Below, piece after piece: positions 1 to 64,000 of a stretch of 64,000 nt of DNA (position 1 is the first letter of the stretch; each line of letters opens with the position of its first letter). The notes under the pieces are model-generated. The model was not told the origin of the DNA, made no database searches, and was given only the letters and a program-made list of their open reading frames with translations. This stretch comes from an uncultured delta proteobacterium (lineage in GTDB: Bacteria > Desulfobacterota > Binatia > Binatales > Binataceae), in assembly GCA_963793115.1 (NCBI GenBank), contig CAWBYV010000013.1, forward strand, positions 82,611 through 146,610. The letters are read 5' to 3'. A program made the position numbers and the translations under genes.

Positions 1-682
1 GGGCGGCTCGGAGGCGATCGTGCCGCTGTGCGCCTTCGGCGCCTCGTTGCTCTCGACCGTCGCGGTCTACCGGCTGGCGATGGTCGATGGGCGGCTGGAG
101 CCGTTCACGCTGCTGCTGGTGGGCGTGATTTTCAACGCGTTCTGGGGCGCGGCGATCATGATCGTGAACGCGATGGTCAACTTTTACGTCGTGCACAGTA
201 TCCTGTTCTGGCTGATGGGAAGTTTCGAGGCGCCCACCTGGCGCGAGGTCGCGACCGTCGGCCGTGCTGGGCGCAATCGGGTTCGGCGCGCTGTTCGCCC
301 ATGCGCGCGACATGAACCTGCTGAGCCTCGGCGACGACGCAGCGAGCGAGCTGGGCGTCGATGTCGATCGGCTGCGCCGCGACGATCTTTATCGCGACCT
401 CGATAATGATCGGCGCGGCGGTTTCGGTCAGCGGGATAATCACGTTCGTCGGGCTGATCGTGCCGCACATGATCCGGCTCGCGCTCGGGCCGGACCATCG
501 CCTGCTGCTGCCGGCCGCGATTCATCGGTGGAGCGGCGTTTACTGATCGTGGCGGATCTGCTCGCGCGTACGATTATCGCGCCGTCTGAGTTTCCGGTCG
601 GCGCGATTACGGCGCTATGCGGCGGACCGTTTTTCGTCTACGTGCTGTGGCGCGGAGGTAAGGCGCTCGCTGCTGGTCGTGA
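1..682 (+). CDS. FecCD/BtuC-family iron-siderophore/heme/B12 ABC transporter permease (5' truncated by window, frameshifted)
   Basis: Fragments [62 protein letters not shown] and [16 protein letters not shown] are spread over several frames. Confidence 0.85.
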
Positions 683-1504
683 ACCCGCCGGCGCGAAATA
701 CCGGGCTCGCGCTGCGGGCGAGCGGGCTCTCGGCGCGGATACGCGGACCGGCAAGTGCTGCGCGAGGTCCTATCGTGGCCGGTGACGCGGCGAATTGTTG
801 GCGATCGTCGGCCCGAACGGCGCGGGCAAATCGACGCTGTTGAAACTGCTCGCCCGCACGCTCGAAGCCCTGGGATGGATCGATCGAATGCTGGGCAAAC
901 CGATCGCGGACTACGATCGGCGCGCCTCGCGCGAATTATGGCGGTGTGGGACAGGAGAACGCGATCGCGTTCCAATACACGGTGCTGGAAGTGGTCTTGA
1001 TGGGCCGCGCGCCTCATCTCGGGCCCTTCAGTTCGAGAGCCCGCGCGATTTCGCAGTTGCGCGCGCGGCGCTCGAGCAGGCTGGGGTTGACCCCGCTCGC
1101 GGGACGTTCCGATGCAGGAGCTGTCGGGCGGCGAGCGAAAGCGCGTGGTGCTCGCGCGCGCGCTGGCGCAGGAGCCGAAGATCGTGCTGCTCGACGAGCC
1201 GACTGCGTTTCTGGACTTGAAGCATATCGCGGAGATCTTCGGGATTTTCAGAGCGCTTTGCGCCACGCGGCGCCTGACCGTGATCGCGACGCTGCACGAT
1301 CTCAATGCGGCGGCGCTGTATGCCGATCGCGTGTTGCTGCTCAAGGACGGCGAAGCCGTCGCCTCGGGCGGTCCCGAGCAGGTGCTGACGGCGGCGAATC
1401 TGCGCGCGGTCTACGACACCGAAGTTTACGTCGGCCGCAATCCCGCAACCGGCGCTGTGATGGTCCTGCCGGGCTCGGTTGACTTGTCGCGCAGGCCCGA
1501 ATGA
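679..1504 (+). CDS. Iron/heme/B12 ABC transporter ATP-binding protein (frameshifted)
   Basis: Walker A GPNGAGKST, signature LSGGERKRV, Walker B LLDEPT, H-loop LHDLN, split across ORFs 795, 946 and 1112. The GTG start at 679 is inferred. Confidence 0.9.
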
Positions 1505-1588
1505 GAGCGTGCCGAAGCAATCATGATTTTGGATTTGCGCCAAATGAGGCGCGGGGCGGCGGTGTCTGCGTTCCAAGAGGACATGAAC

Positions 1589-1834
1589 ATGCGGAAGGCA
1601 AAACGAGAGGACGAGGCACGAGGACTACGAAACCGAGAAGCTCGCCTACGGCGGCAATTGGCTTTGTTCGGGTGCACTCTTCGGAAAAGCCGGAAAGAGC
1701 CCGCGGTGTATGGTTACTTCATTCTCGATCCCAAGGGCTGTTCGTTATGGGATTACAGCCTCAGTCTCACGGGTGCCGAAGAATGCGCAACCAAAATTCA
1801 AAAACACCATACCGGTCGTGTTACTTCACACTAG
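1589..1834 (+). CDS. Small basic hypothetical protein resembling mobile-element-associated proteins
   Basis: GAGGA RBS before ATG 1583/1589. REARLRRQLALFGCTLRKSRK...YGYFILD pattern recalls small phage/ICE proteins (from memory, not searched). Confidence 0.45.
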   Translation: MRKAKREDEARGLRNREARLRRQLALFGCTLRKSRKEPAVYGYFILDPKGCSLWDYSLSLTGAEECATKIQKHHTGRVTSH

Positions 1835-2030
1835 TTGTGGACGGAAACCGGGAGTGAGCAGCGCAGCCTAGACGCAAAAGCTCCGGCCGCGCGAAGAAGT
1901 AGACTCGGCGCGATCGCGGATTCACGACGGCCCCGGTCCCCGGATCGGGGCCTCTCTTTATTTCGGGCGCGGCGGAGAGCAGGATGGCGGCGAGATGGAA
2001 TGATCAGGAACGCGCGGGGTACTTGCGATC

Positions 2031-2948
2031 ATGGCTGAGCCTTACACGATCCATATCTATGTCCCTGACGGCGATCCCGAGGGCATCCGGCTCATCTCGC
2101 GAATGAACTGGACCGGGCTCGGGCTCGCTTTCCCCCGCGCCAAGTGGCCGGAAGTCAGACAGCGCTTTAAGGAGCTTTCTCAGCCGGGCGTTTACATACT
2201 GGTAGGTGATATTGAAGAAGATGACCGACCCACCCTCTATATTGGCCAAGGTGAAGAGGTCCGCAGCCGCGTCGATTTTCACTACCAGAGTAAGGACTTC
2301 TGGAATCGGGGAATCATTTTCATATCGAGTAGCCGTCACTTAAACCGAGCACATATAACTTGGCTTGAGTATGGACTGATAGATCGCGCCGACCGAGTTA
2401 AACGTTGCCACTTGGACAATGGCAACATGCCTCAGGAGCCTGCCCTCGTTGAGGCTGAGAAGGCCGATACGATGAGCTTTCTTAAAGAGATACTTCAGAT
2501 TCTTCCTCTGGTCGGAATTCGGGCGCTTGAGTCCTCGGTTGTAGCCGAACCTAAGGCAACCACTGCCAGCACCATGATCAAGGCAGGCGACGATAAGCCG
2601 GACACTGTCATCGTGCCAGCTCAAAAGGAGAACTTCGAAAAGATGTTCCTCGGCGAGAAATGCTGGTACTCCATCCGTATCTCGGGAGGGATGCTCGAAA
2701 GGATCAAGTTCATCGCCGTCTACGTGGGCGCACCCGTCAAGGCCATCACACACTATGCTCCCGTCAACCGCATCGAGCCTTACGGCGAAACCAGCAAATA
2801 CAAGCTCGTTTTCTCAGAGGCGGCGAAACCAATCGGACCGATCCCGCTGGGAAGGCTAACGCCCGTCGCCATGATGGGTCCGAAATATACGACATTCGAG
2901 AAGCTGAAGGCTGCAACCAAACTATCGGATCTGGTCGGCAGGAGTTGA
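2031..2948 (+). CDS. GIY-YIG nuclease family protein with a C-terminal PUA/EVE-like domain
   Basis: GVYIL...LYIGQGEEVRSRVDFH, later E and N residues of the GIY-YIG core. Separate ~120 aa C-terminal domain DTVIVPAQ...WYSIRI...IKFIAVY...AITHYA. Confidence 0.8.
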   Translation: MAEPYTIHIYVPDGDPEGIRLISRMNWTGLGLAFPRAKWPEVRQRFKELSQPGVYILVGDIEEDDRPTLYIGQGEEVRSRVDFHYQSKDFWNRGIIFISSSRHLNRAHITWLEYGLIDRADRVKRCHLDNGNMPQEPALVEAEKADTMSFLKEILQILPLVGIRALESSVVAEPKATTASTMIKAGDDKPDTVIVPAQKENFEKMFLGEKCWYSIRISGGMLERIKFIAVYVGAPVKAITHYAPVNRIEPYGETSKYKLVFSEAAKPIGPIPLGRLTPVAMMGPKYTTFEKLKAATKLSDLVGRS

Positions 2949-3302
2949 GATCGCACTTGACGCCCCGGTTCCCGATCCGGGAAGCCCCGGCCGCCGCGCG
3001 ATCGATAGGGGGCCGGTCGATGATTCCGGGAAGCCCAGATGGGGGGCGTGTTTACGGGGGATTTCGACGAACCCGACTCCGGTCCCCGGATCGCGGAGAC
3101 CCAAAACGGAAATTCCGGCTAGTACGAATTGGGCCAGCGGGGAGATCGCGCGATGCTAAAGGGGCGAATGGGGAGACGGGCGGGGGCAAAGACGGCCGCC
3201 TTTCAGCCCGGTCGCGCGCAAGGAAGCCTGATCGAGGAACACGGCGGCTCACCACGTCTGCCGCGCCGCCGCATCGAATCCCTAGACTCGCGGCCATTCG
3301 GC

Positions 3303-3905
3303 TTGCGAGTTCTGGCCGTGCTCGTTTTGGTGGTCTCGGGCTGCTCTGCGTCCTTCGAGCAAGGGTTCTACCGGCGGGCTCCTGTGAATGATCGACTTCC
3401 ATTAAGCGCAAAAGTGATCGTGGATTCTCCTGGCTCGGTGACGGAAGGCCTGCTCTACACCGTGAATTTCGAACCGGGGTTGTCGGCGGCAGTTAGCAGC
3501 GCGATTGAGGGAGACTTTGTGCCGCCTCGCGCCAGCGGCCCCGATGTGGTGGTTCACGCAGAAGTTAAGGTGATAACCGACCATCAGGGCTTAGACCAGA
3601 TAGAACTCGACGCGATTTTCTCGGACCCGAGGTCGGGCACAAAGATCACAGGTATCGAGCGCTCGAAGGAAGTCGTCTTAGGGCTCCAATCCGGTTTTCG
3701 CGGCATAGCTGATGCCCTCCTGTTGGCAACGGGAGTCGGTATTCCTATCGCGCTCCAGGATATACTCAACGGCGGTAGAGACGAATACGAACAGGTCACC
3801 GACCAGCTTCTGCAGGACGTGTCGGCTGCCGTGCGCGAAGATTATTCGTTGAAGACCTTCGCCGCCGCTAGGTCGAGCGGCGGCCAATACGCCCGGCCCC
3901 GCTGA
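3303..3905 (+). CDS. Putative lipoprotein, unknown function
   Basis: In-frame TTG 3303 gives LRVLAVLVLVVSGC (lipobox). Open to TGA 3905, with a late hydrophobic Gly-rich segment. Confidence 0.55.
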   Translation: MRVLAVLVLVVSGCSASFEQGFYRRAPVNDRLPLSAKVIVDSPGSVTEGLLYTVNFEPGLSAAVSSAIEGDFVPPRASGPDVVVHAEVKVITDHQGLDQIELDAIFSDPRSGTKITGIERSKEVVLGLQSGFRGIADALLLATGVGIPIALQDILNGGRDEYEQVTDQLLQDVSAAVREDYSLKTFAAARSSGGQYARPR

Positions 3906-4158
3906 ATGAACAGCCCCGCAACCCTCCTGCGCCCGTGCCTCACGTTGACGCGGCCTCCCCCGACCCCGGATCGGGGCCACGTGGCCCGGAAGCGGCCGAA
4001 CGGGCGCGAGATTTGGCGGCCGAGGAGCCCGGATCGGCGGCTCTCCTGTCTCAGCCGGATACTTGGGTTTGGCTTGAATTCGGGGCTGCAGCCGGACTAC
4101 AAATGCCCGAAAACGCCGATAAAATGGGCGGAAATGAGCGATCTAGGTTGCTTGTGCC

Positions 4159-5413
4159 TCAAGCATCCAACTTGAGGTCGAACTTCTGCACGTCAACGGG
4201 CTTCGCATTGCGAAGATCGGCTTCCTCGATCGGCGTCGCCCCGAGCGCCACGCGTGCCGCAACGCCGATATTGTGAATGAGGTCGGCGATTTCCTCGGCT
4301 GTGTATTCCGGGTGAGTTGCGACCATGACCGTGCGGTCGAGGATCTCAAGCGACTTTGCGCACATGTCCCTCGAATAAGTCTTCCGGCAGTCGGCGTTGG
4401 CCGGCATGTTGAACGGGTTCATGGCGGGGTGCGCGGCGCCCGCGCCCATCAGCACCTGGTCCCATTCCGTGTAGGTGTGACGGCCGGTCTTGCCAATGAT
4501 CACGCTCGGGAAGAGCGCGACGAAGCGCTTGGCCGCATCGGCCGAGGGCAGGGTGTACATGACCTGCGTGGCGCAATCGTGATCGGGGCTGTTCATCGGC
4601 GTCGGCTTGCAGCCCGAGATTGCCCAGCGACGCGCGTCGCTCCAAGGATCGTCTTCTTCTCGGCGCGCATCGCGCTGATCATGCCGTCGATGCGGTCGAG
4701 CTGCACGTTGAGCATGGCGCCCATCAATTCGGACGCCCGCGCGCCGTTGCCGGAGAAGGGCTTGACCTCGTCGTTGCGGCCCTGCCAGTAGAAATGGCAG
4801 GGATCGATCGCGCAGCGCGCCCGCTCGGCGATCACGTCGTCGTTGACCGCGACGCCGCCGCCTTCGCCGCAGGTCATGTTCTTGTAGTAGTTGAAGCTGA
4901 AAGCACCGATGTGCCCGATTGAGCCGAGCTTGCGGCCCTCGTAGCCGCCGCCGACGCCCTGGCAGGCGTCTTCGATGACGATGAGGTCGTGGCGCTGCGG
5001 CGATCGCCATGATCGCGTTCATGTCGCACGCGGCGCCCCACATATGAACTGGCACGATGGCTCGCGTGCGCGGCCCGATAGCGGCCTCGATCGCCTTGGG
5101 ATCGATCGTGATGGTTTCGTCGATGTCGACGATCAGCGGGATCGCGCCGACCGTCAGCACCGAAGTCGCGGTCGCCATATAGGTGTGGGACGGGATGATG
5201 ACTTCGTCGCCCGGTCCGAGCCCGACGGCGGTCATCGCCGCGGCGAGCGCATTGCTGCCGCTCGCGGCGAGCGCGAAATGCTTGACGCCGAGATGCTTCG
5301 CGTAGCGCGTTTCGAACGTTTCGCATTCATTGCCGACGCCATAGCGGAAAAGCGCGCTTGGCGCGGATCACGCGCGCGATCGCGTCGATCTCTTCTTGCC
5401 CGACCTGGTACAC
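4159..5413 (-). CDS. DegT/DnrJ/EryC1/StrS family PLP aminotransferase (frameshifted)
   Basis: AGGAGG RBS then GTG 5413 (MYQVGQEEIDAI). Motifs GLGPGDEVIIP, PVHMWG, EDACQ, FSFNYYKNMTCGEGG (PLP lysine) across several frames. Confidence 0.9.
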
Positions 5414-5620
5414 GGGTCCCTCCTGGAAGTCGCACCGAAAAGCGACCCTTCCAGTCTGACGCTAGCATCGGGATCGGTCCAGCAAAACGACCGAGGCTGT
5501 TGCACCTTCGAGCCAATCCCCCCGTCGCGTGCGATTCACACATAGGCAGGTTCGTCCGCGTAGCCCCGACCGACGCGGTGCAGGCCGATCGCAGGTGAGG
5601 ACCGCGACCGGGCAGCGCGA

Positions 5621-6542
5621 CTATGTCGACGCGATCGCCACGCCGATCCTCTCGGCGCCGAGGAACCAGCCGCTGCGGGCGTTGTAGTAGATGCGTAGCT
5701 CTCGGCCGCTCCGCGCGATATCGAACTGATAGACGAATGCGCGCTTCCACCCGCTCCCTTCCGGCCGGAGGATCGGCTCGGGCCGCACCTGCGTCCATGC
5801 GAAGCCGTCCGCCGACGCGAGGAAAAGGATCGCCGAGCGGCTCGCGCCCGCAGCGTCCCGGTAGATCCCGTTCTCGAGGCCGACGAAGCCATCGCCGTCG
5901 CGGAAGACCTTGATCGCGCCCGCACCGAGGTTGCGATACGGATCGTCGCGCGCGGGCGAGAGGATCGGCTGCGCGCGCTTGCGGAACGGCCCCTCCGGCG
6001 CGTCCCCCTCGGCCACGCCCACGTAACGCGGCTCGATGAACAGGCAATCCCTAAGGAAGACCGCGGAGGCGCTGTAGTAGAGGAGGAAGCCCGATCGCCC
6101 CTCGACGAGGCACGGGTTGCCGGTCGCTGCCGGGATCCGGCCCTCCCACGGCAGGGAGGGCTCAAGAACGGTGCGGGGCGCGCTCCAGGAGACGAGGTCG
6201 CTTGACGTGCGGAGCGCCACGACCGAACGGCGCAAGCTCACGTAGTGCTCGTAGAAGAGCAGAAAGCGGTCGCCGACGCGCCGTACGCAGGGCCGCATCC
6301 CCCCGCAGAGAGCGCGGCTCCCGCGCGTCCAGGCGAAGCCGTCCGCGCTCGTGAGGTGGATTCCGTCCGAGGCCATTCGCGAACAGGTGCCAGCGCTCGT
6401 CCGGCGTTGACTCCGGGGGAAGCACCGTGGGGTCCGCGATGATCCACCCGGGCCAGTGCGGTTCGATGAGCGGATTGCCGGGGTGGTCGCGAAACGCGCT
6501 CCACTCTGGCGATGGCGTGTATGCGCTCGCGAACGCTGTCAC
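5621..6542 (-). CDS. Five-bladed beta-propeller glycoside hydrolase-like protein (GH43/32/130-like; frameshifted)
   Basis: HPGNPLIEP...IADPTVL, GNPCLV, LLYYSA, RPEPILRP, LRIYYNA...ERIGVA repeat blades. Join near 6380. Confidence 0.7.
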
Positions 6543-6742
6543 GGCGCGTCCGGTCCTTTCACGGAATTTCCATTTTCAATTCTGAGCCGGTAGCACCGAC
6601 ACCGGGCGTTTTGCAAATGCGAAGTGCGAGCCCGGTTTTAAGTCCAAAGGGGTTTCCAGCGCGCCGCAACGGACCGGTTCTGCCCCGCGTTGGCACGACT
6701 GTACTCCGCCGATGGCGAAAACTGCTACCCTCCCTTTCGACC

Positions 6743-7445
6743 ATGGACACTCCAGCGCGCGGGCTTGCTCTGGTCTTCGACGCCGATGACACGCTGTGGG
6801 ACTCGAATATCCACTTTCTCGAGGCCGAGCAGGCGTTCGTCGATGCGTTGCGCGAGGCGGGGGTGGAAACCGATGCCGCGCGCGTGCGGATGGCGGTCCG
6901 CCGATGCGAGTCCGATATCATCCGCAGCCACGGCTATGGGCGGCGGCCTTATGCGATCGCACTCCAGCGCGTGGCCGATGAGTTGGCGGCGGCGGATCAG
7001 CGCGAGCGCATCCAGGTAATCGTTGCGGAGATCGGCGAGCATCTCAGCAATCGCCATTGCGAGTTGCTGCCGGATGTCGCCGCGACGCTTGCCGAGCTTG
7101 CCACGCGCCATCGCCTGCTGCTCTTCACCAAGGAAGCGCGGCGAGCAAATCCGCAAGCTGGAGCGTTCGGGACTCGCCCGCCACTTCAGCGCGGTAGAAG
7201 TCGCGGCCGAAAAAAACGTCGCCGCCTACCGGACGCTGATCGTAACGGCCGGGCTCGATCCGGCATATAGCTTTATGATTGGCAACAGTCCCCGCTCCGA
7301 TATTAACCCCGCAATCAAGGCGGGGCTGCGCGCGGTCTTCATCCCGCATCCGCACACCTGGGAGCGCGAGCACGAGGAAATCGACCTGAGCGACGCGCGG
7401 ATTGTTTCGATAGCAAGCTTCCTTGGCCTGCTGGATATGTTCTAA
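6743..7445 (+). CDS. HAD-superfamily hydrolase (frameshifted ~7130)
   Basis: Motif I FDADDTLWD, motif IV MIGNSPRSDINPA. Confidence 0.88.
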
Positions 7446-7458
7446 ACTGCTGTTTTAG

Positions 7459-8418
7459 ATGAACACCGCTGAACTGAGCGCCGATCATCCCGACGTACTG
7501 CGCGGTGACGCGCTGCGCGGCAACCGCCGGCACGCCGAGCGAAGGCGCAAGCCCCCGCTCGCGCTTCGTCCGCTCCATCGCGCATGGCGCCGCATGCTCG
7601 ACAACCTCGACGTGACGCGCATCGTGCTGCCGGTGCGCGGGCTTCCCGCCGGACTCGAAGGATTGGTGGCGTGCCAGATCAGCGACTTCCACGTCGATCG
7701 CGACGAGGACGTCGAACGGCTCGGAGCGGCGGTCGCGTTGATCAATCATCATCGTCCCGAGTTCGTCTTTCTGACCGGCGATTACTTTTCGGGACCGTCC
7801 ACGATGCGCCGCTACTTGCCGGCGTTTCAGTCCGCGCTCAGCGAGCTGCGCCCGGTTATCGGCACGTTCGCGATCGCCGGGAATCACGATCACTGGGCCG
7901 GGTTCGATCGAATCGCGGGGGCGCTGACGGCTGCGGGCGTGCAAATCCTGGCGAACGAAAGCCGGCGCGTCGAGGTCCGCAAGCAATCGATCGTGGTGGT
8001 GGGAGTGGACGACCTGTGGTCGCGACGCGCGGAGCCGGCGCGCGCTTTTGCGAAGGTCGGCGCCGGCGATTGCACGATCGTGCTCGCGCACAATCCCGAC
8101 ACCGCGCTCTACCTGCGCCATTTCAATGCCGGAGTGATTCTGTCGGGCCACACCCACGGCGGCGTGGTGCGGATTCCGTTCTACGGCTCGCCGATTCGTT
8201 CGGTCCTGCGGATCGGCCATCAGTTTTATGCCGGGCTCAATCGCTACGAGAATTGCTACATCTACACCAACCGTGGACTGGGCACTTTCTGGGTGAGAAT
8301 CCGGATCAACTGCCGTCCCGAGGTTTCGCGCTTCCATCTCATGCGGATGGCCGACTCGCGGGCGGAGCCGGGCAGCCACACGCGCCTGCCTGACGGATCC
8401 GCCGATAGCGGCGGCTGA
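7459..8418 (+). CDS. Metallophosphoesterase (YkuE/YaeI-like)
   Basis: SDFH, LTGDY, GNHDH, LAHNPD, GHTHGG calcineurin-like motifs. Confidence 0.92.
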   Translation: MNTAELSADHPDVLRGDALRGNRRHAERRRKPPLALRPLHRAWRRMLDNLDVTRIVLPVRGLPAGLEGLVACQISDFHVDRDEDVERLGAAVALINHHRPEFVFLTGDYFSGPSTMRRYLPAFQSALSELRPVIGTFAIAGNHDHWAGFDRIAGALTAAGVQILANESRRVEVRKQSIVVVGVDDLWSRRAEPARAFAKVGAGDCTIVLAHNPDTALYLRHFNAGVILSGHTHGGVVRIPFYGSPIRSVLRIGHQFYAGLNRYENCYIYTNRGLGTFWVRIRINCRPEVSRFHLMRMADSRAEPGSHTRLPDGSADSGG

Positions 8419-8509
8419 CGCTGCCCGGCCGGACTGTAATTGATCGGCGGGCGCGCCTGCGTGCGAAAGTCGAAACGGGGGATCAACTTGTGGGCGAGAG
8501 ACTAGTCTC

Positions 8510-9424
8510 GTGAACGACAAGATAGTCGCAATCGCCTGCGGCGCCGGCTTTTATCGGCGGCGCGATCGCGCGGCGGCTGGGGGCGATCGCCGGCCTGCGG
8601 CCGCGAAAATCCTGACCCCAATCCCGAAGCGGCGCGCCGCCGCTTCGACGGCGCAGCGATCGAATTCGCGCGCGCCGAGATTGCCGATCCCGGCTCGCTT
8701 AAGACCGCGCTGGAGGGTGCGCACGCGATCGTGAACGCGATTCAGTTCGACGGTTATCCGATCGAGAATCCGGCCCGCGGGATTGACCTTCGAGCGCGTC
8801 GATTACGGCGGCACGCTTGCCCTGCTCGCGGCCGGCAAGCTGGCCGGCGCTGGCAGATTCGTCTATATCAGCGGCGCCGCCGCTGACGAATCGAGCAGCC
8901 ACCCGGCATTTCGCGCCAAGGGCAAAGCCGAGCGCGCGATCCGCGAATCGGGAATTCCGTACACGATCCTGCGGCCGTCGCTGGTCTACGGACCGGGGGA
9001 CAAGGTCGTCAGCGGATTCGCGCGCGCACTCAGGTTTGCGCCGCTGTTCCCGGTGCCAGGCACCGGGCGGCAGAAAGTCCAGCCGGTACTGGTCGATGAC
9101 CTCGCGGCGTGTGTGGCGCTCGCGCTCGCCGGACGCGGAGTCAACGGCACCTACGAGATCGGCGGGCCCGAATTGATGACCTTCGATGAACTGATCCGGC
9201 TCGTCATGGAGATCACCGGCCGCCGCAGGCCGATCGTCCATATTCCCGAAGCCCTGATGCGCGCGGCCGGCGCGATCGCCGAGAAGCTGCCGTGGCCGCT
9301 CTTCTCGCGCGACGCAGTGACGTTCGTGACCGCCGACAACGCCTGCGATATCGGACCGCTGGTCGCAGAATTTGGCATCCAGCTTGCGCCTGCCCGCGAA
9401 GGAATGGCTTACTTGGCGCCGTGA
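8510..9424 (+). CDS. NAD(P)-binding atypical SDR/epimerase, complex I NDUFA9-like (frameshifted)
   Basis: GAGFIG-like Rossmann start, ILRPSLVYGPGD, QPVLVDDLA, YEIGGPE. Confidence 0.85.
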
Positions 9425-9426
9425 CC

Positions 9427-9441
9427 ATACTCACTGAGTAT
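9427..9441. promoter_or_regulatory. Perfect palindrome ATACTCA-C-TGAGTAT upstream of the endolysin gene, candidate operator
   Basis: 7-bp arms with a 1-nt spacer, AT-rich in a GC-rich background. Extra inverted pair GTATCACA (9438) / TGTGATAC (9481). Confidence 0.4.
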
Positions 9442-9498
9442 CACACCTGAAATTGCAGAAGAGGCATCCCGAACCGCCGATGTGATACCACGTCGGGT

Positions 9499-10005
9499 GT
9501 GGCATCGGAGTACGACCCGGCTTTCCTGAGCGCGATCAAAAGGCTGCTGACCGACGAGGGCGGCTACACCGACCGTACGCGCGACGCCGGCGGCGCGACC
9601 AGGTTCGGCATCTCCCAGCGCGAGTATCCCCAACTCGATATCAAAAACCTGACCCGCGAGGCTGCGATCGAAATCTACTGGCGAGACTGGTGGTGCAAAT
9701 TCCGCTACGGCGCGCTGCCCTCGCCGCTAGCTTCAAAGATGCTCGATCTGGCCGTGAATATTGGACCGTCGGAGACGGCGCGATGCTTGCAGCGGGCGCT
9801 GCGCGCCTGCGGCGTCGCGATCGCCGAGAATGGGATCCTGGGGCCGTTGACGCGCGCGTCGGCCACGCGCGCCAATCAGGCCGCGCTGATCGCCGCGTTG
9901 CGCAGCGAGGCCGCAGGCTATTACCGGCTCGTCGCCGCGTCGAAGGGCGAGAGCGCAGCCGGCAAAGATTTCCTGGCCGGATGGCTCAACCGTGCTTACG
10001 AGTGA
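9499..10005 (+). CDS. GH108 muramidase (endolysin / TtsA-ZliS-like) with a PG-binding C-terminus
   Basis: EGGY-x5-DAGGATRFGISQ catalytic motif, DLAVNIGP, LQRAL, GILGPLT, FLAGWLNR. No signal peptide. Confidence 0.93.
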   Translation: MASEYDPAFLSAIKRLLTDEGGYTDRTRDAGGATRFGISQREYPQLDIKNLTREAAIEIYWRDWWCKFRYGALPSPLASKMLDLAVNIGPSETARCLQRALRACGVAIAENGILGPLTRASATRANQAALIAALRSEAAGYYRLVAASKGESAAGKDFLAGWLNRAYE

Positions 10006-10061
10006 GCCTGGCCAAGCATCACAAAGGGACCAAACGTCACTGAAAGGGGGATGATTCACGT

Positions 10062-10325
10062 ATGAATCCTGTCGAGACCTCGATAGCGGCGATCGCGATC
10101 ACCACCTTGCTCATAATCGTCACGGTGGTAGTGCTGTTCGCGCTGTTCCATCGCAAGATCGATCAGCTCTACAACGACTTGGCCGATCGCGTGCACAGCG
10201 TCGAGACGGCGATCGCCGGGCAGGGCGAGAAGATCGCCGTGATCCATCATGTCGCGGTCGCCTCGAGCAGCTCCGTGCCGACAACAGCTTCCGCTCCGGC
10301 TTCATCGGCGTCAGGAAAGAACTGA
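10062..10325 (+). CDS. Holin-like small membrane protein
   Basis: 87 aa, one N-terminal TM helix followed by a coiled-coil-like segment. Lies between endolysin and spanins. AAGGGGG RBS. Confidence 0.5.
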   Translation: MNPVETSIAAIAITTLLIIVTVVVLFALFHRKIDQLYNDLADRVHSVETAIAGQGEKIAVIHHVAVASSSSVPTTASAPASSASGKN

Positions 10326-10368
10326 GGCCGCGGCAAGGCGTTTCGCGCGATTTTGCGATGCCGGGACG

Positions 10369-10765
10369 ATGCTGACACTCGCGCAGGCTCTGGAAGCCGC
10401 TGACGCTCACGCTCCTGCTGGCCGCGGGCGCTGCATACCGCGCCGTGCTGATTTATCAGCGGGACGCGGCGCGCGCGCAGGTCGCGAAGCTGACCGCGCA
10501 GAACGCGGCGCTGGCGGCAAGCAATCAGGCCCTGAACTCGGCGATCGCGGCCCAGAACGCCGCGATCGCCGGGTTCAAGGCCAAGGCCGAGAGCGTGGCC
10601 GCGCTCGCGCTCAAGCGCGAGCAGACCGCGGCGCAGGCCGGCGCCGGCGCGCTCGACGCCGCGGCGCGCAGCGCCGCGGCGATCGAGCGCGCGCCGGTGG
10701 ATTCGCAATGCGAGGGCGCGATTCGATGGGGCAACGCGCAGGCGGCGGGGCTGGCAGGATGGTGA
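10369..10765 (+). CDS. Inner-membrane spanin (Rz-like), frameshift near 10385
   Basis: Joined reading ...LWKPLTLTLLLAAGAAYRAVLIYQRD gives an N-terminal TM anchor plus a long Ala-rich coiled coil, ending ...QCEGAIRW. Overlaps the o-spanin start. Confidence 0.65.
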
Positions 10766-11061
10766 CGCGCCGAGGCGCTGTCGTGGCGCTCGCCTCGATG
10801 GCGCTCGCGATGCTGTGGTCTTGCGCCGTTGCCCCACCGAATCCGCCAGCTCGCCCCGTGATGGTCAACGTGCCGGTTCCCACGCCCGTTTATTGCGATG
10901 CTCCCGAGCTTCAAAAGCCCGCGCTCGCGCTTGCGGCACTCACGCCCGACTCGCCGCCGGCGGACACGATCCGAGCTTACGCGGCCAGCGTCGAACTGCT
11001 GAAGGGCGCGGTGATCGAGCGCGACAAGATTATCGACGGCTGCCGCCGCCCGCCGCGGTAG
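10759..11061 (+). CDS. Outer-membrane spanin lipoprotein (Rz1-like)
   Basis: ATG 10759, lipobox LWSC, Pro-rich N-terminus (VNVPVPTPVYC), C-terminal Cys. 7-nt overlap with the Rz-like gene. Confidence 0.7.
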   Translation: MVTRRGAVVALASMALAMLWSCAVAPPNPPARPVMVNVPVPTPVYCDAPELQKPALALAALTPDSPPADTIRAYAASVELLKGAVIERDKIIDGCRRPPR

Positions 11062-11080
11062 CGATCTTCGCGGACCGGCC

Positions 11081-11105
11081 GCACTTCAAGTAACACTTGA
11101 ATTGC
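11081..11105. terminator. Inverted repeat TTCAAG-N5-CTTGAA after the lysis cassette (terminator or operator)
   Basis: GCACTTCAAG-TAACA-CTTGAATTGC stem. No clear U-tract. Confidence 0.3.
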
Positions 11106-11159
11106 GCTCATACTGGGCCGGGTCCTTGCAGGCACGGTCGAACCGGCGCCCGCGTCGCG

Positions 11160-11165
11160 TATAAT
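11160..11165 (+). promoter_or_regulatory. Perfect -10 box TATAAT, 11 nt upstream of the purN ATG
   Basis: Consensus hexamer. No SD between it and the ATG. Confidence 0.45.
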
Positions 11166-11176
11166 CGGTTTCGTCG

Positions 11177-11926
11177 ATGAAGCTCCGACTTGGATTACTC
11201 GCCTCTCACGGCGGCAGCAACCTGCAGGCGATTCTCGACGCTTGCCGTTCGGGACGACTGCACGCAGAGGCGCGGGTCGTCGTCTGCAACAACTCCGACG
11301 CACCGGCCCTGGAGCGCGCGCGGCGCGCCGGCGTGCCCGCTTATCATTTGAGCTCGCATACCCATCCGGGCTGCGGAGCGCTCGACGAGGCTATCGCGGC
11401 GACTCTCGAACGTCACCACGTCAACCTGATCGTGCTGGCCGGTTACATGAAAAAACTCGGCCCGATCACGCTCAAGCGATATCGCGGCCGCGTGCTCAAC
11501 ATCCATCCGGCGCTGCTGCCTAAGTTCGGCGGCCAGGGGCTGTACGGCAGGCGCGTGCACGAGGCAGTGCTCGCCGCGCGCGAGCCGGTATCGGGCGTGA
11601 CCGTGCATCTGGTGGACGAGGAATACGATCGCGGACCGATCGTCGCACAGCGCGAGGTGCCGGTGCTCCCCGATGACACCGTTGACACGCTCGCGCATCG
11701 CGTGCTCGGGGTCGAGCACGAGCTCTATGTGGACACGCTCGAGCGCATCGCGCGCGGCGAGATCAAGCTTCAGGGCCTTGCCGGTGAAGCGAACGGCTGT
11801 CACGGACGGGAGCGCGCAGCGATGAGGAGCAGGCAGAAGAACCTAACCCCTGCCCCCTTCCCTAAAGACGGGAAGGGGAACCGGCTGCGCTTCCCTTCCC
11901 GATTCGGGAAGGGACGGGAGGGTTAG
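11177..11926 (+). CDS. purN: Phosphoribosylglycinamide formyltransferase
   Basis: LASHGGSNLQAIL, VLAGYMK, NIHPALLPKFGG, GVTVHLVDEEYDRGPI. The C-terminal extension is read through a palindromic repeat doublet. Confidence 0.95.
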   Translation: MKLRLGLLASHGGSNLQAILDACRSGRLHAEARVVVCNNSDAPALERARRAGVPAYHLSSHTHPGCGALDEAIAATLERHHVNLIVLAGYMKKLGPITLKRYRGRVLNIHPALLPKFGGQGLYGRRVHEAVLAAREPVSGVTVHLVDEEYDRGPIVAQREVPVLPDDTVDTLAHRVLGVEHELYVDTLERIARGEIKLQGLAGEANGCHGRERAAMRSRQKNLTPAPFPKDGKGNRLRFPSRFGKGREG

Positions 11927-11927
11927 G
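11842..11927. repeat. Inverted doublet of REP-like palindromic units (CCTAACCC...CCCTTCCC-N-GGGAAGGG)
   Basis: Unit 1 at 11842-11878 forward, unit 2 at 11891-11927 reverse. Same family as 38647 and 46634. Confidence 0.75.
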
Positions 11928-11965
11928 TGGAAGCTGGCGATCTATTCCGATCATCAGGTGATGCC

Positions 11966-14469
11966 ATGAGGCTTACCTCGCCGGTAATCTACTTGCTAAT
12001 CGCCCTGGCAGGCATATCACCGGCAAATATATTACTGGCCAGCAACGCCGTGGCGCAGCCGTCCGCTGCAATGCTTCCCAACCAGGTCGCCGCGGTTTCG
12101 AGTCTGGTCACGGAATCCTGCACCGCGACTGCCGGAAATCCGGTGCTCGCCTGTGGCGCGACCGGCGATTTCGCGGTCGGGCAACCGACCTTCGCGCCGC
12201 TCGCCGCGGCGCCGAATACCTTGAACGCGGGGAACGGCGCCGGTGTCGGCCCGACGATCAGCGCGATCAATTACGTACGGCTTCCAGGCGGCGCCGGCGC
12301 GAAGAGCGGCTCGTCAACCTACTGTTACGCAATCACGACCTTCGACGGCCGCCTCGCCGAGAGCGCGCCCGGGCCGACGCGCTGCACCGGCGCGACCGAG
12401 CCCTCTCGACTTGGCGGCAATCAGTCCGAGCAGCCGGTATGGCCGATAGTCCCTGGCGCGACTCAGTACGGAATCTACGGATGTTCGGGCTCAGGCTGCA
12501 CACCACACCAGATCGGCACCTCGCTACAGATGACGGGGCTCACGGTATCGAGTGTCCTGAGCACTGGCTGGGAGGACTTCGGGCTGCCGGCCAGCACGCG
12601 CACCGCGCCGGGGACCGCTCTCAACGGTGTGCTCTATGCGACCGTCATCGGCATCACGCCGAATGTGAGTATCACGGTCAGCAACCCGCCTGCGATCAGC
12701 GGCTCGCTGAGTATCGCCCACGAAAATTGCGGCCCGATCAACACGACCCTGACTTCCTACTCCCCGCTGGGCGGAACGCTTTCATTGGTATCCGGCCCCT
12801 ATAGCTGCGCGCGGTTGCTCGACATCCCGGATGAAACCACACTTGCGGGGCAAGGCTGCTCGTATACCCAGTATCCCCAGAGCAACGGCAACAGTCCGGG
12901 TTACAACCACGGCCCTTCAATTATCTGGGGCGGCCCTGACGGTGTCATCACGGCGCGTGAGTGGACCGGCGAGAACGAGCACTCCGACTGCATCAACTAC
13001 AATGCGAACACGGTGAACCTGACGGCAACCGCGTCGGCTGCGATCACGCAGATGGTCGTCGATGCCGACGATCTTCCTCCTCCGGCGCCGGGAGGAAAGC
13101 TGGGTGGAAATAACTTTGCCCGCGTCCAGGGCGGTTTCTACGGCGGCTACGTGGAGTGCGGGCCGGCGGCAACGTCACGATCAACGGCTCATTTCCGCAA
13201 ACCGATGTCAGCAACCCTACCTTCAAGAACCTGGTGTTTTATAGCGCAAGCCCAAGCTATGAGATGGAGATATTGTCGGCTCAGGGCGGCTGGCAGAACG
13301 AGATCGATCACGCAACTTTCCTGGGGGGTGCCCAAGGCTTAGATACCGAGAACGCCGCCGGGGGCATCGAGGTTGATAACTCCGACTTCAGTTGTCCTGG
13401 CGGCGGCAACGCGATTCGGCTCGACTCCGGCGCGATGACCATAATCAGGAACACGACCGTTCAGGGTTCCTGCACCTGGAACCTGCTGACTGCCTCAACA
13501 TCGGCTCCTAATTCTGATCAGAACGCAGTAGCACTTCTGGAGGGCAATACATTCATCGGCTCAGGAGGTATCAAGCTCGACGCGCCGGGTCTGGTACTAT
13601 CCATTGGCAACTTCGGTCAAAACTCGCTCTGGGAGACCGACTCGCCACAAGCCACGGTCCTAAGCCTTGGCGACAACAACCCTGGGCCTGCCAGCGTGGG
13701 GAATCAGTCGTTGTCCCCTTGGACGACGGATTCCAAGGGCGGCTCGGTAATTTATCTCAAAAATCTTGTGAGCGCCATAAATTTTGCGCTCAACCCAAAC
13801 CGGATCGAAATCGATCCGTCGTTGCAGACGATGGGTATATTTGGTGCGGCAATCGACTTCATGCCGTGGTCAGCCGGGGCTGGTTATCGCCAGCCGTTTC
13901 GAATCGCAGTAGACTACAGCAGTACTCCGAATACCCTCTCGATTATTCCCGGCTCACAGCAGCTAGTAGACTGGCAGCCCAACCACTCTTACAACACCGC
14001 ATGTATCACACCAAGGTATGCGGGGACCTCCAACGGTCTTTATGTGTGGTGCGAGGCCGGGCCATGCGTCAGCGCCAGCCTTGCGAACGCGCAGCCATGG
14101 AATGGCTTAACCGTAACTGAAGGCACCTGCACCTGGACAAATCGGGGACAGATCTTCCCGGCTGGCAGGGGTAACGGCTTGGTCCTCTCGAACACCGGCC
14201 TCTACCAGGATGGCGGCGCAGTCAAGCACGGCACCGTCACGACCGGCGCGATCGAGGCGAGCTCGACCGCGACCGTGACGCTGAATTGGACCACTGCCTT
14301 TCCCGATACCAACTACACGCCGGATTGCTCCGTGATCGATACCGGAGGCAATCTCACGCTGGTCGATATCAACGGATGGAGCGCCGGCTCGCTCACCGCG
14401 GCGGTGAAGAATAACGATAGCGGCAACCGGCACACCGGCACGCTCGCCTGTCACGCCTTCCATAACTGA
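11966..14469 (+). CDS. Large secreted protein, tailspike/right-handed beta-helix-like (frameshift ~13155)
   Basis: Sec-type signal MRLTSPVIYLLIALAG. Pectate_lyase_3-like GGTLSLVSGPY...DIPDETTLAGQG, Asn/Gly-rich beta-helix-like rungs, WQPNHSY motif, C-terminal VTLNWTTAFPDTNY tail-fibre/H-lectin-like domain. Confidence 0.55.
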
Positions 14470-14510
14470 CGTGAGTCCCGTGAGGCGCTGTCCGATGTTG
14501 CGCTTGAGAA

Positions 14511-14590
14511 GTCCCGCCTGATGCGCTACGTAGAGCCACGGCTCTGCATCCGCCGCCGACGCGGCGGACGGGGCGGCGCAAGGCGGGGAC
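14511..14590. repeat. Structured intergenic element (GTAG-type REP-like, multi-hairpin)
   Basis: Outer stem GTCCCGCC/GGCGGGGAC encloses GTAGAGC-CACG-GCTCTGC and TCCGCCGC-CGAC-GCGGCGGA hairpins. Confidence 0.45.
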
Positions 14591-14648
14591 AGTCGGCACG
14601 CCAACACCCCGGTTCGGGTTTTTGGGACGATAGTGGAGGAAGACCAGC

Positions 14649-15473
14649 ATGGATTCGCGAGCGCCGGATGGCCACGGCGGAAAGCCTGAGACAGGGCTTC
14701 TGACCGCAAATGGCAACTCCGGGACGGGATCGGCGAGCATCCGGCCGCATCCGATTAGAAACACGCTGCTCAAGTCGCCCCATTCGTATCGCGGGCGGCT
14801 GATCGCAGTGGAAGGAATCGACGGCTCGGGCAAGTCCACGCAGCTCGGCCTGCTCGATCGATGGCTGCGCGCGCACGGCCATCCGGTTCATTTCACGCAG
14901 TGGAACTCGTCCCGCCTGGTGCGGCGCTCGATGCAGCGCGGCAAGCGCAAGAACCTGCTCACGCCGACCACCTTCAGCCTGCTGCACGCGGTCAACTTCG
15001 CCGATCGGCTGACCTACCAGATCCTGCCGCCGCTCAAGGCGGGAATGATTGTGCTCGCCGACCGCTATGTATACACGGCGTTCGCGCGCGACGTCGCCCG
15101 CGGCGTGCATCCCGAATGGGTCCGCCAGGTCTACGCTTTCGCCCCCCGGCCGGACCTGACCATCTACTTCCGGGTGCCGATCGAAGTGTCGCTGGAGCGC
15201 CTGCTGGCCGGCCGGGCCAAGCTCAAGTATCACGAGGCTGGGATGGACGTCGGACTTTCGAGCGACCCGGTCGAGAGCTTTCGCCTGTTTCAGAACCGGG
15301 TGCTCGAGATCTACGGCGCGCTCGCCGAGGAGTTCGGGCTGAACACGATCGAAGCGACCGGCGACATCCCCGCGCAGCAGAGGATCGTCCGCCGGATGGT
15401 TCAGGAGGTGCTGCGCGACTACCAGCAGCCGCGCACGCGCGCAGGCCACGATCATGACGCTCAAGCGAAATAA
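14649..15473 (+). CDS. Thymidylate kinase-like protein 1
   Basis: EGIDGSGKST P-loop, ADRYVYT, PRPDLTIYF. GGAGGA RBS. Confidence 0.88.
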   Translation: MDSRAPDGHGGKPETGLLTANGNSGTGSASIRPHPIRNTLLKSPHSYRGRLIAVEGIDGSGKSTQLGLLDRWLRAHGHPVHFTQWNSSRLVRRSMQRGKRKNLLTPTTFSLLHAVNFADRLTYQILPPLKAGMIVLADRYVYTAFARDVARGVHPEWVRQVYAFAPRPDLTIYFRVPIEVSLERLLAGRAKLKYHEAGMDVGLSSDPVESFRLFQNRVLEIYGALAEEFGLNTIEATGDIPAQQRIVRRMVQEVLRDYQQPRTRAGHDHDAQAK

Positions 15474-16275
15474 CAACTGGTTCGGACATGGCCTGCCCTA
15501 TCTGGCGCGCAAGCCGCTGCCGGGCCACCTGATCGCGATCGAGGGCACCGACGGCGTCGGCCGCTCGACTCAGATCGCGCTGCTGCGGCCGTGGCTGGAG
15601 CTCGAGGGCTATGCGGTCAGCGACACCGGATGGATCCGCTCACCGTTGCTGTCCGAAACCATCAACGAGGCCAAGCAGGGCCATCGCCTCACCGTCACGA
15701 CCTTCAGCCTGCTCTACGCCGCGGACTTTGCCGATCGGCTCGAACACGAAATTCTGCCCGCGCTACAGGCCGGCTTCATCGTGATCGCCGATCGCTACAT
15801 GTACACCGCGTTTGCGCGCAACGCCGTGATGGGCGCCGATCCGGCCTGGACGCGCGATCTGTTCGGGATGGCGCTGGTGCCCGATCTCGTACTCTATCTG
15901 CAAGTTGACGTGGATGATCTGGTACCTCGCGTCGTGCAGGGCAAGGGGATGGACTACTGGGAGTCCGGGATGCATCTCGCCTTGGGCTCGGACATCTTCG
16001 ACTCGTTTCTCCATTACCAGCGCGGGCTGATCGGCGAGTACGACCGGCTGGCCGAAGAATGGGGTTTCGTCACGGTCGATGCGCGCCGGTCGATCGAGGA
16101 TATCCAAAGCGAGTTGCGGTCCCATATCGCGGACTATCTCCAGCGCCGCGGACGTGAATCAGGCAAATCGGCCGAAGCGGCCAAATCGGGCGAATCAGCC
16201 AAGTCAGCCGAGTCAGCCGAATCAGAAGGTCCGGCCCACAACGGCTCCGCCGCTCCGGACGGCCAGAAAACCTAG
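15454..16275 (+). CDS. Thymidylate kinase-like protein 2
   Basis: EGTDGVGRST (P-loop K to R), ADRYMYT, PDLVLYL. Overlaps TMK1. Low-complexity ESA/KSA tail. Confidence 0.88.
   Translation: MTLKRNNNWFGHGLPYLARKPLPGHLIAIEGTDGVGRSTQIALLRPWLELEGYAVSDTGWIRSPLLSETINEAKQGHRLTVTTFSLLYAADFADRLEHEILPALQAGFIVIADRYMYTAFARNAVMGADPAWTRDLFGMALVPDLVLYLQVDVDDLVPRVVQGKGMDYWESGMHLALGSDIFDSFLHYQRGLIGEYDRLAEEWGFVTVDARRSIEDIQSELRSHIADYLQRRGRESGKSAEAAKSGESAKSAESAESEGPAHNGSAAPDGQKT
16156..16227 (+). repeat. Degenerate 9-bp tandem repeat encoding an ESG-KSA-EAA-KSG-ESA tail
   Basis: GAATCAGCC/AAGTCAGCC/GAGTCAGCC units. Confidence 0.55.
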
Positions 16276-16365
16276 CGCCACCCCTTTCCTACTGCTCCCG
16301 CTGACCGGGGAAAGGCTGGCCAGGATCTGCATCGGCAAGTTGCGCCACTGCGCCGGTGTCGGTAG

Positions 16366-17460
16366 CTACCGGTGCGGGGGCCTGCTGATCTCCGATCGCG
16401 CGCAATACTTTTCCACCCAGCGCTCGATCCGAGGCGATCGCGCTCTCGCTTCGCTGAGGATCTTAATCGTCGCCGCGCGCTCGATCTCCTGCTCCCTCGC
16501 AATCCGGCGCAGCACAAGACTCACCGGGCGCGGATCGCGAATCAGCAGGTCGGGATTGGCCAGCACCTTCGCCGCCAGCAGGGCGCATTGATCGCGATCG
16601 TGCAGTCCCCCAAGTCCGTCCTGAAGCGATTTCAGAAACTTGAGCGGCAGATCGCAATCGGCGGCGCCGAGATCGCGCGCCAGCTCGATTCGATAGCGCA
16701 GCCGCTTGCTTTCGATCCGGAAGGCGTGCAAGTCGGCCGGGTCGGAACTCGCCTCGGCACGCGCCATAAAATCGCGCCATCGATGCCACGCACCGGAGAT
16801 CGATTTGGCGAGCACGCCGGCCGCGCCCTCCGCTCCCGCGCCGTTGCCCGCTGCACCTTGATGCGGCCCCGGCTCCGTCAGCTTTCCGGCGTCCAGCTCT
16901 GCGCCAGCCAGCTTTCCGGCCAGTTTTCCGACATCTTGGGCCAGCGTGAAAAGCCGGTGGTTCGCGAGCTTGCGCAGGGCCCGCCGCAGTTCGCGCTCGC
17001 GCCGTTTTCTGGCCGAGTCCAGAACCGTCTCCCATACGGACTGTTCTTGCGGATTTCGGAGGCGCTTGACGCGCTTTTCCAGCATCCCGATCAGAACGTC
17101 GCAGTCGCGCCATCCGCCGACCGCACGCCGCGCACGCTGCAACACGCGCACGATCCGGCGCGCCTCGTCGGAGCGCGGCTTGGGGAACATCGTGACCAGC
17201 ACCTGCTGCAGGCGGCGGCTGGCGACGCGCAGATCGTGAACCGCCTCCGAATCATTCTCGCCGAGCAGCCTGGGCAGCACGACCACGAACCTGTGCAGCC
17301 GCTTGCCCATAAGATCGCGCAACTCGGAAGCGCCGGCGGTGTCCGCGCCACGACTCGCGCTGGCGCCGGGCGGCGTTTCGCCCGGCCCACGATGCGGCCT
17401 CTGCGCGAGCGCTTTGCTTCTCGATACGGGACTGTTTCTCGATGTCGGACTGTTCTTCAA
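16366..17460 (-). CDS. CHAD domain protein (polyphosphate-binding)
   Basis: VHDLRVASRRL, RDCDV, LHAFRIESKRLRYRIE, LQDGLGGLHD. Confidence 0.9.
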   Translation of the reverse strand: MKNSPTSRNSPVSRSKALAQRPHRGPGETPPGASASRGADTAGASELRDLMGKRLHRFVVVLPRLLGENDSEAVHDLRVASRRLQQVLVTMFPKPRSDEARRIVRVLQRARRAVGGWRDCDVLIGMLEKRVKRLRNPQEQSVWETVLDSARKRRERELRRALRKLANHRLFTLAQDVGKLAGKLAGAELDAGKLTEPGPHQGAAGNGAGAEGAAGVLAKSISGAWHRWRDFMARAEASSDPADLHAFRIESKRLRYRIELARDLGAADCDLPLKFLKSLQDGLGGLHDRDQCALLAAKVLANPDLLIRDPRPVSLVLRRIAREQEIERAATIKILSEARARSPRIERWVEKYCARSEISRPPHR

Positions 17461-17618
17461 GGACGCGCACCCTCCGAACCGTAGCGCCGGCCTCCGTGCC
17501 GGTGCTCGCGCCTCGCCCGTAAGCTTAGCACAGGATTGGTTTTCAGGGTCGCAAAGCCCTATGCTTCAGCCAATCAACGCGGAGGACGCACACGCAGAAG
17601 GTTCGTACAGGTAGTCCG

Positions 17619-18377
17619 ATGGCAGATCGAAATCGCGCTCCCACGGCCGCCACGCAGGCGCGCAAGTCGTCGCCGCGCACGCTGGCGATCGACATAGGCG
17701 GCACCGGAATCAAGGCCATCACGCTCGACGGCAAGGGCAAGGCGATCACGCAGCGCAGCCCTCTCCCAACGCCCAGGCCGGCCACTCCCAAGGCGGTCCT
17801 CGACGCGATCGCGAAGCTCGCCTCCGTACAGGGTCGCTTCGACCGCGTTTCGGTCGGCTTTCCCGGAGTGGTCAAGAACGGCGCGGTATACACCGCGCCC
17901 AACCTGGGCAAGGGATGGAACAACTACCCGTTCGAGAAGGCGTTGACCAAAAGACTCGGCCGTCCCGTGCGGCTCGCCAACGACGCCGACGTTCAGGGCC
18001 TTGGATGCATCAGCGGTCACGGGCTCGAGCTGGTAATCACGCTCGGCACCGGCTTCGGCTCGGTGTTGTTCATCGACGGGCGCCGGATTCACATGGAGAT
18101 CGCGCATCATCCGTTTCGCAAGGGCAGGACCTATGAAGACGACCTCGGCGATGCAGCGCTCAGGAAGAAAGGCAAGAAAAAATGGAACAAGCGCCTGGGC
18201 GAAGCGATCGAGGATCTGAAAAATACCTTCAACTACGATCGGCTCTATATCGGCGGGGGCAATTCGAAGTTCATCAACTTGAAGCTGCCCCCCAACACCA
18301 GAATCGTCAGCAACCTGGAAGGGCTGCTGGGCGGAATCGCGCTCTGGCGCGAGCCTGCCGGCGCCAACCCGGCGTGA
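17619..18377 (+). CDS. ppgK: ROK family kinase, polyphosphate glucokinase-like
   Basis: IDIGGTGIKA, VGFPGVV, NDADVQGLG, TLGTGFGS, HMEIAH. Confidence 0.8.
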   Translation: MADRNRAPTAATQARKSSPRTLAIDIGGTGIKAITLDGKGKAITQRSPLPTPRPATPKAVLDAIAKLASVQGRFDRVSVGFPGVVKNGAVYTAPNLGKGWNNYPFEKALTKRLGRPVRLANDADVQGLGCISGHGLELVITLGTGFGSVLFIDGRRIHMEIAHHPFRKGRTYEDDLGDAALRKKGKKKWNKRLGEAIEDLKNTFNYDRLYIGGGNSKFINLKLPPNTRIVSNLEGLLGGIALWREPAGANPA

Positions 18378-18392
18378 GCGCGATGTGCGCGG

Positions 18393-18800
18393 TCAGGACA
18401 GTTGCGCTTTGCGGCGGCGCAACAGGATCGCCGTGCCCCACGACACTGCGAGCGCGATCACGATATACACGAGGCCGAAGATCATCTGGCCCGTATTCGC
18501 CGGCCGCGGGTTCCTGGCGCTGAACATCACCAGGTTGATAACCACGTAAGTGGCATACGCGTATGCCATCGGGAGCGCGTAGCGCCTCATCCGCCAGATG
18601 CCCGCCGCGTAGACCAGAATGAAAATCCCGAACAGCGGCCCGGCGATCGCGTTGGGCACGCCGCCCAGACGCGTGCCGAGAAACACGAACCCGGTATCTG
18701 CGCCTTCCAGCTTGAACGGTTTCAGCAAGTCCGTGACCGCGAGGATCGCGAACAACACCGCGGCCGTGGCCAGCACCCCGCCACGCTTGTCCTGGTTCAT
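18393..18800 (-). CDS. Hypothetical membrane protein (about 4 TM)
   Basis: 135 aa, hydrophobic helices, GGAGGG RBS. Confidence 0.7.
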   Translation of the reverse strand: MNQDKRGGVLATAAVLFAILAVTDLLKPFKLEGADTGFVFLGTRLGGVPNAIAGPLFGIFILVYAAGIWRMRRYALPMAYAYATYVVINLVMFSARNPRPANTGQMIFGLVYIVIALAVSWGTAILLRRRKAQLS

Positions 18801-19020
18801 TTGCCCTCCCTGGCCAACGCTCGGCGCAGGCCGCCCGGCATTCCTGAACGCACGCCCGATCGCTCGACACTTCTAATCGCACGAGTATCGGGCCGGTTCA
18901 ACCGTCGCTGCGCGGCATCCTCGGGGTCAGGCCCAGCGGCCGGTCCTGTAACCAGCCATGAGAGGACATCACGCTCCTACAATAAGTTACTATCAAATAC
19001 TACTGGCTATTCGAGAGTGC

Positions 19021-19049
19021 TTGACATTTCGTCGCCATCTTTCTACACA
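19021..19049 (+). promoter_or_regulatory. Sigma70-like promoter for the XRE gene
   Basis: TTGACA-N17-TACACA in an AT-rich intergenic tract. The -10 match is weak. Confidence 0.4.
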
Positions 19050-19165
19050 CTGTATTATTCTCATCACTAGCCAGATGCGCCCATATGTCATATTCATTAA
19101 CCAACGGTAATTTGGGGCGGGCGGGCACTACACGCCAGCAGCTTCGTCCTGCAGGAGGGTCGCCA

Positions 19166-19678
19166 ATGTTGCCGGAACCGAAATCCTCAACGCGCCACGA
19201 GCAGGGCGCCGCGGGCGGGTTCGCCCAGAGCGCTTTTCGCGCTCCCGCGCGGAAGGCCGGGGAGAAGAGCCGCACCTTCGGCGACGTGATTCGCGAACGC
19301 CGCCGCCAGCTCGACCTGACTCAGGAGGAGGTGGCGCGCCAGATCAAGACCTCGATTCCCTATGTCGGCCATCTGGAGGCCAACAAGCGCCATGCGTCCG
19401 AAAGTATCGTAGCGCGCCTGGCGGACGTGCTGGGACTCGATGGGCGCGAGTTGTTCTTCCTCGCCAATCCCGGCGCCAAGGCGCTGCTCGACGAGAACCA
19501 TCGCAACGGACATTCGAGCTGGGAGGAATTCCGCCGGGACGAGCGCCTGCTGCGGGCCTTCGGCGTCACGCCGCTGGAGCTGGAGATGCTCTCGCAGGTG
19601 GCGCTGATGGGCGAGGTGCGCAGCGTGCGCGATTTCGTCTACATCCTCAATACCGTGCGCCAGGCGCTTTCACGGTGA
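19166..19678 (+). CDS. XRE-family HTH transcriptional regulator with a C-terminal helical domain
   Basis: FGDVIRERRRQLDLTQEEVARQI...YVGHLEANKR HTH_3 motif. AGGAGGG RBS before ATG 19166. Confidence 0.9.
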   Translation: MLPEPKSSTRHEQGAAGGFAQSAFRAPARKAGEKSRTFGDVIRERRRQLDLTQEEVARQIKTSIPYVGHLEANKRHASESIVARLADVLGLDGRELFFLANPGAKALLDENHRNGHSSWEEFRRDERLLRAFGVTPLELEMLSQVALMGEVRSVRDFVYILNTVRQALSR

Positions 19679-19771
19679 ACTCGCCGGCCGCCACGCCCGG
19701 TGGCTGGTCGCAGAGCCACGGAGCGCCGGCCGCCTACACGCGCAGGCAATAAACCGGGAGGAAAAGTTTCC

Positions 19772-19990
19772 ATGAAGGGCGATCGTCCGTTTCTCCCCGA
19801 CCACGAAATTGGCGCCGGCGAGCGCCGCAGGATGTGGGAAGAGTTCAGCAACGACCAGGAGTTGCTGAAACTCTACAACGTGAAGGCCGACGAGATGGAA
19901 TCCCTGAAGCAGGCGGCGTTGCTCGGCACCCTGCTCAACAAGCACGACTTCATCTTCATGCTCGGCATCATCCGCCGCAGCCACCGCTAG
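19772..19990 (+). CDS. 72-aa stand-alone paralog of the XRE C-terminal domain (candidate antirepressor)
   Basis: GGGAGGA RBS. WEEF...LL...V...E.E.L.Q.AL.G...DF...L...R aligns ungapped to the XRE C-terminus. Confidence 0.8.
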   Translation: MKGDRPFLPDHEIGAGERRRMWEEFSNDQELLKLYNVKADEMESLKQAALLGTLLNKHDFIFMLGIIRRSHR

Positions 19991-20026
19991 CGCGATTCCG
20001 GCCCCCGCTCCGCTGCCCGGACCCGC

Positions 20027-22252
20027 TCACTTCGTGCCGAATTCCAGGACCAGCTCGTCAGGTTCCAGGTCTTCGCGCGAACCCAGGAGATCGAGGTAGA
20101 GCTTGAGCGCCACGTCTTCGGGCTTTGCTCGTGCGAGTTGTTGCAGTAGTTCAAGAGCGCCGACCGAGCGTGTCCTGCGCGCCGCATCCAGCGCTTCCGA
20201 AAAGCTCCTGTAATACGAATGGTCGATCACCTCGGATTCCCGGCTGACTATCTCCCAGATCGCGACTGGCTGTTGCTTTCCTTTGACCCGGATCAAGCCC
20301 CGATCGCGCGCGACATAAGGCCCGCCAGCTTCGCGGTAAGTCTGCTCGTTAACCAGCATGGAGACTTTCAAATGGCGAGTCAGACTTTCCAACCGCGCGG
20401 CCAGATTGACGGGATCTCCGACTACGGAGTAATCGAACCGTCGAGCACCGCCGAGATTCCCGACAATCGCCTCGCCGGTCGCAATTCCCACGCCCATCCC
20501 GAAATCGGCAAAGCGTGAATCTCGCTCACGCAGCCGCCTAAGCTGCCCGAGCATTTCCAGACCGCAATCAATCGCCTGGCGGGCCGGATTTTCGACGCGC
20601 GCCGGGGCGCCCCAAAAGGCCATAATCGAGTCTCCAACGATCTTGTCGATTACGCCGCCGCTCTTGATCACCACCTCGGTCATCGCCGACATGAACTCGT
20701 TGAGCGTTTCCACCAAGGCTTCCGGCGCAAGCGCCTCCGCCTTGGCCGTAAAATCTACGATGTCGGCAAAGAGGATGCTTAGATGGCGTTTCTCGCCGCC
20801 CAGGTCGAGTCCGGCAGGATCGGCCATCACCGAGTCTATGATTTTGGGGTCGAGATAGTGCTCGAAGGCACTGCGAAACCGTTCTCGCTCACGCCGCCTC
20901 CGGTTAATCACAATGAAAGCAGCGCCTGAATAGACCAGAGCGGCACCGCCCGCCTGAGCGGCGGAGGAATAGACGACATCTCTGAAAGCCAAATTCAACG
21001 CGTCGATAACGAACGCTTGGACGATAAAGAGGAATCCCATGCCGAAAGTCCAAAGTGCGGCGCCTTTCGGTCGGGTTACACACCACGCCAAAATCCACAA
21101 GCCTAGCGCAAGGTCCAACGCGAGCCCTGCCAAGATCTCCCATGAAGCCTTCCACCGCAGGATTTGGCCGGAAAGAATGTCCTCGACAGCGCTCGCTTGG
21201 ATTTCAACATAAGAGCGCGGACCCGCATAGGTTGGAACGGACTTGTCGATCATCTCGCCAACAAGAACGATCTTACCCTTGAGGTCGGAGGTTTTGACCT
21301 TCCGCTCGATGATGTCCGAGACCGAGAATTGGGGAAAGGCGTCCGGCGGCCGCAGGTTTACCAACATCACACCCCATTGTGTGGCCGGAATGACGGTGTT
21401 GCCCACCGCAACTTCGTCAACCCACGAACCCGACCGCGTCAGCGTGATAGGGGCATCGCCGAGATAGCGGCTTACAAGCGCTACCGGGAGAGGAGCGTAG
21501 TACGTGTCTCCTATGCGAGCGAACGCAGCGACACCCCAAACAAACGGAATGCCCCAACGCCCCACGCTTGCGGTACCAAGTGAGGCCTTCCCCAGGGCGA
21601 CCGACGGCCCATAATAAGACTTCATTGGCGGAACCCTCGTAAGCACCGAGGGGCCGGCAAGTATCTCGTCGGCTAGATGTCGAGTAGGAGGTCGCCGCAG
21701 CACCTTATACGTCACTGCGCCCACGGCATTCATCGACCTGGTGTCGGCAATGGCGTCGGCGTCGGGCTCGGTTGACCAAGTGAAGTCATACGCCAAGTAA
21801 GTCGCGCCCTGCTGTTTTAGGGCTTCAATCAGAGGGGTCTCGTCTCCAAGCAGGTCCCCGGATATTTCCTGTCCCGGTGCGCGCCGAGGCGTGTCTGGTG
21901 TGTTCAGCGGAGCCCGAAGGGCAGGAGGCGCATGATCGCCCTTCTGCAAATGTACCGGCAGACTCACGACCCGCGCGCCGTATTCGCCGAGCGCGGAAAT
22001 CAGGTCAGCATACTGTTTTGCACTCCAGGGCGGGCGCCCCATTCGATCGGCGGTTCGCTCGTCGATCGCGGCGATTACGACCGCGCTGCTGTTCTTCGCC
22101 TGCGGCCGGAAACGCATCAGAAGCGGAAGCATCTTGTCCACAGGGTAATACGAGAGAACGGGAAGGAAGTATTGCAGAACCAGAATGCCGACGGCTCCCA
22201 CCAACCCCAACAGAATCGTGTCGCGGGCGTCGTGGCTCGCTCTTCTTTTCAT
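20027..22252 (-). CDS. CHASE2-domain adenylate/guanylate cyclase (class III)
   Basis: VVIAAIDERT (CHASE2), 3 TM helices, ILFADIVDFT, DKIVGDSIMAFWGAP, YSVVGDPVNLAARLESL. Start at ATG 22252. Confidence 0.92.
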   Translation of the reverse strand: MKRRASHDARDTILLGLVGAVGILVLQYFLPVLSYYPVDKMLPLLMRFRPQAKNSSAVVIAAIDERTADRMGRPPWSAKQYADLISALGEYGARVVSLPVHLQKGDHAPPALRAPLNTPDTPRRAPGQEISGDLLGDETPLIEALKQQGATYLAYDFTWSTEPDADAIADTRSMNAVGAVTYKVLRRPPTRHLADEILAGPSVLTRVPPMKSYYGPSVALGKASLGTASVGRWGIPFVWGVAAFARIGDTYYAPLPVALVSRYLGDAPITLTRSGSWVDEVAVGNTVIPATQWGVMLVNLRPPDAFPQFSVSDIIERKVKTSDLKGKIVLVGEMIDKSVPTYAGPRSYVEIQASAVEDILSGQILRWKASWEILAGLALDLALGLWILAWCVTRPKGAALWTFGMGFLFIVQAFVIDALNLAFRDVVYSSAAQAGGAALVYSGAAFIVINRRRRERERFRSAFEHYLDPKIIDSVMADPAGLDLGGEKRHLSILFADIVDFTAKAEALAPEALVETLNEFMSAMTEVVIKSGGVIDKIVGDSIMAFWGAPARVENPARQAIDCGLEMLGQLRRLRERDSRFADFGMGVGIATGEAIVGNLGGARRFDYSVVGDPVNLAARLESLTRHLKVSMLVNEQTYREAGGPYVARDRGLIRVKGKQQPVAIWEIVSRESEVIDHSYYRSFSEALDAARRTRSVGALELLQQLARAKPEDVALKLYLDLLGSREDLEPDELVLEFGTK

Positions 22253-22269
22253 GGCGCCGGTCCGCGGCT

Positions 22270-23793
22270 TCACTTTAGGCCGAGGCGGAGGTACTGGTCG
22301 CTGGGCGCTTCGATCTCCTCCAGCGCGGCGCGAAGCTGGTCGGCGGCGGTCTTCTCGGCGCCGGTGCCGGCCAGATTGCGTTCCTCGAGCGGATCGTCGT
22401 CGAGGCGATAGAGATGGTTGCCGCTGAATTTGCCCATCGCCCAGTAGGGAATCAGATCGCCCTGCTGGAACGGCTGCCGGATGACGGGAATCCGGGAACC
22501 CGGCATCCGGTCGAGGATCGCTCGATCGTCGGGCGCCGGAAGGCGGAGATCGGGCACCCGATGGACCGGCATCGTGGACCATCGGTTGGACCACATGCTG
22601 AGCGGCGCGTTGGCTCCGGCCGGAGCGCGAGCATATTTCCCCGCCGGATCGATGAGATGCACCTCGCGTCCCCACACCCCGGCGAGCGCCCATTCGCGGA
22701 CCGACTTCGACGCCCCCGTGATCAGCGGGAGCAGCGAGCGGCCGTGCGTGCGATGCGCCAGCGTCACGCCGAAAACCTCGGCGAGCGTGGCACAGAGGTT
22801 GACGTTAGTGGTGAGAGCCTCGACCGCGCCCGCCTTCATGCCCGGCCACGCGATCATCAGGGGAGTGTGGCCGAGCGGCTCGTATAGCGGCACCTGCGGC
22901 TTGCCCCAGATGTCCTTCTCGCCGAGGTAATGGCCGTGATCGGTGCATATAATGACGGCGCTGTTCTGGTAGAACCCGCCGCGTTCGATCGCGCCCAGCA
23001 ATTTGCCCAGCCAGGTATCGATCATGGTCAGCTTGGCGCCGTAGCTGGCGCGCACCTGCCGCGCCTGGCGCTCGCTCAGCACGCCCTGGCTGACCGCCCC
23101 GCTGACGTACGGCGGCCAGATCAGATGCGCGCCGCTCCACTCGGGGTCGTACATCGAGGCGTACGGTTCGGGAGTATCGAACGGCTCGTGCGGATCGAAT
23201 TCGTCGACGAAGAGCATGAAGCGCTCGTGCACGGGCGCCGACTCGGCGAGCCATCGCGAGGCCGCCGCCATCGTGCGCGGGCCCGGAAAGTCCGGCTCGT
23301 CGCGGAAATATCCGCGCGAGTCATCGTAGGGAGTGTGGCCGCGGCCGAACGACGGCGCACCGAGCCAGCTTGGATCGGGCCGCGTTTTCCACGGGTCGCT
23401 CTCATGGCCGCGCTGGTAGTCCCAGGCGGTGAATTCGGTATGGTAATTCTCGCCGCCGACCTCGAACAGATGTGGATGGTCCGAGACCAGCTTGGTGGTG
23501 ATGCCTGCCGCGCGGAGATAGCCCGTCAGCGGCCGTTCCCAGATTTCGATCGAGCCCCACGGCTTCCACAGGAAGTCCAGCGCGCCGCACAGGATATCGT
23601 GCCGCGCCGGTATGCATGGCAACGAGCCCGAGTAGTGCCGATCGAAGCGAACGGCGCGGCGCGCAAACGCGTCGAGATTCGGGGTCGCGAACTCCCGCCC
23701 GCCGTAGGCGCCCAGCATGTGCCGATTGAGGCTGTCGAGCAGGATTACGATCGCATTGCGAGGCCATGGCGCGGCTATAGGGTCCGGGCTCAT
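22270..23793 (-). CDS. Sulfatase family protein (Cys-type formylglycine motif)
   Basis: LLDSL, CIPARH (CxPxR), FDPHEPF, TDHGHYLGE, GKP. Confidence 0.9.
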   Translation of the reverse strand: MSPDPIAAPWPRNAIVILLDSLNRHMLGAYGGREFATPNLDAFARRAVRFDRHYSGSLPCIPARHDILCGALDFLWKPWGSIEIWERPLTGYLRAAGITTKLVSDHPHLFEVGGENYHTEFTAWDYQRGHESDPWKTRPDPSWLGAPSFGRGHTPYDDSRGYFRDEPDFPGPRTMAAASRWLAESAPVHERFMLFVDEFDPHEPFDTPEPYASMYDPEWSGAHLIWPPYVSGAVSQGVLSERQARQVRASYGAKLTMIDTWLGKLLGAIERGGFYQNSAVIICTDHGHYLGEKDIWGKPQVPLYEPLGHTPLMIAWPGMKAGAVEALTTNVNLCATLAEVFGVTLAHRTHGRSLLPLITGASKSVREWALAGVWGREVHLIDPAGKYARAPAGANAPLSMWSNRWSTMPVHRVPDLRLPAPDDRAILDRMPGSRIPVIRQPFQQGDLIPYWAMGKFSGNHLYRLDDDPLEERNLAGTGAEKTAADQLRAALEEIEAPSDQYLRLGLK

Positions 23794-23846
23794 CGACGGT
23801 GGACCTTATCGAGGTGAACCCGACCCCGCAAACGCGCAACGCCGGG

Positions 23847-24098
23847 TCAACCGCCGCGAGAGCTTCCGCCGCTCCGAACCGGGCCCTTTCGGGGCTCAGC
23901 GGACGGCTTTTTCGGTGGCTTCGATTTGCCGGTCTTCAACTGCCGTTCTAATCTGTCGATCGTCTCGGCGAAAGATTGATTCCTCTTATAGGCCTGCGAA
24001 GCCTTCATATCCTTGAGCAGGGTTTCGTATCGAGCGCGACCGACATTGCGAACCATGATTCCGGCTAGCTCGGCGATTTGAGTGTGCTTTACCGCCAT
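23847..24098 (-). CDS. Small basic hypothetical protein
   Basis: 83 aa, helical N-part, Lys/Pro-rich tail, no overlap with other genes. Confidence 0.55.
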   Translation of the reverse strand: MAVKHTQIAELAGIMVRNVGRARYETLLKDMKASQAYKRNQSFAETIDRLERQLKTGKSKPPKKPSAEPRKGPVRSGGSSRGG

Positions 24099-24567
24099 TC
24101 CAACCCATCTCCATTGCTACTTGCGTTGATCACAAAGCATCAAGCGCAGACTACGCGTCCCGAGTCGAGAGTCTCGGTTCTAAAATGGGACCCGCCCCGC
24201 TCCACTCGGGCTGCGATCCAGCGTCCGAAATCGGGACCGGGCGCAATCCGGTGTGCCGAAGCCAAGGCTCGCATTCCCCTCTCACCAGCATGGAAGGGGA
24301 GAGATGCAAGACCTTTGCCGCGAACTTGAGGACCGCAAAAGAGCACGATAGGAGCAGAACATCACAGATTTCCGGTCGCTGCAATCCATTACTTCTCTAA
24401 GCGTGCGCCTAGCTGCATTGTGCTGATGCAATAGAGACGTGGCAGGAACGGCCGGTGTTCAATGCGCCGGTAGAATTTTCAGTCGCCACGCGATTATTCG
24501 GCTCTGACGATTCTGCCGTCGCTTTCCTGTTGCGCGTCGGCGCGCCTGTGCTATACGTCGCCGCGTC

Positions 24568-26480
24568 GTGGCGTTTATTCTTGACCGGAACGGGCGATGC
24601 TTTCGCCGGGCGTCGAAGCGATGGCTGCCCCGCGCGCTCGCGATGCTGCTCGCGGCCCTTTGGCACGCGGTCCTTTGGTCAGGTGTCGCGACCGCGACCG
24701 TGACTCAGGGCGACTTCTCCTTTTATGGAACTCTCACCAGCACATGGGGCGGGCGATGGGGTGAAGGCTCGACGCGCGGCGGCACGTTCTCAGAGAGCAA
24801 CGGCGCACCAGCGCCCGATACGAATATCACCAGCGTCGGCAAGGCGCCGGGCGAAACCGGAGGCAGCTACGACTTCAATCACTGGGACCTGATCGAGGCG
24901 CGCCAGGGACTCAACCTCACCACAGACGACCATGTAATCAAGAACTTCAAGCTGCTGGGGCGAATCGACACTTTGATCCTCGAGGACGCGGACTTCTACG
25001 CAAACTACGAAGCATGGTACGACGCCTTTCCCGACTTCAAGAGCAAGGGACGCGCTGAAAGCGGGCGCGACTGGCCCGACTTCAGCTCCGCGGACAAGGC
25101 CAACCAGTTTACGCGCGACGAGCTCGACGAATATTACGGCCACTCAACTTCACCGACGCGTTCTCGATGAGGGTGGGCAAGCAGCAAATCATCTGGAGCG
25201 AAGCCGACGCGCTTTCCGGCACGGAGGTCACCAATCCCTCGGACTACCGCTTCGGCAATATCGACAACAGCGCGCGCGTGAATCTGATGATGGTCAAGTT
25301 CGATTACATCCTTCCCGACTATCTGAAAACCGCGAACAACGCGTTCGAGTTTTTCTGGATCCCCGGCGATTTCGAGGGCGCGTACAAAGCCAATATCACC
25401 GACGCCCGCAATCCCTGGATTCCGCCGGTTGGGCTCGGGAATCTCACGCTATACAACCAGAACGGCCAGCCCTTCCGCGAGCAAAGCCTGATGGACCAGG
25501 GCGCCACGCCGCTTTATCTCCTGCCTCACACCGCGGCGCTGTCCCGGCTCGCAAGCATCGCGGGAACGAACGATTTCTTCGGCGATCTCAACGTCAGGTA
25601 TTCATCGAACGTGACGAACCGATCGATCGACAACAGCGAGTTCGGCGCGCGCTATTCAACGCTGATTCCGATCGGCAACGGATTGCAGGCCAGCGCGATC
25701 TGGCTGTACGAGGCCCGCTCGAACAAGCTGAGCACCTGTGCGAACTGTACCGAGCCGGCGCCTTTCAGCAAGCTCTCGCCGGGAGTATTCATCGCGCTCA
25801 GCCCGCAGCCCTACGGAATATCGGGCTTCGGGACCTCGATCTACGACTTCGGTCCGCCCCGGATCAAGAACAACCTCGGCACGATTAGACTGGATCTGCG
25901 CAACGAATGGGTGCGCCAGAACTTCTTCGGCCTGACCGGCACCTACTACGACAAGGATCTGAGCGACATAGTCTATCGCTACGACATCTTCTACGCCCCC
26001 AAGGTGATCGGCGGCGGCGCGGGGTTCTCCGCGCCGGGTTCGAGTCCGCTCGGCGCGAGCATTACGCAGGGCCAGCCGAAATGGGACGAGAGCACTCGAT
26101 ACATACTCGCGGCCGATCGGCCGACCTATATTCCGTGGATATCGAAGCAGCATACGTTCCTGGTCGCGCAGTACACTTTGACCTGGAACCCCGATACGCC
26201 GGCGCCCGCGCGCTCTTTCAGCAGCCTGTTTTTCCTGGCCGCGAACAACTGGCTGATGGACGGCCGGCTGACGACCCTCAACGTCTGGGCGTGGGAGCCC
26301 GACGACGGCGTCGGGTTTGTCGACTCCAATAATTCATGGCGTTACTCGTCCAATATCCTGCTGGGCATCAACGCGATCTGGTTCCTCGGCCGCAGCGGCC
26401 TGAACGACGGTCTGGGCGGAGTCCTGAGCCGCGCGCAGAGGACCAACGAGCTTTCATTCCAGTTCACTTACGAGCTCTGA
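24568..26480 (+). CDS. DUF1302-like outer-membrane beta-barrel protein (frameshift ~25140)
   Basis: Signal peptide, RVGKQQIIWSEAD...NPSD motif, C-terminal ELSFQFTYEL. Exact start uncertain. Confidence 0.7.
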
Positions 26481-26523
26481 GCACGTTTTCGCACACACCC
26501 GTCCTTCGGCTATTCTCTGCGTG

Positions 26524-27762
26524 ATGCCAACGCAGGAAGCTTCGTCCATCAGCGTCAACGGCCGTGCGTATCGGAGACCCCGCGTCGCGGTCGTCGCAAT
26601 ATGTCTGGACGGCACGAGCGAAGCCTACCTCGACGCCGCCGCGGCCGTGATGCCGAATCTGCGCGCGATCGTCGCGGGCGGCGCGTATGGCACGGTCCAA
26701 GCGGTCGTGCCCACCCTGACCAATCCGAACAACGTCGCGATCGTGACCGGCGTGCCGCCCCGAGCCAACGGCATCTGCGGCAATTACCATTACGACGCCG
26801 AACGCCGCGCCGAAGTGATGATGAATGACCCGGCGTACCTCCGCTGTCCGACGATCCTTTCGGCGTTCAGCCGCGCCGGGCTCTCGGTCGCGGTCGTGAC
26901 GACCAAGGACAAGCTTCGCCGCCTGCTCGGCAAGGACCTGACCGGCGTTTGCATCTCGGTCGAGCGCGCGCAAGATGCGACCGTCGAAGAGAACAGCATC
27001 GCGGATGTAATCGCGATGGTCGGCCGGCCCGCACCCGGCATCTACGACCCCGAGGCCAGCATCTATTGTCTCGAAACCGGCGTCCGTCTGATCGAGCGCG
27101 GCAAGATCGATCTGCTCTATCTGAGCACCACCGACTTCGTCCAACACAAAAACCCGCCCGGCAGCCCCGGCGCCAACGCTTTTTTCGCCCGCGTAGATGA
27201 ATTCCTCGGCCAGCTTGACCGGCTGGGCGTCGTTCTCGGCGCCACCGCCGATCACGGCATGAACGACAAGGTGAATCGCGACGGTTCGCCCAAGGTCAAG
27301 TTCGTCGAAAGCATTTTGAGAGCGGCCGGCTTCGCCGAAGCCCGCGTGATCCTGCCGATCACCGACCCTTACGTCGTCCATCACGGCGCGCTCGGATCGT
27401 ACGCAATGGTGTACCTCGATCGGAATCACGTTGCGGCCGCGGCTGCCGCGCTCGGGCGCGTGGATGGGATCGAGATGGTGCTCGCTCGCGAGGAAGCCGC
27501 AGAGCGTTTCCAGCTCCCGTCCGACCGAATCGGCGATCTGGTTCTGCTGTCGGATCGATCGACGGTGCTCGGGCGAACCGCGGACTGGCACGATCTCTCG
27601 CAGGTGAAAAGCGGCCTGCGATCGCATGGCGGTCTGCATGAGCGCGCGGTGCCGCTGGTCTGCAACCGCCGGCTCAAGCCCGAGTATGCCCGCCGCCTGG
27701 AGTCAGGCGCCGCGAACAATTACGACCTGCTCGATTTTCTCTGCAACGGCACAGAGGCTTAG
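26524..27762 (+). CDS. phnA: Phosphonoacetate hydrolase
   Basis: SVNGRAYR, ICLDG, PTLTNPNNVAIVTG, YLSTTDFVQHK, ADHGMNDK, LRSHGG. Confidence 0.92.
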   Translation: MPTQEASSISVNGRAYRRPRVAVVAICLDGTSEAYLDAAAAVMPNLRAIVAGGAYGTVQAVVPTLTNPNNVAIVTGVPPRANGICGNYHYDAERRAEVMMNDPAYLRCPTILSAFSRAGLSVAVVTTKDKLRRLLGKDLTGVCISVERAQDATVEENSIADVIAMVGRPAPGIYDPEASIYCLETGVRLIERGKIDLLYLSTTDFVQHKNPPGSPGANAFFARVDEFLGQLDRLGVVLGATADHGMNDKVNRDGSPKVKFVESILRAAGFAEARVILPITDPYVVHHGALGSYAMVYLDRNHVAAAAAALGRVDGIEMVLAREEAAERFQLPSDRIGDLVLLSDRSTVLGRTADWHDLSQVKSGLRSHGGLHERAVPLVCNRRLKPEYARRLESGAANNYDLLDFLCNGTEA

Positions 27763-27768
27763 CCGCTC

Positions 27769-29192
27769 ATGCGCGAATACGGCACCATAATCGGGGGCGA
27801 GCAAAGGCCCGGCGCAGGGTGGATCGAAGTGCGCAACCCGTTCAGCGGCGAAGTGGTCGGGCGCGTGGCGGCCGCCGATCGCGCCACCACGCTCGCCGTC
27901 GTGGAGCGGACCCGTGCGGCGAAGATCGCGCTCTCGCGCCACGAGCGGCACGATCTTCTGAACCGGATCGCGGCCCGGCTCGAAAGCGACGCCAGCGCGG
28001 CGAGCCGGCTCATCACAGACGAAGCGGGACTCTGCCTCAAAGACACCAGATACGAGGTCGCGCGCGCCTCCAACGTCCTCCGCTTCGCGGCGATCCAGAC
28101 GCTGCTCGACGACTCCGAAGTTTTCCCGTGCGACGTCTCCAGTCCGGCCGGCCACGCCGGATCTACACGATGCGCCAGCCGTTGGGGCTGATCGCGGCGA
28201 TCACTCCGTTCAACCATCCGCTCAACCAGGTGGTTCACAAAATCGCGCCGGCGATCGCGACCAACAACACCACCGTGCTCAAGCCGTCGCTGCTCACTCC
28301 GATGGCGGCCTACTACATCGTGCAGCTTGCGCTTGAGTGCGGGATGCCGCGCGACATGATCAACGTGATCTCCGGCCCCACGCAGGAAGTGGCCGAGCCG
28401 CTGGTCGCGAGCGAGCTGGTTGACATGGTCACGTTCACCGGCAGCGCGGCGGTCGGCAAGCGGATACTCTCGATCGCGGGCTACAAACGGGTCGTGCTGG
28501 AATTGGGCGGCAGCTCCGCGATGCTGGTGCTGGCCGACGCCGACCCCAGTTTCGCCGCAGATATCGCGATCGCCGGCATCTTCAAAAACAGCGGTCAGCG
28601 ATGCACCGCGATTCGCCGCTTGCTGGTTCACGAGTCGATCGCGGACCAGTTCGCGCGGACGCTCGCCGAAAAAACCTCCGCGCTCCGGTACGGCGATCCC
28701 TACGACCCGGCCACCGATGTCGGAACGGTAATCAGCGAAGCGACGGCGCGCGAGATCGAGACTCGCGTCGGGGATTCGCTCGCGCGCGGCGCGAAGCTGC
28801 TCGTTGGCCATCGCCGCTCGGGCGCGGTTTACGCCCCGACCGTCCTGGATTTCGTCCGCAACGATCATCCACTGGTCGCATGCGAGACCTTCGGGCCGGT
28901 GGCGCCGATCATCCGGTTCGCGACCCTCGATGAAGCAATCCGGATCGCGAATGACACGCCGTTCGGCCTCTCCGGTGCGGTGGTGTCGAATCATTGGCCT
29001 TCGATTCAGCGCGTGATCACGGAACTCGAGACCGGCACGGTCAACGTGAACGAAGCGCCGAGCTACCGGCTCGAATGGTCGCCGTTTGGCGGAATCAAAT
29101 CGTCGGGCCTTGGCTACAAGGAGGGCGTGATCGACGCGATAAAGAGCATGACCTATGTGAAGACCTATTCCCTGCCCTGGGATCAGCCGTAA
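27769..29192 (+). CDS. phnY: Phosphonoacetaldehyde dehydrogenase (frameshift ~28150)
   Basis: ITPFNHPLNQVVHKIAPA, FTGS, LELGG, SGQRCTA, ETFGP, GIKSSGLGYKEGV. Directly after phnA. Confidence 0.88.
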
Positions 29193-29409
29193 CGCGCGCC
29201 AGCCTCAACCGGCTACTCACGACTTTCAACAAGCGCGAACTGCCGGGCGATTTCAAACTGCCGCGATCGAGATCCGGCGGTTGCGCCCGCGTCCGATGCC
29301 CAGGATTCTCGACCCGCGCTATGAACTGGCGCAGCGGCTTGCCGCACGACGGGCCTGCGCGTCGCGGCGATGCAGTAACTCGCGCGCAATCGCCAAATTT
29401 AGGCTTGCC

Positions 29410-29454
29410 TGTGCATAGCTGGTCTGTACACAGCCTTCCTGTGCATAGCTGGTC
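29410..29454 (+). repeat. Three tandem 15-bp units TGTGCATAGCTGGTC / TGTACACAGCCTTCC / TGTGCATAGCTGGTC
   Basis: Units 1 and 3 are identical. About 90 bp upstream of ATG 29544. Confidence 0.75.
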
Positions 29455-29543
29455 CCTGCCGATCTTGAGACCTGCGCGCGCTGCACTGTAGTTTCGATCT
29501 CGGCGAGGGGTGGCTGGGGCGTATCACGCAACGGAGAGTCGTA

Positions 29544-30998
29544 ATGGGGCGGTGGTGGCTGGTATCGATCTGCGCGATCGGGCTGGTGGTGAGCACGCGG
29601 TCTTTCGGGCAAACCCGCCCCCTCGCCCAAAATATCGTCCTCGCCCAAAATTTCCACGCTGACGACGATGCTCAGGACTTCGACGAAGCCCCGCAAGCCT
29701 CGCCGGAAGCCGAGCCCGCATACCAGGTGCGGGAAACACCTCGCACTCTCACGTCGCTCGACGATCTGGATGGGTCTTACCAGAGCGACTCCCCGGATTC
29801 CGGGGAATTGCCCGCGTCACGAAACTCAACGCGAAACCCAGCTATCGTCCGCAGTTCGACGACCGCCCCAAGCTCGCAACACGCACAGCAGCCGCCGATC
29901 GCGCGACCGATGTCAGCTCCGATGCCGCCACCGCTCGTTGTCGAGTCACGGGACGATCTCGACATTCCGCCGCCAGATGGACGGTATGAATCCGACGAGC
30001 CCGACTCGGCAGAGCCAGAATCATCAAAGACTGATCGGGCGCCCGCGCCGCGAAAATCAACGGTCGTGAGCAGCTTGACGGCCGCGCCGATGTCGGCGCA
30101 CGCACAGCAACCGCCAAGCGCGCGCACGCCCGCGTTGCTGGTACCGCCGATCGCTTCGAAGTCGCAGGAATTGCAGGACGATTCAGCCGCTACGGATGAC
30201 CGCGATGAATCCGACGAGCAAGACTCGTCTGACAGCGAGGAATCGGCTGCGCCTCGGAGGCCCGCGCTTGCCCGGAGTTCGACCGCGACTCAGAGCTCTG
30301 CGCGCGCTCAGCAACCCGCGAGTGTTAAAGGGTTGCCGCTGACGGTGACCTCGGTGGATGCTCAGAAGCCGCGCGCGAATAAGAATTCGCCCGCGGCCGC
30401 GAAGCAATCCGCCGACGCGAAGCAATCGCCCGATCAGATTTCGATGATTCCGCGACACCCCGAGCCCGAGTGGCTTTTCCCGCTCGGGAATAGCGCTCCC
30501 GCCGCTCGGATAACGCCCGCTGCGGAGAGTCTCCACTCAGTGCCGAAGCCGCCGGCCGCGCAGGGATCGCCGGCCGCTCAGAGTTCACCCGCTGCACAGG
30601 CATCTCCGGCAGTGGTTTCGGAATTTTACGACAATTTCAGCGGGCGCAAGACCGTCGAAATGAACAATGGCAACGTCTACGCCGGCGGCTTTCTTGCTCC
30701 GAACGGAAACGGCCAGTACTCTGAAGGATCGCTCTGGGTAACCGGGATTACGCAGGTAGCCGCATTTTGCAGCTACAACCTCAATACCAAGGCGTCCTCG
30801 AGTAAGTATTCCATTTTCGGCAACGGCTCGGGCGCGGAGATGCTCGATTGGACCCTGTCCGCCGGTCCCAGTGTTTGTCCGCACGCGTTCACCGACATGA
30901 CGCGATTCGCCCTGCCAAGCTCCTTCCTGGGCAAGGTGAAAGTCATCGACTTCAACCTGGGCGGTTCTCAGCGCCCCGGCGCCGGATCGTACGAATAA
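29544..30998 (+). CDS. Secreted hypothetical protein with a long Pro/Ser/Ala/acidic repeat region and a globular C-terminal domain
   Basis: Signal peptide, three (R)SST...(H/R)AQQP repeats, SPAAQ repeats, ~130 aa C-terminal domain with 2 Cys. GGAGAG RBS. Confidence 0.7.
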   Translation: MGRWWLVSICAIGLVVSTRSFGQTRPLAQNIVLAQNFHADDDAQDFDEAPQASPEAEPAYQVRETPRTLTSLDDLDGSYQSDSPDSGELPASRNSTRNPAIVRSSTTAPSSQHAQQPPIARPMSAPMPPPLVVESRDDLDIPPPDGRYESDEPDSAEPESSKTDRAPAPRKSTVVSSLTAAPMSAHAQQPPSARTPALLVPPIASKSQELQDDSAATDDRDESDEQDSSDSEESAAPRRPALARSSTATQSSARAQQPASVKGLPLTVTSVDAQKPRANKNSPAAAKQSADAKQSPDQISMIPRHPEPEWLFPLGNSAPAARITPAAESLHSVPKPPAAQGSPAAQSSPAAQASPAVVSEFYDNFSGRKTVEMNNGNVYAGGFLAPNGNGQYSEGSLWVTGITQVAAFCSYNLNTKASSSKYSIFGNGSGAEMLDWTLSAGPSVCPHAFTDMTRFALPSSFLGKVKVIDFNLGGSQRPGAGSYE

Positions 30999-31024
30999 CG
31001 AGCGCGTCCCGTCCGCGCGCCCCG

Positions 31025-31918
31025 TCACATCCGCGGCGGAATCAGGTCAACACCGAGCGTGTTCTTGAACACCTCGAACAGCTTGTCGATCTCCCACGGT
31101 CTGTCGCTCATCAGCACGCGCTCCGGAACGATATGCGAGTAGCGCGTGATTCGATATCCGGCGGCGCCAAAGACTTGGCCGTTCACGTATGCGGCCTCAT
31201 CGCTGGCCAGGAACACCACGATTGGCGCGATGTTGGCGGGATCGCGGGGCGTTCCTTCAGCGGTCTCGCTCGCCGGCAGTCCCGTAGCGCCCGGCATCCG
31301 GCCGGCTGGAATCGTGTCGGTCATTCGAGTCGCCGCGCCGGGCATGATGGCGTTGCACGTGATGTTGTACTTGGCGAGCGCGTTGGCCGAGCTGTAGGTC
31401 AGGCCGACGATTCCGGCCTTGGCCGCCGCATAGTTCGGCTGGCCGGGACTGCCCAGCGCCGACTGCGACGAGAAGTTGATGATCCGCCCGTACTTGCGCT
31501 CGCGCATGTGCGCCGATGCCGGCCGCATCGTGCAGTAATGTCCCTTCAGGTGGACGCGGATTACATCGTCCCAATCCTGCTCGCTCATGTTGAAGATCAT
31601 CCGGTCGCGCAGGATTCCCGCGACGTTCACCAGGATGTCGAGCTTGCCGAACTCCTTGATCGCCTGATTGACGAGATTCTCGCCACCGGCGACGTTTGAG
31701 ATATCGTCGCGATTGACGACCGCCTTGCCGCCTGCCGCCTTAATCTCGCGGACAACGTCGTCGGCGGGCGATGACTGCTCCTTTTCCCCGGCCACTGTTA
31801 CGCCAACGTCGTTGACCACTACCGCGGCACCTTGCGCGGCGAGCGCTTTTGCGACGCCACGGCCGATGCCGCGCCCGGCGCCCGTCACGACTGCTGATTT
31901 ACCGTCGAGCTTGCCCAT
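31025..31918 (-). CDS. SDR family oxidoreductase
   Basis: TGAGRGIG, VNVAGILRD, NFSS, YAAAK. Confidence 0.93.
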   Translation of the reverse strand: MGKLDGKSAVVTGAGRGIGRGVAKALAAQGAAVVVNDVGVTVAGEKEQSSPADDVVREIKAAGGKAVVNRDDISNVAGGENLVNQAIKEFGKLDILVNVAGILRDRMIFNMSEQDWDDVIRVHLKGHYCTMRPASAHMRERKYGRIINFSSQSALGSPGQPNYAAAKAGIVGLTYSSANALAKYNITCNAIMPGAATRMTDTIPAGRMPGATGLPASETAEGTPRDPANIAPIVVFLASDEAAYVNGQVFGAAGYRITRYSHIVPERVLMSDRPWEIDKLFEVFKNTLGVDLIPPRM

Positions 31919-32064
31919 AAGCTTCTCCCTTGCTGGATTCTCACTGCCAAAGTCGCGCGCGCGCGCCTCGTCTGCAATTACAAGTCTATCTCGATTGTTC
32001 TATTGCTCGATCGCCTTATAGCGCAATTCGCCGCGCCTGCGACAGCGGACCAAATCGGCCCCGA

Positions 32065-33080
32065 TCAGAAATCCGGGCGCGCAAGACTGAATTCCTTTAT
32101 CTTGCCCGCGGGAGTCATCCGCGCGATTATCCCCGCGCGCTCCGTGAACCAGATATTTCCGTCCGGGCCCGCCGTGATGAAAGCCGGCCTAACGCCGGGT
32201 GGCAGCTTCAGATCAGCGACGACGCCGCCGGCGTCACGCGGAAGATTTTACCGCCGCCGGCAGTGACCCAGAGATTGCCGTCGGGTCCCGAGGCGATGCG
32301 ATCGACGCTCGGAGCGTCGGGGATCGGAAACTCGCTGATGTCTCCCGCAGTCGTGATTCGTCCGATACGTTTGCCCTTGAATTCGGTGAACCACAGGTTT
32401 CCGTCGGGTCCCGCAGTGATTTCCTCGGGCTCCGAATTGGGCGTCGGCACGGTGAATTCCGAGATTCGGCCCTGCGTTGTGATACGCCCGATCCGAGTAC
32501 CGGCTTGCTCGGCGAACCAGAGATTCCCATCGGCCCCGGACCCGATCCCGGCCGGACGGCTGTCGGAGTTGGGTAGCGGGAACTCGGTGATCGATCCCGC
32601 CGGCGTCACGCGCCCGATCCGATTCATCTTGATCTCGGTGAACCACAGATTCCCGTCGGCGCCCGAGGCGATGCCGGCGGGTCCACTTTTTGGCGCCGAT
32701 AGCACGAACAGCGCGACAACCCCCTCCGGAGTGATCGAACCGATTCGGTTGCCGACCGGGTCCGTGAACCAGACTCGGCCGTCGGGACCCGAGGCGAGAC
32801 GCGTCACGAAGCATCGGGCGGGCAGCGGAAACTCCTTCAACTCGCCGGCAGTGGAGAAGCGTCCGATCCGGTTGCTGAAGGGCTCGCCGAACCAAAACTT
32901 GCCGTCGGGGCCCACGATCAGATCAAGCGGAGGATTGGGTTTAGACGGCGGCGCGAGCGCCCCGGCGGCGGCCTGCGAGTTCGCGCCCGGCGGCGCTTGC
33001 GTCGCGCACGCTCCGGCAAGCAGAGCCACCGCCAAGGAGACCGCAAGGACTCCGTTGCGAGACTTGTGCCGGCGTCTTAT
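32065..33080 (-). CDS. Virginiamycin B lyase (Vgb)-like beta-propeller lipoprotein (frameshift ~32230)
   Basis: Repeated GPDGNLWFTE...IGRIT blades. A further blade FITAGPDGNIWFTE continues in another frame to TGA 32065. Lipobox LAGAC. In-frame ATA at 33080 or TTG at 33035. Confidence 0.8.
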
Positions 33081-34234
33081 CTAACGACCTGCTCGGCGCG
33101 CAGGCCCGCGATCTCCGCGCTGGAGAAGCCGCAGTCCGCCAGAATCTGGTCGGTATTTTCACCGAGCTCCGGCGCGTGCCGCCAGAGCTCGGGCGCGGCC
33201 GCGGAGAAGCGCGCGGGAGACCGCACGGCGCGCACCCGCCCGGCCTTGGGATGCTCGTACTCGAAGAAAGTCTGGTTGGCCGCGAACTGGGGATCGCTCC
33301 AGATCGTGTCGTAATCATTGATCGGCGCGCACGGCACGTCAGCCGCCTCGATCAGCTCGAGCCAATGGGCCGACGACTTGCTCGGAAAAAGCTCGATCAG
33401 TCCCTTGATTCCGCGCCGGAGCCGCTCGTTGCGCGGCTCGTTGCCCTCGAACCACTCGGGATGGCCGGCGGCTGCGAACAGCCGCTGCCACTGATCGTCC
33501 CGCATCGCGGCGATCGTGATGAATCCGTCTGCGGTCTGGAACGGTTCGAGCGTGCCCATCGAGGACAGTGTGCCAGGCTTGTCGGGCAGGAAGGTCCGGT
33601 TCGCCATCGTGTCGGGCATCAGGAAATACGCCACCGCGTCCATCATCGCGATTTCGATATGCTGCCCCGCGCCGCCGCTTCTGGCGGCAATCAGCGCAGC
33701 CGTGATTGAGAACGCCGCCGTCATCGAGGTCACCTTGTCGGCGATTATATTCTTGACCGCGCGGGGACGGCCCTGCGTCCGTTGCGACGCCATCACGCCC
33801 GCCAACCCCTGGATGATCGGATCGTAGGCCGGCTTGTTCGCGTACGGACCGGTGAAGCCATATCCGGCGATCGAGCAATAGACCAGCTTCCGGTTGCGCG
33901 CGCTGGTAGCCGCATAGCCGACGCCGAGCTTGTCAACTACTCCGGGGCGGAAATTCTGCACGACCGCGTCCGACCGCTCGGCCATCCTGAGAAACACTTC
34001 ACTGGCGCCGGGGCGTTTGAGGTCGAGCAGGATCGCGCGCTTGTTACGATTGAAGTTGATTACCGAGACGCCGACGCCGTTGCGGGAATCGGCGGTAACG
34101 TAGCGCGACGCGTCGCCTTCGGGCGGCTCGATCTTGATGACATCGGCGCCGAGGTCGCCGAGCATCATGGTGCAGAACGGCCCGGATACCACGAGGCTCA
34201 AATCGAGCACGCGGATTCCTTTGAGTGGTCCCAT
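33077..34234 (-). CDS. CaiB/BaiF family CoA transferase
   Basis: LKGIRVLDLS, GPFCTMMLGDLGADVIKIEPP, NRNKR, NFRPG, GYG..GPY...AYD. Start at ATG 34234. Confidence 0.93.
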   Translation of the reverse strand: MGPLKGIRVLDLSLVVSGPFCTMMLGDLGADVIKIEPPEGDASRYVTADSRNGVGVSVINFNRNKRAILLDLKRPGASEVFLRMAERSDAVVQNFRPGVVDKLGVGYAATSARNRKLVYCSIAGYGFTGPYANKPAYDPIIQGLAGVMASQRTQGRPRAVKNIIADKVTSMTAAFSITAALIAARSGGAGQHIEIAMMDAVAYFLMPDTMANRTFLPDKPGTLSSMGTLEPFQTADGFITIAAMRDDQWQRLFAAAGHPEWFEGNEPRNERLRRGIKGLIELFPSKSSAHWLELIEAADVPCAPINDYDTIWSDPQFAANQTFFEYEHPKAGRVRAVRSPARFSAAAPELWRHAPELGENTDQILADCGFSSAEIAGLRAEQVVR

Positions 34235-34429
34235 AACGATGTGCTTATAGCGCAGAAGCGCCGCCCGGGGACAGACTCGGCTGCTACCGCGCGCCGACTG
34301 GCCGAGCGTCTGCCCTTTGAAGCAAACGTCGTAATCGGTGGGAATGAGAGCGCGCGCGGATTGCTTCATCCGCGAATGGAGAGTCTCGCTGACGTTTTCA
34401 GCCGGGACCGGCCGCGCCTTTCACCACGA

Positions 34430-35776
34430 CTAAGGCGTTCCGCACAGCGTGCCGTTGATATCGCATTGCGGAGTGATCGCAAGATCGCGCTGCTGCTGAT
34501 TAAACGAGGCGATCGCCTTGTTGGTTTCCCGGTCTGGCGTGCAGCCGCATAGCTGGCTTGCGCAACAACTGCATTGCGCCGCCTCTTCGGCTTTGACGAT
34601 CTCCGAAAGCTCGCACTTCGGCAGCGCAGAGCAGGCGGGCCCCAACAGGTCGCGGTCGCTGCATTCGTCGGTGCATAAGGTCGCATCGCACGTAAAGCCC
34701 GCTTGCACTCCTTTGTCGCCGCAGGTGCCATACTCCTTGCACACTTTTTGGCAGTCCACGCCGCTATCCGGAGGCAAAACGGTGCTTCCCGACTTGTACA
34801 ACGGGCAGCCATAGCCGCCCGGAGCATCCGGCACGCAAGCTCCCGGGCTGGGGACCGATGCCGCATCCGCGCGCATCGCGGCAGATGGGGAAGCCGTCGG
34901 CGCCAGCGTTGCCGGCGGAGCGTATGCGGCGGACCACGTCAGTCCATCTGCCAGCGTACAAGCCTGATCGTTCTGCCCAACCTGATACGGACCGTTGAAA
35001 GTCGGACACGAGCATTGAACGATTCCCGGCTGATTGGTCGCGGAACAAGGAGCGGTCATGCATCCGGCATATGGCGCGGTCGTGCAATTCGTCTGGCCGA
35101 TTCCGTTGGTCGAAATGCAGTCGAAGCTGAAGGTCGAGAACATCTTCGCGCCCGGAATCAAATTTCCCTGATTAACCGACTGACACACCGGAGCCGAGTT
35201 GACCGCCGCGCACTTGCTGCCATCGCTTCCGCATTGAGCAATTGTATCCTGGTAGACTGAGTAGTTCAGGATTGCATTGATATCGACAAAGTACACACCA
35301 TACGGGATATCATAGCATAGGCAGTTGGCGTACTCGCCGTCCGGCGTCAAGGTACACGACAAGTCCTGTGGCCCGGAGTTGGGGCCTGAGTAATAGCAGA
35401 GCGCATACGGGCCCCCGCGGCACGGCACAAAGTTGCTCGGCGCGAGCAGGATGTTGGCGTAGGCGGGGCCGTATTCCGTCGTCCAGTTTTCGGGCTTGCT
35501 CCAGAACGCATGCGAATTGGGAAGAAAGTGAACGAACGAAGCCGTCTCCGGGGACCCGGCTTTGTTTCCGCTGTTGTCTCCGCCGCAACTCGCTGCGAAC
35601 AGCACGGCCACGATCAGAAAAAGCAGCTTTAACTCAACCGAGCGGACGCCCAATCTTCGTTCCCAGCCCGAATGGCCAGAGATGGCGCTCAACTTCCCCC
35701 GAAGCGCGGACCAATTGATCATAGTCACGGTATGAGTCCTCGCGTGGCATCGGAGCAATTTCCGCTCCAACCCCAC
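34430..35776 (-). CDS. Cysteine-rich lipoprotein, unknown function
   Basis: Lipobox FAASC followed by about 32 Cys in two domains joined by an Ala/Pro linker. True start probably downstream of 35776. Confidence 0.7.
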   Translation of the reverse strand: MGLERKLLRCHARTHTVTMINWSALRGKLSAISGHSGWERRLGVRSVELKLLFLIVAVLFAASCGGDNSGNKAGSPETASFVHFLPNSHAFWSKPENWTTEYGPAYANILLAPSNFVPCRGGPYALCYYSGPNSGPQDLSCTLTPDGEYANCLCYDIPYGVYFVDINAILNYSVYQDTIAQCGSDGSKCAAVNSAPVCQSVNQGNLIPGAKMFSTFSFDCISTNGIGQTNCTTAPYAGCMTAPCSATNQPGIVQCSCPTFNGPYQVGQNDQACTLADGLTWSAAYAPPATLAPTASPSAAMRADAASVPSPGACVPDAPGGYGCPLYKSGSTVLPPDSGVDCQKVCKEYGTCGDKGVQAGFTCDATLCTDECSDRDLLGPACSALPKCELSEIVKAEEAAQCSCCASQLCGCTPDRETNKAIASFNQQQRDLAITPQCDINGTLCGTP

Positions 35777-36210
35777 CGAGTGACCCCCAACGCCGATACC
35801 GGGCCGGATCGCAATCTAACCAGACATGCGTATTGCCACGGATGCATTACTACCGCATAGTCAGCACGCACTCGACATCGCTTAGTCACTCATGCACCAC
35901 ACTAACTAACGCCGGTCTTGATTGTTCTGAAATTCCTGGGCATCGCTTCCGAGCAGCATTGACGGGTACAGTCTGGCCGATCCGGATTCGGCGGATCGAA
36001 CCGAATGATACATGTCGCAATTTAATGCAGCGATTGCGATATGTACGCGCGGCCCGCAACACGCGGATAGTAGGCTGGCCGGCGCCCGAATTGTCAGAGA
36101 CATTAGGCACCCGCCATCGGGTGTGCGCATTTCGGTGATAGGCTGTGCCGACCGCTTGGGACCGGAGCCGCAGTAGCGCACAACCGCCGATCGAGGACAC
36201 CGGGCGCGGG

Positions 36211-37758
36211 CTACGGCTTGAATCGCCCGGTGCCGACGGCGATCGCTTTGAGCCGCTCGATGCGGCCCCGGATGGCGGGGCAGGCGTCGAACGGCTTTAA
36301 GTTGAACGGCAGCCGGTAGCTCCAGTTGCGGCCGCCGACTGTGCCGGGCAAATTGATCCGCGTGCTCCATCCGAAAAGATCCTGCACCGGCACGAGCGCC
36401 AGAACCGAAGGCGCGGCGTAGATCGCCCGCAAGATTGCGTCGAGAGTCGCCGCCGACAGCGTGCGGCGGCCGGGATTGGCCTCGGCAATCCCGAGCGCTT
36501 CGCAGACCGAGCGCCGTTCGTCCTCGGAAGCTTCGTGCCACCACGCGGCCAGCGTGTCGGTATCGTGCGTGCCGGTGGTCGCGACCGACAGACTCCGGAT
36601 ACGCCGACGGCGCCACGAACCGCTCTTCGGGAGTGTTCCAGTTTTCCTTCTCCCATCGAAAGACCTTGTACCCCGGCAGACCCAGCGCGGCGAGCGACTC
36701 GCGCACCCACGGCGGTATCGAGCCGAGATCTTCGGCGATAATCGCCGACTCGCCCGCTTCCTCCTTTATCGCGCGGATCACTTCCTCGCCCTGCCGGCGC
36801 TGCGCGCCCTCATCGGCAGGAAAGTACGCGCCCGGCTCGTCGCGATTGGGCCCGAACGAGAATGTGCGGTAAAGCCCGACCACGTGATCGACGCGAAAGA
36901 GATCGTACAACCCGGCGGCGTGGCGCGCGCGCATCCGCCACCATCGATGGCCCTCGTGCTCCATCCGATCCCAGTTCGGCATCGGCAGGCCCCATCGCTG
37001 GCCCTCGGCGGCGAATGCGTCGGGCGGCGTGCCGACGGTGCGGTCGAGGATGAACAGCTCCTGATGGGCCCACACGTCGGCGCTGTCCTGCGCGGGCGAA
37101 AAACTCAAGTCGCCGCCGAGCATCGCGCCGCGCGCGGCCGCCTCCCGCCGGATCGCCGACCATTGACGATGCGCGATGAACTGAAAGTAGCAGAACTTGT
37201 CAATCAGTTCGCTGCAGCTCGCGCCGCGCCGGGTCGAGCGCGGCGGGGTCGCGCCGCTTGAGGCCCTCGGGCCAGGTTTCCCAGCTTGCGAAATCGAACC
37301 GGTCTTTCAGCGCGCGAAACAGCGCATAGTCGTGGAGCCAGTCGCGGTTGCGCTCGGCGAACGCCTCGACCTCGGCGCGATCTTCGGCGCTCGCGCTGGA
37401 TCGAAACCATCGGAAGGCCCGATCGAGCAGCGCGAGTTTCGCGGCATGAAGCCTGGCACGCGGCATTCGCCCGCGGCGAGCGGCCGCGCGCGCGGCATCG
37501 AGCGCGGCTGCGTCAACGCCTTCCAGCGCGGCGGCCGCGATGTAGACGGGGTCGATCGCGAACAGCGAGAGCGCGCTGTAAGGACTCGCTTCCGAGGGCG
37601 CGGTCTCGTTGATCGGCAGGAGCTGGATTACGCGATGAGCCATCGCAAGAGCGAAGTCCATCATCGCGGACAGAGCGGGAATCTCGCCGCATCCGGGATC
37701 GTCGGCGGTGCGGATCGAGAAGAGCGGGATCGGAAACGCAGGCGGATCTTTTCAGCAT
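36211..37758 (-). CDS. malQ: 4-alpha-glucanotransferase (GH77), multiply frameshifted
   Basis: IQLLPINET...SPYSALS, WLHDYALFRALK, GQRWGLP, FRVDHVVG, AEDLG, QDLFG...INLPGT..NW.YR. Confidence 0.88.
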
Positions 37759-37871
37759 CGGCGCGTTCGACTTTGGGCTCGACTTTGGACGATCAAGCGC
37801 ACCCGGGCCGCGCGCTCAGACTTCCAGGCGCGCGTCGAGCCGGTCGAAGCGGAGGTCCATCGCCGGCTCTC

Positions 37872-38633
37872 CTACATCACCCAGCCGCCGTTGGGGCTCA
37901 CGACTTGGCCGACCATGAACGACGAATCGTCGCAGGCCAGAAACAGCGCCGCAGCGGCGATCTCGCGCGGCTCGCCCCACCGCCCGATCGGGGTCTGCGC
38001 AGCTATCGTGTCGCGCATGGCCGCCAATGGCGCGTTCATGGGCGTATCGATAAATCCGGGCGCGATGCAGTTGACCAGGATGCCCTGCCCCACAACCTCG
38101 CGCGCGACCGACTTGGTGAACGAGATTATTCCGCCCTTCGCGGCGCAGTAAGCCGGCGCAAAGGCCAGCCCGGCCGTCCCGGCAATCGAGCCCAGGTTGA
38201 TGATTCGGCCGGACCGTTTGGGGATCATCACCTTGAGCGCTTCGCGCGTGCAGTAGAAAGTCGAATCGAGATGAGTGGCGAGCAGCTCGTGCCATTGGTC
38301 GTCGCTTACGTCCTGCGTGCCGGTGCTGCCGAACTCGCCGGCGCCGCGCGCCCGCGCAATTCCGGCGTTGTTGATCAGCACGTCGATCGTGCTGAAGGCC
38401 GAGATAAACTCGGCGAACATTTTTCTCACCGCGGCGCTGCTCGAAACGTCGGCCACCAGCACGACGGCGCGCGCGCCCGCGCGCGTCAGCTCGGTGGTGA
38501 CGTTGTGCGCGGATTCGGGCCGGATGTCGTTCACACCGATCATCGCGCCTTCGCGCGCGAACGTCAGCGCCATCTCGCGCCCCAGGCCCGAGCCGGCGCC
38601 GGTGATCAGGATTGCCTTGTCTTTGAGTTTCAT
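37872..38633 (-). CDS. SDR family oxidoreductase (FabG-like)
   Basis: TGAGSGLG, NNAG, YCAAK, IAPGFIDT. Start at ATG 38633. Confidence 0.92.
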   Translation of the reverse strand: MKLKDKAILITGAGSGLGREMALTFAREGAMIGVNDIRPESAHNVTTELTRAGARAVVLVADVSSSAAVRKMFAEFISAFSTIDVLINNAGIARARGAGEFGSTGTQDVSDDQWHELLATHLDSTFYCTREALKVMIPKRSGRIINLGSIAGTAGLAFAPAYCAAKGGIISFTKSVAREVVGQGILVNCIAPGFIDTPMNAPLAAMRDTIAAQTPIGRWGEPREIAAAALFLACDDSSFMVGQVVSPNGGWVM

Positions 38634-38646
38634 ACGCGACCCCGCG

Positions 38647-38687
38647 CTCACCCTCACCCTAACCCTCTTCCTGGTCAGGGAGAGGGG
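38647..38687. repeat. REP-like palindromic unit CCCTCACCCTAACCCTCTTCC-N-GGGAGAGGG
   Basis: Intergenic; same family as 46634 and 11842. Confidence 0.75.
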
Positions 38688-38766
38688 ATCAGAAGGTTAG
38701 TCGGAAATTGATTGTGCGGAGTCTCCCCGAAGGACGCGACAGTCGCCCGCGAGCGCAGAAGACCCG

Positions 38767-39105
38767 TCACTTCTTGCCCTCTTTGAGTTGGCGTTTCCAA
38801 TCGAGGCGGCGGGCCTCGGCGCCGGCTTCCTCGGCTTCCTTTATCATCCCCTTTTTCTGGTAGAACATGCTCAGGTTGGTGAACGCCAGGATATCCTCGG
38901 GTTGCTTTTCGATATAACGCTTGGTCAACTCGATCGCCGCGTCGAGATCGCCCTTGGCCTGGTAACACATTATCAGGCCGTGGATCGCGTCGCCGTATCC
39001 CGCATCGATCTCGATCGCCTGCTTGTAGAGCGCGATCGCCGCGTCGAACTTCTCGTCGGCGTAGGCGTCCACCGCCTGGTCGTAAAGTTCTTCCGGGTCA
39101 GCCAT
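38767..39105 (-). CDS. Tetratricopeptide repeat protein
   Basis: AIALYKQAIEIDAGYGDA...GDLDAAIE...PED..AFTNL TPR pattern. Confidence 0.88.
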   Translation of the reverse strand: MADPEELYDQAVDAYADEKFDAAIALYKQAIEIDAGYGDAIHGLIMCYQAKGDLDAAIELTKRYIEKQPEDILAFTNLSMFYQKKGMIKEAEEAGAEARRLDWKRQLKEGKK

Positions 39106-39235
39106 CTGGATCTCCCGCGTCGATTCTCCCGCGCCACCGCCCGACCGGCGGATCGCAACTATCGCGCCTCACTCATATATACTACAGGATCGAAGCTCAG
39201 GAATTCGCCGGCAATTCCCCGCGGATAATTTTACA

Positions 39236-39535
39236 ATGGACGAACAGGAAGTCTACGAAGTCTTGCGCGAGTGCTACGACCCGGAGATGCCGGTCAACAT
39301 CGTGGACTTGGGACTGGTCTACGGCGTTACCTTGGAGAACGGCGTGGTGAACGTTCTGATGACGCTGACGGCGCCCGGATGCCACATGGGCGCCATGATC
39401 ACGCAGGACATCACCGACAAGCTGCTGGGTATCCCCGGATGCGAGGACGCACGCGTCGAGCTGGTGTGGGACCCTCCCTGGACGCCGCACCTGATGAGCG
39501 ACGCGGCGAAGAAAAAGCTCGGGATCGATACCTGA
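39236..39535 (+). CDS. Metal-sulfur cluster assembly factor (DUF59/SufT/PaaD-like)
   Basis: DPEMPVNIVDLGLVY, TLTAPGC, LVWDPPWT. Confidence 0.93.
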   Translation: MDEQEVYEVLRECYDPEMPVNIVDLGLVYGVTLENGVVNVLMTLTAPGCHMGAMITQDITDKLLGIPGCEDARVELVWDPPWTPHLMSDAAKKKLGIDT

Positions 39536-39559
39536 CCCTTCGTTAGATCAGGACCTGCA

Positions 39560-41062
39560 CTACATCGCGCCCGATGCGGCCGGCGAGGCCTCGACGGTGC
39601 GCGTCGCGCGGAACTTGCGGCGCCGGATCGCGCGCGCCTTCAACTCGACGTGGTAGAGGTCGCCGAACGGGGAAATCGCAGGCTTGCGTTCGGCGGCAAG
39701 CACGTGTCGGGTGCCCAGGTCGGGGAGCTTCGCCAGCAGGGTCTGGTACTGCCGCTTAATCTGATCGAACACGCCCCGCATGCGAGGTGATACCTGGTGA
39801 TTCTCGCCGAGCTTCTGGCTCAACGGGTTGACGTAGCGCCCCTCGTGGACAAGCCCGAAATGAAGGTGCGGGCCCGTCGAGAGGCCGGTCGAGCCGACCC
39901 ATCCGATTACCTGTCCCACCTTCACATACTTTCCGGTCTTCGCATCAGGACTGATACGGCTTAGATGGCCGTAGATGCTGACCATGTCGTGCTCGTGTGC
40001 GAGGCGCACGCAGTTGCCCAGCTCTCCAGCCCATTCGGATGATAAAACCCTGCCGTCGGCTATCGCCTTGACGGGGGTGCCATACTTCGCGACCAGGTCG
40101 ATTCCCACGTGCGGACGATAACGATGGAGAATCGGATGGTAGCGGGCGGTCGCAAATCCCGAAGAGATGTACTCAAACGGTAACGGGAAGCGCAGAGTCT
40201 GAGGGCCCATCGCTCTGCCCTGCTCGTCGTACAGATGCTCCGTTCCGTGCTCGTCGCGAAACGCGAAGGCGTGCAGCGTGTGGCCGCCGGCCTTGACCTG
40301 CGCCGCCTCCAGGTCGCCCGGCATCCGGTGTGTCCCGTCACGGCTGATTGATTCACTGTAGATTAGCTTCACACCCGCGCCGGGAGGCAGATTCTCAAGC
40401 GGATGCTTGTCGGTGAAGGCGTCCACCAGCGAATCGACCACCGGCTTCGGGATGGCGTGGCGGGCGATTTCCCGCTCAAAGCTGTCGCGAATAGAGAATG
40501 TGACGCTGACCGGCTTGACCACGTACTGGATCGGTCTCTGGCCGACCAGAACCACACCGTTGTCGTAGCCCTGCTCGGCTACGGTCCATTTATCGTCAAG
40601 GTCGTATCTAAAGCCCCGCAAGTCGCCCGTATCGGGGTCTTTGTACAGGCTCATCTGATGGCCGTTGGCAAGCATCCGGGTGTGCGCCGCCCGCTCGAAC
40701 AAGTCGGCCCATCGGTCAGCCCGGCGGCTATCAAGGCCGACTTCTTCAAGGAAGCGGCTCAGACGGACTGACCGATCAAGCCCAAAGCGAATTATGATCG
40801 GGCCGGGAGCGGGTTCGGCGGATTCCTCGAGGTCGGCCTCCGGGAGGTCGGCAAGGTCGGCGCCCGCGTCCTGGTTGGAGTTGGAATAGTCCTGAAAGGT
40901 AGCGTCGGAGGGGTCAGGGGTGGCGGAATCGGTGGCCCCAATCCGTTCTTGCGCCGCCCGAACGAACAGCCGCAGCGCGCCGCCCGTAGCCACCAGGGCA
41001 ACGACCACTGCCACGACCACCCACGAATAGGCAGGGCCGCTGCTCGTCTTCCGCACATGCAT
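39560..41062 (-). CDS. M23 family metallopeptidase (MepM-like)
   Basis: RPHVGIDL, YGHLS, GSTGLSTGPHLHF; N-terminal TM helix. Confidence 0.93.
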   Translation of the reverse strand: MHVRKTSSGPAYSWVVVAVVVALVATGGALRLFVRAAQERIGATDSATPDPSDATFQDYSNSNQDAGADLADLPEADLEESAEPAPGPIIIRFGLDRSVRLSRFLEEVGLDSRRADRWADLFERAAHTRMLANGHQMSLYKDPDTGDLRGFRYDLDDKWTVAEQGYDNGVVLVGQRPIQYVVKPVSVTFSIRDSFEREIARHAIPKPVVDSLVDAFTDKHPLENLPPGAGVKLIYSESISRDGTHRMPGDLEAAQVKAGGHTLHAFAFRDEHGTEHLYDEQGRAMGPQTLRFPLPFEYISSGFATARYHPILHRYRPHVGIDLVAKYGTPVKAIADGRVLSSEWAGELGNCVRLAHEHDMVSIYGHLSRISPDAKTGKYVKVGQVIGWVGSTGLSTGPHLHFGLVHEGRYVNPLSQKLGENHQVSPRMRGVFDQIKRQYQTLLAKLPDLGTRHVLAAERKPAISPFGDLYHVELKARAIRRRKFRATRTVEASPAASGAM

Positions 41063-41166
41063 CGAAGGTCAAACCTAAACGATCATACTGCCGAAATCAA
41101 CTCCTGACCGCAGGGCAAAATTCGGTCCGTCCTTGATTTCCATGTCCTGTAGTATCAGTCTAGCTA

Positions 41167-41598
41167 ATGAGTCAAATGGCGATTGCAGCTCTGGATGTGG
41201 GATGGCGGCGGATCGGCGTCGCAATAGCCGAGGATGCCGGAAGCTCCGCGGCCTATCCGATCGGAGCCATAGCACGCCGCTCGCTCGCCAAGGATTTCGA
41301 GGCCATCGGAACCCTCCTTCGCTCCCGCGACGTGAAGCGGATCGTGGTGGGACTGCCGCTGAACATGGACGGTAGCGTCGGGCCGCAGGCTCGGGCCGCC
41401 CAGGATTTCGCCCGGCGTCTGGAAGCCGCGATCGGCCTTCCGGTCTCGCTCTACGACGAGCGCCTGAGCAGCTTCGAGGCCGAAGAGCGGCTGAGAGAAT
41501 CGTCGCGCAAGACCCGACATCGCAAGACCGCCATCGACGCGGTCGCGGCGGCGGTTATTCTGGAAGGATGGCTCCAGGCCTCGCGCCCCTCGGGATGA
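41167..41598 (+). CDS. ruvX: YqgF/RuvX resolvase-like nuclease
   Basis: ALDVG..RIGVA, VVGLPLNMDGS, DERLSS, IDAVAAAVIL. Confidence 0.93.
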   Translation: MSQMAIAALDVGWRRIGVAIAEDAGSSAAYPIGAIARRSLAKDFEAIGTLLRSRDVKRIVVGLPLNMDGSVGPQARAAQDFARRLEAAIGLPVSLYDERLSSFEAEERLRESSRKTRHRKTAIDAVAAAVILEGWLQASRPSG

Positions 41599-41611
41599 CT
41601 CGTGCCCCGCT

Positions 41612-42637
41612 ATGCTCCGCAAGCTTGGCGTAACGTTGGGACTGTTCGCGATCGCGCTCGCGGGTGCGGTCAACTACTACTTCGTGTCGCCGACGCCGGC
41701 GTTCTCGCCGCCGCGAATCGTGTCGATCCGCAAGGGCGAGTCGCTGCGGAGAATCGCGCGCGATCTGGCCGACAATGGAATTATAAGGAGTCCCGTGCCG
41801 CTGCTCCTGTGGGCGAAGCTGAGCGGCGGGGCGGCGCACGTGCAGCCGGGTGATTACGCCTTCGCAGGCGGCGAGGGCGTCGCTGACGTGATGCGCCATC
41901 TGGTCAGCGGCGATTTCATGACGGTCAGCGTGACGATCGCGGAAGGTCTCACGGTCCATCAGATTGCCGAGCGGCTCGAACAGGCCGGCCTGGTCTGCGA
42001 CAGCCGCTTCGAGGACGCCGCGCGCCACGGAGCGCTGGTCGCAGCGCTGGGCCTGGGGCCGCTGGGCGCGGAAGGCTATCTGTTTCCGGCTACCTATCGA
42101 TTCTCGCCGCTGGCGACAACCGATACCATCCTGGCTACGATGCTCGCCCGCTTTTACGAGATTCTGACCCCGGCGGTCGAGGAGCAGATGTTCAGGCTGG
42201 GACTCGACGCACGCGAACTGGTCACGCTCGCCTCGATAGTCGAGAAGGAAGCCAAGGTCTCCGGCGAGCGGCCGCTGATCGCCGGCGTGTTCTACAACCG
42301 GTTGAGGCTCAAGATGCCGCTTCAATCCGATCCCACCGCTCAGTATAGTCTGGAGGGTGAGAATTCGCGGGCGGCGACCGCCGTGCACACCCCTTCGGCC
42401 TTCAACACCTATATGATCTCGGGTCTGCCTCCCGGCCCGATCGCTAACCCCGGCTTGAACTCGATACGCGCGGCGCTCTATCCGGTCGCAACCGACTATC
42501 TCTATTTCGTCGCGCGCAACGACGGCAGGCACGTGTTCTCGCGATCGTTCGCCGAGCATCAGAGAGCGATCGCCGCCATCGTCGCGGCGAACCGGGATCT
42601 CCGAGCCGGGGCGCCGCCGCGTGCTCATACGCAATGA
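41612..42637 (+). CDS. mltG: Endolytic transglycosylase
   Basis: EGYLFPATY, LASIVEKE, LQSDPT, NTY...GLPPGPIANPG, YLYFV. Confidence 0.95.
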   Translation: MLRKLGVTLGLFAIALAGAVNYYFVSPTPAFSPPRIVSIRKGESLRRIARDLADNGIIRSPVPLLLWAKLSGGAAHVQPGDYAFAGGEGVADVMRHLVSGDFMTVSVTIAEGLTVHQIAERLEQAGLVCDSRFEDAARHGALVAALGLGPLGAEGYLFPATYRFSPLATTDTILATMLARFYEILTPAVEEQMFRLGLDARELVTLASIVEKEAKVSGERPLIAGVFYNRLRLKMPLQSDPTAQYSLEGENSRAATAVHTPSAFNTYMISGLPPGPIANPGLNSIRAALYPVATDYLYFVARNDGRHVFSRSFAEHQRAIAAIVAANRDLRAGAPPRAHTQ

Positions 42638-44145
42638 TATCCCCGGAGCCAAGCCCGGTTGAGCTAATCGCTGGCGCCCGTTCGCGCCTGGCGCTGATCG
42701 CCGCGACCCGCGCGCTGATCTACGGACTCGCGCCCGCGCTAACGGCTTTCGCGATAGCTCCGGCGCTTGCGCCGATAAACGAATGGGCGGGCTTGCGCTT
42801 GGGCTACGAGCTTGCGCCGGCGGCACTGATCGATTTGCGTATCGGTCTGGTCGCCGCCGGGCTTATCGCGCTCGTGCTCGGCGGCGCATCGGCCGCGCTG
42901 GCGTGGCGGCGGGCGCACGATTTCATATCCGCCGCCGAGCGGGTCGATTCGATCGTGAACGCACGCCAGGAAATCCTGACGCTCGCTACGCTTACCGATC
43001 CTTCGCGGCCTTCGGCCGATCCTGCCCGGTCCTCCGGCGCGAACCGGCCCGCGCTGTTCCCGATCCTGTGGCAGCGCGCTTGCACTTACCTCGCGAATTT
43101 CTCGCCGGCGCGCGCGTTCCGCTTCGACCTTGGGCGTCCGCTGATGCGCGGTTCCGCGCTGTCGCTCGCGATCGTAGCGGTGCTGGCCGTGGCGATAATG
43201 GCGCTGGCTCGGCCGCCGTCGCCCGAGGCGGCTCAGGCGCGCAGACTTCGCGAGATGGCGCGCGCGATCGAAGGCGCGTCACCAACCGAGTCGGGCCGGG
43301 CCCTGGCCAGGGCGCTGCGCGACACCGCGACCGCACTCGAAAATCCGAAACTGCCGCCCGAGCAGAAGCTCAAAGTCCTCGCCGAGGTGACCAACGATAT
43401 CCAGCGTATCAAGCCGCCTAATTCAGCGCAGACCGGAAAGCCTCATGACAAGTCCGCCAAAGGCAACTCGGGCGGCAAGGGAAACTCGGGCAACGGCGGC
43501 GAGGGCGCAGGATCGGGGGCAAGCAAGGGCACGGGCGCCAACAACGCCGAGGCGAAGGGATCCGGCACGGGGAAAAACAACGACCAGCAGATGGCCGCGC
43601 TGGAGAAAGAGTTGTCGCAGGCCAAAGAGCGGATCGAGAACGAATCAGCCCCGGCTGACAAGTCGATGCCGAAGGCGGCGGAGGGCGGAAATAACGGTAA
43701 CGCCGTCGCGCCGGGACAGAATCCCAATCAGCCGGGCTCTGCGAACCGGCCCGACGATTCGGCACAGAACCAGCGCCCCAAGCCCGCCGAGAACGCGCCG
43801 CCCAGCGACAAGTCGGGTGAAGGCGGCGAGAAGACCGCCAACGAGGACAAGGGCTCGACCAAGGGCGACACCCGGCTTGGCCAGTTTCCCGCGCCGGTTC
43901 GGTATGAGAGATTCTACAAGCCGGGCGAGCACGGCCCGCCGATAGAGATCAAGGATGCGCGCTACGTGGTGTTCCGGCTTCCATCGGGCGCAACGCCCGG
44001 CGGCGGCGGTAAAACGGTTCTGGACACCGGACGGCCCGAGGCCAGCACGCCTTACTCGAACGCGCCGCTCAAGGCCGAGCGGCTCGAAGCCTCGCCCGAC
44101 GAACGGCAACTGGTGCCGCCGCGCTATCGCGACTTGATTCAATAG
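42634..44145 (+). CDS. Hypothetical membrane protein with coiled coil and Gly/Asn-rich tail (MoxR-operon associated)
   Basis: 3 TM segments, helical region, low-complexity linker, C-terminal VPPRYRDLI motif. ATGA overlap with mltG. Confidence 0.75.
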   Translation: MISPEPSPVELIAGARSRLALIAATRALIYGLAPALTAFAIAPALAPINEWAGLRLGYELAPAALIDLRIGLVAAGLIALVLGGASAALAWRRAHDFISAAERVDSIVNARQEILTLATLTDPSRPSADPARSSGANRPALFPILWQRACTYLANFSPARAFRFDLGRPLMRGSALSLAIVAVLAVAIMALARPPSPEAAQARRLREMARAIEGASPTESGRALARALRDTATALENPKLPPEQKLKVLAEVTNDIQRIKPPNSAQTGKPHDKSAKGNSGGKGNSGNGGEGAGSGASKGTGANNAEAKGSGTGKNNDQQMAALEKELSQAKERIENESAPADKSMPKAAEGGNNGNAVAPGQNPNQPGSANRPDDSAQNQRPKPAENAPPSDKSGEGGEKTANEDKGSTKGDTRLGQFPAPVRYERFYKPGEHGPPIEIKDARYVVFRLPSGATPGGGGKTVLDTGRPEASTPYSNAPLKAERLEASPDERQLVPPRYRDLIQ

Positions 44146-44195
44146 GCAACCCAAGCGATTCAATCCAGGTGATTCAACCTAGGTAAGGAGCAGGG

Positions 44196-45215
44196 ATGGG
44201 AGCGGCTGCCAAGACATCTGCCGACCAGCGCGTGGCCGAATTTCGCGACGTGTTCACCCGCGCCGAAGCCGAGGTGGGCCGCGTGATCGTCGGTCATCAG
44301 GCGGCCGTGCGCAAAGTCCTGACCGCGTTGTTTTGCGGCGGCCATGTGCTGATCGAAGGCGTGCCCGGACTGGGAAAGACCCTGATGGTCAAGACCGCGG
44401 CCGAAGCGCTGGGGCTGAGCTTCAAGCGTATCCAGTTCACGCCCGACCTGATGCCGTCCGATATCGTCGGCACCCAGATCCTTACCGAGGTCGAGGGCCG
44501 CCGCGAGTTCCAGTTCAAGGCCGGACCCATTTTCGCCCACATCGTCCTAGGTGACGAGGTCAACCGCGCCACGCCCAAGACTCAATCGGCGCTGCTCGAA
44601 GCGATGGAGGAGCGGCAAGTCACCGTGCTCGGTACGACCTACCGGCTCGAGCCGCCCTTCTTCGTGCTCGCCACGCAAAACCCGATCGAGCTGGAAGGGA
44701 CCTATCCGCTGCCCGAGGCGCAGATGGATCGCTTCCTGTTCAAGGTCGTGATCGGTTCGCCCAAACCCGAAGAATTGCGCGAGATACTCGATCGCACGAC
44801 CGGCGCGAGAGTATACCGGGTCCAACCGATCTTCGATCCGGCCCATGCGCCCGCGACGATCGAGCGGCTCAAGGATCTGGTCCGCGAAGTAATCGTGGCG
44901 GAACCGCTGGAGCGCTATGTGATCGGGATCATCGCGGCCTGCACGCCGGGCGGTCCCGGCGCGCTGCCGGAGATCTCGCAGTACCTGCGCTTTGGGCCGA
45001 GTCCACGCGGCGCGCAGGCGCTGATCCTGTGCGCCAAGGTCAGCGCCCTGATGCAGGGCCGGGTAAGCGTCAGTTACGAAGACGTCGACGACGCGCTGGT
45101 GCCCTCGCTGCGCCATCGGTTGCTGCGCAACTTCCAGGCCGAGGCCGAGAACGTCACGACCGAATCGCTGCTCGATCAGGTGAGCAAGCGCGTGAAGCGC
45201 CCGGGACGGGGGTAG
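44196..45215 (+). CDS. MoxR family AAA+ ATPase
   Basis: GVPGLGKT, RIQFTPDLMPSD, DEVNRATPKTQSALLEAM, ATQNPIELEGTYPLPEAQMDRF. Confidence 0.96.
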   Translation: MGAAAKTSADQRVAEFRDVFTRAEAEVGRVIVGHQAAVRKVLTALFCGGHVLIEGVPGLGKTLMVKTAAEALGLSFKRIQFTPDLMPSDIVGTQILTEVEGRREFQFKAGPIFAHIVLGDEVNRATPKTQSALLEAMEERQVTVLGTTYRLEPPFFVLATQNPIELEGTYPLPEAQMDRFLFKVVIGSPKPEELREILDRTTGARVYRVQPIFDPAHAPATIERLKDLVREVIVAEPLERYVIGIIAACTPGGPGALPEISQYLRFGPSPRGAQALILCAKVSALMQGRVSVSYEDVDDALVPSLRHRLLRNFQAEAENVTTESLLDQVSKRVKRPGRG

Positions 45216-45266
45216 CGCAGCGAACCCTCGCCCTGCCGCCTAAGCGTGGTGCGGTAGGGTTCCGAG

Positions 45267-46675
45267 GTGATGGGACAACCGATGCCTGCTAGTCCGTTCG
45301 TCTTCATCAGCTACTCGCAGACCGACGCGGAGTCTGCGGCTGAATTGGCTTCGCGGTTCAAAACGGCAGAAATTCGCCACTTCAGGGACGAAGAGTCTAT
45401 AGACTGGGGCGAAGACATACCGGACAGAATTCACAAAGCCCTAAGACTCGCGACCCACCTGGTCGTACTCATCTCTCCCGGCAGCGAGAAGTCGCAGTGG
45501 GTAGCCTATGAGGTGGGTTTCGCCAAGGCACGTGAAGTGATCTTGGTCCCCTATCTACTTCACCCAGCAATGCCAGCCTGCCGGGCTTCATCAGTTCCAA
45601 GAAATACCTCAAGAGGGGAGAGGAAGGAGAATTCGTCGCGAGATTGAGGCGGCGGACAAACGGTTTGCGTAAGCGCGAAGACCCAGCTCGGAACGAGAGG
45701 CACAGCGAGCTGGCAATCAGGCAGGCCGTACGGAAGTTGCGAAATCCGAGTCCGCTGGTGCGAGAAGAGGCTGCGGGAGCTCTGATCGAACGGCAAGCCA
45801 GCACTGAACTGCTTGAGGCGCTGCGAGATCCAAAAATTGAGGTGCGGGAGGCTGCAGCGAAAGGCTGCTCCTCTCTCGCGCTGGCCGACGCCTTGCCACA
45901 CCTCGTCGCTGGAATGCGCAACCTCGGCCTGAAGAAGGGCCCGTTGATCCCGCACGCAGAGGACCGGCTGAGACCCTACGGCCGGAAGGCGGTCGCCGCG
46001 TTGTTAACCGAGCTTCCGGAAGATGAAGCCGAAAGAGCCCGGTGGATTGAGGCACTAAACCAGATCGTCGTCAACGACCAGACCGCGAAGATGGTTCTGG
46101 CCGCGATCCAACCGGCTCCCAGCGAGAGGGTATGGCTGTTGGAGCCTATACTTCGCAGCAGGTCCAGCGTGATTTCGGAGCGGAAAATTGCTTCTCTCGT
46201 CAAGGAATACCCGGTGAGCCGAGGGCTATACAACGTCGATTTGAAGCCGTGCGAAAACCTGTTCACTTGCGTGGCGGAGTCTCCTTACCGCAGGTCCATA
46301 CCAGTCCGCAGTGCTCTCAAGGAGGCCTTGGGGAAAACGGACAGATTAATAAACTTGCAGAGCAATCTTTCCGGACAGGCGAGAAAATGCGCCGAGATCG
46401 CCCTGAACGCCGGCATTTTTACGCCAGATGACTTGAACGAGATATCCGAGCAAGCGCGAGGCCATCGGTTGAGCATGGCGCTGCAGGATTTGGTCGAGGA
46501 AGGGCGCGCGCCCGGTCCGCGCAAGCCTCGACGGGGCCACGGCCAGGAGGGCCTCGAAGGCGCGGGCTCCAACGCGCTCAGGCGACGTAGAAGGCGGCGT
46601 AGAAAAAGGGCGGCTAAAAGTCTCTCTGTCGGTCCCTCACCCCAACCCTCTCCCGTCCAGCGGGAGAGGGCTTGA
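45267..46675 (+). CDS. TIR domain-HEAT repeat protein (one frameshift ~45575)
   Basis: VFISYS...SQWVAYEVGFA TIR motif with catalytic Glu. A +1 shift continues as LPGFISSKKYL into LRNPSPLVREEAAGAL and LRDPKIEVREAAAKG HEAT repeats. Confidence 0.75.
46634..46670. repeat. REP-like palindromic unit CCCTCACCCCAACCCTCTCCCG-N-CGGGAGAGGG
   Basis: At the 3' end of the TIR-HEAT ORF, just before the DUF58 gene. Confidence 0.8.
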
Positions 46676-46699
46676 AGAGGAATCGCTGACTCGAATTCC

Positions 46700-47599
46700 A
46701 TGCTCAACCTCCCCCCTGAATTCACGCCCGACTTCATGGCCCGGCTCGAGCAACTGCGGCTCAAGACCCGCCGCGAGTACGCCGGGATGGGCAAGGGCGG
46801 CCATCTCTCGCCCCGGCGCGGCACCTCGCTCGAGTTCAGCGACTTTCGCCCTTACTCGCTCGGCGACGACTTCCGCTATATCGATTGGGGACTTTACGGC
46901 CGCACCGACAAATTGTATATAAAGCTCTTCAAGGAGGAGGAAGACCTTCTCACTTACATCTTCGTCAACGCGAGCGCCTCGATGGCGTATCCGGCCGGCG
47001 ACCGCAAGTTCTCCTCCGCGATCGCGATCGCGCTGGCGCTGGCTTACGTTGCGCTTTCCTCGGGCGATCGCGTCATGATCAGGGTGCTCGCCGGCGAAGG
47101 CGAGTCGGCGCCGCCGAGCTTCGTGAAGGATCGCTTCCGAATCGTCGATCTCGCGCGGCGTCTCAGCACGATCAGGCCCGCCGGTTCGCTCGATCTGGCT
47201 TCAACCCTCGCGCGCGAGATGGTCGCGATCCGGCGCGCGGGCAAAGTCTTCGTGATCTCGGACTACCTGATGCTGCTCAACTCGGTCACCAGGGGACTCA
47301 GCCTCTTCAGCGCCGCCAACATGGACGTGACTGCCGTGCAGGTGCTCGGCGGCGGAGAGTCGGGCGGCCAGGGACTCGACGGCGACGTTGATTTGGTCGA
47401 CTCGGAAAGCGGCGAGCATCTGCGCGTCGCGCTGGGGCCGCGCGAGCGCGAGCGCTACCGGCAGACGCTGCTCCGGCTATCGCGCGAGATTCGCGCTTTC
47501 TGCTTCAAGAACGGCCAGCACTACACGCTGTATACGACCGAGCGGAGCTTTCACGACTACTTCCTGCGCGCCGTGAGCGAGCTGGGCTTGGTGCATTAG
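46700..47599 (+). CDS. DUF58 domain protein
   Basis: GTSLEFSDFRPYSLGDDFRYIDW..YGRTDKLYIKLF, ASASM, VISD. Confidence 0.93.
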   Translation: MLNLPPEFTPDFMARLEQLRLKTRREYAGMGKGGHLSPRRGTSLEFSDFRPYSLGDDFRYIDWGLYGRTDKLYIKLFKEEEDLLTYIFVNASASMAYPAGDRKFSSAIAIALALAYVALSSGDRVMIRVLAGEGESAPPSFVKDRFRIVDLARRLSTIRPAGSLDLASTLAREMVAIRRAGKVFVISDYLMLLNSVTRGLSLFSAANMDVTAVQVLGGGESGGQGLDGDVDLVDSESGEHLRVALGPRERERYRQTLLRLSREIRAFCFKNGQHYTLYTTERSFHDYFLRAVSELGLVH

Positions 47600-47635
47600 G
47601 AGCTTACGGTCACCCGCGCCCTCGGTCATACGAGA

Positions 47636-49165
47636 CTAAACGTTGGAAGCGCGAGACGCTTTGATCATGTCTGCACCTTTTTCTCCGATCATGATGGAGG
47701 GAGCATTGGTAGGGCCCGATGTAATCGTTGGCATGATCGACGCATCAATCACCCGAAGCGCTTCCACGCCGCGCACCTGAAGACGAGGATCAACCACAGC
47801 CTGCGCATCCGTCCCCATCTTGCAGGTGCCTACGGGATGATAGATGGTATCGCCGGTTTCGCGGACGTAAGCCTCAAGCGCAGCATCGCCAGTGACAGCC
47901 GCACCCGGTAACGCTTCCTCGGCAACAATGCCGGCAAGGGCACGCGTTCGCGCAAGCGCGCGCGCGATCTTGAGGCCCTCGATCATCAGCAGCAGGTCCG
48001 CCCGCTCGGAGTAGTAGCCGGCGCGGATGACGGGTGCGGTCTCCGGATCGGGAGATTGCAACTGCAACGAGCCGCAACTCTTCGGCCGCAGTACGACCGA
48101 CACTATCGCAAACGCCGAGCGCTCCTTGCCATTCTGCGTCTCGACCATCGCCACCGGCAGGAAATGGAAATAGAGTTCGGGCGCGATAAGTCCGGGTCGC
48201 ACGCTGCATAACAGCCCGGCTTCGACGAGATTGCTCGAGGTGTCAACTGCACGATGGGCGGACGTCCAGCAGCGGAATCTCGCCATAGGATGGTCCTGCA
48301 GATTCCGGCCTACGCCGGGCAAATCCTCCAAAACCGGAATTCCAAGGCTTCGCAAATGATCTGCCTGCCCGATGCCGGACAACATGAGCAACTGCGGGGA
48401 ATTGATCGCACCTCCGCACAGAACTACTTCATCCCGCGCCGATACCTCCTCCGTGATTCCGCTTCGCAGGTAGCGCACAACCGTGGCTCGCCTGCCCTCA
48501 AACACGATGCGCGTCGCCTCGGCGCCCGTCATGACGTGCAGGTTTGACCGTGCACGCGCCGGATGCAGGAAAGCACGCGCGGTACTTGAGCGTGTTCCGT
48601 CCTTGATGGTGCGCTGCCAAAGGCCCGCCCCATCCTGCCGCGCGCCGTTGAAATCGGGATTACGCGCATGTCCCAGCTCCACCGCAGCCTCGACGAACGC
48701 GAGTGAGTAGGGATGCGGCGCAGCCGGATCGGTGACATCAAGCAAGCCGTTCGCGCCGTGCCAATTTGACGCGCCGCGAGAGTTGCGTTCCGACTTCATG
48801 AAGTACGGGAGCACATCCTCGTATCCCCAACCGGGATTGCCCAGGCTCAACCAGTGGTCGTAGTCGGCGCGGTTCCCGCGAACGTAAATCATCGCGTTGA
48901 TTGCGCTGGTGCCGCCCAGAACCTTGCCCCGTGGCCAGTTGATGGACCGTCCATTCAATTCCGGCTCCGGTGCCGTGACATAGGCCCAATCCACAGAGGT
49001 CTTGAAGAGCTGAGCAAACGCGCGTGGATCATCGATCGCGGGAAGGCCGTCGCGGGCGCCTGCTTCGAGCACTAACACGGAAACGTCCGGGTCCTCCGTC
49101 AGACGATTGGCAACGACGCAACCAGACGAACCGGCACCGATAACAACATAGTCGTATGCGTTCAC
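47636..49165 (-). CDS. GMC oxidoreductase (choline dehydrogenase-like)
   Basis: YDYVVIGAGSSG, RGKVLGGTSAIN, VGRNLQDH, YHPVGTCKMG, GPTNAPSIMIGEK. GGAGGAG RBS with GTG 49165. Confidence 0.95.
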   Translation of the reverse strand: MNAYDYVVIGAGSSGCVVANRLTEDPDVSVLVLEAGARDGLPAIDDPRAFAQLFKTSVDWAYVTAPEPELNGRSINWPRGKVLGGTSAINAMIYVRGNRADYDHWLSLGNPGWGYEDVLPYFMKSERNSRGASNWHGANGLLDVTDPAAPHPYSLAFVEAAVELGHARNPDFNGARQDGAGLWQRTIKDGTRSSTARAFLHPARARSNLHVMTGAEATRIVFEGRRATVVRYLRSGITEEVSARDEVVLCGGAINSPQLLMLSGIGQADHLRSLGIPVLEDLPGVGRNLQDHPMARFRCWTSAHRAVDTSSNLVEAGLLCSVRPGLIAPELYFHFLPVAMVETQNGKERSAFAIVSVVLRPKSCGSLQLQSPDPETAPVIRAGYYSERADLLLMIEGLKIARALARTRALAGIVAEEALPGAAVTGDAALEAYVRETGDTIYHPVGTCKMGTDAQAVVDPRLQVRGVEALRVIDASIMPTITSGPTNAPSIMIGEKGADMIKASRASNV

Positions 49166-49281
49166 GCGCTCCTCCAAATCGTCATGAAACGCGGCTCGAA
49201 ACTGCGCAGACGCCAATGTCTCTTGAACCAGGGCAGTACCCCTTTCGACTGATCTGGGACGTACTGCTGTAGTTGGGTCAT
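49162..49281 (-). CDS. 39-aa ORF translationally coupled (GTGA overlap) to the GMC gene
   Basis: MTQLQQYVPDQSKGVLPWFKRHWRLRSFEPRFMTIWRSA; its stop overlaps the GMC start. Confidence 0.3.
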   Translation of the reverse strand: MTQLQQYVPDQSKGVLPWFKRHWRLRSFEPRFMTIWRSA

Positions 49282-49331
49282 CGCGCCCGGCCTGCGCGCG
49301 GGCAGCGTCTTGCGGAACGGATGACTCCGTA

Positions 49332-49790
49332 TCAGGCCCGGCGGCGGCGCTGCGGACGCGAACGGCGCGAGCGGCCGGCACTTACGCGCTGTGGTCGCGG
49401 GGTGAGCTTGAGGCGCAACTGCGGAGCCGCACCGCCGCTCTGGCGGAGCACGGAATGCTTCCACTCGATCATCTTGCGGCGCACCAGCACCCCATCTAAT
49501 CCGAGCGCGTCGCAGACCATCTCGAAGGTAAAGCCGTGCCGGATCGATCCCCGCCCCGTCATCCAGCGCTCCGCGTCGATATACAGCAGGCGCGTGCGCA
49601 CGCTGCGTGAAAAGACGCCCTTGCGGAACACGTTGATCGCATCCGCCAGCAAAGCCGCCATCAGCCGTTGCTCGCCGCTCAGTCCGCCCGACCCGCCCGC
49701 CAGGTCGAAATACTGGGACGGGAGGATCGGATGAACGCCCATCGAGCCCTGCGACGAGGACTCCTGTACATCGCCTGATTCTGTATTCAT
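49332..49790 (-). CDS. Conserved hypothetical protein (GEQRLMAALL.DAI...AERW...FTF..VCDALGLD family)
   Basis: Motif pattern recalls a helical family common in Binatota-like genomes (from memory). Arg-rich tail. Confidence 0.7.
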   Translation of the reverse strand: MNTESGDVQESSSQGSMGVHPILPSQYFDLAGGSGGLSGEQRLMAALLADAINVFRKGVFSRSVRTRLLYIDAERWMTGRGSIRHGFTFEMVCDALGLDGVLVRRKMIEWKHSVLRQSGGAAPQLRLKLTPRPQRVSAGRSRRSRPQRRRRA

Positions 49791-49949
49791 TTCAACACGC
49801 CGGCCCGCACCGTGTTTGCCGATCAAGGTTGGGTCCCTCCAGACCTGCACTAGATAGGACGTATCTCGATCGCCCAAATTCAGGCCTTGATGCGAAGGTT
49901 TGTCCGCTGGGTGACTATGCGGACCAATCGCGAGCGGGCACGCGAGGCT

Positions 49950-50924
49950 TTACCTCGAAAGCGTGGAGACCAACTCTATGAGGCCCAGATCAAGGCTGCG
50001 ATGCTTTCCGGCGACTTCGCCCAGCGGGACGAAGACGACTTCGCCGTGTTCCTCGCCGACCAGCGAGGGCGGCTTGCCCTCCATGATCGCCTGGACGGCC
50101 GCGACGCCAAGCCGGCTGGCCAAAAGCCGATCGCGCGCGGTAGGGGCGCCGCCGCGCTGGATATGGCCGAGCACCACGATACGGGCCTCGATACCGACCC
50201 GCTCCTTCACCGCCGTGGCGATCGAAAACGCCCCGCCGGTGGTCGGACCTTCGGACACGATGATTATCGAGCAGCGCTTGCCGCGCTGCTGGCTCTCTTC
50301 GATCCTGCGGCACAGCGCCTCAACGTCGAACTTTATCTCCGGCACTACGACCGCCTCCGCGCCGCCGCCCACGGCGACCGAAAGCGCGATGAACCCCGAG
50401 TCGCGGCCCATCACCTCGACAAAGAACAGCCGGTCGGCCGCAAATGCCGTATCGCGAATCCGATCGATCGCTTCCAAAGCGGTGTTGACTGCGGTGTCGA
50501 AGCCGATCGAATAGTCGGTGCCCGGAATGTCGTTGTCGATCGAGGCCGGTATGAACATCACGTTCATATCGGTCTCGCGCGCAAAGGCGGCCGCACCCTC
50601 CAGCGTGCCCTCGCCGCCGATCACGACCAGCGCATGCACACCGCGGTAGCGCAGGTTTTCGAGTGCGCGCGCCCGGCCCGCCTCGGACTTGAAGAGCGGA
50701 GAGCGCGAGGTCTCGAGGATCGTGCCCCCGTGCTGGATTATGTTGGCGACTGCGCGGCTCGGGAGTGGTTTGAAGTTGCTGTAGATCAATCCTTCGTAAC
50801 CGCGCTGCACGCCCATCACCTCGATTCCGGCCGCCTGCGCCATCCGCACCACCGCCCGGATCGCGGCGTTCATCCCGGGTGCATCGCCGCCCGAGGTCAG
50901 GACCGCGATTCGGCGCGGATTCAT
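49950..50924 (-). CDS. pfkA: ATP-dependent 6-phosphofructokinase
   Basis: LTSGGDAPGMNAAIRAVV, GGTIL, VIGGEGT, SIDNDI, EVMGRDSG, LGHIQRGG. Confidence 0.95.
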   Translation of the reverse strand: MNPRRIAVLTSGGDAPGMNAAIRAVVRMAQAAGIEVMGVQRGYEGLIYSNFKPLPSRAVANIIQHGGTILETSRSPLFKSEAGRARALENLRYRGVHALVVIGGEGTLEGAAAFARETDMNVMFIPASIDNDIPGTDYSIGFDTAVNTALEAIDRIRDTAFAADRLFFVEVMGRDSGFIALSVAVGGGAEAVVVPEIKFDVEALCRRIEESQQRGKRCSIIIVSEGPTTGGAFSIATAVKERVGIEARIVVLGHIQRGGAPTARDRLLASRLGVAAVQAIMEGKPPSLVGEEHGEVVFVPLGEVAGKHRSLDLGLIELVSTLSR

Positions 50925-51101
50925 TTTGCCGGACCGAGTGGCTTGCTGTTTCTGCTCTGGCTCGCCTTCCGATTGCGCACCCATTGCCCTGCCTCTATCA
51001 ACGCTCCGCCCCTATCAAGGTATCATCGGTCGCGGCGCCGAACAAAGTTAAGCTTATGTACGGAGTGAAATCGAGAAATGTTGGGCAGAGGCGATCGGTC
51101 G

Positions 51102-51581
51102 CTACCTGACTCCCAATCGCGACAATGCGTCGCGGGCCGATTTGGCGGCCTCGTCGCCGCCCTTGCCGCCACCCTTCGCCGCGCTTTGGTAGTGCGCGAT
51201 CGCTTCGGCACGCTGGCCCATCGCCTCGCAGGTGCGCGCGAGGTTGAGCTCGGCTCGGGCGCTGCCCGGACAGGCCGTCAGCGCGTCCTGATAGTACGAA
51301 AGCGCGTGGCTGAAATCCGAGGCGGCGAACCGCTCTCCGCCGCGGCGCGTCGCGATCCGGCTCACGTCGTTATCGCACGAGCCCACAGGCACCGGGGTGC
51401 TCTGGACTTGAGCGGTACTGAGCGCCGCGACCTCATTGCCGAGCTTTTCGAGCTCGGCCTGTTGCTCGGCAAGCTGGCGGCGGTCCTGATCGATCTGGCC
51501 TTGCAGGCATCCAGCCGCGACCGTGGCGACCAGGGCCGCCGCCGGCAACACGGCTAATTGGCGATGCTTCCGGATTCCCAT
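51102..51581 (-). CDS. TPR-containing lipoprotein
   Basis: Lipobox AAGC, coiled coil, C-terminal TPR pair. Confidence 0.8.
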   Translation of the reverse strand: MGIRKHRQLAVLPAAALVATVAAGCLQGQIDQDRRQLAEQQAELEKLGNEVAALSTAQVQSTPVPVGSCDNDVSRIATRRGGERFAASDFSHALSYYQDALTACPGSARAELNLARTCEAMGQRAEAIAHYQSAAKGGGKGGDEAAKSARDALSRLGVR

Positions 51582-51638
51582 CTGCCGATCTACTTAGTGG
51601 AAGTCTCCTCGCGGCTGTCAACCGGGGCATAATCGCGC

Positions 51639-52361
51639 ATGCGAATCGCTATGGATGACTTGACCTGTCGAATCGAAGACCTCGATTGGACCCGAATCGC
51701 CGCGGCGCTGGACGAGCGGGGATACGCGACCGCCCCCGGCCTGCTAACTGGCGCCGAATGCGCGGAGCTGATCGCGCTTTACGAGGACGAGCGCCGGTTT
51801 CGCAAGCGGGTCGAGATGGAACGGTTGCGCTTCGGCGTAGGCGAGTACAAGTATTTCGCTGCCCCGCTCCCCGAAGCCATCCAGCGGTTGCGTACGGTCT
51901 TTTATCCGCGGCTGGCTCCGATCGCGAATCGCTGGGTCACGAACCTGCGCGAGGCGCGACTGTTCCCGCCGACGCTCGACGGCCTGCTGGCGCTATGCCG
52001 CGAGCACGGCCAGACCAGGCCGACCCCGCTACTGCTGCGCTACGAGGCTGGCGGCTACAACTGTTTGCATCAGGATCTCTATGGCGAGGTCGCCTTCCCG
52101 CTTCAGATCGCCTGCGTGCTGAGCCGGCCCGGACGCGACCATAGCGGCGGCGAGTTTCTGCTCGTGGAGCAACGCCCGCGCTCGCAGTCGCGCGGCGAGG
52201 CGATCGCGCTCGAACAGGGCGAAGCGATCATATTCCCTAACCGCCATCGTCCGTTGCGCGGCACTCGCGGCTACTATCGGGTCAACGTCCGGCACGGAGT
52301 CAGCCGAATCCATCGCGGCCTGCGCTTGAGCCTCGGCGTGATCTTCCACGACGCGAAGTGA
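51639..52361 (+). CDS. 2OG-Fe(II) oxygenase (DUF2086 family)
   Basis: GEYKYF, LHQDLYG (HxD), GGEFLLVEQRPR, RHGVS, LGVIFHDA. Confidence 0.9.
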   Translation: MRIAMDDLTCRIEDLDWTRIAAALDERGYATAPGLLTGAECAELIALYEDERRFRKRVEMERLRFGVGEYKYFAAPLPEAIQRLRTVFYPRLAPIANRWVTNLREARLFPPTLDGLLALCREHGQTRPTPLLLRYEAGGYNCLHQDLYGEVAFPLQIACVLSRPGRDHSGGEFLLVEQRPRSQSRGEAIALEQGEAIIFPNRHRPLRGTRGYYRVNVRHGVSRIHRGLRLSLGVIFHDAK

Positions 52362-52419
52362 TCGCCAAGCGTAGCAGCCAGCCGGTTCGACAATCTCCGA
52401 CTCCACGAGCGCAGGGCAC

Positions 52420-53352
52420 GTGATTCTATCCTCGCGGTTACGCGTCCACTACCATGTCGATGATATGAGACCCGAGCGAGCGGCCACCGCTGCGGCGGAG
52501 CCGACCAGCCGTTTCTTCGATGCCCCCGGCCCGGCCACTAATGTCCTGAAGCTCCATTATCTGGACTGGGGCGGCGATCCGCGCCGGCAGACCCTGGTAT
52601 TGCTTCACGGCGGCGCTGCGCACGCCCATTGGTGGGACCTGGTGGCGCCGCAACTCACGCCGCTGGGACGGGTCGTGGCGCTGGATTTTCGCGGCCACGG
52701 TGAAAGCGCCTGGGCGATCCCACCCCATTACGGACCGCAGGCTTACGTTGAAGATCTGCGCGCGCTGATCGAGCATCTCGGAACCCGCCCGATCGTCGTA
52801 GGCCATTCGATGGGCGGCGCGGTCGTGCAATGGGCCGCATCCCGTTTTCCCGAACTGATGCGCGCGATCGTGCTGGTGGACTCTCCCAACGGACCCCCTC
52901 CGCTCCTGCGCAGGCTGATGTGGCGATGGCGCCGGAGAGCGCGCGGAGTCGGCGAACGCCCCGAGCTGGATTCGGCCGAGGCGATAGTCCGGAAGTTCCG
53001 CTTCTCGCCGCCCGATATCTATCTGTCGCGCGAGGCGATGGCGCGCCTGGCGCTGGCCGGCGCGGAGCAACTGCCCAACGGCCGATGGGCCTTCAGGTTC
53101 GATCCGCACACGCGCCAATGGCGGCGAATCGGCGGCAATCTGCGCCGCCCGCGCCTGCGCGATATCAAGCTCCCGACGCTGATCCTGCGCGGCGCCCAGA
53201 GCGGCCTGGTGAGCGCGCACAGCGCCCGCGTGATGCATCGCAAGATCCGCGGTTCGCTTTTCAGGGAAATCCCGCGCGCGTTCCATCACGTGCCACTGGA
53301 CAATCCCGGCCCGACCGCGGCCGCGATCGCCGAGTTCGTGCGGACACTCTGA
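52420..53352 (+). CDS. Alpha/beta hydrolase
   Basis: LLHGG, DFRGHG, GHSMGG nucleophile elbow, HHVPLDNP. Confidence 0.92.
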   Translation: MILSSRLRVHYHVDDMRPERAATAAAEPTSRFFDAPGPATNVLKLHYLDWGGDPRRQTLVLLHGGAAHAHWWDLVAPQLTPLGRVVALDFRGHGESAWAIPPHYGPQAYVEDLRALIEHLGTRPIVVGHSMGGAVVQWAASRFPELMRAIVLVDSPNGPPPLLRRLMWRWRRRARGVGERPELDSAEAIVRKFRFSPPDIYLSREAMARLALAGAEQLPNGRWAFRFDPHTRQWRRIGGNLRRPRLRDIKLPTLILRGAQSGLVSAHSARVMHRKIRGSLFREIPRAFHHVPLDNPGPTAAAIAEFVRTL

Positions 53353-53375
53353 GGCGGGCGGAGGTCTGAGGCTGG

Positions 53376-53717
53376 CTACGCGCGCAGCAACCAGTCGCTC
53401 AGATCGAGCGTCAGGGCGCCATCGGTCAGCGCCATCGCCTTGGGCGAGCGCTTGAGTTGAATCCGGGAAATGTCCACTTCGCGCGGGAGCAGATAGAAAA
53501 GGGCGTCGCTGATCAGCGAGAAGACGCGCACGCGCTCCTCACCGGCGCGCTCGGTACCGGTGATCTCGTATGGATTGACGTGATACGAATAGCCGCGCGC
53601 CCGCACCACGCTGCCGTCGTATTCCTCGACCACGCCGACAAAAATCCGGGTGTTATCGTCGCGGAAGAGTTTCTTGTCCACCACCACCAGTCGATCGCCA
53701 TCACGCAGCGCCGGCAT
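53376..53717 (-). CDS. Hypothetical protein (beta-rich, 113 aa)
   Basis: AGGAGG RBS and an upstream TAGAAT -10-like hexamer; typical codon usage. Confidence 0.75.
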   Translation of the reverse strand: MPALRDGDRLVVVDKKLFRDDNTRIFVGVVEEYDGSVVRARGYSYHVNPYEITGTERAGEERVRVFSLISDALFYLLPREVDISRIQLKRSPKAMALTDGALTLDLSDWLLRA

Positions 53718-53937
53718 CTTGGCTTCCTCCTGCCCTACACTCGAAATTCTACTCTATACCGGCGGGTTACTTAACCCCGATCCGAAAATAAGCCGACAAC
53801 GGAATCGCCATGCGCCTTGCGATACGGGCCAATGCTGACAGCGCTTCGGCCGCTGCGCCATACGCGGGGCCGATTCCTGTCCCGGCTGCGAACGGCTAAG
53901 ATTGAAAGTTTGACGCTCACGGAATGCGGTCAATCCA

Positions 53938-55948
53938 GTGCTCGCGCTCGATAATCTATCCAAGTCGTTCGGCGGACGAGTCATCCTCGATTCCGTAAGC
54001 TGGACAATGGCCGACGACGGGCGGGTCGGATTGGTCGGCCTCAACGGCGCGGGCAAATCGACCCTGCTCAAGATGATCGCCGGCGTGGTCGGGCCCGACT
54101 CCGGCCGTATCATGCGGCCGCAGCGCACGACGGTCGGCTACCTGCCGCAGGACGCACCCGAGATGGGCGGCCGCCCGGTGCTGGAGGAAACGCTCTCGGC
54201 GCTGGCCGAGATGCAGGCATACGACGCGCGCCGTATCGAGCTGGAGAAAATCCTCGCTGCGGAGCCTTCGGGACCGGCTCACGATGCTGCCCTGGCGGAG
54301 TTCGGCGAGGTGCTCGACCGAGCTCGAGCGCCACGAGTTCTACAACGCGGACAGCCTCGCGACTGCGGTGCTGTTCGGCCTGGGCTTCAAGCAGCAAGAC
54401 CTCGGGCGCGATGTAGCCGAGTTCTCGGGCGGCATCCGGATGCGCGTCGCGCTGGCTAAGCTCCTGCTCCGGCGGCCGGAATTCCTGCTGCTGGACGAGC
54501 CGACCAACCATCTCGACCTCGAGGCGCGCACCTGGCTCGAGGATTACCTCGCCTCCTACCCGGGCGGAATCATACTGGTCTCGCACGACCGATACTTTCT
54601 CGATCGGGTGACCAAAACCACGGTCGAAGTCGCGCGCGGCAGGCTGGCCGAGTATCAGGGCGGCTACTCGCGCTATCTGATCGAGCGCGAAAAGCGCTTC
54701 GCGCTCGAGTTGGCCGCGTACGAGAAGCAGCGCGAAGAGATCGCGCACATCGAGTCCTTCATCAGCCGCTTCCGCTACCAGGCGAGCAAGGCGCGGCTGG
54801 TCCAGAGCCGGATCAAGCAGCTTGAAAAGATCGAACGCCTGCAGCCGCCGGTGGGCGCCGACAAGCCGCCCGCGATCAGGTTCCCCGAATGCGAGCGCAG
54901 CGGGCGGCGGGTCTTCGAGCTCAAGCACGCGGTCAAGCGCTACGGCGCGCTCACCGTGTACGACGGCGTCGATATGGCGATCGAGCGCGGCGCGCGCGTC
55001 GCGCTGGTCGGTCCGAACGGCTCGGGAAAATCGACCATGATGAGGCTGCTCGCGGGAGTCGATTCGCTCACCGCCGGCGAGCGAATCGTCGGACATAATG
55101 TCAGGATCGGCTACTTTGCGCAGGATCTCGCCGAGACTCTCGATTATCAACGGACCGTGCTCGACGAGCTGAGCGACGCGGCCGAGGGCATGACCACCCA
55201 CGAAATCCGTGGCCTGCTCGGCGCGATGCTGTTCTCGGGCGACAACGTCGGCAAGCGCGCCGGCGTGCTCTCGGGCGGCGAGCGCGCGCGGCTGTCGCTG
55301 GCCAAGGTGCTGGCGCATCGCAACAACTGCCTGCTGCTCGACGAGCCGACCAACAACCTCGATATCATCGCCAAGGAGACGCTGCTCGAAGCGCTGCGGC
55401 GATTCGCCGGCACGGTCGTGATCGTGAGTCACGATCGCTACATCCTGAACGAACTCGTCACCGAGGTAATCGAGGTCGGCCGCGGACATGCGACGCGCTA
55501 TCTCGGGAACTACGACGAGTACCTGGCCAAGACCCAGGCGATCGAAATTGCCGCGGCCGCTGCCGCGGCGAGCGCGGCCTCACCACTTGACGGAAAAGCC
55601 GCCAAGATGGCGAAGGCGGCGCTGGGCGCGGCGAACGATCGCGCCCGGCACGACGGTAAAGCCGGCGCCGTATCGGCAGGCAAGCCGGATCGCGCGCGCC
55701 AGCCGGATCGAGATCGAAAGCGCACTCCCAACACGCGCCGGCGCGCAGCGCTGGAGTCCGACATCGAGCGCATGGAAGCCGAGCGCGCAGCGCTGGCCGC
55801 AGAGATGAACGACCCCGACTTCTACCTGGCACGCAAGGACGCCGACCAGATGATCGCGCGTCACGAGCGCCTCGGCCGCGAGGTCGAGCAGCTCTACTCC
55901 GACCTGGTCGAGTTGAGCGACTCGCCGGCGGCGCGCGATGAAACCTAG
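53938..55948 (+). CDS. ABC-F family ATP-binding protein (frameshift ~54320)
   Basis: Two NBDs (GLNGAGKST, FSGG, LLDEPTNHLD; GPNGSGKST, LSGGE, LLDEPTNNLD), no TM helices, C-terminal coiled coil. Confidence 0.93.
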
Positions 55949-55953
55949 CGCCG

Positions 55954-57697
55954 CTACGTGCCGGTTCCGCTGACCGTCACCGATTGCGAAAGGTTCGCGG
56001 GATCGTCGCTCTTGATCGTGATCGTGCCGCTGAACGGCGTACCAGACGACGTGCCGGAAGTCGGCGTGAACTTCACTTTGACGACCCGCTTTGCCCCGCC
56101 GCTCAGAGTGAAAGCGCCTCCGCCCTGGAGCAACTGGAAAGCCTTCTTGAATCCGCTCGCGACCACCTTACCGTGCAACACGCCGAGCCCGGTGTTCTGA
56201 ATCATAAGGGTCTGCGCTTGGCTATGGTGCACGGCTACGCTGCCGAAGCTGAGCGTTGCGGGCGCGCTCATGGTTCCGGACTGTGCCGATCCGGTCACCA
56301 CGACGGTCACCGGGGCGGAGGAGTTGTTCGCCGCGACGTTCAGATTGCCCCCGAAGGTGCCGGCCGACGAGGGCGTGAACCATATCTTGACGGTCTTGGT
56401 GCGACTGCGTGGCAGCCTGAATGAGCCTGCTCCCTTTACCTTGAATGCGCCGGTTTCCAGCACCGCACTCGCGTCCACATTGACCAGCAAGGTGACGGAT
56501 CCGGAATTGCCAATCGTGATGGGCACCGTCTTGGATTTCGTGCCAGTGCCGGTGAGTGGGAAGGCGATCGAGCCGGTCGAGACCGAAAGCCCTATCGGAG
56601 TGGGCCCGGCAGTCGGGGTGGGGGTGGGCGTGGGGGTGGGGGTGGGGGTGGGCGTCGCAGACGGCTCCGGGGTCGCATTGCTTGCCGCGACCGCGATGCC
56701 GGCGGGCTTGGAAAGCGCCGATCCCGAGAGCGTCACGATCGGCGGCGCATTTCCGTTGTCACCGGCCGCGTATTCCGTAACCGTGTTCGAGGCGAAGTTC
56801 GCCGCGTAGATGTTGCCGAACTGGTCGACCGCGACTCCGTAGGGCTGGCTCAGACCGGTCTGCTCACCCGAAATCGTCGCGATCGGCGGCACGTTGCCGT
56901 TGGAACCGGCCGCGTACTCGGTGATGCTGTCGGCGCCCCCGATGCTCGACGCGATGTTCGACACGTAGATGTTGCCGGCCGAGTCGAGCGCGATTCCCAC
57001 CGGCGTGTTGAGCCCGGTCTGGGCGCCCGAGATCAGCGCGGCCTGGCGCGACGTTGCCGCTACTATTTGGCTCAAATTCCGTCACAGCAAATTCCGTCAC
57101 TGTCGACGACTGCGTGTTGGCTACGTAGATGTTGCCCGACCGGTCGATCGCGATCCCGCTCGGCTCCATCAGCCGCGTCAATGGACCGCTGATCGTGCTG
57201 GTGGGCCCGATGTTGTGGTTGGCGCCGGCTATGTATTCGGTGACGCTGTTGATGCTGGTGTTCCGGTTGGTGACGTAGATATTCCCCGAGGGATCGAGCG
57301 CGACGCCGAACGGCAGGGCGAAGTTGGTGTTCGATCCCGAGATCACGGCAGTTGGAGCCGCTGATCCCGTCGCGGTCGAAGTGTACTCGGTGACGCTCGG
57401 GCCGAAGACATTTGCCACGAAGATGTCGCCGAACGAATCCACGAACAGCCCGATAGGAGCGCTCAACTGGGTCTCCGCGCCGGTGATGGTGCCCGCGCTC
57501 GCGAGGCCGGAGCTTCCCGCCGGGTAGATCGCGATCGAGCTCGAGCCCTCGTTCGCCACGTAGATCGTCACCGCCGTTCCCTCCACAGCCGACGGCGATG
57601 ATTCACCACCGCTTGCGAGGCCGGTTGCCATCGCCATAGCAATCGCGAAAAGAAGCAGCGGAACAAGCCCCGCCATGCTGGTGTTGCGTCTCGCCAC
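55954..57697 (-). CDS. Secreted NHL-repeat + PT linker + two ASH/choice-of-anchor-D (Ig-like) domain protein (frameshift ~57040)
   Basis: Signal peptide, repeats GNVAP...ISG..T.L..P.GIA.D..GNIYV.N, PTPTPT linker, C-terminal SDDP..L...V.V.GTG. Confidence 0.8.
56613..56655 (-). repeat. Hexamer tandem repeat (GGGGTG on +) encoding the Pro-Thr linker
   Basis: About 7 units, G-run rich. Confidence 0.8.
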
Positions 57698-57706
57698 CGG
57701 GGCCCG

Positions 57707-59578
57707 TCAACTCCCGGTCCCGCTCAGCAGCACAAAAGCCGTCAGATGGTTGGGGTCGTCGCTCTTCACTTCGAGGGCTTCAAGGTACGTCTTCTTCGCC
57801 TTGGGCGTGAATTGCACGCTGACCGTGACCTTCTTACCCTTCGCCAGCTTGAACGAGCCCTTCCCGGCCGACACCGCGAAGACGCCGGCTCCCTGGCCTT
57901 CGGTCTCCAAAACGACGCTGACATGCAGTCCGCCGGCGCCGGCGTTTTCTATCGTCACCACCTGGGCTGCCGAGGTCCCGCCCACTGGCTCGTTGCCGAA
58001 GACCAGCGACTCCTGGGGCACGGTCAGGGTTCCGCCTAGCCCGGTACCGGTCACGTTCACGATACCGAGGCTTTTCGGCGACTTGCTGGTGACGCTGATG
58101 GTGCCTGAAAATGACAGCCCGGAGGGCGGCGCGAACAGAATCTCCACGGTCTTGCTTTTGCCGCGGCCAAGCGTGAACGCCCCCTTCCCTTTCACCTTGT
58201 AGGCCTTGGTGCCGGCGAGGCCGCTCACGTCAACGTTGCCTGCGGTTTTTGCGCCCGGGTTCGTGATCGTGAACGTCCGCGCGGCCGGCGTGGCGCCCAC
58301 GCCGACGGTCGAAAAGACGATCTGGTTCGGTGAAATCGAGAAGATGCTGCGCGGCGTCGGAGTGGGAGTGGGCGTTCGCGCAAGCGGCGCGGTCGGGAAC
58401 GTTGACGCGATAGCGAGCGCCTGGGGGTTGAGAAGCTGGGTCGCGGCCCCCGAGATCGTCACGATCGGGGCGGCGTCGCCGCTGCTGCCGGCCGCGTATT
58501 CGGTTACAGTACTGCTGGTAGAATTCGCCACATAGATATTGCCCGAAGCGTTGACGGCCACCGCCGCCGGGCCGGACAGTCCGGTGCTCGGGCCCGAGAT
58601 CATCATGGTCGGCGCGACGTTGCCCGTGGCGCCGGCCGCGAACTCAGCCACGCTGTCAGCGGCATAGCTCGCGACGTAGATGTTGCGGGCCGCGTCCAGC
58701 GCAATTCCCACCGGCCCCGACAGTCCGCTATCGCTCCCCGCGATGGTCACGGTCGGAGCGGCGTTGCCTGCGCTTCCCGCCGCATACTCGGTGATGCTGG
58801 AAGCCGCCGAATTGGCGACGTAGATCACGCCGCTCCCGTCGATCACGATCCCCGCCGGTCCGGCCAACCCGGTCTGGTCCCCGCTGATCGTCGCCACAGG
58901 CGCAACGTTGCCGCTACTTGCAGGCGGATATTCCGTCACGGTGTTGGAGGAGAGTTCCTGGTTGGTCACATAGATGTTTCCCGCTCCGTCCAGCGCGACA
59001 TCGTAGGGGGACTGAAGCCCGGTATCTGAGCCCGAGATGGTCGCGATCGGAGTCACGTTGCCGGTCTTTCCGCCCGCAAACTCGACGATTGTTCGGATGA
59101 ACGAGTTCACTACGAAAATGTCCTTGAAGGAGTCAACGTAGATTCCAGCCGGAAATTCCAGGCCTGTGGAAGGACCTGCGATGATTTTGGGTACCGCGTC
59201 GCCGTGACTGTGCACGGGGAAATCCAGAACCGACCAGTATCCGGCGTTCGACACGTACAGCACCGCCCCGGCAACTCCGCTCGAAGTGGGCGTGGCGCCC
59301 GGCGTCTGCGACGAGGTCGCGCCCCCGCCAGGTGACGCGGTTGCACTCGCGCTTGCTGACGGTGTGCCGCCGCCGGGCGTTGCGCTGCCCGACGATGACG
59401 GCGTGGCGCTTGCCGTAGAAGAAGCCGTGGCGCCTGTGGTCGGGGTCGGACTCGGGGTCGCCGTCGCGGTCGTTCTGGCCGTTGGCGTCGGAGTCGCGGC
59501 CGAGGCGGCTATCGCGGCAGCTATACTCAGCGATAGTGCGGCCGCAAGCAGAGGCAAAAATCCCGGCGGCTTAGTCAT
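57707..59578 (-). CDS. Secreted NHL-repeat + ASH domain protein, tandem paralog of 55954-57697
   Basis: Signal peptide, S/T/P-rich N-linker, same repeat type, ends SDDPNHLTAFVLLSGTGS. ATG 59578. Confidence 0.85.
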   Translation of the reverse strand: MTKPPGFLPLLAAALSLSIAAAIAASAATPTPTARTTATATPSPTPTTGATASSTASATPSSSGSATPGGGTPSASASATASPGGGATSSQTPGATPTSSGVAGAVLYVSNAGYWSVLDFPVHSHGDAVPKIIAGPSTGLEFPAGIYVDSFKDIFVVNSFIRTIVEFAGGKTGNVTPIATISGSDTGLQSPYDVALDGAGNIYVTNQELSSNTVTEYPPASSGNVAPVATISGDQTGLAGPAGIVIDGSGVIYVANSAASSITEYAAGSAGNAAPTVTIAGSDSGLSGPVGIALDAARNIYVASYAADSVAEFAAGATGNVAPTMMISGPSTGLSGPAAVAVNASGNIYVANSTSSTVTEYAAGSSGDAAPIVTISGAATQLLNPQALAIASTFPTAPLARTPTPTPTPRSIFSISPNQIVFSTVGVGATPAARTFTITNPGAKTAGNVDVSGLAGTKAYKVKGKGAFTLGRGKSKTVEILFAPPSGLSFSGTISVTSKSPKSLGIVNVTGTGLGGTLTVPQESLVFGNEPVGGTSAAQVVTIENAGAGGLHVSVVLETEGQGAGVFAVSAGKGSFKLAKGKKVTVSVQFTPKAKKTYLEALEVKSDDPNHLTAFVLLSGTGS

Positions 59579-59693
59579 TTTGAGGGTATCCAGCCATCGG
59601 GGGAAACAACTTCGATCTCCCCTAAACCAGACGACCAAAGCCTACCGTTGATTCAGGTACCTGGCGACCATCTCAGGAGGCCCGCGTTCCGTC

Positions 59694-59775
59694 TGTCACC
59701 CTGAGCGAGTCTGCGAGCCGAAGGGCCCCGGATTCCGGGTTCCTTCGACTCGCGCAGCACTCGCTCAGGATGACA
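59694..59775. repeat. Long imperfect palindrome TGTCACCCTGAGCGAGT...ACTCGCTCAGGATGACA (REP/RAYT-type element)
   Basis: Near-perfect outer stem plus inner GCGAG.CGAAGG/CCTTCG.CTCGC stem; intergenic. Confidence 0.75.
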
Positions 59776-59973
59776 CGGAGTGCGAAGGGGCGCATCGCCA
59801 ATTCGCGAGGGCCTGCTCAGGCCGACAGTTCGCTCAAACCCGCAGCCGATCGGTCTCGTCCCGCTTCCGCCTGGCGCAGGCTGCGCAATTTCCGCGTCGA
59901 GTCCCCGATGAGCTGAACGAAGAACGCGATCGACCGCGCGTAGGCGTCAAGGTCGCCGGCTGATCCACGCGGT

Positions 59974-60796
59974 CTACAGCAGCGCGCCGATGAAACGTTC
60001 GAGTTCGAGGTTGAACTTCACGATTACGCGATCCGATCCGCTGGTCAGGCCGAAACCGGGGCCGACGCTGTACTCGATATCGCCTGGCAGTTCGCCTCTG
60101 AGGACCGGAAAGATGTAGTGCTGCTGATCGCTGAGCGGATCGCTGTAATCGATACGCCCGATTCCGCCGTAAAACTCGACGCCGGGTGAGACGTAGCGCA
60201 TGAAGCGGTAATAGAGGCCCACGACGTAGCCGAACTCGAAGCCCTTGCTCTTGTCCGGTCCGACCAAGATCGCCTTCTCGACTTTCGGATTGAGGATCAG
60301 TGAAAACGGGCCAACGTCCTTTTCGACGATCGGCTTCAATTCGAGCTCCAACTGGTCGGTGTCGAACTCGGGCACCCGATGCCATTCCAGTTCGACGTAC
60401 CAGCCCAGATCGACCGGCAGCTCGCCCTGCTGGAAGAGGCTGCCGCGCAGGCGAAACTTCGAGCCGGCGTATTGAAAGCCGCTGCCGTCGGGATGCGAAA
60501 GGTTGAGATAGGCGGCCGCCTCCAAATTATCCAGCAGTCCGTAAGTCAACTCGAAGGCGCTGTTCCACATGTGGTTGCTGGGAATGGTACCGGCGGAAGT
60601 GCCTTCGCCACCCTCGCTATGACCACTCGCGACCACTCCGTTGTCCGATTCGAGCCTCGACCACCCCCTTGCCTTCGGTCTGATACGGGTAGACCTCGAA
60701 CTCCCACGGGTCGAGTTGCGCCATCGCGGGAGCGTTGCCGAGGCACGCGAGAAGAACTCCGGCGATCGCTGCAGCAATCAGGGTTCGTGTTCTCAA
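59974..60796 (-). CDS. Putative outer-membrane beta-barrel protein (frameshift ~60655)
   Basis: TTG 60796 gives the signal MRTRTLIAAAIAGVLLACLGNAPAMA-QLDPWEFEVY, which rejoins ESDNGVV. Alternating beta-strand pattern. Confidence 0.65.
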
Positions 60797-60800
60797 ATTC

Positions 60801-61322
60801 CTATTTCCCTCCGGATACCTGCCCAGAGCTGCTGAGCTTGATAATTTCCCGATTAGCCCATCCGGCGATTCGATCCCGGTCGGCCGCGCTCAGGCGGGCC
60901 TCGGGATGGACCGCGCGGTAGTACCACGGCGGCATATCGCCGTTGCGCGCCTGATCGCGGATTTTCGCGAGCTTGTTGATCGCCGTTCCGGGGTCCTCCA
61001 GGTAGGCGCCCCAGTTGGAGAAGTCCAGACGCTTTCGTCCCTCGACCACGTCGCGAGACGCGAGCCACGAAATCGGCGCGACGCCGGTATACCAGCGCCA
61101 TCGCGTCTGCGACGAATGGCAGTCGTAGCAGGCGCGTTGCAGTACCGCCTTCACTTCTCCCGGCGCTTGAAGATCGCTCCTCACCGCCGGATTGATCCGC
61201 GAAACCCTGGCCAGTTGCGCGAGCGCGAGCATCAAGGCAGCGACAGCGAAGGCGCTGGGAACGATTCGGTTATCCAATTTCGCGTCAACAGCCGGTCGGG
61301 CCTGGCTGAAAATGATTCTCAA
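60801..61322 (-). CDS. Haem-binding domain c-type cytochrome (Haem_bd)
   Basis: CYDCH, WY..VAPISW, LDFSNW, MPPWYY...HPEARLS. Confidence 0.9.
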   Translation of the reverse strand: MRIIFSQARPAVDAKLDNRIVPSAFAVAALMLALAQLARVSRINPAVRSDLQAPGEVKAVLQRACYDCHSSQTRWRWYTGVAPISWLASRDVVEGRKRLDFSNWGAYLEDPGTAINKLAKIRDQARNGDMPPWYYRAVHPEARLSAADRDRIAGWANREIIKLSSSGQVSGGK

Positions 61323-61492
61323 TCTCTATGCGCCGCAGGCGAGGATGTCAAGCCGAGGACCGCCCGCAATAGCGGCCAGCCGCGTGCTGTCGTTTCAAGG
61401 AAGCGAGAATATAGTGATCCGGGCCCGTTAATTCTCGCGCGAAGCGGATTGCGCCCGATTAGCGACGCTCGCGCGAGCCGGGTCAACCCACG

Positions 61493-62831
61493 ATGGGAGA
61501 CGTGGCAACCAGCGGCGTCGCGCTCGGGCTCTTCAGCGGCCTCGTGCTGCTCGGGCTAGTTGCCGCCTCGCTCGCGCTGTGCTTGCAGCCGCTGTTTCGC
61601 GCGCGAGATCTGCAAGCCGCGCGCGCGATGCTCTGGCTGCTGGCGATTGCGATCGGCAAGTTTGCGCTGCTGCCTTCCTTCCCCGGCTACTGGGAAGACG
61701 TGCGATGCTGGAACCTGTGGTCCGCCGCGATGGCGTATGCCAGGCCCGGCCCGCATCTACGAGCCGCAATTCCTGTGCGACTATCCGCCCGGCTACCTCT
61801 ACGTCCTGTGGCCGGCCGGATGGATCACGCGCGCGCTCGGACTCCAATCGTTCGACACGATTCGGCTGGTCACCGAGAGTCCGCCGCTGATCGTGGACTT
61901 CATAATAGGTCTCGCGATCTTCGCCACGATCCGGCGCCTCGGCGCCGCGCGCTCCGCCTTTGCCGGGATGCTGCTCTTCGCGCTCAATCCCGCTCTGTTG
62001 TTCGACACGCTGGCATGGGGCCAGAGCGATTCGGTGCTCGCGCTGCCGATCCTGCTGAGCGCGATGCTCGCCGCCGACGCGCGCTACGATCTGGCCTGGG
62101 CGATGGCCGCGATCGCCGTGCTGGTCAAACCGCAGGGACTGGTGTTGCTGCCGCTACTGGGCCTGTGGACGCTGCTGCGCGCAACGCCCGGCGACTGGGT
62201 CGGCGCGGCGGCCGCGTTCGTGGGCGTGATGATGATCGGAATCGTGCCCTTTCAGATCGGCCATCGATGGAACTTCATCGCCGAGATCTACTTCTCCGCC
62301 GCCGGGCGCTACCCAACTACTTCCGACAATGCATTCAACCTGATGGGGCTGTTGGGCGGGCTCCGGGAACCGGAATCGACGCCGATCGCCGGCATATCGG
62401 CGTTCGCGCTTGGGATGACGCTGTTCCTCGGGGTCTATATCGCGGCCGCGTACATCATCTATCGCAGGCGCACGATGCGTGGGTTGCTGCTCTCGATCTT
62501 TATCGCCTACCTCGCGATGTTCGTGCTGGCGCCGCGAATTCACGAACGCTACCTGTATCCCGCGCTCGCGATTCTCATTCCGCTCGCGCTCGAATCGCCG
62601 GTTACGCTGGCGATATTCGCCGCCCTGAGCGGCACCTTTCTGCTCAACCTGGCTTGGGTGAAGCGCTACCACGAGCACGCGCTGGCGCTCGATCCGAACA
62701 GCCGGCTGGCCGGCGCCGCCGCCCTGATCAATCTGGCGGCGCTGGTTGCCGGGTTGACCTACGGCCTGATCGCCTCGATGCGCGGGGATGATCAGCTTGC
62801 GGGCGATCCGATCAGTGCCCGACGCCGCTGA
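61493..62831 (+). CDS. GT-C type membrane glycosyltransferase (GT87/Alg6-8-like; frameshift ~61740)
   Basis: DYPPGYLY, FALNPA, WGQSDS, KPQ, HERYLYP; many TM helices. Confidence 0.8.
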
Positions 62832-64000
62832 GCGACACGCTAAGCGGGACCGAGCTTGCGGTGTCGCCCATCGTCAGCGAGCCCGTGAGCGCACCTGCCA
62901 CCGTCGGCTTGAACGCGATCGCAATCGTGCACGTCGCATGTGCACTGACTCCGCTGGCGCAGCCGTTGCTCGTAATCGCAAAGTCGCCGCCGACGAAGAA
63001 GTTGTTAAACGACAGTGGCGCGCCAAGATTGTTGGCGACCCTCACCTGCTTCGACGCGCTGGTGGTATTCACCTTCTGATTCCCGAACGAAAGCTTAGTC
63101 GGCGAGACCGTGGCCGCGAGGATGCCGGATCCGTTCAGCGACACCTTCTGCGCGTGCGAGGCCACGTTGATCAGGAGCGTAGCCCTCTGCGAGCCGGTCG
63201 CGCTCGGCGTGAAGCTGACTCTGATACTGCATGCCGACTGCGGCGCAACTGACGGCACGCAGCTATCGGCCTCGATGAAGCCGGACTGCGAGGTCTTCGA
63301 GTTGCTGCTGATCGCGATGCTCGCGACCTTGAGCGCAGCACGGCTGTTGTTGGCAAGCACGATGGTCAGAGGCGAGCTGCTGCTTCCGATCGGCTGCGGC
63401 CCAAAAGACAACGACAACGGCGACAGACTCCAGGCCAGGCGGGGCGGTGCTGCCACGCACCGTGACCGCCGCGCTGCTGCTGTTGGCAGCGCAGGCCGGC
63501 GTCCCGCCGAAGAAGGCCTCTACCGGCAGGACTTCGGCGGTCCCGGGCGCGATAAAGCTGGCGCTTGCCACGCCGCTCAAGTTCGTAATCCCGGTATTGG
63601 TCGCGCCGTTGAAGGCAAACGTTACGTTCTGGCCCAGAGCGCAACTCTTCGGACCCAGCGTTGCAGTCGCTTTGAAGAATCTTGCGGTCTGAGCGCCAAC
63701 ATTGGCTACCGTCAGGGTGGTCGGGCCGGGCGGCGTCACGGTGACTTGGGCAGTGGTGCTGCTGGGAAGGCATCCAGGGCTTGGGCTGGGACTGCCCTCG
63801 AAAGCGGCCTGGATCGAGTAGCTTCCCGGGATGCTTGGCGCGATGAACCTGGCCGTCGCGACGGCGTTGGAGCCCGCCGACGCTACTACCTGCACACTCT
63901 GAGTAGGGAAGGTAAAGATTACTCCCTGACCAGTCCCGCAGGAGGCCGGCTTCAGTTTCGCCGAGACGGTGAACGATGCGCCACCCGGCGCCGCGACGTT
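62812..64000 (-). CDS. Large secreted Ig-like repeat + ASH domain protein (5' end outside window; frameshift ~63430)
   Basis: Repeats TLTVANV...VTFAFNG...GVASASFIAP...A.F.G...C..S...VTV, then two LSFG.Q...C.I...F.P...G..T..L domains. Confidence 0.75.

Follow-up and report, generated by a model that had tools for sequence, protein, structure and literature searches.

An orphan-looking lysis cassette of Binataceae as a candidate Mor-dependent module of a fragmented, domesticated prophage

The R/F-pyocin lysis cassette of Pseudomonas aeruginosa is reportedly associated with explosive cell lysis, as Turnbull et al. are said to have described in 2016. It appears to resemble the Binataceae locus analysed here in its phage-derived holin, endolysin and spanin genes, its domesticated particles and its dedicated activator-repressor pair; however, the pyocin lysis genes are located inside the tailocin cluster and the particles are headless, whereas in our case the lysis genes occupy a separate locus and the terminase, portal and capsid genes are strongly constrained. 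In Rhodobacter capsulatus, the endolysin and holin genes of the gene transfer agent (RcGTA) are likewise found at a locus separate from the head-tail cluster. Lysis by RcGTA is driven by holin and endolysin, and the accessory clusters of CcGTA, situated at other loci, have a common activator (PMC13236601). The system described below shares with the gene transfer agents (GTAs) a head-tail cluster devoid of replication and integration genes, a lysis locus apart from that cluster, vertical descent with purifying selection, and the portal, capsid, tail-tube, TAC_11 and Phage-tail_3 families. It differs from them in the phylum of the host (Binatia here), in its regulators (GafA/CtrA there, a Mor/C-type activator with a CI/S24 repressor here), in the presence of spanins, and in the loss of a component from two of the five species. 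An assignment to the RcGTA-type alphaproteobacterial lysis loci was dropped, the lineage being Binataceae.

The late lysis region of phage Mu (Plys) encodes the gp22 endolysin, the gp23/gp23.1 spanins, the gp25 releasin (DUF2730) and gp27, and is activated by a member of the Mor/C family (PMC9239132, PMC2582627); in promoters without a -35 element, the C protein of Mu binds to a dyad whose centre is at -43.5 (PMC2582627). Related prophages of Binataceae follow the same order (Mor, endolysin, spanins, DUF2730, Gp27) with a Mor-family activator present, and the late promoter proposed here would similarly combine an imperfect dyad near -43.5 with the lack of a -35 element. Unlike in Mu, the endolysin is a soluble GH108 protein rather than a SAR endolysin, there are additional genes for an 87-aa protein with one transmembrane (TM) helix and for a 2-TM protein, the head and tail are of the HK97/siphovirus type, and the region is distributed among three places on the chromosome. 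Finally, the type 10 secretion systems (Serratia ChiWXYZ, Salmonella TtsA, Yersinia entomophaga YenLC) also comprise a chromosomal, host-inherited set of holin-like, peptidoglycan-hydrolase and spanin genes, and TtsA belongs to the same GH108 family as our endolysin, but the Binataceae cassette has no linked cargo, exhibits the promoter element of virion genes, scores below the TtsA-type cut-off and is demonstrably a prophage fragment. Type 10 secretion is a frequent interpretation of "orphan" lysis cassettes; for this one, a genome-wide search for its promoter offers a better explanation.

The lysis cassette and its genomic setting

The cassette lies in a 64-kb stretch of DNA from an uncultured member of Binataceae (the whole analysed stretch is referred to as the window), with the following arrangement of genes:

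8510..9424, + strand: NAD-dependent epimerase/NmrA-like gene (Pfam); flank, outside the system
9499-11061, + strand: the GH108-1-TM-i-spanin-o-spanin cassette, four co-oriented genes between the epimerase gene and purN
9499..10005, + strand: soluble GH108 muramidase with a PG_binding_3 domain (endolysin); PF05838 9.9e-20, PF09374 2.5e-8, PHROG 315 endolysin 6e-35
10062..10325, + strand: 87-aa single-pass membrane protein; one N-terminal TM helix followed by HRK, predicted N-out/C-in
10369..10765, + strand: i-spanin-like protein; N-terminal TM helix and Ala/Gln-rich periplasmic helical region, ATG at 10369, body at 10376-10765
10759..11061, + strand: o-spanin-like outer-membrane lipoprotein; lipobox LWSC, Pro-rich, conserved Cys
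11177..11926, + strand: purN, phosphoribosylglycinamide formyltransferase (PF00551 1.1e-45); flank, outside the system

Pfam, PHROG and the translations confirmed the four genes with lysis-cassette layout recognized in the first-pass annotation, and of the components expected of a phage lysis cassette in Gram-negative hosts, the endolysin, the i-spanin and the o-spanin are present at the level of sequence architecture. The endolysin is encoded by a single-copy gene (omega 0.20-0.30), exhibits an intact EGGY motif and carries neither a signal nor a SAR sequence; its relatives of known structure are 2IS5, 7DNP, 6V3Z and 6V40, the latter two being TtsA-type muramidases. The 87-aa protein (omega 0.17-0.41) possesses a strongly conserved core, FHRKIDQLY...EKIAVIHHVA, and belongs to a tiny, lineage-restricted family (13 clusters among 5.8 billion proteins), with a counterpart of the same position and architecture (30% identity) in the prophage of genome G016. 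The earlier label "holin-like" agrees with its being a small 1-TM membrane protein, but no Pfam, PHROG or holin family matched it, so that the label is an architectural guess; a holin-, antiholin- or releasin-like accessory protein is a candidate role. No similarity was found between this protein and the DUF2730 protein, and a TatA-like match (23 bits against a 115-bit cut-off) was taken as a likeness of architecture only. The second holin candidate, a 2-TM protein whose gene opens the structural operon on a different contig, likewise matches no known family.

The i-spanin-like protein (omega 0.32-0.55) matched no family, while the o-spanin (omega 0.12-0.22) gave a weak match to PHROG 3580 (5.6e-5). 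The o-spanin ATG overlaps the i-spanin stop codon (ATGGTGA), and all relatives retain both this overlap and the lipobox L-x-[AS]-C. Searches of 50,697 phage records with tblastn, using the 87-aa protein, the i-spanin and the o-spanin as queries, returned no matches. A single extra G at 10386/10387 puts the i-spanin ATG out of frame with the body of the gene; this is the indel flagged earlier at 10385, and among the relatives compared it is private to this long-read assembly, being absent from three species of the genus and from two metagenome lineages (L083 and L086), in which the protein is intact and 131 aa long. The alignment places the ATG in frame in G002, G004, L083 and L086, and indicates an upstream ATG in G001. 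The neighbouring epimerase gene contains four indels (at about 8543, 8606, 8618 and 8783) that are also private to this assembly, and it is intact (303-304 aa) in L083 and L086. Such private indels in neighbouring conserved genes, together with the intact relatives, argue that the extra G is probably an assembly error.

The synteny epimerase-cassette-purN, which the first-pass annotation had proposed to check together with dN/dS, was found in G001, G002 and G004, three other species of the genus, as well as in the metagenome contigs L083-L086 (three metagenome lineages), and purN is syntenic in all relatives compared. The cassette exhibits purifying rather than relaxed selection, with dN/dS (omega) of 0.20-0.36 (upper bound of the CI <=0.47) at dS of 0.2-0.8, equal to that of the flanking genes, and the short-read contigs (Illumina, L083-L085) of a lineage whose dS is about 0.7 have all four ORFs intact. 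Thus, the four lysis genes are real and are kept by selection.

The GC content of the cassette is that of its surroundings, which encode HAD, metallophosphoesterase, epimerase and PurN proteins (Pfam); neither att-like flanking repeats nor an intrinsic terminator were found around it. The earlier claim that the 64 kb contain no integrase, terminase, capsid or portal gene stands as far as the probes reach: a contig-wide check revealed no tyrosine integrase, and queries for terminase, portal and other phage proteins from related prophages gave no matches in the window. Downstream, an 830-aa protein with an N-terminal Sec-type signal sequence (judged by eye) is absent from G001 and G004 and has no paralogue among the tail genes.

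A proposed late-promoter element and the scattered prophage pieces

No sigma-70 consensus promoter was found around the cassette. Instead, two elements precede the endolysin gene:

9446..9459, + strand: operator CCTGAAATTGCAGA, an imperfect dyad CTGnAATTnCAG, presumed Mor/C-type activator site
9484..9489, + strand: -10-like hexamer GATACC, 24 nt after the operator; tentative assignment

The operator at the cassette is invariant in four species despite dS of 0.3-0.7, and CCTGAAATTGCAGA occurs exactly twice in the 4.16-Mb genome, while about 0.01 further copies would be expected (as calculated from base composition). Each of the five species possesses either two exact copies of the 14-mer or one exact copy and one with a single mismatch, and in all five the sites are located in front of the cassette and at the head of a structural operon; in every species, both loci have the 24-nt spacing and a hexamer of the G(A/G)TAC(C/T) type. 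With GATACC as the -10 element, the centre of the dyad would fall at about -43.5, a geometry that fits a putative Mor/C-dependent late promoter composed of operator and hexamer, and the cassette and the structural operon are probably under common control. The related prophage of G017 carries its own dyad in front of GH108 and again after the portal gene. A search with a relaxed version of the dyad, CTGNAATTNCAG, added no other convincing member to the regulon in this assembly, which is 76% complete.

The structural operon (C4 547.6-573.6 kb) is bordered by housekeeping genes on both sides, with the nearest integrase 190 kb away. It starts with the gene of the 2-TM holin-like protein and a DUF2730 (Mu gp25-like) gene, followed by terminase, portal, capsid and tail genes (Pfam: Gp27, Terminase_6N, Phage_portal, Peptidase_S78, Phage_capsid, Phage_tail_2, Phage-tail_3, NlpC/P60); no endolysin, spanin or integrase was found in it. 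The operon is syntenic in G000 (the genome to which the window belongs), G001 and G004 with omega of 0.06-0.5 and dS like that of host genes, the terminase, portal, capsid and tail-tube genes exhibiting omega of 0.06-0.14 at dS like that of housekeeping genes. A third locus, single-copy and syntenic in all five species, comprises an S24-type repressor, a 56-aa ORF and a Mor-family activator (PF08765, 38 bits). In G004, 28 kb separate Mor from the cassette, and in G001 the structural operon is 48 kb away from it; housekeeping DNA fills both intervals. The nucleophilic Ser of S24 is replaced by Ala in the repressors of G000, G001 and G004, which makes SOS induction doubtful. All these prophage pieces, separated by tens of kb, have been passed on vertically and are subject to purifying selection.

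Mu-like prophages in other genera of Binataceae contain the same set of genes, arranged as repressor, Mor activator, GH108, 1-TM protein, spanins, 2-TM protein, Gp27, terminase and portal (Portal_Mu). The profile of the Mu transposase (PF02914) matched none of 41 genomes and none of the controls either, and is uninformative. The description of the cassette as one "without a prophage" thus fails: its promoter element is common to the virion operon, a Mor-repressor locus has been kept, homologous cassettes occur in prophages, and the cassette is part of a fragmented prophage, the remaining modules of which relatives have conserved, an outcome that the first-pass annotation had named as counting against its own reading. 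With this description falls the reading as a type 10 secretion system.

The circulation of Mu-like prophages with similar dyads and Mor proteins in the family, together with a late-type promoter and no sigma-70-consensus promoter at the cassette, would also agree with a phage-sensing suicide module, in which the Mor/C protein of a related Mu-like phage fires the cassette early and aborts the infection. We regard this as highly improbable, as a decoy would need neither the single-copy Mor and repressor kept by the host nor a full particle operon with the same promoter.

Probable particle release and other possible uses of the cassette

The control signal common to the cassette and the head-tail genes favours particle release over a secretion system. 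Hence we propose, with a probability of roughly 0.6, that the cassette is the Mor-dependent lysis module of a fragmented, domesticated prophage and a candidate GTA component, most likely releasing virus-like particles rather than acting as a secretion system. The source would have been an ancient mosaic prophage with a Mu-like regulatory and lysis front end, an HK97-type head and a siphovirus-type tail. Once fixed in the ancestor of this Binataceae genus, it would have come apart into at least three pieces with housekeeping genes between them: repressor/56-aa ORF/Mor, the lysis cassette, and the 2-TM-DUF2730-Gp27-terminase-portal-protease-capsid-tail operon. Upon relief of the repressor, Mor would bind the dyad (centre at about -43.5) and turn on both operons; the 87-aa protein, the 2-TM protein or the two together would act as holin and give the signal-less GH108 enzyme access to the wall, the pair of i- and o-spanin would then break the outer membrane, and the bursting cell would free non-replicating phage-like particles. 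Release of such non-replicating particles is what would make the system behave like a GTA.

Several traits of GTAs are seen: a locus with head-tail and packaging genes but none for replication, integration or the establishment of lysogeny, vertical inheritance, and accessory loci elsewhere, with an identical dyad, spacer and hexamer at cassette and structural operon and a conserved Mor locus. A more specific proposal, that this GTA-like system evolved independently and is the first of its kind in the phylum Binatota (class Binatia), with a Mor/C-type regulon of three loci firing together from one letter-perfect late promoter, is possible but must be considered tentative. If the particle reading is true, an uncultured, widespread soil lineage (Binatia) holds a domesticated phage system with a simple control logic of one activator, one 14-bp site and two operons. 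An independent origin would then be added to the short list of GTAs, and the late-promoter dyad common to the loci would provide a signature for finding scattered components elsewhere.

The losses observed among the five species bear on this proposal. In G003 the GH108 gene, the 1-TM gene and most of the i-spanin gene are deleted and the structural operon is retained, whereas in G002 the cassette looks intact and the holin, head and tail genes are lost, a tail protein fused to the promoter being what remains. These complementary losses indicate that the parts are not strictly interdependent, and with two of the five species each lacking one component the function is uncertain. The absence of the capsid from G002 and G004 was considered as evidence against a link between the loci and set aside for G004, where the operon runs off the end of the contig; the deletion in G002 is real. 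Genome G000 contains an IS481-type element between Gp27 and terminase, and both its terminase (TerL) and its i-spanin gene are frameshifted; some of these frameshifts may be assembly errors.

Differential loss in G002 and G003, the IS insertion and frameshifts in G000 and the substituted repressor nucleophile could be taken to mean that the fragments are inert prophage debris, undecayed and useless to the cell. This seems very unlikely to us, since at dS of 0.2-0.8 the cassette still has an omega of 0.20-0.36 and the terminase, portal and capsid genes one of 0.06-0.14, the four ORFs are intact in short-read contigs at a lineage dS of about 0.7, and a 14-bp non-coding element has been kept at two loci in five species with <=1 mismatch.

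The intact four genes of G002 (which lacks the 2-TM holin, head and tail genes) and of L083-L085, the purifying selection on a cassette at a fixed chromosomal site and the relationship of its GH108 protein to 6V3Z and 6V40 would agree with a stand-alone programmed-lysis or type 10 secretion module, by which a subpopulation would release cytoplasmic proteins, DNA or vesicles independently of particles. We judge such a module unlikely, and the type X (type 10) secretion suggested in the first-pass annotation is not borne out: no gene for a signal-less cargo is linked to the cassette, the large downstream protein with its Sec-type signal is missing from G001 and G004, the virion genes have the same promoter, and GH108 scores 70.5 bits against the 240-bit cut-off of the TtsA-type model (NCBIfam NF040573). 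Under the preferred reading as a particle-releasing prophage module, the cassette may serve solely as regulated autolysis in lineages without particle genes, such as G002; loss of the virion genes goes with a somewhat higher cassette omega (0.31-0.36 in that lineage against 0.20-0.27), which also argues against the stand-alone module.

Anatomy and conservation of the lysis cassette

Pfam and PHROG searches, together with inspection of the sequence, confirmed the first-pass annotation of four co-oriented lysis-type genes at 9499–11061 of the window, flanked by genes for an NAD-epimerase and purN and similar in GC content to their neighborhood:

9446–9459: CCTGAAATTGCAGA, a non-coding imperfect dyad upstream of GH108, invariant within the genus
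9499–10005: soluble GH108 muramidase with PG_binding_3 (Pfam 9.9e-20 and 2.5e-8; PHROG 315 "endolysin", 6e-35)
10062–10325: 87-aa protein, a single N-terminal transmembrane (TM) helix followed by HRK
10369 (ATG): i-spanin-like protein, TM helix and Ala/Gln-rich helical region
10759–11061: Pro-rich lipoprotein (o-spanin-like), lipobox LWSC, its ATG overlapping the preceding stop as ATGGTGA

The EGGY motif of the muramidase is intact, and among its relatives of known structure are Neisseria NMB1012 (2IKB), a near-identical hypothetical protein (2IS5) and the TtsA-type proteins 6V3Z and 6V40. The 87-aa protein, whose cytoplasmic core is strongly conserved, matches no family in Pfam or PHROG and none of 50,697 phage records, and its own family comprises only 13 clusters among 5.8 billion proteins; "holin-like" is for this protein an architectural label only.

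The epimerase-cassette-purN synteny, proposed earlier as a check, is kept: three congeneric species (G001, G002 and G004) and metagenome contigs from three further samples all show HAD, metallophosphoesterase, epimerase, cassette and purN in this order. The dN/dS analysis, likewise proposed, revealed purifying selection, with an omega of 0.20–0.36 for the concatenated cassette (95% bootstrap upper bounds ≤0.47) and 0.16–0.23 for the flanks, and dS of 0.18–0.70 versus 0.18–0.78. The cassette has thus diverged in step with the chromosome while purifying selection maintained it; it is real, old and selected. In the remaining congener, G003, a deletion of ~1.2 kb took GH108, the 87-aa gene and most of the i-spanin, and the site retains the promoter and a degraded o-spanin.

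A putative late promoter shared with a structural operon

The 4.16-Mb genome of the window contains just two exact copies of the 14-mer CCTGAAATTGCAGA (base composition predicts ~0.01 additional ones), and the second copy (C4:573603, minus strand) heads an operon of phage structural genes:

C4:547,600–573,620, minus: 26-kb late operon, holin-like through tail genes
first: 2-TM holin-like gene, homologous to the 2-TM protein of the Mu-like prophages of other genera (MKFLSDILTGKDNLTYDAARV...)
next: DUF2730 (Mu gp25-like) gene, 98-aa gene, Gp27
between Gp27 and terminase: IS481-type transposase insertion
head: large terminase, HK97-type portal, S78 protease, HK97 capsid
tail: tail tube, GTA-gp10-like chaperone, NlpC/P60 protein, Phage-tail_3 host-specificity protein

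The motif is found at the same two places in all five species of the genus, with one mismatch at the cassette site of G003, and at both sites a 24-nt spacer separates it from a G(A/G)TAC(C/T)-like hexamer. If the hexamer is the -10 element, the dyad is centered at -43.5, the position of the C site in Mu late promoters, which have no -35 element (PMC2582627); no sigma-70 consensus promoter was found at the cassette. Since the GTG start of GH108 (9499) lies only 9 nt past the hexamer end (9489), the first cassette gene may be nearly leaderless. One-mismatch variants of the motif (CCTGAAATTGCAGG or ...GCAGC) are also present at C9:755,215 in G004, C13:1,101,830 in G002 and C15:226,035 in G001, where the spacers are without the conserved hexamer.

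No early genes were found in the C4 operon, and no endolysin, spanin, Mor, repressor or integrase within the element, the nearest integrase being 190 kb off. The terminase of the window's genome carries a frameshift. Omega is 0.06–0.14 for terminase, portal, capsid and tail tube and 0.10–0.36 for the 2-TM protein, DUF2730, Mor and repressor, and the dS of all these genes lies within the housekeeping range. Upstream of the operon, the flanking DNA is homologous in the window's genome, G001 and G004; downstream, it is so in the window's genome and G001. G003 has kept the structural operon and lost the endolysin, while G002 has kept the cassette, Mor and repressor and lost the 2-TM gene together with the head and tail genes. 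These losses, like the IS insertion and the terminase frameshift in the window's genome, call for caution. In G002 a fusion has put the second promoter copy immediately before the C-terminal ~630 aa of the host-specificity/tail protein (Phage-tail_3, CBM_5_12; C6:~230,900–232,470), which may be a single tail protein kept under the phage promoter. A variable block of ~2.6 kb after the C4 portal gene, encoding secreted Thr/Pro-rich proteins, is missing from G001.

The Mor locus and a proposed dispersed prophage regulon

The counterparts of these lysis genes in other Binataceae genera lie within Mu-like prophages, in the order CI/S24 repressor, Mor activator (PF08765), GH108, 1-TM protein, i-spanin, o-spanin, 2-TM protein, Mu Gp27, large terminase, Portal_Mu. 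GH108 is preceded in these prophages by a dyad, for example GTGAAAnnTTTCAC or CTGAACnnGTTCAG, and in one of them (G017) the same dyad recurs after the portal gene, as would be expected for a late-promoter operator. No early region, whether for transposase or replication, separates the repressor from Mor and the lysis genes, which it directly adjoins (L026–L031, L077–L081); searching 41 genomes for the Mu transposase gave zero matches, the controls being likewise silent. In the window's genome the regulatory genes stand isolated among housekeeping genes:

C31:31,443–33,277: regulatory module with HTH_3 + Peptidase_S24 repressor (divergent from Mor), conserved 56-aa ORF preceding Mor, Mor, and conserved operator-like blocks
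C31:32879–33277: Mor homologue, the sole one in the genome (PF08765, 38 bits)

The module is single-copy and conserved in 5/5 species, with flanking synteny seen in G001 and G004. Mor and the cassette are 28 kb apart in G004, Mor and the structural operon 48 kb apart in G001, and the intervening DNA is housekeeping, homologous to contigs C31, C23, C4 and C13 of the window's genome. This arrangement suggests a single ancestral prophage dispersed over ~100 kb through rearrangements. The cassette is best read as one piece of the regulon of a domesticated prophage.

Beyond the observed anatomy, shared promoter, conservation and selection, we infer from sequence a mechanism in which relief of the repressor would lead to Mor synthesis and Mor would activate both late promoters; the muramidase would then be released by a holin, a role that the 87-aa protein, the 2-TM protein or both could fill, the spanins would disrupt the outer membrane, and lysis would set phage-like particles free. 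RecA-type induction is doubtful, because the S24 nucleophile Ser is replaced by Ala in the repressors of the window's genome (GDAM instead of GDSM), G001 and G004. As the genes are dispersed and replication and integration genes are absent, any DNA that is packaged would not constitute a phage genome; judged from its genes, such an element presents the pattern of a gene transfer agent. The proposed mechanism most resembles that of the Mu late lysis region, which Mor/C controls (PMC9239132, PMC2582627), and the system as a whole most resembles a gene transfer agent whose accessory loci answer to a single activator (PMC13236601). The earlier proposal of a prophage-independent secretion system is not borne out, the promoter being common to the cassette and the terminase/portal/capsid/tail operon. 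Type 10 secretion (PMC10847048) is not supported, as the cassette fails on three features: linked cargo, independence from virion genes and the TtsA-type model score. Taken alone the cassette is ordinary; what is moderately novel, and testable, is the dispersed system in Binatia with its linking promoter.

Assembly quality and the region downstream of purN

The indel flagged near 10385 in the first-pass annotation was located as one extra G at 10386/10387, which puts the i-spanin ATG out of frame with the body of the gene. It is absent from three congeneric genomes, a 90%-identical metagenome contig (L086) and three short-read contigs (L083–L085), all four contigs encoding an intact 131-aa i-spanin that starts with MLTLAQLWKPL.... 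An assembly error is favored by roughly three to one. The window's assembly is a MAG (76% complete, 31 contigs), and private indels occur also in other long-read-looking assemblies (G001 in the 87-aa gene, L086 in GH108). The epimerase gene, otherwise under strong constraint, exhibits four private indels (+1, +2, -1, +1) within 250 bp (8540–8790), either a low-quality assembly stretch or a compensated frameshift.

The purN gene is ~40 codons longer in the window's assembly than in relatives. Directly after it (11927–14469) lies a gene, split by one frameshift, for a secreted protein of ~830 aa with a signal peptide. No hit to this protein turned up in G001 or G004, it falls into no Pfam or PHROG family, and the tail genes of the window's genome include no paralogue of it. 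In L086 and L083 a homologue (793 and 560 aa, respectively) likewise comes after purN, and by eye the sequence appears tailspike- or pectate-lyase-like.

Follow-up and report, generated by a model that had tools for sequence, protein, structure and literature searches.

Eukaryotic microProteins, such as Id against bHLH factors and LITTLE ZIPPER against HD-ZIPIII, possess the dimerisation domain only and act on several family members by dominant-negative titration. Among bacteria, sinI of Bacillus has its own regulated promoter, and SinR is re-purposed there by SlrR. SinI heterodimerises with SinR and so abolishes its DNA binding (PMC3163267), and for SinI and SlrA several regulator paralogs and several small paralogs are found in one genome (PMC3917956). 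AimX and AimC were recently proposed as another case of the SinI/SinR principle (bioRxiv 10.1101/2025.11.23.689978). XRE HTH proteins such as DdrO bind inverted repeats as dimers (PMC6868357, PMC6765133), and in DdrO/IrrE the C-terminal dimerisation domain is cut by the peptidase, which inactivates the repressor (PMC6868357, PMC12828697).

The locus analysed here lies in a window of 64,000 nucleotides (the whole stretch of DNA under analysis) from an uncultured soil bacterium of the Binataceae; related loci occur in MAGs labelled Candidatus Binataceae, Binatus or "uncultured delta proteobacterium". As in SinR/SinI and SlrR/SlrA of Bacillus subtilis, a putative XRE-HTH repressor with a helical C-terminal domain (CTD) adjoins a small protein that has the homologous domain only, with an HTH in the regulator and none in the small protein. 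An earlier note on this DNA had placed an XRE protein and a small protein of 72 aa at 19166-19990, and translation confirmed these coordinates. The features are as follows.

18393..18800, minus strand: gene for a 135-aa membrane protein, divergent from the XRE gene (ORF list)
18977..18989, plus strand: box A, CTACAATAAGTTA, with CTACA-N4-GTTA in 7 of 7 orthologous loci
19021..19049, plus strand: putative operon promoter, with -35 TTGACA (19021-19026), a 17-nt spacer and -10-like TACACA (19044-19049)
19043..19054, plus strand: box B, CTACACACTGTA, a perfect 4-3-4 inverted repeat TACA-N3-TGTA overlapping the -10
19153-19158, plus strand: ribosome-binding site AGGAGG of the XRE gene
19166..19678, plus strand: XRE-family regulator, 170 aa (P0001; translation, Pfam, AlphaFold2), with a disordered N-tail at residues 1-35
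19277-19465, plus strand: HTH of the regulator, residues 38-100
19469-19675, plus strand: CTD of the regulator, after a linker, residues about 102-170
19679..19771, plus strand: intergenic spacer of 93 nt, which contains the small-gene ribosome-binding site
19756-19761, plus strand: ribosome-binding site GGGAGG of the small gene
19772..19990, plus strand: stand-alone CTD protein, 72 aa (P0002; translation, relatives, dN/dS, AlphaFold2), with a conserved N-tail MKGxRPF..., then a four-helix CTD at residues about 15-71
about 20027-22693, minus strand: CHASE2-type adenylate cyclase, after the small gene in the window

Gapless homology between the small protein and the regulator tail, with 19 identities, had been counted by hand in the earlier note, and this count was reproduced by BLASTP, in which residues 119-167 of the regulator align without gaps to residues 22-70 of the small protein with 19 of 49 identical and 32 of 49 positive (E=6e-13). 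When the small protein was shuffled 300 times, the best ungapped 49-mers had 9.5 identities on average and 14 at most, against the 19 observed. Profiles of the stand-alone and XRE-linked domains align to each other over 60 columns (hhalign probability 99.7%, E=2.3e-25), and both subfamilies have the domain's defining residues (W, F, E, L, G and R) in common. Identity between the small protein and the CTD of the adjoining regulator is only 39%. With the subfamily models, the small protein reaches 88.9 bits for the stand-alone one against 58.1 for the XRE-linked one, and the values for the regulator's CTD are 88.4 bits (XRE-linked) and 67.8 (stand-alone). In a poorly resolved tree of 164 domains, the nearest neighbours of the small protein are other stand-alone proteins rather than the adjoining regulator's CTD, and the "stand-alone" label is clustered on that tree (22 changes versus 44 in shuffles). 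Judged by these comparisons, the small protein belongs to an old, separate subfamily of stand-alone CTD proteins; by its subfamily scores and tree placement, the small gene did not arise recently by partial duplication of the adjoining gene, and the description of its product as a copy of that regulator's own C-terminal domain has to be given up. Its grouping with stand-alone proteins also means that the small protein may prefer another partner, or itself.

The small gene is real and conserved, and it is under purifying selection. Among 5.8 billion proteins searched, 12 related clusters were found (66-93% identity), with lengths of 72-73 aa in 11 of them and 102 aa in one, and both the MKGxRPF N-terminal motif and the entire domain are conserved across these clusters. 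Pairwise comparison of four genomes of the genus gave dN/dS of 0.32-0.53 at dS up to 1.3 (0.19-0.31 for the regulator gene), and neither gene carries frameshifts or stops in these four genomes, again across dS to 1.3. The same 72-aa product appears in independent gene calls on metagenome contigs. GC at codon positions 1/2/3 is 0.60/0.32/0.89, like that of neighbouring genes; a 104-aa ORF that overlaps the small gene on the opposite strand has 0.77/0.48/0.63, without a gene-like pattern. As relatives have in-frame stops 4-7 codons 5' of the small-gene ATG, the start is set at 19772, and, although relatives differ in the length of the spacer between the two genes (48 to 137 nt), they keep the ribosome-binding site and the ATG, in line with the earlier proposal that the gene has a ribosome-binding site of its own. 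That the gene might be a decaying partial duplication or a spurious ORF could be argued from its shortness, its want of a database family and the overlapping 104-aa ORF; this is hardly credible in view of its fixed length in 11 of 12 clusters, its dN/dS, its GC3 of 0.89, the conserved ribosome-binding site and start, and hundreds of homologues. The conservation data thus exclude the decaying duplicate that the earlier note had named as its refutation.

The two genes are apparently co-transcribed as a two-gene operon, to judge from their arrangement, and no terminator-like hairpin was found between them. Fixed-ratio co-transcription with its target would be an odd design for a switch built on an antagonist. 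The genes are in frame in the window, separated by one TGA and 31 sense codons, such that translation with table 4 gives a 274-aa fusion. For such fused chains, MAFFT forces the CTDs of XRE proteins and the small proteins into common columns. Programmed TGA read-through was considered and rejected: the frames differ in three related loci (G001, G003 and L110), and a fourth (L109) has two stops.

In the regulator, Pfam places an HTH at residues 38-96 (HTH_31, 1.8e-13; HTH_3, 1.9e-12) and has no match at E<=1 beyond it. The AlphaFold2 model, from a 70-sequence alignment, has a pLDDT of 81, with the helices of residues 38-100 and 102-169 mostly above 85, the linker at 111-120 near 66 and the tail at 12-33 below 50. 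Helices of the CTD are predicted at 102-112, 118-124, 126-131, 136-147 and 154-169, and this domain is the sole folded part of the modelled regulator besides the HTH. The small protein, modelled at pLDDT 78, has predicted helices at 15-27, 29-34, 39-51 and 57-71; as had been claimed, it lacks an HTH, and it has no Pfam match at all (E<=1). The best PDB matches of the full-length regulator model in Foldseek are RghR, DdrO, Stl and SinR (E ~1e-3); SinR (1B0N_A) is matched via the HTH, and on the evidence of the model these matches are driven by the HTH. The match to DdrO extends over 139-142 columns, but with an rmsd of about 11 A at E about 1e-3, and a fold search of the PDB with the CTD alone did not bring up the CTD of DdrO.

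No Pfam, NCBIfam, PHROG or PADLOC match was found for the CTD or the small protein, none of 27 stand-alone members matches Pfam at E<=0.01, and the CTD profile matched no PDB sequence. For the domain-only model of the small protein, the best E-values were 2.6 (PDB) and 2.4 (BFVD), and 1B0N was not retrieved. Because there is no sequence or fold match, the CTD is considered to be different from the helical hook of SinR/SinI and to be an undescribed domain, as the earlier note had supposed. A SinI-like fold of the CTD was rejected on the same searches (the CTD-only model against PDB and BFVD, the CTD profile against PDB sequences). The CTD-only model retrieves no known dimerisation fold. Two other origins were also rejected. 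PHROGs and PADLOC match the HTH only and have nothing for the small protein, which together with housekeeping-gene surroundings disposes of a phage or defence origin. For a toxin-antitoxin module of the HipB/HigA/Y4mF type, the best NCBIfam match (couple_hipB, HTH only) reaches 35 bits against a cut-off of 71.65, and there is no toxin, the only co-oriented neighbour being a homologue of the regulator's CTD.

The CTD spans about 55 residues with the motif W..F...(15)...E...L......G...(15)...R, and the columns W22, F25, E41, L45, G52 and R68 are invariant in 68 sequences. In 1.84 billion proteins, its profile matches 465 representatives of clusters made at the 50% identity level (E<=1e-3), and architectures were counted in the best 149 of these 465. 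HTH plus CTD accounts for 61; four have an HTH and two CTDs, one of these four (P0016) being HTH-HTH-CTD-CTD; and in about 20 the CTD follows other N-terminal domains, including a Cys-rich Zn-ribbon-like domain and a domain with the motif FGRxPxPxEPLFFDP. In one genome (G008) a gene of the Zn-ribbon-like-CTD type lies 0.7 kb upstream of an XRE-CTD gene. Roughly 50 of the best 149 are stand-alone proteins of 57-100 aa with a Met start and a short basic leader, and these share the signature RR.vWE.F..D.eL...yNIkP.E.e.L...A.LG...Sk.DfiFmL..iRR. Six other stand-alone genes were examined on long contigs, and none of the six adjoins an HTH gene. The window's genome has five intact XRE-CTD copies and one pseudogene, together with four stand-alone CTD genes, of which a second type, on contig C27, is conserved across the genus. 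The Binataceae show an expansion of XRE-CTD regulators: 24 of 25 genomes have 2-15 matches each to the regulator, and such matches are nearly absent from the other families of the class. A typical member of the regulator family has about 142 aa, and its orthologous groups are 55-70% identical across genera at conserved chromosomal sites. One or two MFS transporter genes lie downstream of the regulator in 37 of 75 loci. Some XRE-CTD paralogs (on contig C24 of genome G000 and at three further loci) overlap the start of a gene for a 299-aa HELGH M78 (ImmA/IrrE-type) peptidase; the window's genome has four M78 (PF06114) genes, one of them overlapping the end of the paralogous XRE-CTD gene on C24. 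It is proposed here that XRE-CTD and stand-alone CTD proteins make up a new family of the Binataceae, in which the CTD appears after an XRE HTH, after other N-terminal domains, in tandem or alone.

The boxes and the promoter lie in an island of 43% GC (18940-19110) within a window of 64% GC. When the upstream regions of the 7 orthologous loci are aligned, all 7 have CTTGACA and, at a fixed distance from it, an invariant TACA.A, and most XRE-CTD paralogs in other genera have the same TTGNC-17-TAC(T/A)AA layout upstream. Since a strict consensus sigma-70 scan found no site, the promoter reading is drawn from this conservation. In box B the sequence CTACA...TGTA is invariant in the 7 orthologous loci and the 3-nt centre is variable; in paralogs of other genera, where the layout is TTGCCT-17-TAC(T/A)AA, this place is taken by a near-palindrome, ACTWAC-N-GTWAGT, in either orientation. 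Box B is thus a candidate autoregulatory operator of the regulator, although its conservation may reflect just a -10 element, and box A may function as an operator or an UP-like element. The 5' leader of roughly 120 nt has no Rfam match. A scan of the genome for a regulon was made with GGTACTAACTGTAAG, a box that other genera conserve upstream of their paralogs and that the window's genus does not use; at <=4 mismatches it gave 176 matches versus about 450 in shuffles, i.e., no enrichment.

The locus is chromosomal and is surrounded by housekeeping genes. The pair occurs in genomes G000, G001, G003 and G004 and on contigs L109-L111 with synteny kept, and is confined to one genus; it is retained in 6 of 7 orthologous loci, on the same strand and 48-137 nt apart, across dS of about 0.3-1.3. 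In G002 the regulator (84% identical, CTD intact) follows the ROK gene without the small gene, and an unrelated 165-aa ORF lies downstream. Because of this regulator and the six orphan stand-alone genes, the pairing of XRE gene and small gene is not obligatory. Close relatives keep the order CHAD, ROK kinase, 135-aa membrane protein (minus strand), XRE gene, small gene, sulfatase (minus strand). The divergent membrane protein gene, which has a 365-bp control region in common with the XRE gene, is at the same position in G001 and on contigs L109-L111, is missing in G002 and is replaced by a different gene in G003; from its position it is a possible second target of the regulator. No M78 peptidase gene adjoins the pair in the window or in relatives. 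The cyclase gene was not found between the small gene and the sulfatase gene on L109 and L110; since it is missing at the locus in close relatives it is no conserved partner. A link to the adjacent cyclase or to the lysis cassette, which the earlier note had called speculative, is unsupported.

The preferred reading of these findings, to which a probability of about one half is assigned, is that the small protein is a SinI-like decoy or antagonist of XRE-CTD regulators that acts via predicted CTD-CTD pairing. The first gene would encode an XRE-type repressor whose all-helical CTD most likely mediates dimerisation or oligomerisation, and whose probable palindromic operator would be the TACA-N3-TGTA repeat overlapping its own -10. 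Several observations suggest that the CTD is both the oligomerisation domain and the regulatory target: it is the sole fold besides the HTH while the candidate operator is an inverted repeat, and tandem CTD-CTD and HTH-HTH-CTD-CTD chains are expected if two CTDs pack together. The HTH-HTH-CTD-CTD chain in particular looks like a covalent single-chain "dimer" and suggests, as "Rosetta-stone" fusion evidence, that CTDs pair. Because the domain is portable onto unrelated N-terminal domains, it would be an interaction module, and the M78-coupled paralogs suggest by analogy that it may be the regulatory weak point of the regulator family. The product of the second gene most likely forms mixed CTD-CTD complexes with the adjoining regulator, and possibly also pairs with the four other intact XRE-CTD paralogs of the genome; as such complexes would be short of DNA-binding heads, the small protein would act as a microProtein-like antagonist or titrator. 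Apparent co-transcription of antagonist and target would add positive feedback by titration to the regulator's negative autoregulation, a combination that may sharpen the response. Nothing supports the bistable cell-fate switch of the earlier note, and autorepression with titration feedback does not by itself show bistability; its interpretation is otherwise partly supported, in that a SinI-like decoy built on an undescribed domain is plausible.

A broader version of this decoy reading, which is to be regarded as doubtful, is a combinatorial network of the Binataceae in which XRE-CTD repressors, CTD fusions and CTD-only proteins would all hetero-oligomerise, with the mix, and clipping by M78 peptidases, setting which genes are repressed. 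It would draw on at least five XRE-CTD repressors per genome with near-identical recognition helices and on several CTD-only proteins, each with its own promoter, and its candidate targets would be neighbours of the paralogs, e.g., the downstream MFS transporters. The operon in the window would then be the one place where a headless subunit has been hard-wired to one regulator, and the network would correspond, in bacteria, to the bHLH/Id or HD-ZIP/ZPR systems of eukaryotes.

Other explanations differ from the decoy reading in what the free domain is thought to touch. Rather than serving mainly in self-association, the CTD could be a surface for a third factor (e.g., an M78 ImmA/IrrE-type protease, a sensor protein or a ligand), with the free CTD competing for that factor and so protecting or sensitising the regulator rather than poisoning its dimer. 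Translational coupling of some XRE-CTD paralogs to an M78 peptidase gene, the four M78 genes of the genome, and the presence of DdrO, whose CTD is an IrrE substrate, among the best PDB matches of the full-length model are consistent with this; yet no M78 gene adjoins the pair in the window and the DdrO CTD is not matched by the CTD-only model, so that a third factor is judged unlikely. It would in any case largely merge with the decoy model, because the cleaved domain of DdrO is itself the dimerisation domain.

It is also conceivable that stand-alone CTD proteins work alone (e.g., as homodimers with some other cellular target) and that adjacency to a regulator is an accident of gene order. All six of the other stand-alone genes examined are without an HTH neighbour, the subfamily has its own signature and N-tails, and the tree groups the window's protein with stand-alone members. 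Retention of the same-strand pair in 6 of 7 orthologous loci over the dS range given above, and the W, F, E, L, G and R residues held in common with the regulator CTDs, argue against an independent function and make it decidedly unlikely. Finally, the small protein might be a positive or specificity subunit, i.e., a co-repressor or stabiliser whose mixed oligomer still binds DNA with altered affinity, operator spacing or stability, much as SlrR gives SinR a new use, and no antirepressor. Apparent fixed-ratio co-transcription and strong ribosome-binding sites suit an obligate partner better than a conditional antagonist, and the conserved basic N-tail (MKGxRPF...ERRR), present in the small protein only, could make contact with DNA or with the HTH. 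This is nevertheless quite improbable, given a regulator in G002 that persists without the small gene, a majority of orphans among the stand-alone members and a small protein without a DNA-binding domain.

If the small protein does bind the regulator tail, the SinI/SinR principle, with a headless oligomerisation domain as antagonist, would have been invented here independently and on a new protein domain. Small antirepressors, of which more and more are being described, would gain a chromosomal, non-phage example, and the decoy and regulator paralogs would form a natural set in which to study interaction specificity. To our knowledge the phylum Binatota has no cultured representative and no characterised regulators, and the CTD family would, if the reading is true, offer a handle on the control of gene expression in these abundant soil bacteria. 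The tail-domain family, specific to the Binataceae, is of more interest than the single pair, and its size (465 clusters at 50% identity, in several architectures) deserves a domain definition.

In comparison with the described systems, the locus resembles SinI/SlrA further in that the window's genome has several regulator and several small paralogs. It differs from SinR/SinI in having an unrelated domain (without a Pfam SinI-domain match, or a 1B0N match for the domain-only model) with four predicted helices over about 55 residues in place of the two-helix hook of Bacillus, and in a reversed gene order, the regulator being first and the two genes apparently co-transcribed; most stand-alone members here adjoin no regulator. 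The AimC/AimX extended arbitrium modules of Bacillus phages are phage-borne and controlled by a peptide signal, whereas the window's locus is chromosomal, and AimX is not described as a homologue of an AimC domain, whereas the small protein is clearly homologous to the regulator's CTD. The microProteins are eukaryotic and have different folds, and a network character is suggested here by copy numbers only (five XRE-CTD and four stand-alone genes). With DdrO/IrrE (PprI, of Deinococcus) and the ImmR/ImmA-type XRE-COG2856 pairs, the locus has in common an XRE repressor, about 130-170 aa long, whose C-terminal domain is helical, and paralogs of its regulator are likewise coupled to an M78 peptidase gene. 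The pair in the window has no adjoining peptidase, however, and inactivation is proposed to occur by decoy rather than by cleavage, i.e., a headless CTD would titrate the repressor where in DdrO/IrrE a peptidase cleaves it.

In the window (19676-19771) and in the related Binataceae genome G004 (locus L030, 3448-3498), a lone TGA separates the regulator gene from the small gene lying in frame with it, and read-through of this codon would yield products of 274 and 264 aa, respectively. A read-through fusion was considered and rejected, because the frames of the two genes differ in the Binataceae genomes G001 and G003 and in L110, a close relative's metagenome contig, and the frame shared in the window and G004 thus looks coincidental. 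The shared C-terminal domain (CTD) occurs in tandem in natural proteins represented among metagenome clusters (P0016-P0019, P0021), with both CTDs of the XRE-linked type; the architecture is HTH-CTD-CTD in P0017 and P0019, and HTH-HTH-CTD-CTD in P0016 (307 aa).

The CTD is also joined to other N-terminal domains. One, Cys-rich and resembling a Zn ribbon, additionally stands alone in 108-130-aa ORFs of several Binataceae genomes; P0085, P0099, P0135 and others have a second type, marked by the motif FGRxPxPxEPLFFDP, joined to their CTD. Broken copies of the XRE-CTD paralogs (HTH plus CTD) were found as well, and a single in-frame stop interrupts several of the genus's stand-alone CTD copies.

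L034 1679-2248 (G008:C2:525068-525559), Cys-rich Zn-ribbon-like N-domain plus CTD protein, 164-189 aa, 0.7 kb upstream of an XRE-CTD gene
G000:C16:211209-211575 (L005), in the window's own genome, frameshifted XRE-CTD pseudogene with its HTH and CTD parts in separate frames
G003:C22:152750-153188, similarly split XRE-CTD copy

Between the small gene and a sulfatase gene in the window lies one further gene:

window 20027-22693, minus strand, CHASE2/adenylate-cyclase-like gene

On contigs of close relatives (L109, L110) the sulfatase gene directly follows the small gene with no cyclase gene in between, which points to an insertion in the window or a loss in these relatives. As the longest cyclase ORF (888 aa) overlaps the sulfatase gene, the true start of the cyclase gene probably lies further inside this ORF.

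Upstream of the XRE-CTD genes (L036-L102), in the interval from roughly -150 to -40 relative to the start codon, many paralogs carry a palindrome 3' of a conserved -10 box, fixed in position and varying in sequence by paralog group (CACCAtttTGGTG, CCCAATtgATTGGG, TACAtctatctgatTGTA). These palindromes could be operators specific to each paralog, or they could form a hairpin in the leader RNA, in which case the sequence differences would be compensatory. Separately, comparison of window 19100-19165 with L029 and L030 showed an additional GC-rich insert of ~77 nt in the 5' leader of G001 and G004, downstream of a conserved AT-rich block and ahead of the start codon; the window, L109, L110 and G003 lack this insert.

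Several neighbours of the XRE-CTD gene recur at the 75 Binataceae loci (L029-L103): one or two MFS-type transporter genes downstream on the same strand (37 loci), an upstream gene for a Thr-rich, possible outer-membrane protein (35), a nearby acyl-CoA-dehydrogenase-like gene (31), and FtsX-like permease genes. A peptidase gene accompanies another paralog in the window's genome:

L006 545-2079 (G000:C24:14479-16013), minus strand, XRE-CTD gene (215-aa ORF) followed by a 299-aa peptidase gene

The first gene overlaps the start of the second by 13 nt, and at three further loci (e.g., L033 3489-4406) an XRE-CTD gene is likewise followed by a homologous peptidase gene. The 299-aa product contains an HELGH motif and matches Peptidase_M78, the ImmA/IrrE type.

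Follow-up and report, generated by a model that had tools for sequence, protein, structure and literature searches.

The window, a stretch of 64,000 nucleotides from the metagenome-assembled genome (MAG) G000 of the family Binataceae, contains the genes for a MoxR-type ATPase and its DUF58 partner, separated by an interval of 1.48 kb. This interval is occupied by one gene of about 463 aa, co-directional with both flanks, which encodes an N-terminal TIR_2 domain followed by HEAT repeats and is here called the TIR-HEAT gene. In the assembly it is divided between two open reading frames. The TIR frame runs from a GTG at 45267 to 45647, and the HEAT frame, shifted by -1, spans 45644-46675 and is open from 45536. 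Because the two frames are colinear with a family of single-frame proteins of about 400 aa, we treat them as one gene. The likely start codon is the ATG at 45282, from which the N-terminus would resemble those of the homologues. The features of the locus are collected in Table 1.

Table 1. Genes, gene segments and structural elements at the moxR-DUF58 locus, in window coordinates.
Feature	Position	Strand	Evidence and remarks
moxR (AAA_3 MoxR-type ATPase)	44196..45215	+	Pfam AAA_3 (E 1.7e-63), AAA_lid_2; conserved left flank
Stem of 9 pairs, one G-U, 11-nt loop	45231..45259	+	Arms 45231-45239 and 45251-45259; just 3' of the moxR stop
TIR_2 part of the TIR-HEAT gene	45282..45572	+	Frame 0; TIR_2, ThsB_TIR and TIR matches
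Single -1 frame change (interval)	45573..45577	+	After the conserved Met of 'HP[SA]M' and before 'LPGF', also conserved; alignment with single-frame homologues
Linker and HEAT-repeat all-alpha solenoid body, presumed sensor	45578..46480	+	Frame -1; HEAT, HEAT_2, AF2, Foldseek
Arg-rich C-terminal tail, ~55 aa past the homologues' ends	46481..46675	+	Alignment; crosses the REP-like element to TGA 46673-46675
REP-like dispersed palindromic element	46623..46676	.	Arms 46646-46655 and 46661-46670; fold z -5.3
DUF58 (vWA-like MoxR partner)	46700..47599	+	Pfam E 6.3e-31; conserved right flank

The identity of the two domains is supported by several Pfam models. TIR_2 (PF13676) scores 61.2 bits (cut-off 28, E 1.8e-16), and matches were also obtained to ThsB_TIR (30.7 bits, cut-off 21.2) and TIR (26.9 bits). 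The first five residues of the motif WVAYEVG (45498-45518; Glu codon 45510-45512) align with the W-x-x-Y-E (W-T-x-Y-E) of AbTir and BtTir, two NADases that are also the top PDB entries by sequence. This catalytic-type Glu is invariant in 12 full-length TIR-HEAT homologues and conserved to at least 90% over 35 sequences of the TIR subtype, and the TIR_2 domain is a probable NAD-cleaving head. The HEAT (28.6 bits, cut-off 23.5) and HEAT_2 (28.0 bits, cut-off 27.7) matches are both marginal. No Pfam match to DUF4062 at E<=0.1 and no SIR2 domain were found in the TIR-HEAT protein, and in PADLOC the TIR part matched generic TIR models only, with no whole-protein model and no DSR2 model. The initial annotation, which had described a TIR domain with a catalytic Glu motif joined by one indel to HEAT repeats, was thus correct in each of these elements.

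The predicted fold is in line with these assignments. The AF2 model of an intact homologue (P0002), which is about 42% identical to the window gene, consists of a TIR domain and a solenoid with approximately 18 helices over residues 132-393 (pLDDT 91.1, pTM 0.71). In Foldseek searches, the TIR domain of the model matched SARM1, AbTir, BtpA, SpbK and the SPARTA TIR-APAZ protein, and the C-terminal part matched alphaRep and AP2 HEAT-like folds. For single-domain TIR chains the TM-score normalised to the target (TMt) was about 0.6-0.7, or about 0.55-0.75 when taken more widely, and for the 419-residue SPARTA TIR-APAZ chain it was 0.27. No DSR2 chain was among the best 50 matches listed for this query. 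As modelled, the protein is a flavodoxin-like TIR fold joined to an all-alpha repeat fold.

The flanking genes are broadly conserved in the Binataceae, with moxR identified in 149 and DUF58 in 147 of the 151 genomes, and they are normally adjacent, as the initial annotation had assumed. Among 138 genomes, 120 have a gap of no more than 50 bp between the two genes and another 12 have one of 51-300 bp, so that the genes lie within 300 bp of each other in 132. Only six genomes have a gap longer than 1 kb, and the usual spacer across nearly all of the family is about 10 nt. The proposal that the gene is cargo inserted into a tight gene pair is borne out by these statistics. It could be argued that the TIR-HEAT protein is instead a client or accessory of the MoxR-DUF58 chaperone pair and that the three genes form a unit. 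The gene is co-directional with moxR and DUF58 and lies exactly between them, there is a weak bpMoxR match (E 4e-8), and MoxR-vWA pairs are found in some conflict systems. Yet no third gene separates the pair in the 132 genomes with a short gap, the slots of the congeners hold unrelated cargo, the codon usage of the gene is foreign, and its homologues stand alone in varied, island-like contexts that never adjoin moxR or DUF58, as would be expected of the stand-alone gene originally suggested. Such a functional tie is effectively refuted by the synteny and the homologue contexts, and we regard it as extremely unlikely.

Cargo of 1.2-8.5 kb is present at this site only in the five genomes of the window's genus (g1) and in one genome of a sister genus (G004). 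We typed the cargo by Pfam and PADLOC. It is the TIR-HEAT gene in G000, and a decayed TIR-HEAT remnant together with mazEF in G068. The other loaded slots contain mazEF and a methylase-Mrr fusion, a PIN protein, or two NB-ARC/TPR proteins with TumE, and a PNP-NB-ARC-TPR protein is among the cargo of the relatives. The synteny check for variable cargo that had been suggested thus turned up different defence or toxin-antitoxin genes in each close relative. The flanks are conserved, the cargo in close relatives is variable and enriched for defence genes, and the site is empty farther out, as in a defence-island hotspot. Because the cargo differs between close relatives and only g1 and one sister genome are loaded, we conclude that the slot is a lineage-specific hotspot for defence and toxin-antitoxin genes. 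It resembles other defence hotspots flanked by core genes in its conserved flanking genes and in cargo that varies among close relatives, but differs from them in three respects: its place is a spacer of about 10 nt within an operon of two genes, its activity is confined to one genus and one sister genome, and its inserts lack an integrase or transposase, none having been found in any of the six examined. Defence and toxin-antitoxin genes are swapped at the slot, probably via recombination through the conserved flanks. In G034, a 138-nt duplication of the 5' end of DUF58 brackets mazEF.

Two hairpins had been thought to delimit the insert as a cassette. A 9-bp stem and a REP-like palindrome are indeed both present, but the stem is close to chance level. 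Its fold z-score is -2.0, with 8 of 200 shuffled sequences folding as well, which is marginally above chance; it is not followed by a T-run, and it is not conserved in the congeners, in which homology stops about 10 nt past the moxR stop. The stem could represent a weak terminator or else belong to the 5' leader of the cargo. The core of the REP-like element, CCTCTCCC-N3-9-GGGAGAGG, occurs in 98 dispersed copies in the G000 genome, and longer copies number at least eight by one count and at least 13 by another. Because the element is shared with G053, which carries other cargo, it belongs to the DUF58-side flank and not to the cargo. The hairpins can therefore not be upheld as the bounds of a cassette, and for the same reasons we rejected the idea that they are attC-like ends. 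A scan for promoters and terminators over 44900-47000 revealed nothing above the shuffled expectation.

The codon usage of the gene is atypical, as noted in the initial annotation. The GC content at third codon positions is 0.61 in the TIR part and 0.69 in the HEAT part, compared to 0.83 in moxR and 0.85 in DUF58. No orthologue was found in the 150 other Binataceae genomes, among which G068 retains only the decayed remnant, and a pattern scan of the GTDB species representatives gave no relatives. Judging from these results, the TIR-HEAT gene is horizontally acquired. The remnant in G068 lies in the same place and orientation and corresponds to the 3' part only, with 39% identity over 109 aa (E 2e-16). 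It contains an in-frame TGA and has suffered a deletion of about 0.8 kb, and it retains the unusual C-terminal tail. From this comparison, the gene already occupied the slot before G000 and G068 diverged. It is absent from G008, G053 and G034. We consider the gene to be dispensable, because it has decayed in G068 and has been lost in these three other congeners.

The frame change within the gene must be seen against the quality of the assembly. A scan for frameshift-like junctions gave 876 raw candidates, a number inflated by antisense shadow open reading frames, and 562 remained in the 4.16 Mb MAG after a shadow filter, corresponding to about one per 7.4 kb. Of the nine junctions in the window, eight were judged from the translations to be real breaks, and three of these eight were confirmed with Pfam. 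Genes for Aldedh, ABC-F and HAD proteins in the window are split in the same manner, and the breaks also hit core genes. At about one break per 7.4 kb, an intact gene of 1.4 kb has an approximately 15% chance of showing one. Homopolymers do not account for the assembly breaks, the mean maximum length being 3.1 at the junctions versus 3.2 in controls. Nor is the break in the TIR-HEAT gene likely to be a programmed -1 ribosomal frameshift, which we rejected because there is no X XXY YYZ heptamer at 45560-45580 and because all homologues are single-frame. Since breaks of this kind abound in the assembly, the one in the TIR-HEAT gene is probably an artefact, and we consider, with fairly high confidence, an assembly indel to be its most likely cause. 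More generally, frameshifts in the G000 MAG should not be taken as evidence of pseudogenes.

The competing explanation takes the frame change as real and the TIR-HEAT gene as a true pseudogene, on its way out in this lineage after the copy in G068, which is already dead. The position of the break, which is not at a long homopolymer, would fit with this, but has to be set against the MAG-wide frequency of junctions in genes such as those for the Aldedh, ABC-F and HAD proteins. The 3' end, which extends about 55 aa past the ends of the homologues into the REP-like element, might likewise be interpreted as a sign of decay, but the tail is also present in the G068 remnant, and is therefore ancestral in the genus rather than a new lesion. 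The decay of the gene in G068 and its absence from the three other congeners would also fit with a dying gene. In the window copy, however, no stop or second lesion was observed across about 460 codons. There are 71 columns where at least nine of ten homologues agree; the window gene, read in both frames, matches them exactly in 60 and differs conservatively in the others, as opposed to the low identity, the stop and the deletion in the G068 copy. We therefore think it unlikely that the gene is dead.

The TIR-HEAT family is rare. About 18 full-length TIR_2+HEAT proteins were identified among 5.8 billion, metagenomes contain relatives of about 400 aa that are intact and in one frame, and a literature search for TIR-HEAT proteins returned unrelated matches only. 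None of six homologue contexts includes moxR or DUF58; instead they contain an integrase, transposases, a second TIR gene with a SLOG-like gene, or SLFN_AlbA_2, and no neighbour or partner gene is conserved over the six. In other proteins, this TIR subtype is joined to PhoH, DnaB_C, biotin-lipoyl or XRE domains. The body of the TIR-HEAT protein is homologous to that of two proteins headed by DUF4062/NIR (P0060 and P0071), with 26% identity over 271 aa (E 3e-17), which shows that the head has been swapped on a shared body. One of these (P0071) is encoded inside a phage structural gene module, as a moron, and the other (P0060), when used as a query, matched only three metagenomic clusters.

This combination of head and body is reminiscent of Vulcan (RefSeq WP_050009967.1) from Enterobacter roggenkampii, a single-protein defence system with a NIR/DUF4062 head and HEAT repeats that depletes NAD+ and arrests growth upon sensing a phage protein (bioRxiv 10.64898/2026.09.04.749371). 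Both combine, in a single polypeptide, a TIR-fold-like head of the NADase type with a catalytic Glu at the N-terminus and HEAT repeats at the C-terminus, and the TIR-HEAT protein, too, is predicted to act as a single protein with a HEAT sensor, in agreement with the lack of a conserved neighbour in the six contexts. The difference is in the head, which is TIR_2 here and not DUF4062/NIR, and DUF4062 has been placed as a family separate from TIR (bioRxiv 10.64898/2026.09.04.749371). The homology of the body was established only with the small DUF4062-HEAT proteins P0060 and P0071. A second system of similar design is DSR2 from Bacillus subtilis, a single-gene abortive infection system in which a long C-terminal HEAT region binds the phage tail tube and controls a SIR2 head (PMC11263360). 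The TIR-HEAT protein shares with it the order of an N-terminal NADase-type head and a C-terminal HEAT-repeat region, but DSR2 is much larger (about 1005 aa versus 400-460 aa), has a SIR2 head as well as HTH and helix-bundle domains, and is tetrameric, and no sequence or PADLOC match between the two was seen.

We also considered the possibility that the protein generates a signal, since many bacterial TIR domains produce signalling nucleotides instead of depleting NAD+. A functional TIR domain could then make a product of the cADPR-isomer type, like ThsB and AbTir, for an effector encoded elsewhere. The TIR domain has a catalytic-type Glu like that of Thoeris ThsB and matches the ThsB_TIR model above its cut-off; AbTir and BtTir, the closest sequences in the PDB, make cyclic ADPR isomers, and behind one homologue (P0003) lie a second TIR gene and a SLOG-like LDcluster4 gene. 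ThsB proteins, in contrast, are not known to carry a HEAT solenoid, and no ThsA-type effector adjoins the TIR-HEAT gene, where the flanks are moxR and DUF58 as had been pointed out, or any homologue examined. The only SIR2_2 gene in the MAG is on another contig (C4:497542-498741), next to an SMC-like ATPase, and looks Lamassu-like rather than ThsA-like. With no conserved partner in the homologue contexts and none in the window, and with the validated one-protein systems of a head and HEAT repeats depleting NAD+, we find a signalling role distinctly improbable, and somewhat more so than decay of the gene.

Our preferred interpretation, in which we have moderate confidence, is that the TIR-HEAT gene encodes a horizontally acquired one-protein sensor of the abortive-infection type that resides in a hotspot slot, with a frame break that is most likely an artefact. 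By analogy with the systems above, we infer that the protein has NADase activity, senses phages and confers a defence phenotype. The solenoid would keep the TIR domain inactive until it binds a phage protein, which would let TIR domains assemble, and the assembled TIR would then cleave NAD+, so that NAD+ is depleted or an ADPR-type product is released. This mode of action has been shown for DSR2 and Vulcan. It is also conceivable that the protein is functional in a process other than anti-phage defence, such as NAD+ or nucleotide metabolism, regulation, or conflict between bacteria or mobile elements, for example as an addiction module. The mazEF and TumE toxin-antitoxin pairs at the slot stabilize DNA besides defending it, and the fusions of the TIR subtype to PhoH, biotin-lipoyl and XRE domains would be compatible with other roles. 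However, the cargo of the relatives is typical of defence (the PNP-NB-ARC-TPR protein, the methylase-Mrr fusion and the PIN protein), one relative of the body is a moron, and the architecture matches two validated defence proteins, which makes a role outside defence very unlikely in our opinion.

We further hypothesize, more tentatively and with a little less than even confidence, that TIR_2-HEAT proteins of about 400-460 aa represent an undescribed one-protein anti-phage system, a TIR-headed sibling of Vulcan, in which a compact helical sensor body has been swapped between TIR_2 and DUF4062/NIR heads, and that the gene has long been kept in the integrase-free exchange slot between moxR and DUF58. 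Should the protein prove active, the design of a NADase head and a HEAT sensor would extend from SIR2 (DSR2) and NIR (Vulcan) to a canonical TIR head. The small size of about 400 aa should make the family tractable for structures of a solenoid that gates TIR assembly, and the swap of heads on one homologous body offers a natural experiment on effector modularity. Furthermore, the locus provides a clean case of a defence hotspot that arose inside the core operon of an uncultured lineage from soil. The slot cargo of the congeners includes a 350-aa PIN_12 protein and DUF2513, and the six different cargo sets can serve as a guide to further cargo genes of this kind.

The initial annotation described a TIR domain and HEAT repeats with atypical codon usage between moxR and DUF58, and the ORF list, the Pfam scan and the GC3 values were in full agreement with this description (GC3 of 0.61 in the TIR part and 0.69 in the HEAT part, against 0.83 in the flanking moxR and 0.85 in DUF58). 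The ThsB_TIR and TIR models likewise exceeded their cut-offs on the TIR_2 ORF in the Pfam scan. A search with the read-through protein, in which both frames were joined, recovered intact, single-frame metagenomic proteins of about 400 aa with TIR_2 and HEAT_2 domains, such as P0002 (397 aa, 45% identical), P0004 and P0005 (both 401 aa). Both ORFs aligned colinearly, end to end, with these homologues, and from this alignment we interpret them as one gene rather than two. The alignment places the conserved Met of the LLHP[SA]M motif in frame 0 and the LPGF motif, likewise conserved, in the -1 frame, and the frame must therefore change within positions 45573-45577. In the 71 columns where at least nine of ten homologues agree, the gene was identical in 60 and showed a conservative change in the other 11. 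The predicted catalytic-type Glu motif was also recovered, with WVAYE (Glu codon 45510-45512) aligned to the W-T-x-Y-E motif of the NADases AbTir and BtTir. The ORF extends about 55 aa past the C-termini of the homologues in an Arg-rich tail, which crosses the REP-like palindrome and ends at the TGA codon at 46673-46675.

A programmed frameshift was excluded, since there is no slippery site and none of the homologues is shifted. Across the MAG (4.16 Mb, 31 contigs), 562 frameshift-like junctions, or one per 7.4 kb, were identified by a codon log-odds scan from which antisense shadow ORFs had been filtered out. Nine of these are in the window, eight of which look like real breaks when their translations are judged by eye, including three in core genes that were proven by Pfam (Aldedh, ABC-F ATPase and HAD hydrolase). 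The moxR gene is itself broken in the congener G053. Given such a rate, the chance that an intact gene of 1.4 kb shows one break is about 15%, and on these grounds we consider it quite probable that the break in the TIR-HEAT gene is an assembly artefact. No enrichment of homopolymers was found at the junctions in the MAG, and the TIR-HEAT break is not at a long run. The low completeness estimate for the MAG (75.8%) may partly reflect frame breaks.

Features in the window (C13:82611-146610) and at the moxR-DUF58 interval in related genomes
Feature	Position	Strand	Details
503-aa protein	42634-44145		upstream of moxR
moxR	44196-45215		AAA_3, E 1.7e-63
TIR_2 ORF	45267-45647		61.2 bits, cut-off 28
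HEAT ORF	45644-46675, open from 45536		-1 frame, overlaps TIR_2 ORF; HEAT 28.6 (cut-off 23.5), HEAT_2 28.0 (27.7)
DUF58	46700-47599		E 6.3e-31
Split HAD hydrolase	6770-7267 / 7134-7442		Pfam
Split tailspike-like gene	12034-14466		single frame change
Split Aldedh	27766-28188 / 28161-29186		Pfam profile positions 9-115 / 121-460
Split ABC-F ATPase	53923-54456 / 54317-55945		Pfam
Split NHL-repeat protein gene	55959-57703	-	single frame change
Split membrane protein gene	61486-62813		single frame change
Split Ig-like repeat protein gene	62820-64000	-	single frame change
Insert, G000 (window)			1487 bp; TIR-HEAT
Insert, G068			1308 bp; 3' TIR-HEAT remnant, RHH gene, mazF-like remnant
Insert, G034			4524 bp; PemK/MazF, RHH_1, N6_N4_Mtase-Mrr_cat fusion, DUF2513
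Insert, G008	L029, G008:C14 6478-7530 (350-aa protein)		1200 bp; 350-aa protein with weak PIN_12 match
Insert, G053	L026, G053:C5 6600-7650 (350-aa protein)		1566 bp; same 350-aa PIN_12-like protein, split
Insert, G004	L030, G004:C2 1708-9260		8460 bp; TumE, HTH gene, 1002-aa PNP_UDP-NB-ARC-TPR, 888-aa TM-NB-ARC-TPR
Direct repeat, G034	L027, G034:C2 2841-2978 and 3607-3744		138 nt, 88% identical
Short repeat, G053	L026 ~6445-6540		directly after moxR
Short repeat, G034	L027 ~6900-6945		directly after moxR

The flanking genes belong to the core genes of the Binataceae, with moxR present in 149 and DUF58 in 147 of the 151 genomes. The distance between the two matches was at most 300 bp in 132 of the 138 genomes with both genes on one contig (50 bp or less in 120, with a mode of about 12 bp, and 51-300 bp in 12), and it exceeded 1 kb in six, namely all five genomes of the window's genus and G004 of the nearest genus. 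Insertion and variable cargo at this site, as had been proposed, are thus borne out by six inserts with differing content. The two NB-ARC-TPR proteins located side by side in G004 are candidate defence proteins of the STAND type. The 350-aa protein in G008 and G053 scored 28.1 bits against PIN_12, which is below the cut-off of 32; its N-terminal half is uncharacterised, and PADLOC gave no match for it.

Homology among the congeners ends about 10 nt past the moxR stop codon. At the DUF58 end, G000 and G053 have different cargo but the same REP-like element and the same 22 nt directly before the DUF58 ATG, and this element is therefore part of the DUF58-side flank. The suggestion that hairpins mark the boundaries of the cassette was thus wrong. 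No integrase or transposase was identified in the six inserts, and the simplest mechanism would be cargo exchange through the conserved flanks. In G034, mazEF lies between two directly repeated copies of the 5' end of DUF58, an arrangement that looks like a footprint of cargo entry. A second kind of short repeat, with the translation '...GLRFFASLRMT...', follows directly after moxR in G053 and G034, so that the slot also collects miniature repeats. The protein of 503 aa encoded upstream of moxR combines TM segments with a long low-complexity middle rich in Gly, Ser, Asn and Lys, and has no match in Pfam; it is kept in the congeners and may for this reason belong to the MoxR-DUF58 unit as a third member.

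A search of the 150 other Binataceae genomes found no intact orthologue of the TIR-HEAT gene. The remnant in G068 has the same orientation as the window gene, is 39% identical to it over 109 aa (E 2e-16), and contains the Arg-rich tail and an in-frame TGA, along with a deletion of about 0.8 kb. This remnant shows that the TIR-HEAT gene occupied the slot already before G000 and G068 diverged. Over the same period as the copy in G068 decayed, the copy in G000 kept the conserved residues of the family and an open frame, a difference that argues for purifying selection on the latter until recently.

The family is rare. A profile search recovered about 18 full-length TIR_2 and HEAT proteins among 5.8 billion clusters, and a pattern scan found none in the GTDB species representatives. 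No conserved partner gene, moxR or DUF58 was observed beside the homologues in the contexts examined. P0002 stands by itself, flanked by housekeeping genes in divergent orientation. After P0003 come a second TIR gene and one of SLOG-like type. P0008 has a phage-type integrase as its neighbour and Ank, HEAT and TPR-CHAT genes in the vicinity, P0012 is located between two ABC_sub_bind paralogues with a SLFN_AlbA_2 gene, and P0027 occupies a variable stretch beside an rve transposase. In the AlphaFold2 model of P0002 (pLDDT 91.1, pTM 0.71), residues 1-128 form a TIR alpha/beta domain and residues 132-393 an all-alpha solenoid. Foldseek matched the former to the TIR domains of SARM1, SPARTA TIR-APAZ, AbTir, BtpA and SpbK, and the latter to alphaRep and AP2-type HEAT folds.

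The design of a single protein with an enzymatic head on a HEAT body is known from Vulcan and DSR2. The DUF4062 domain, called NIR since 2026, has been demonstrated to be a TIR-like NADase; in Vulcan, a single-protein NIR-HEAT system, sensing of a phage protein leads to NAD+ depletion and growth arrest in a manner dependent on the catalytic Glu (bioRxiv 10.64898/2026.09.04.749371). A second preprint describes Swarozyc, another DUF4062 system (bioRxiv 10.64898/2026.05.01.722283). Neither a DUF4062 nor a SIR2 head was found in the TIR-HEAT gene, which therefore falls outside the Vulcan and DSR2 families, and unlike Thoeris it has no ThsA partner. The absence of a ThsA-like partner had been noted from the start; the MAG has a single SIR2_2 gene, which is on another contig, in an island (G000:C4:497542-500839) with foreign codon usage (GC3 0.62-0.70), together with an ORF of 183 aa and an SMC-like ATPase whose N-terminus carries a Walker A motif, a trio that resembles a Lamassu-type system with a Sir2 effector. 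PADLOC contains no whole-protein model for this family, and a literature search found no paper on a TIR_2-HEAT protein. By analogy, we infer that the gene may work like Vulcan and DSR2. The colinear single-frame homologues and their contexts without a conserved partner agree with a single-gene architecture, and the initial annotation was in this respect, as for insertion and variable cargo, largely right.

Other metagenomic proteins (P0017-P0019, P0030-P0044) combine the same TIR subtype, at 50-70% identity within this domain, with PhoH, DnaB_C/AAA_25, biotin-lipoyl or XRE-HTH domains. Swapping of the head was seen when the helical body was searched by itself against 1.84 billion representative proteins. 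The search gave 79 matches with E<=1e-3, and 13 reached E<=1e-10; of the body-specific matches, P0060 (444 aa) and P0071 (453 aa) have a DUF4062 head in place of TIR_2. Over 271 aa, the body of the window gene and the whole P0060 body are 26% identical (E 3e-17). The gene for P0071 (L041 2526-3887) is located on the opposite strand inside a module of phage baseplate, tail-tube and capsid genes, and such a position within a phage structural module is typical of phage-carried defence genes.
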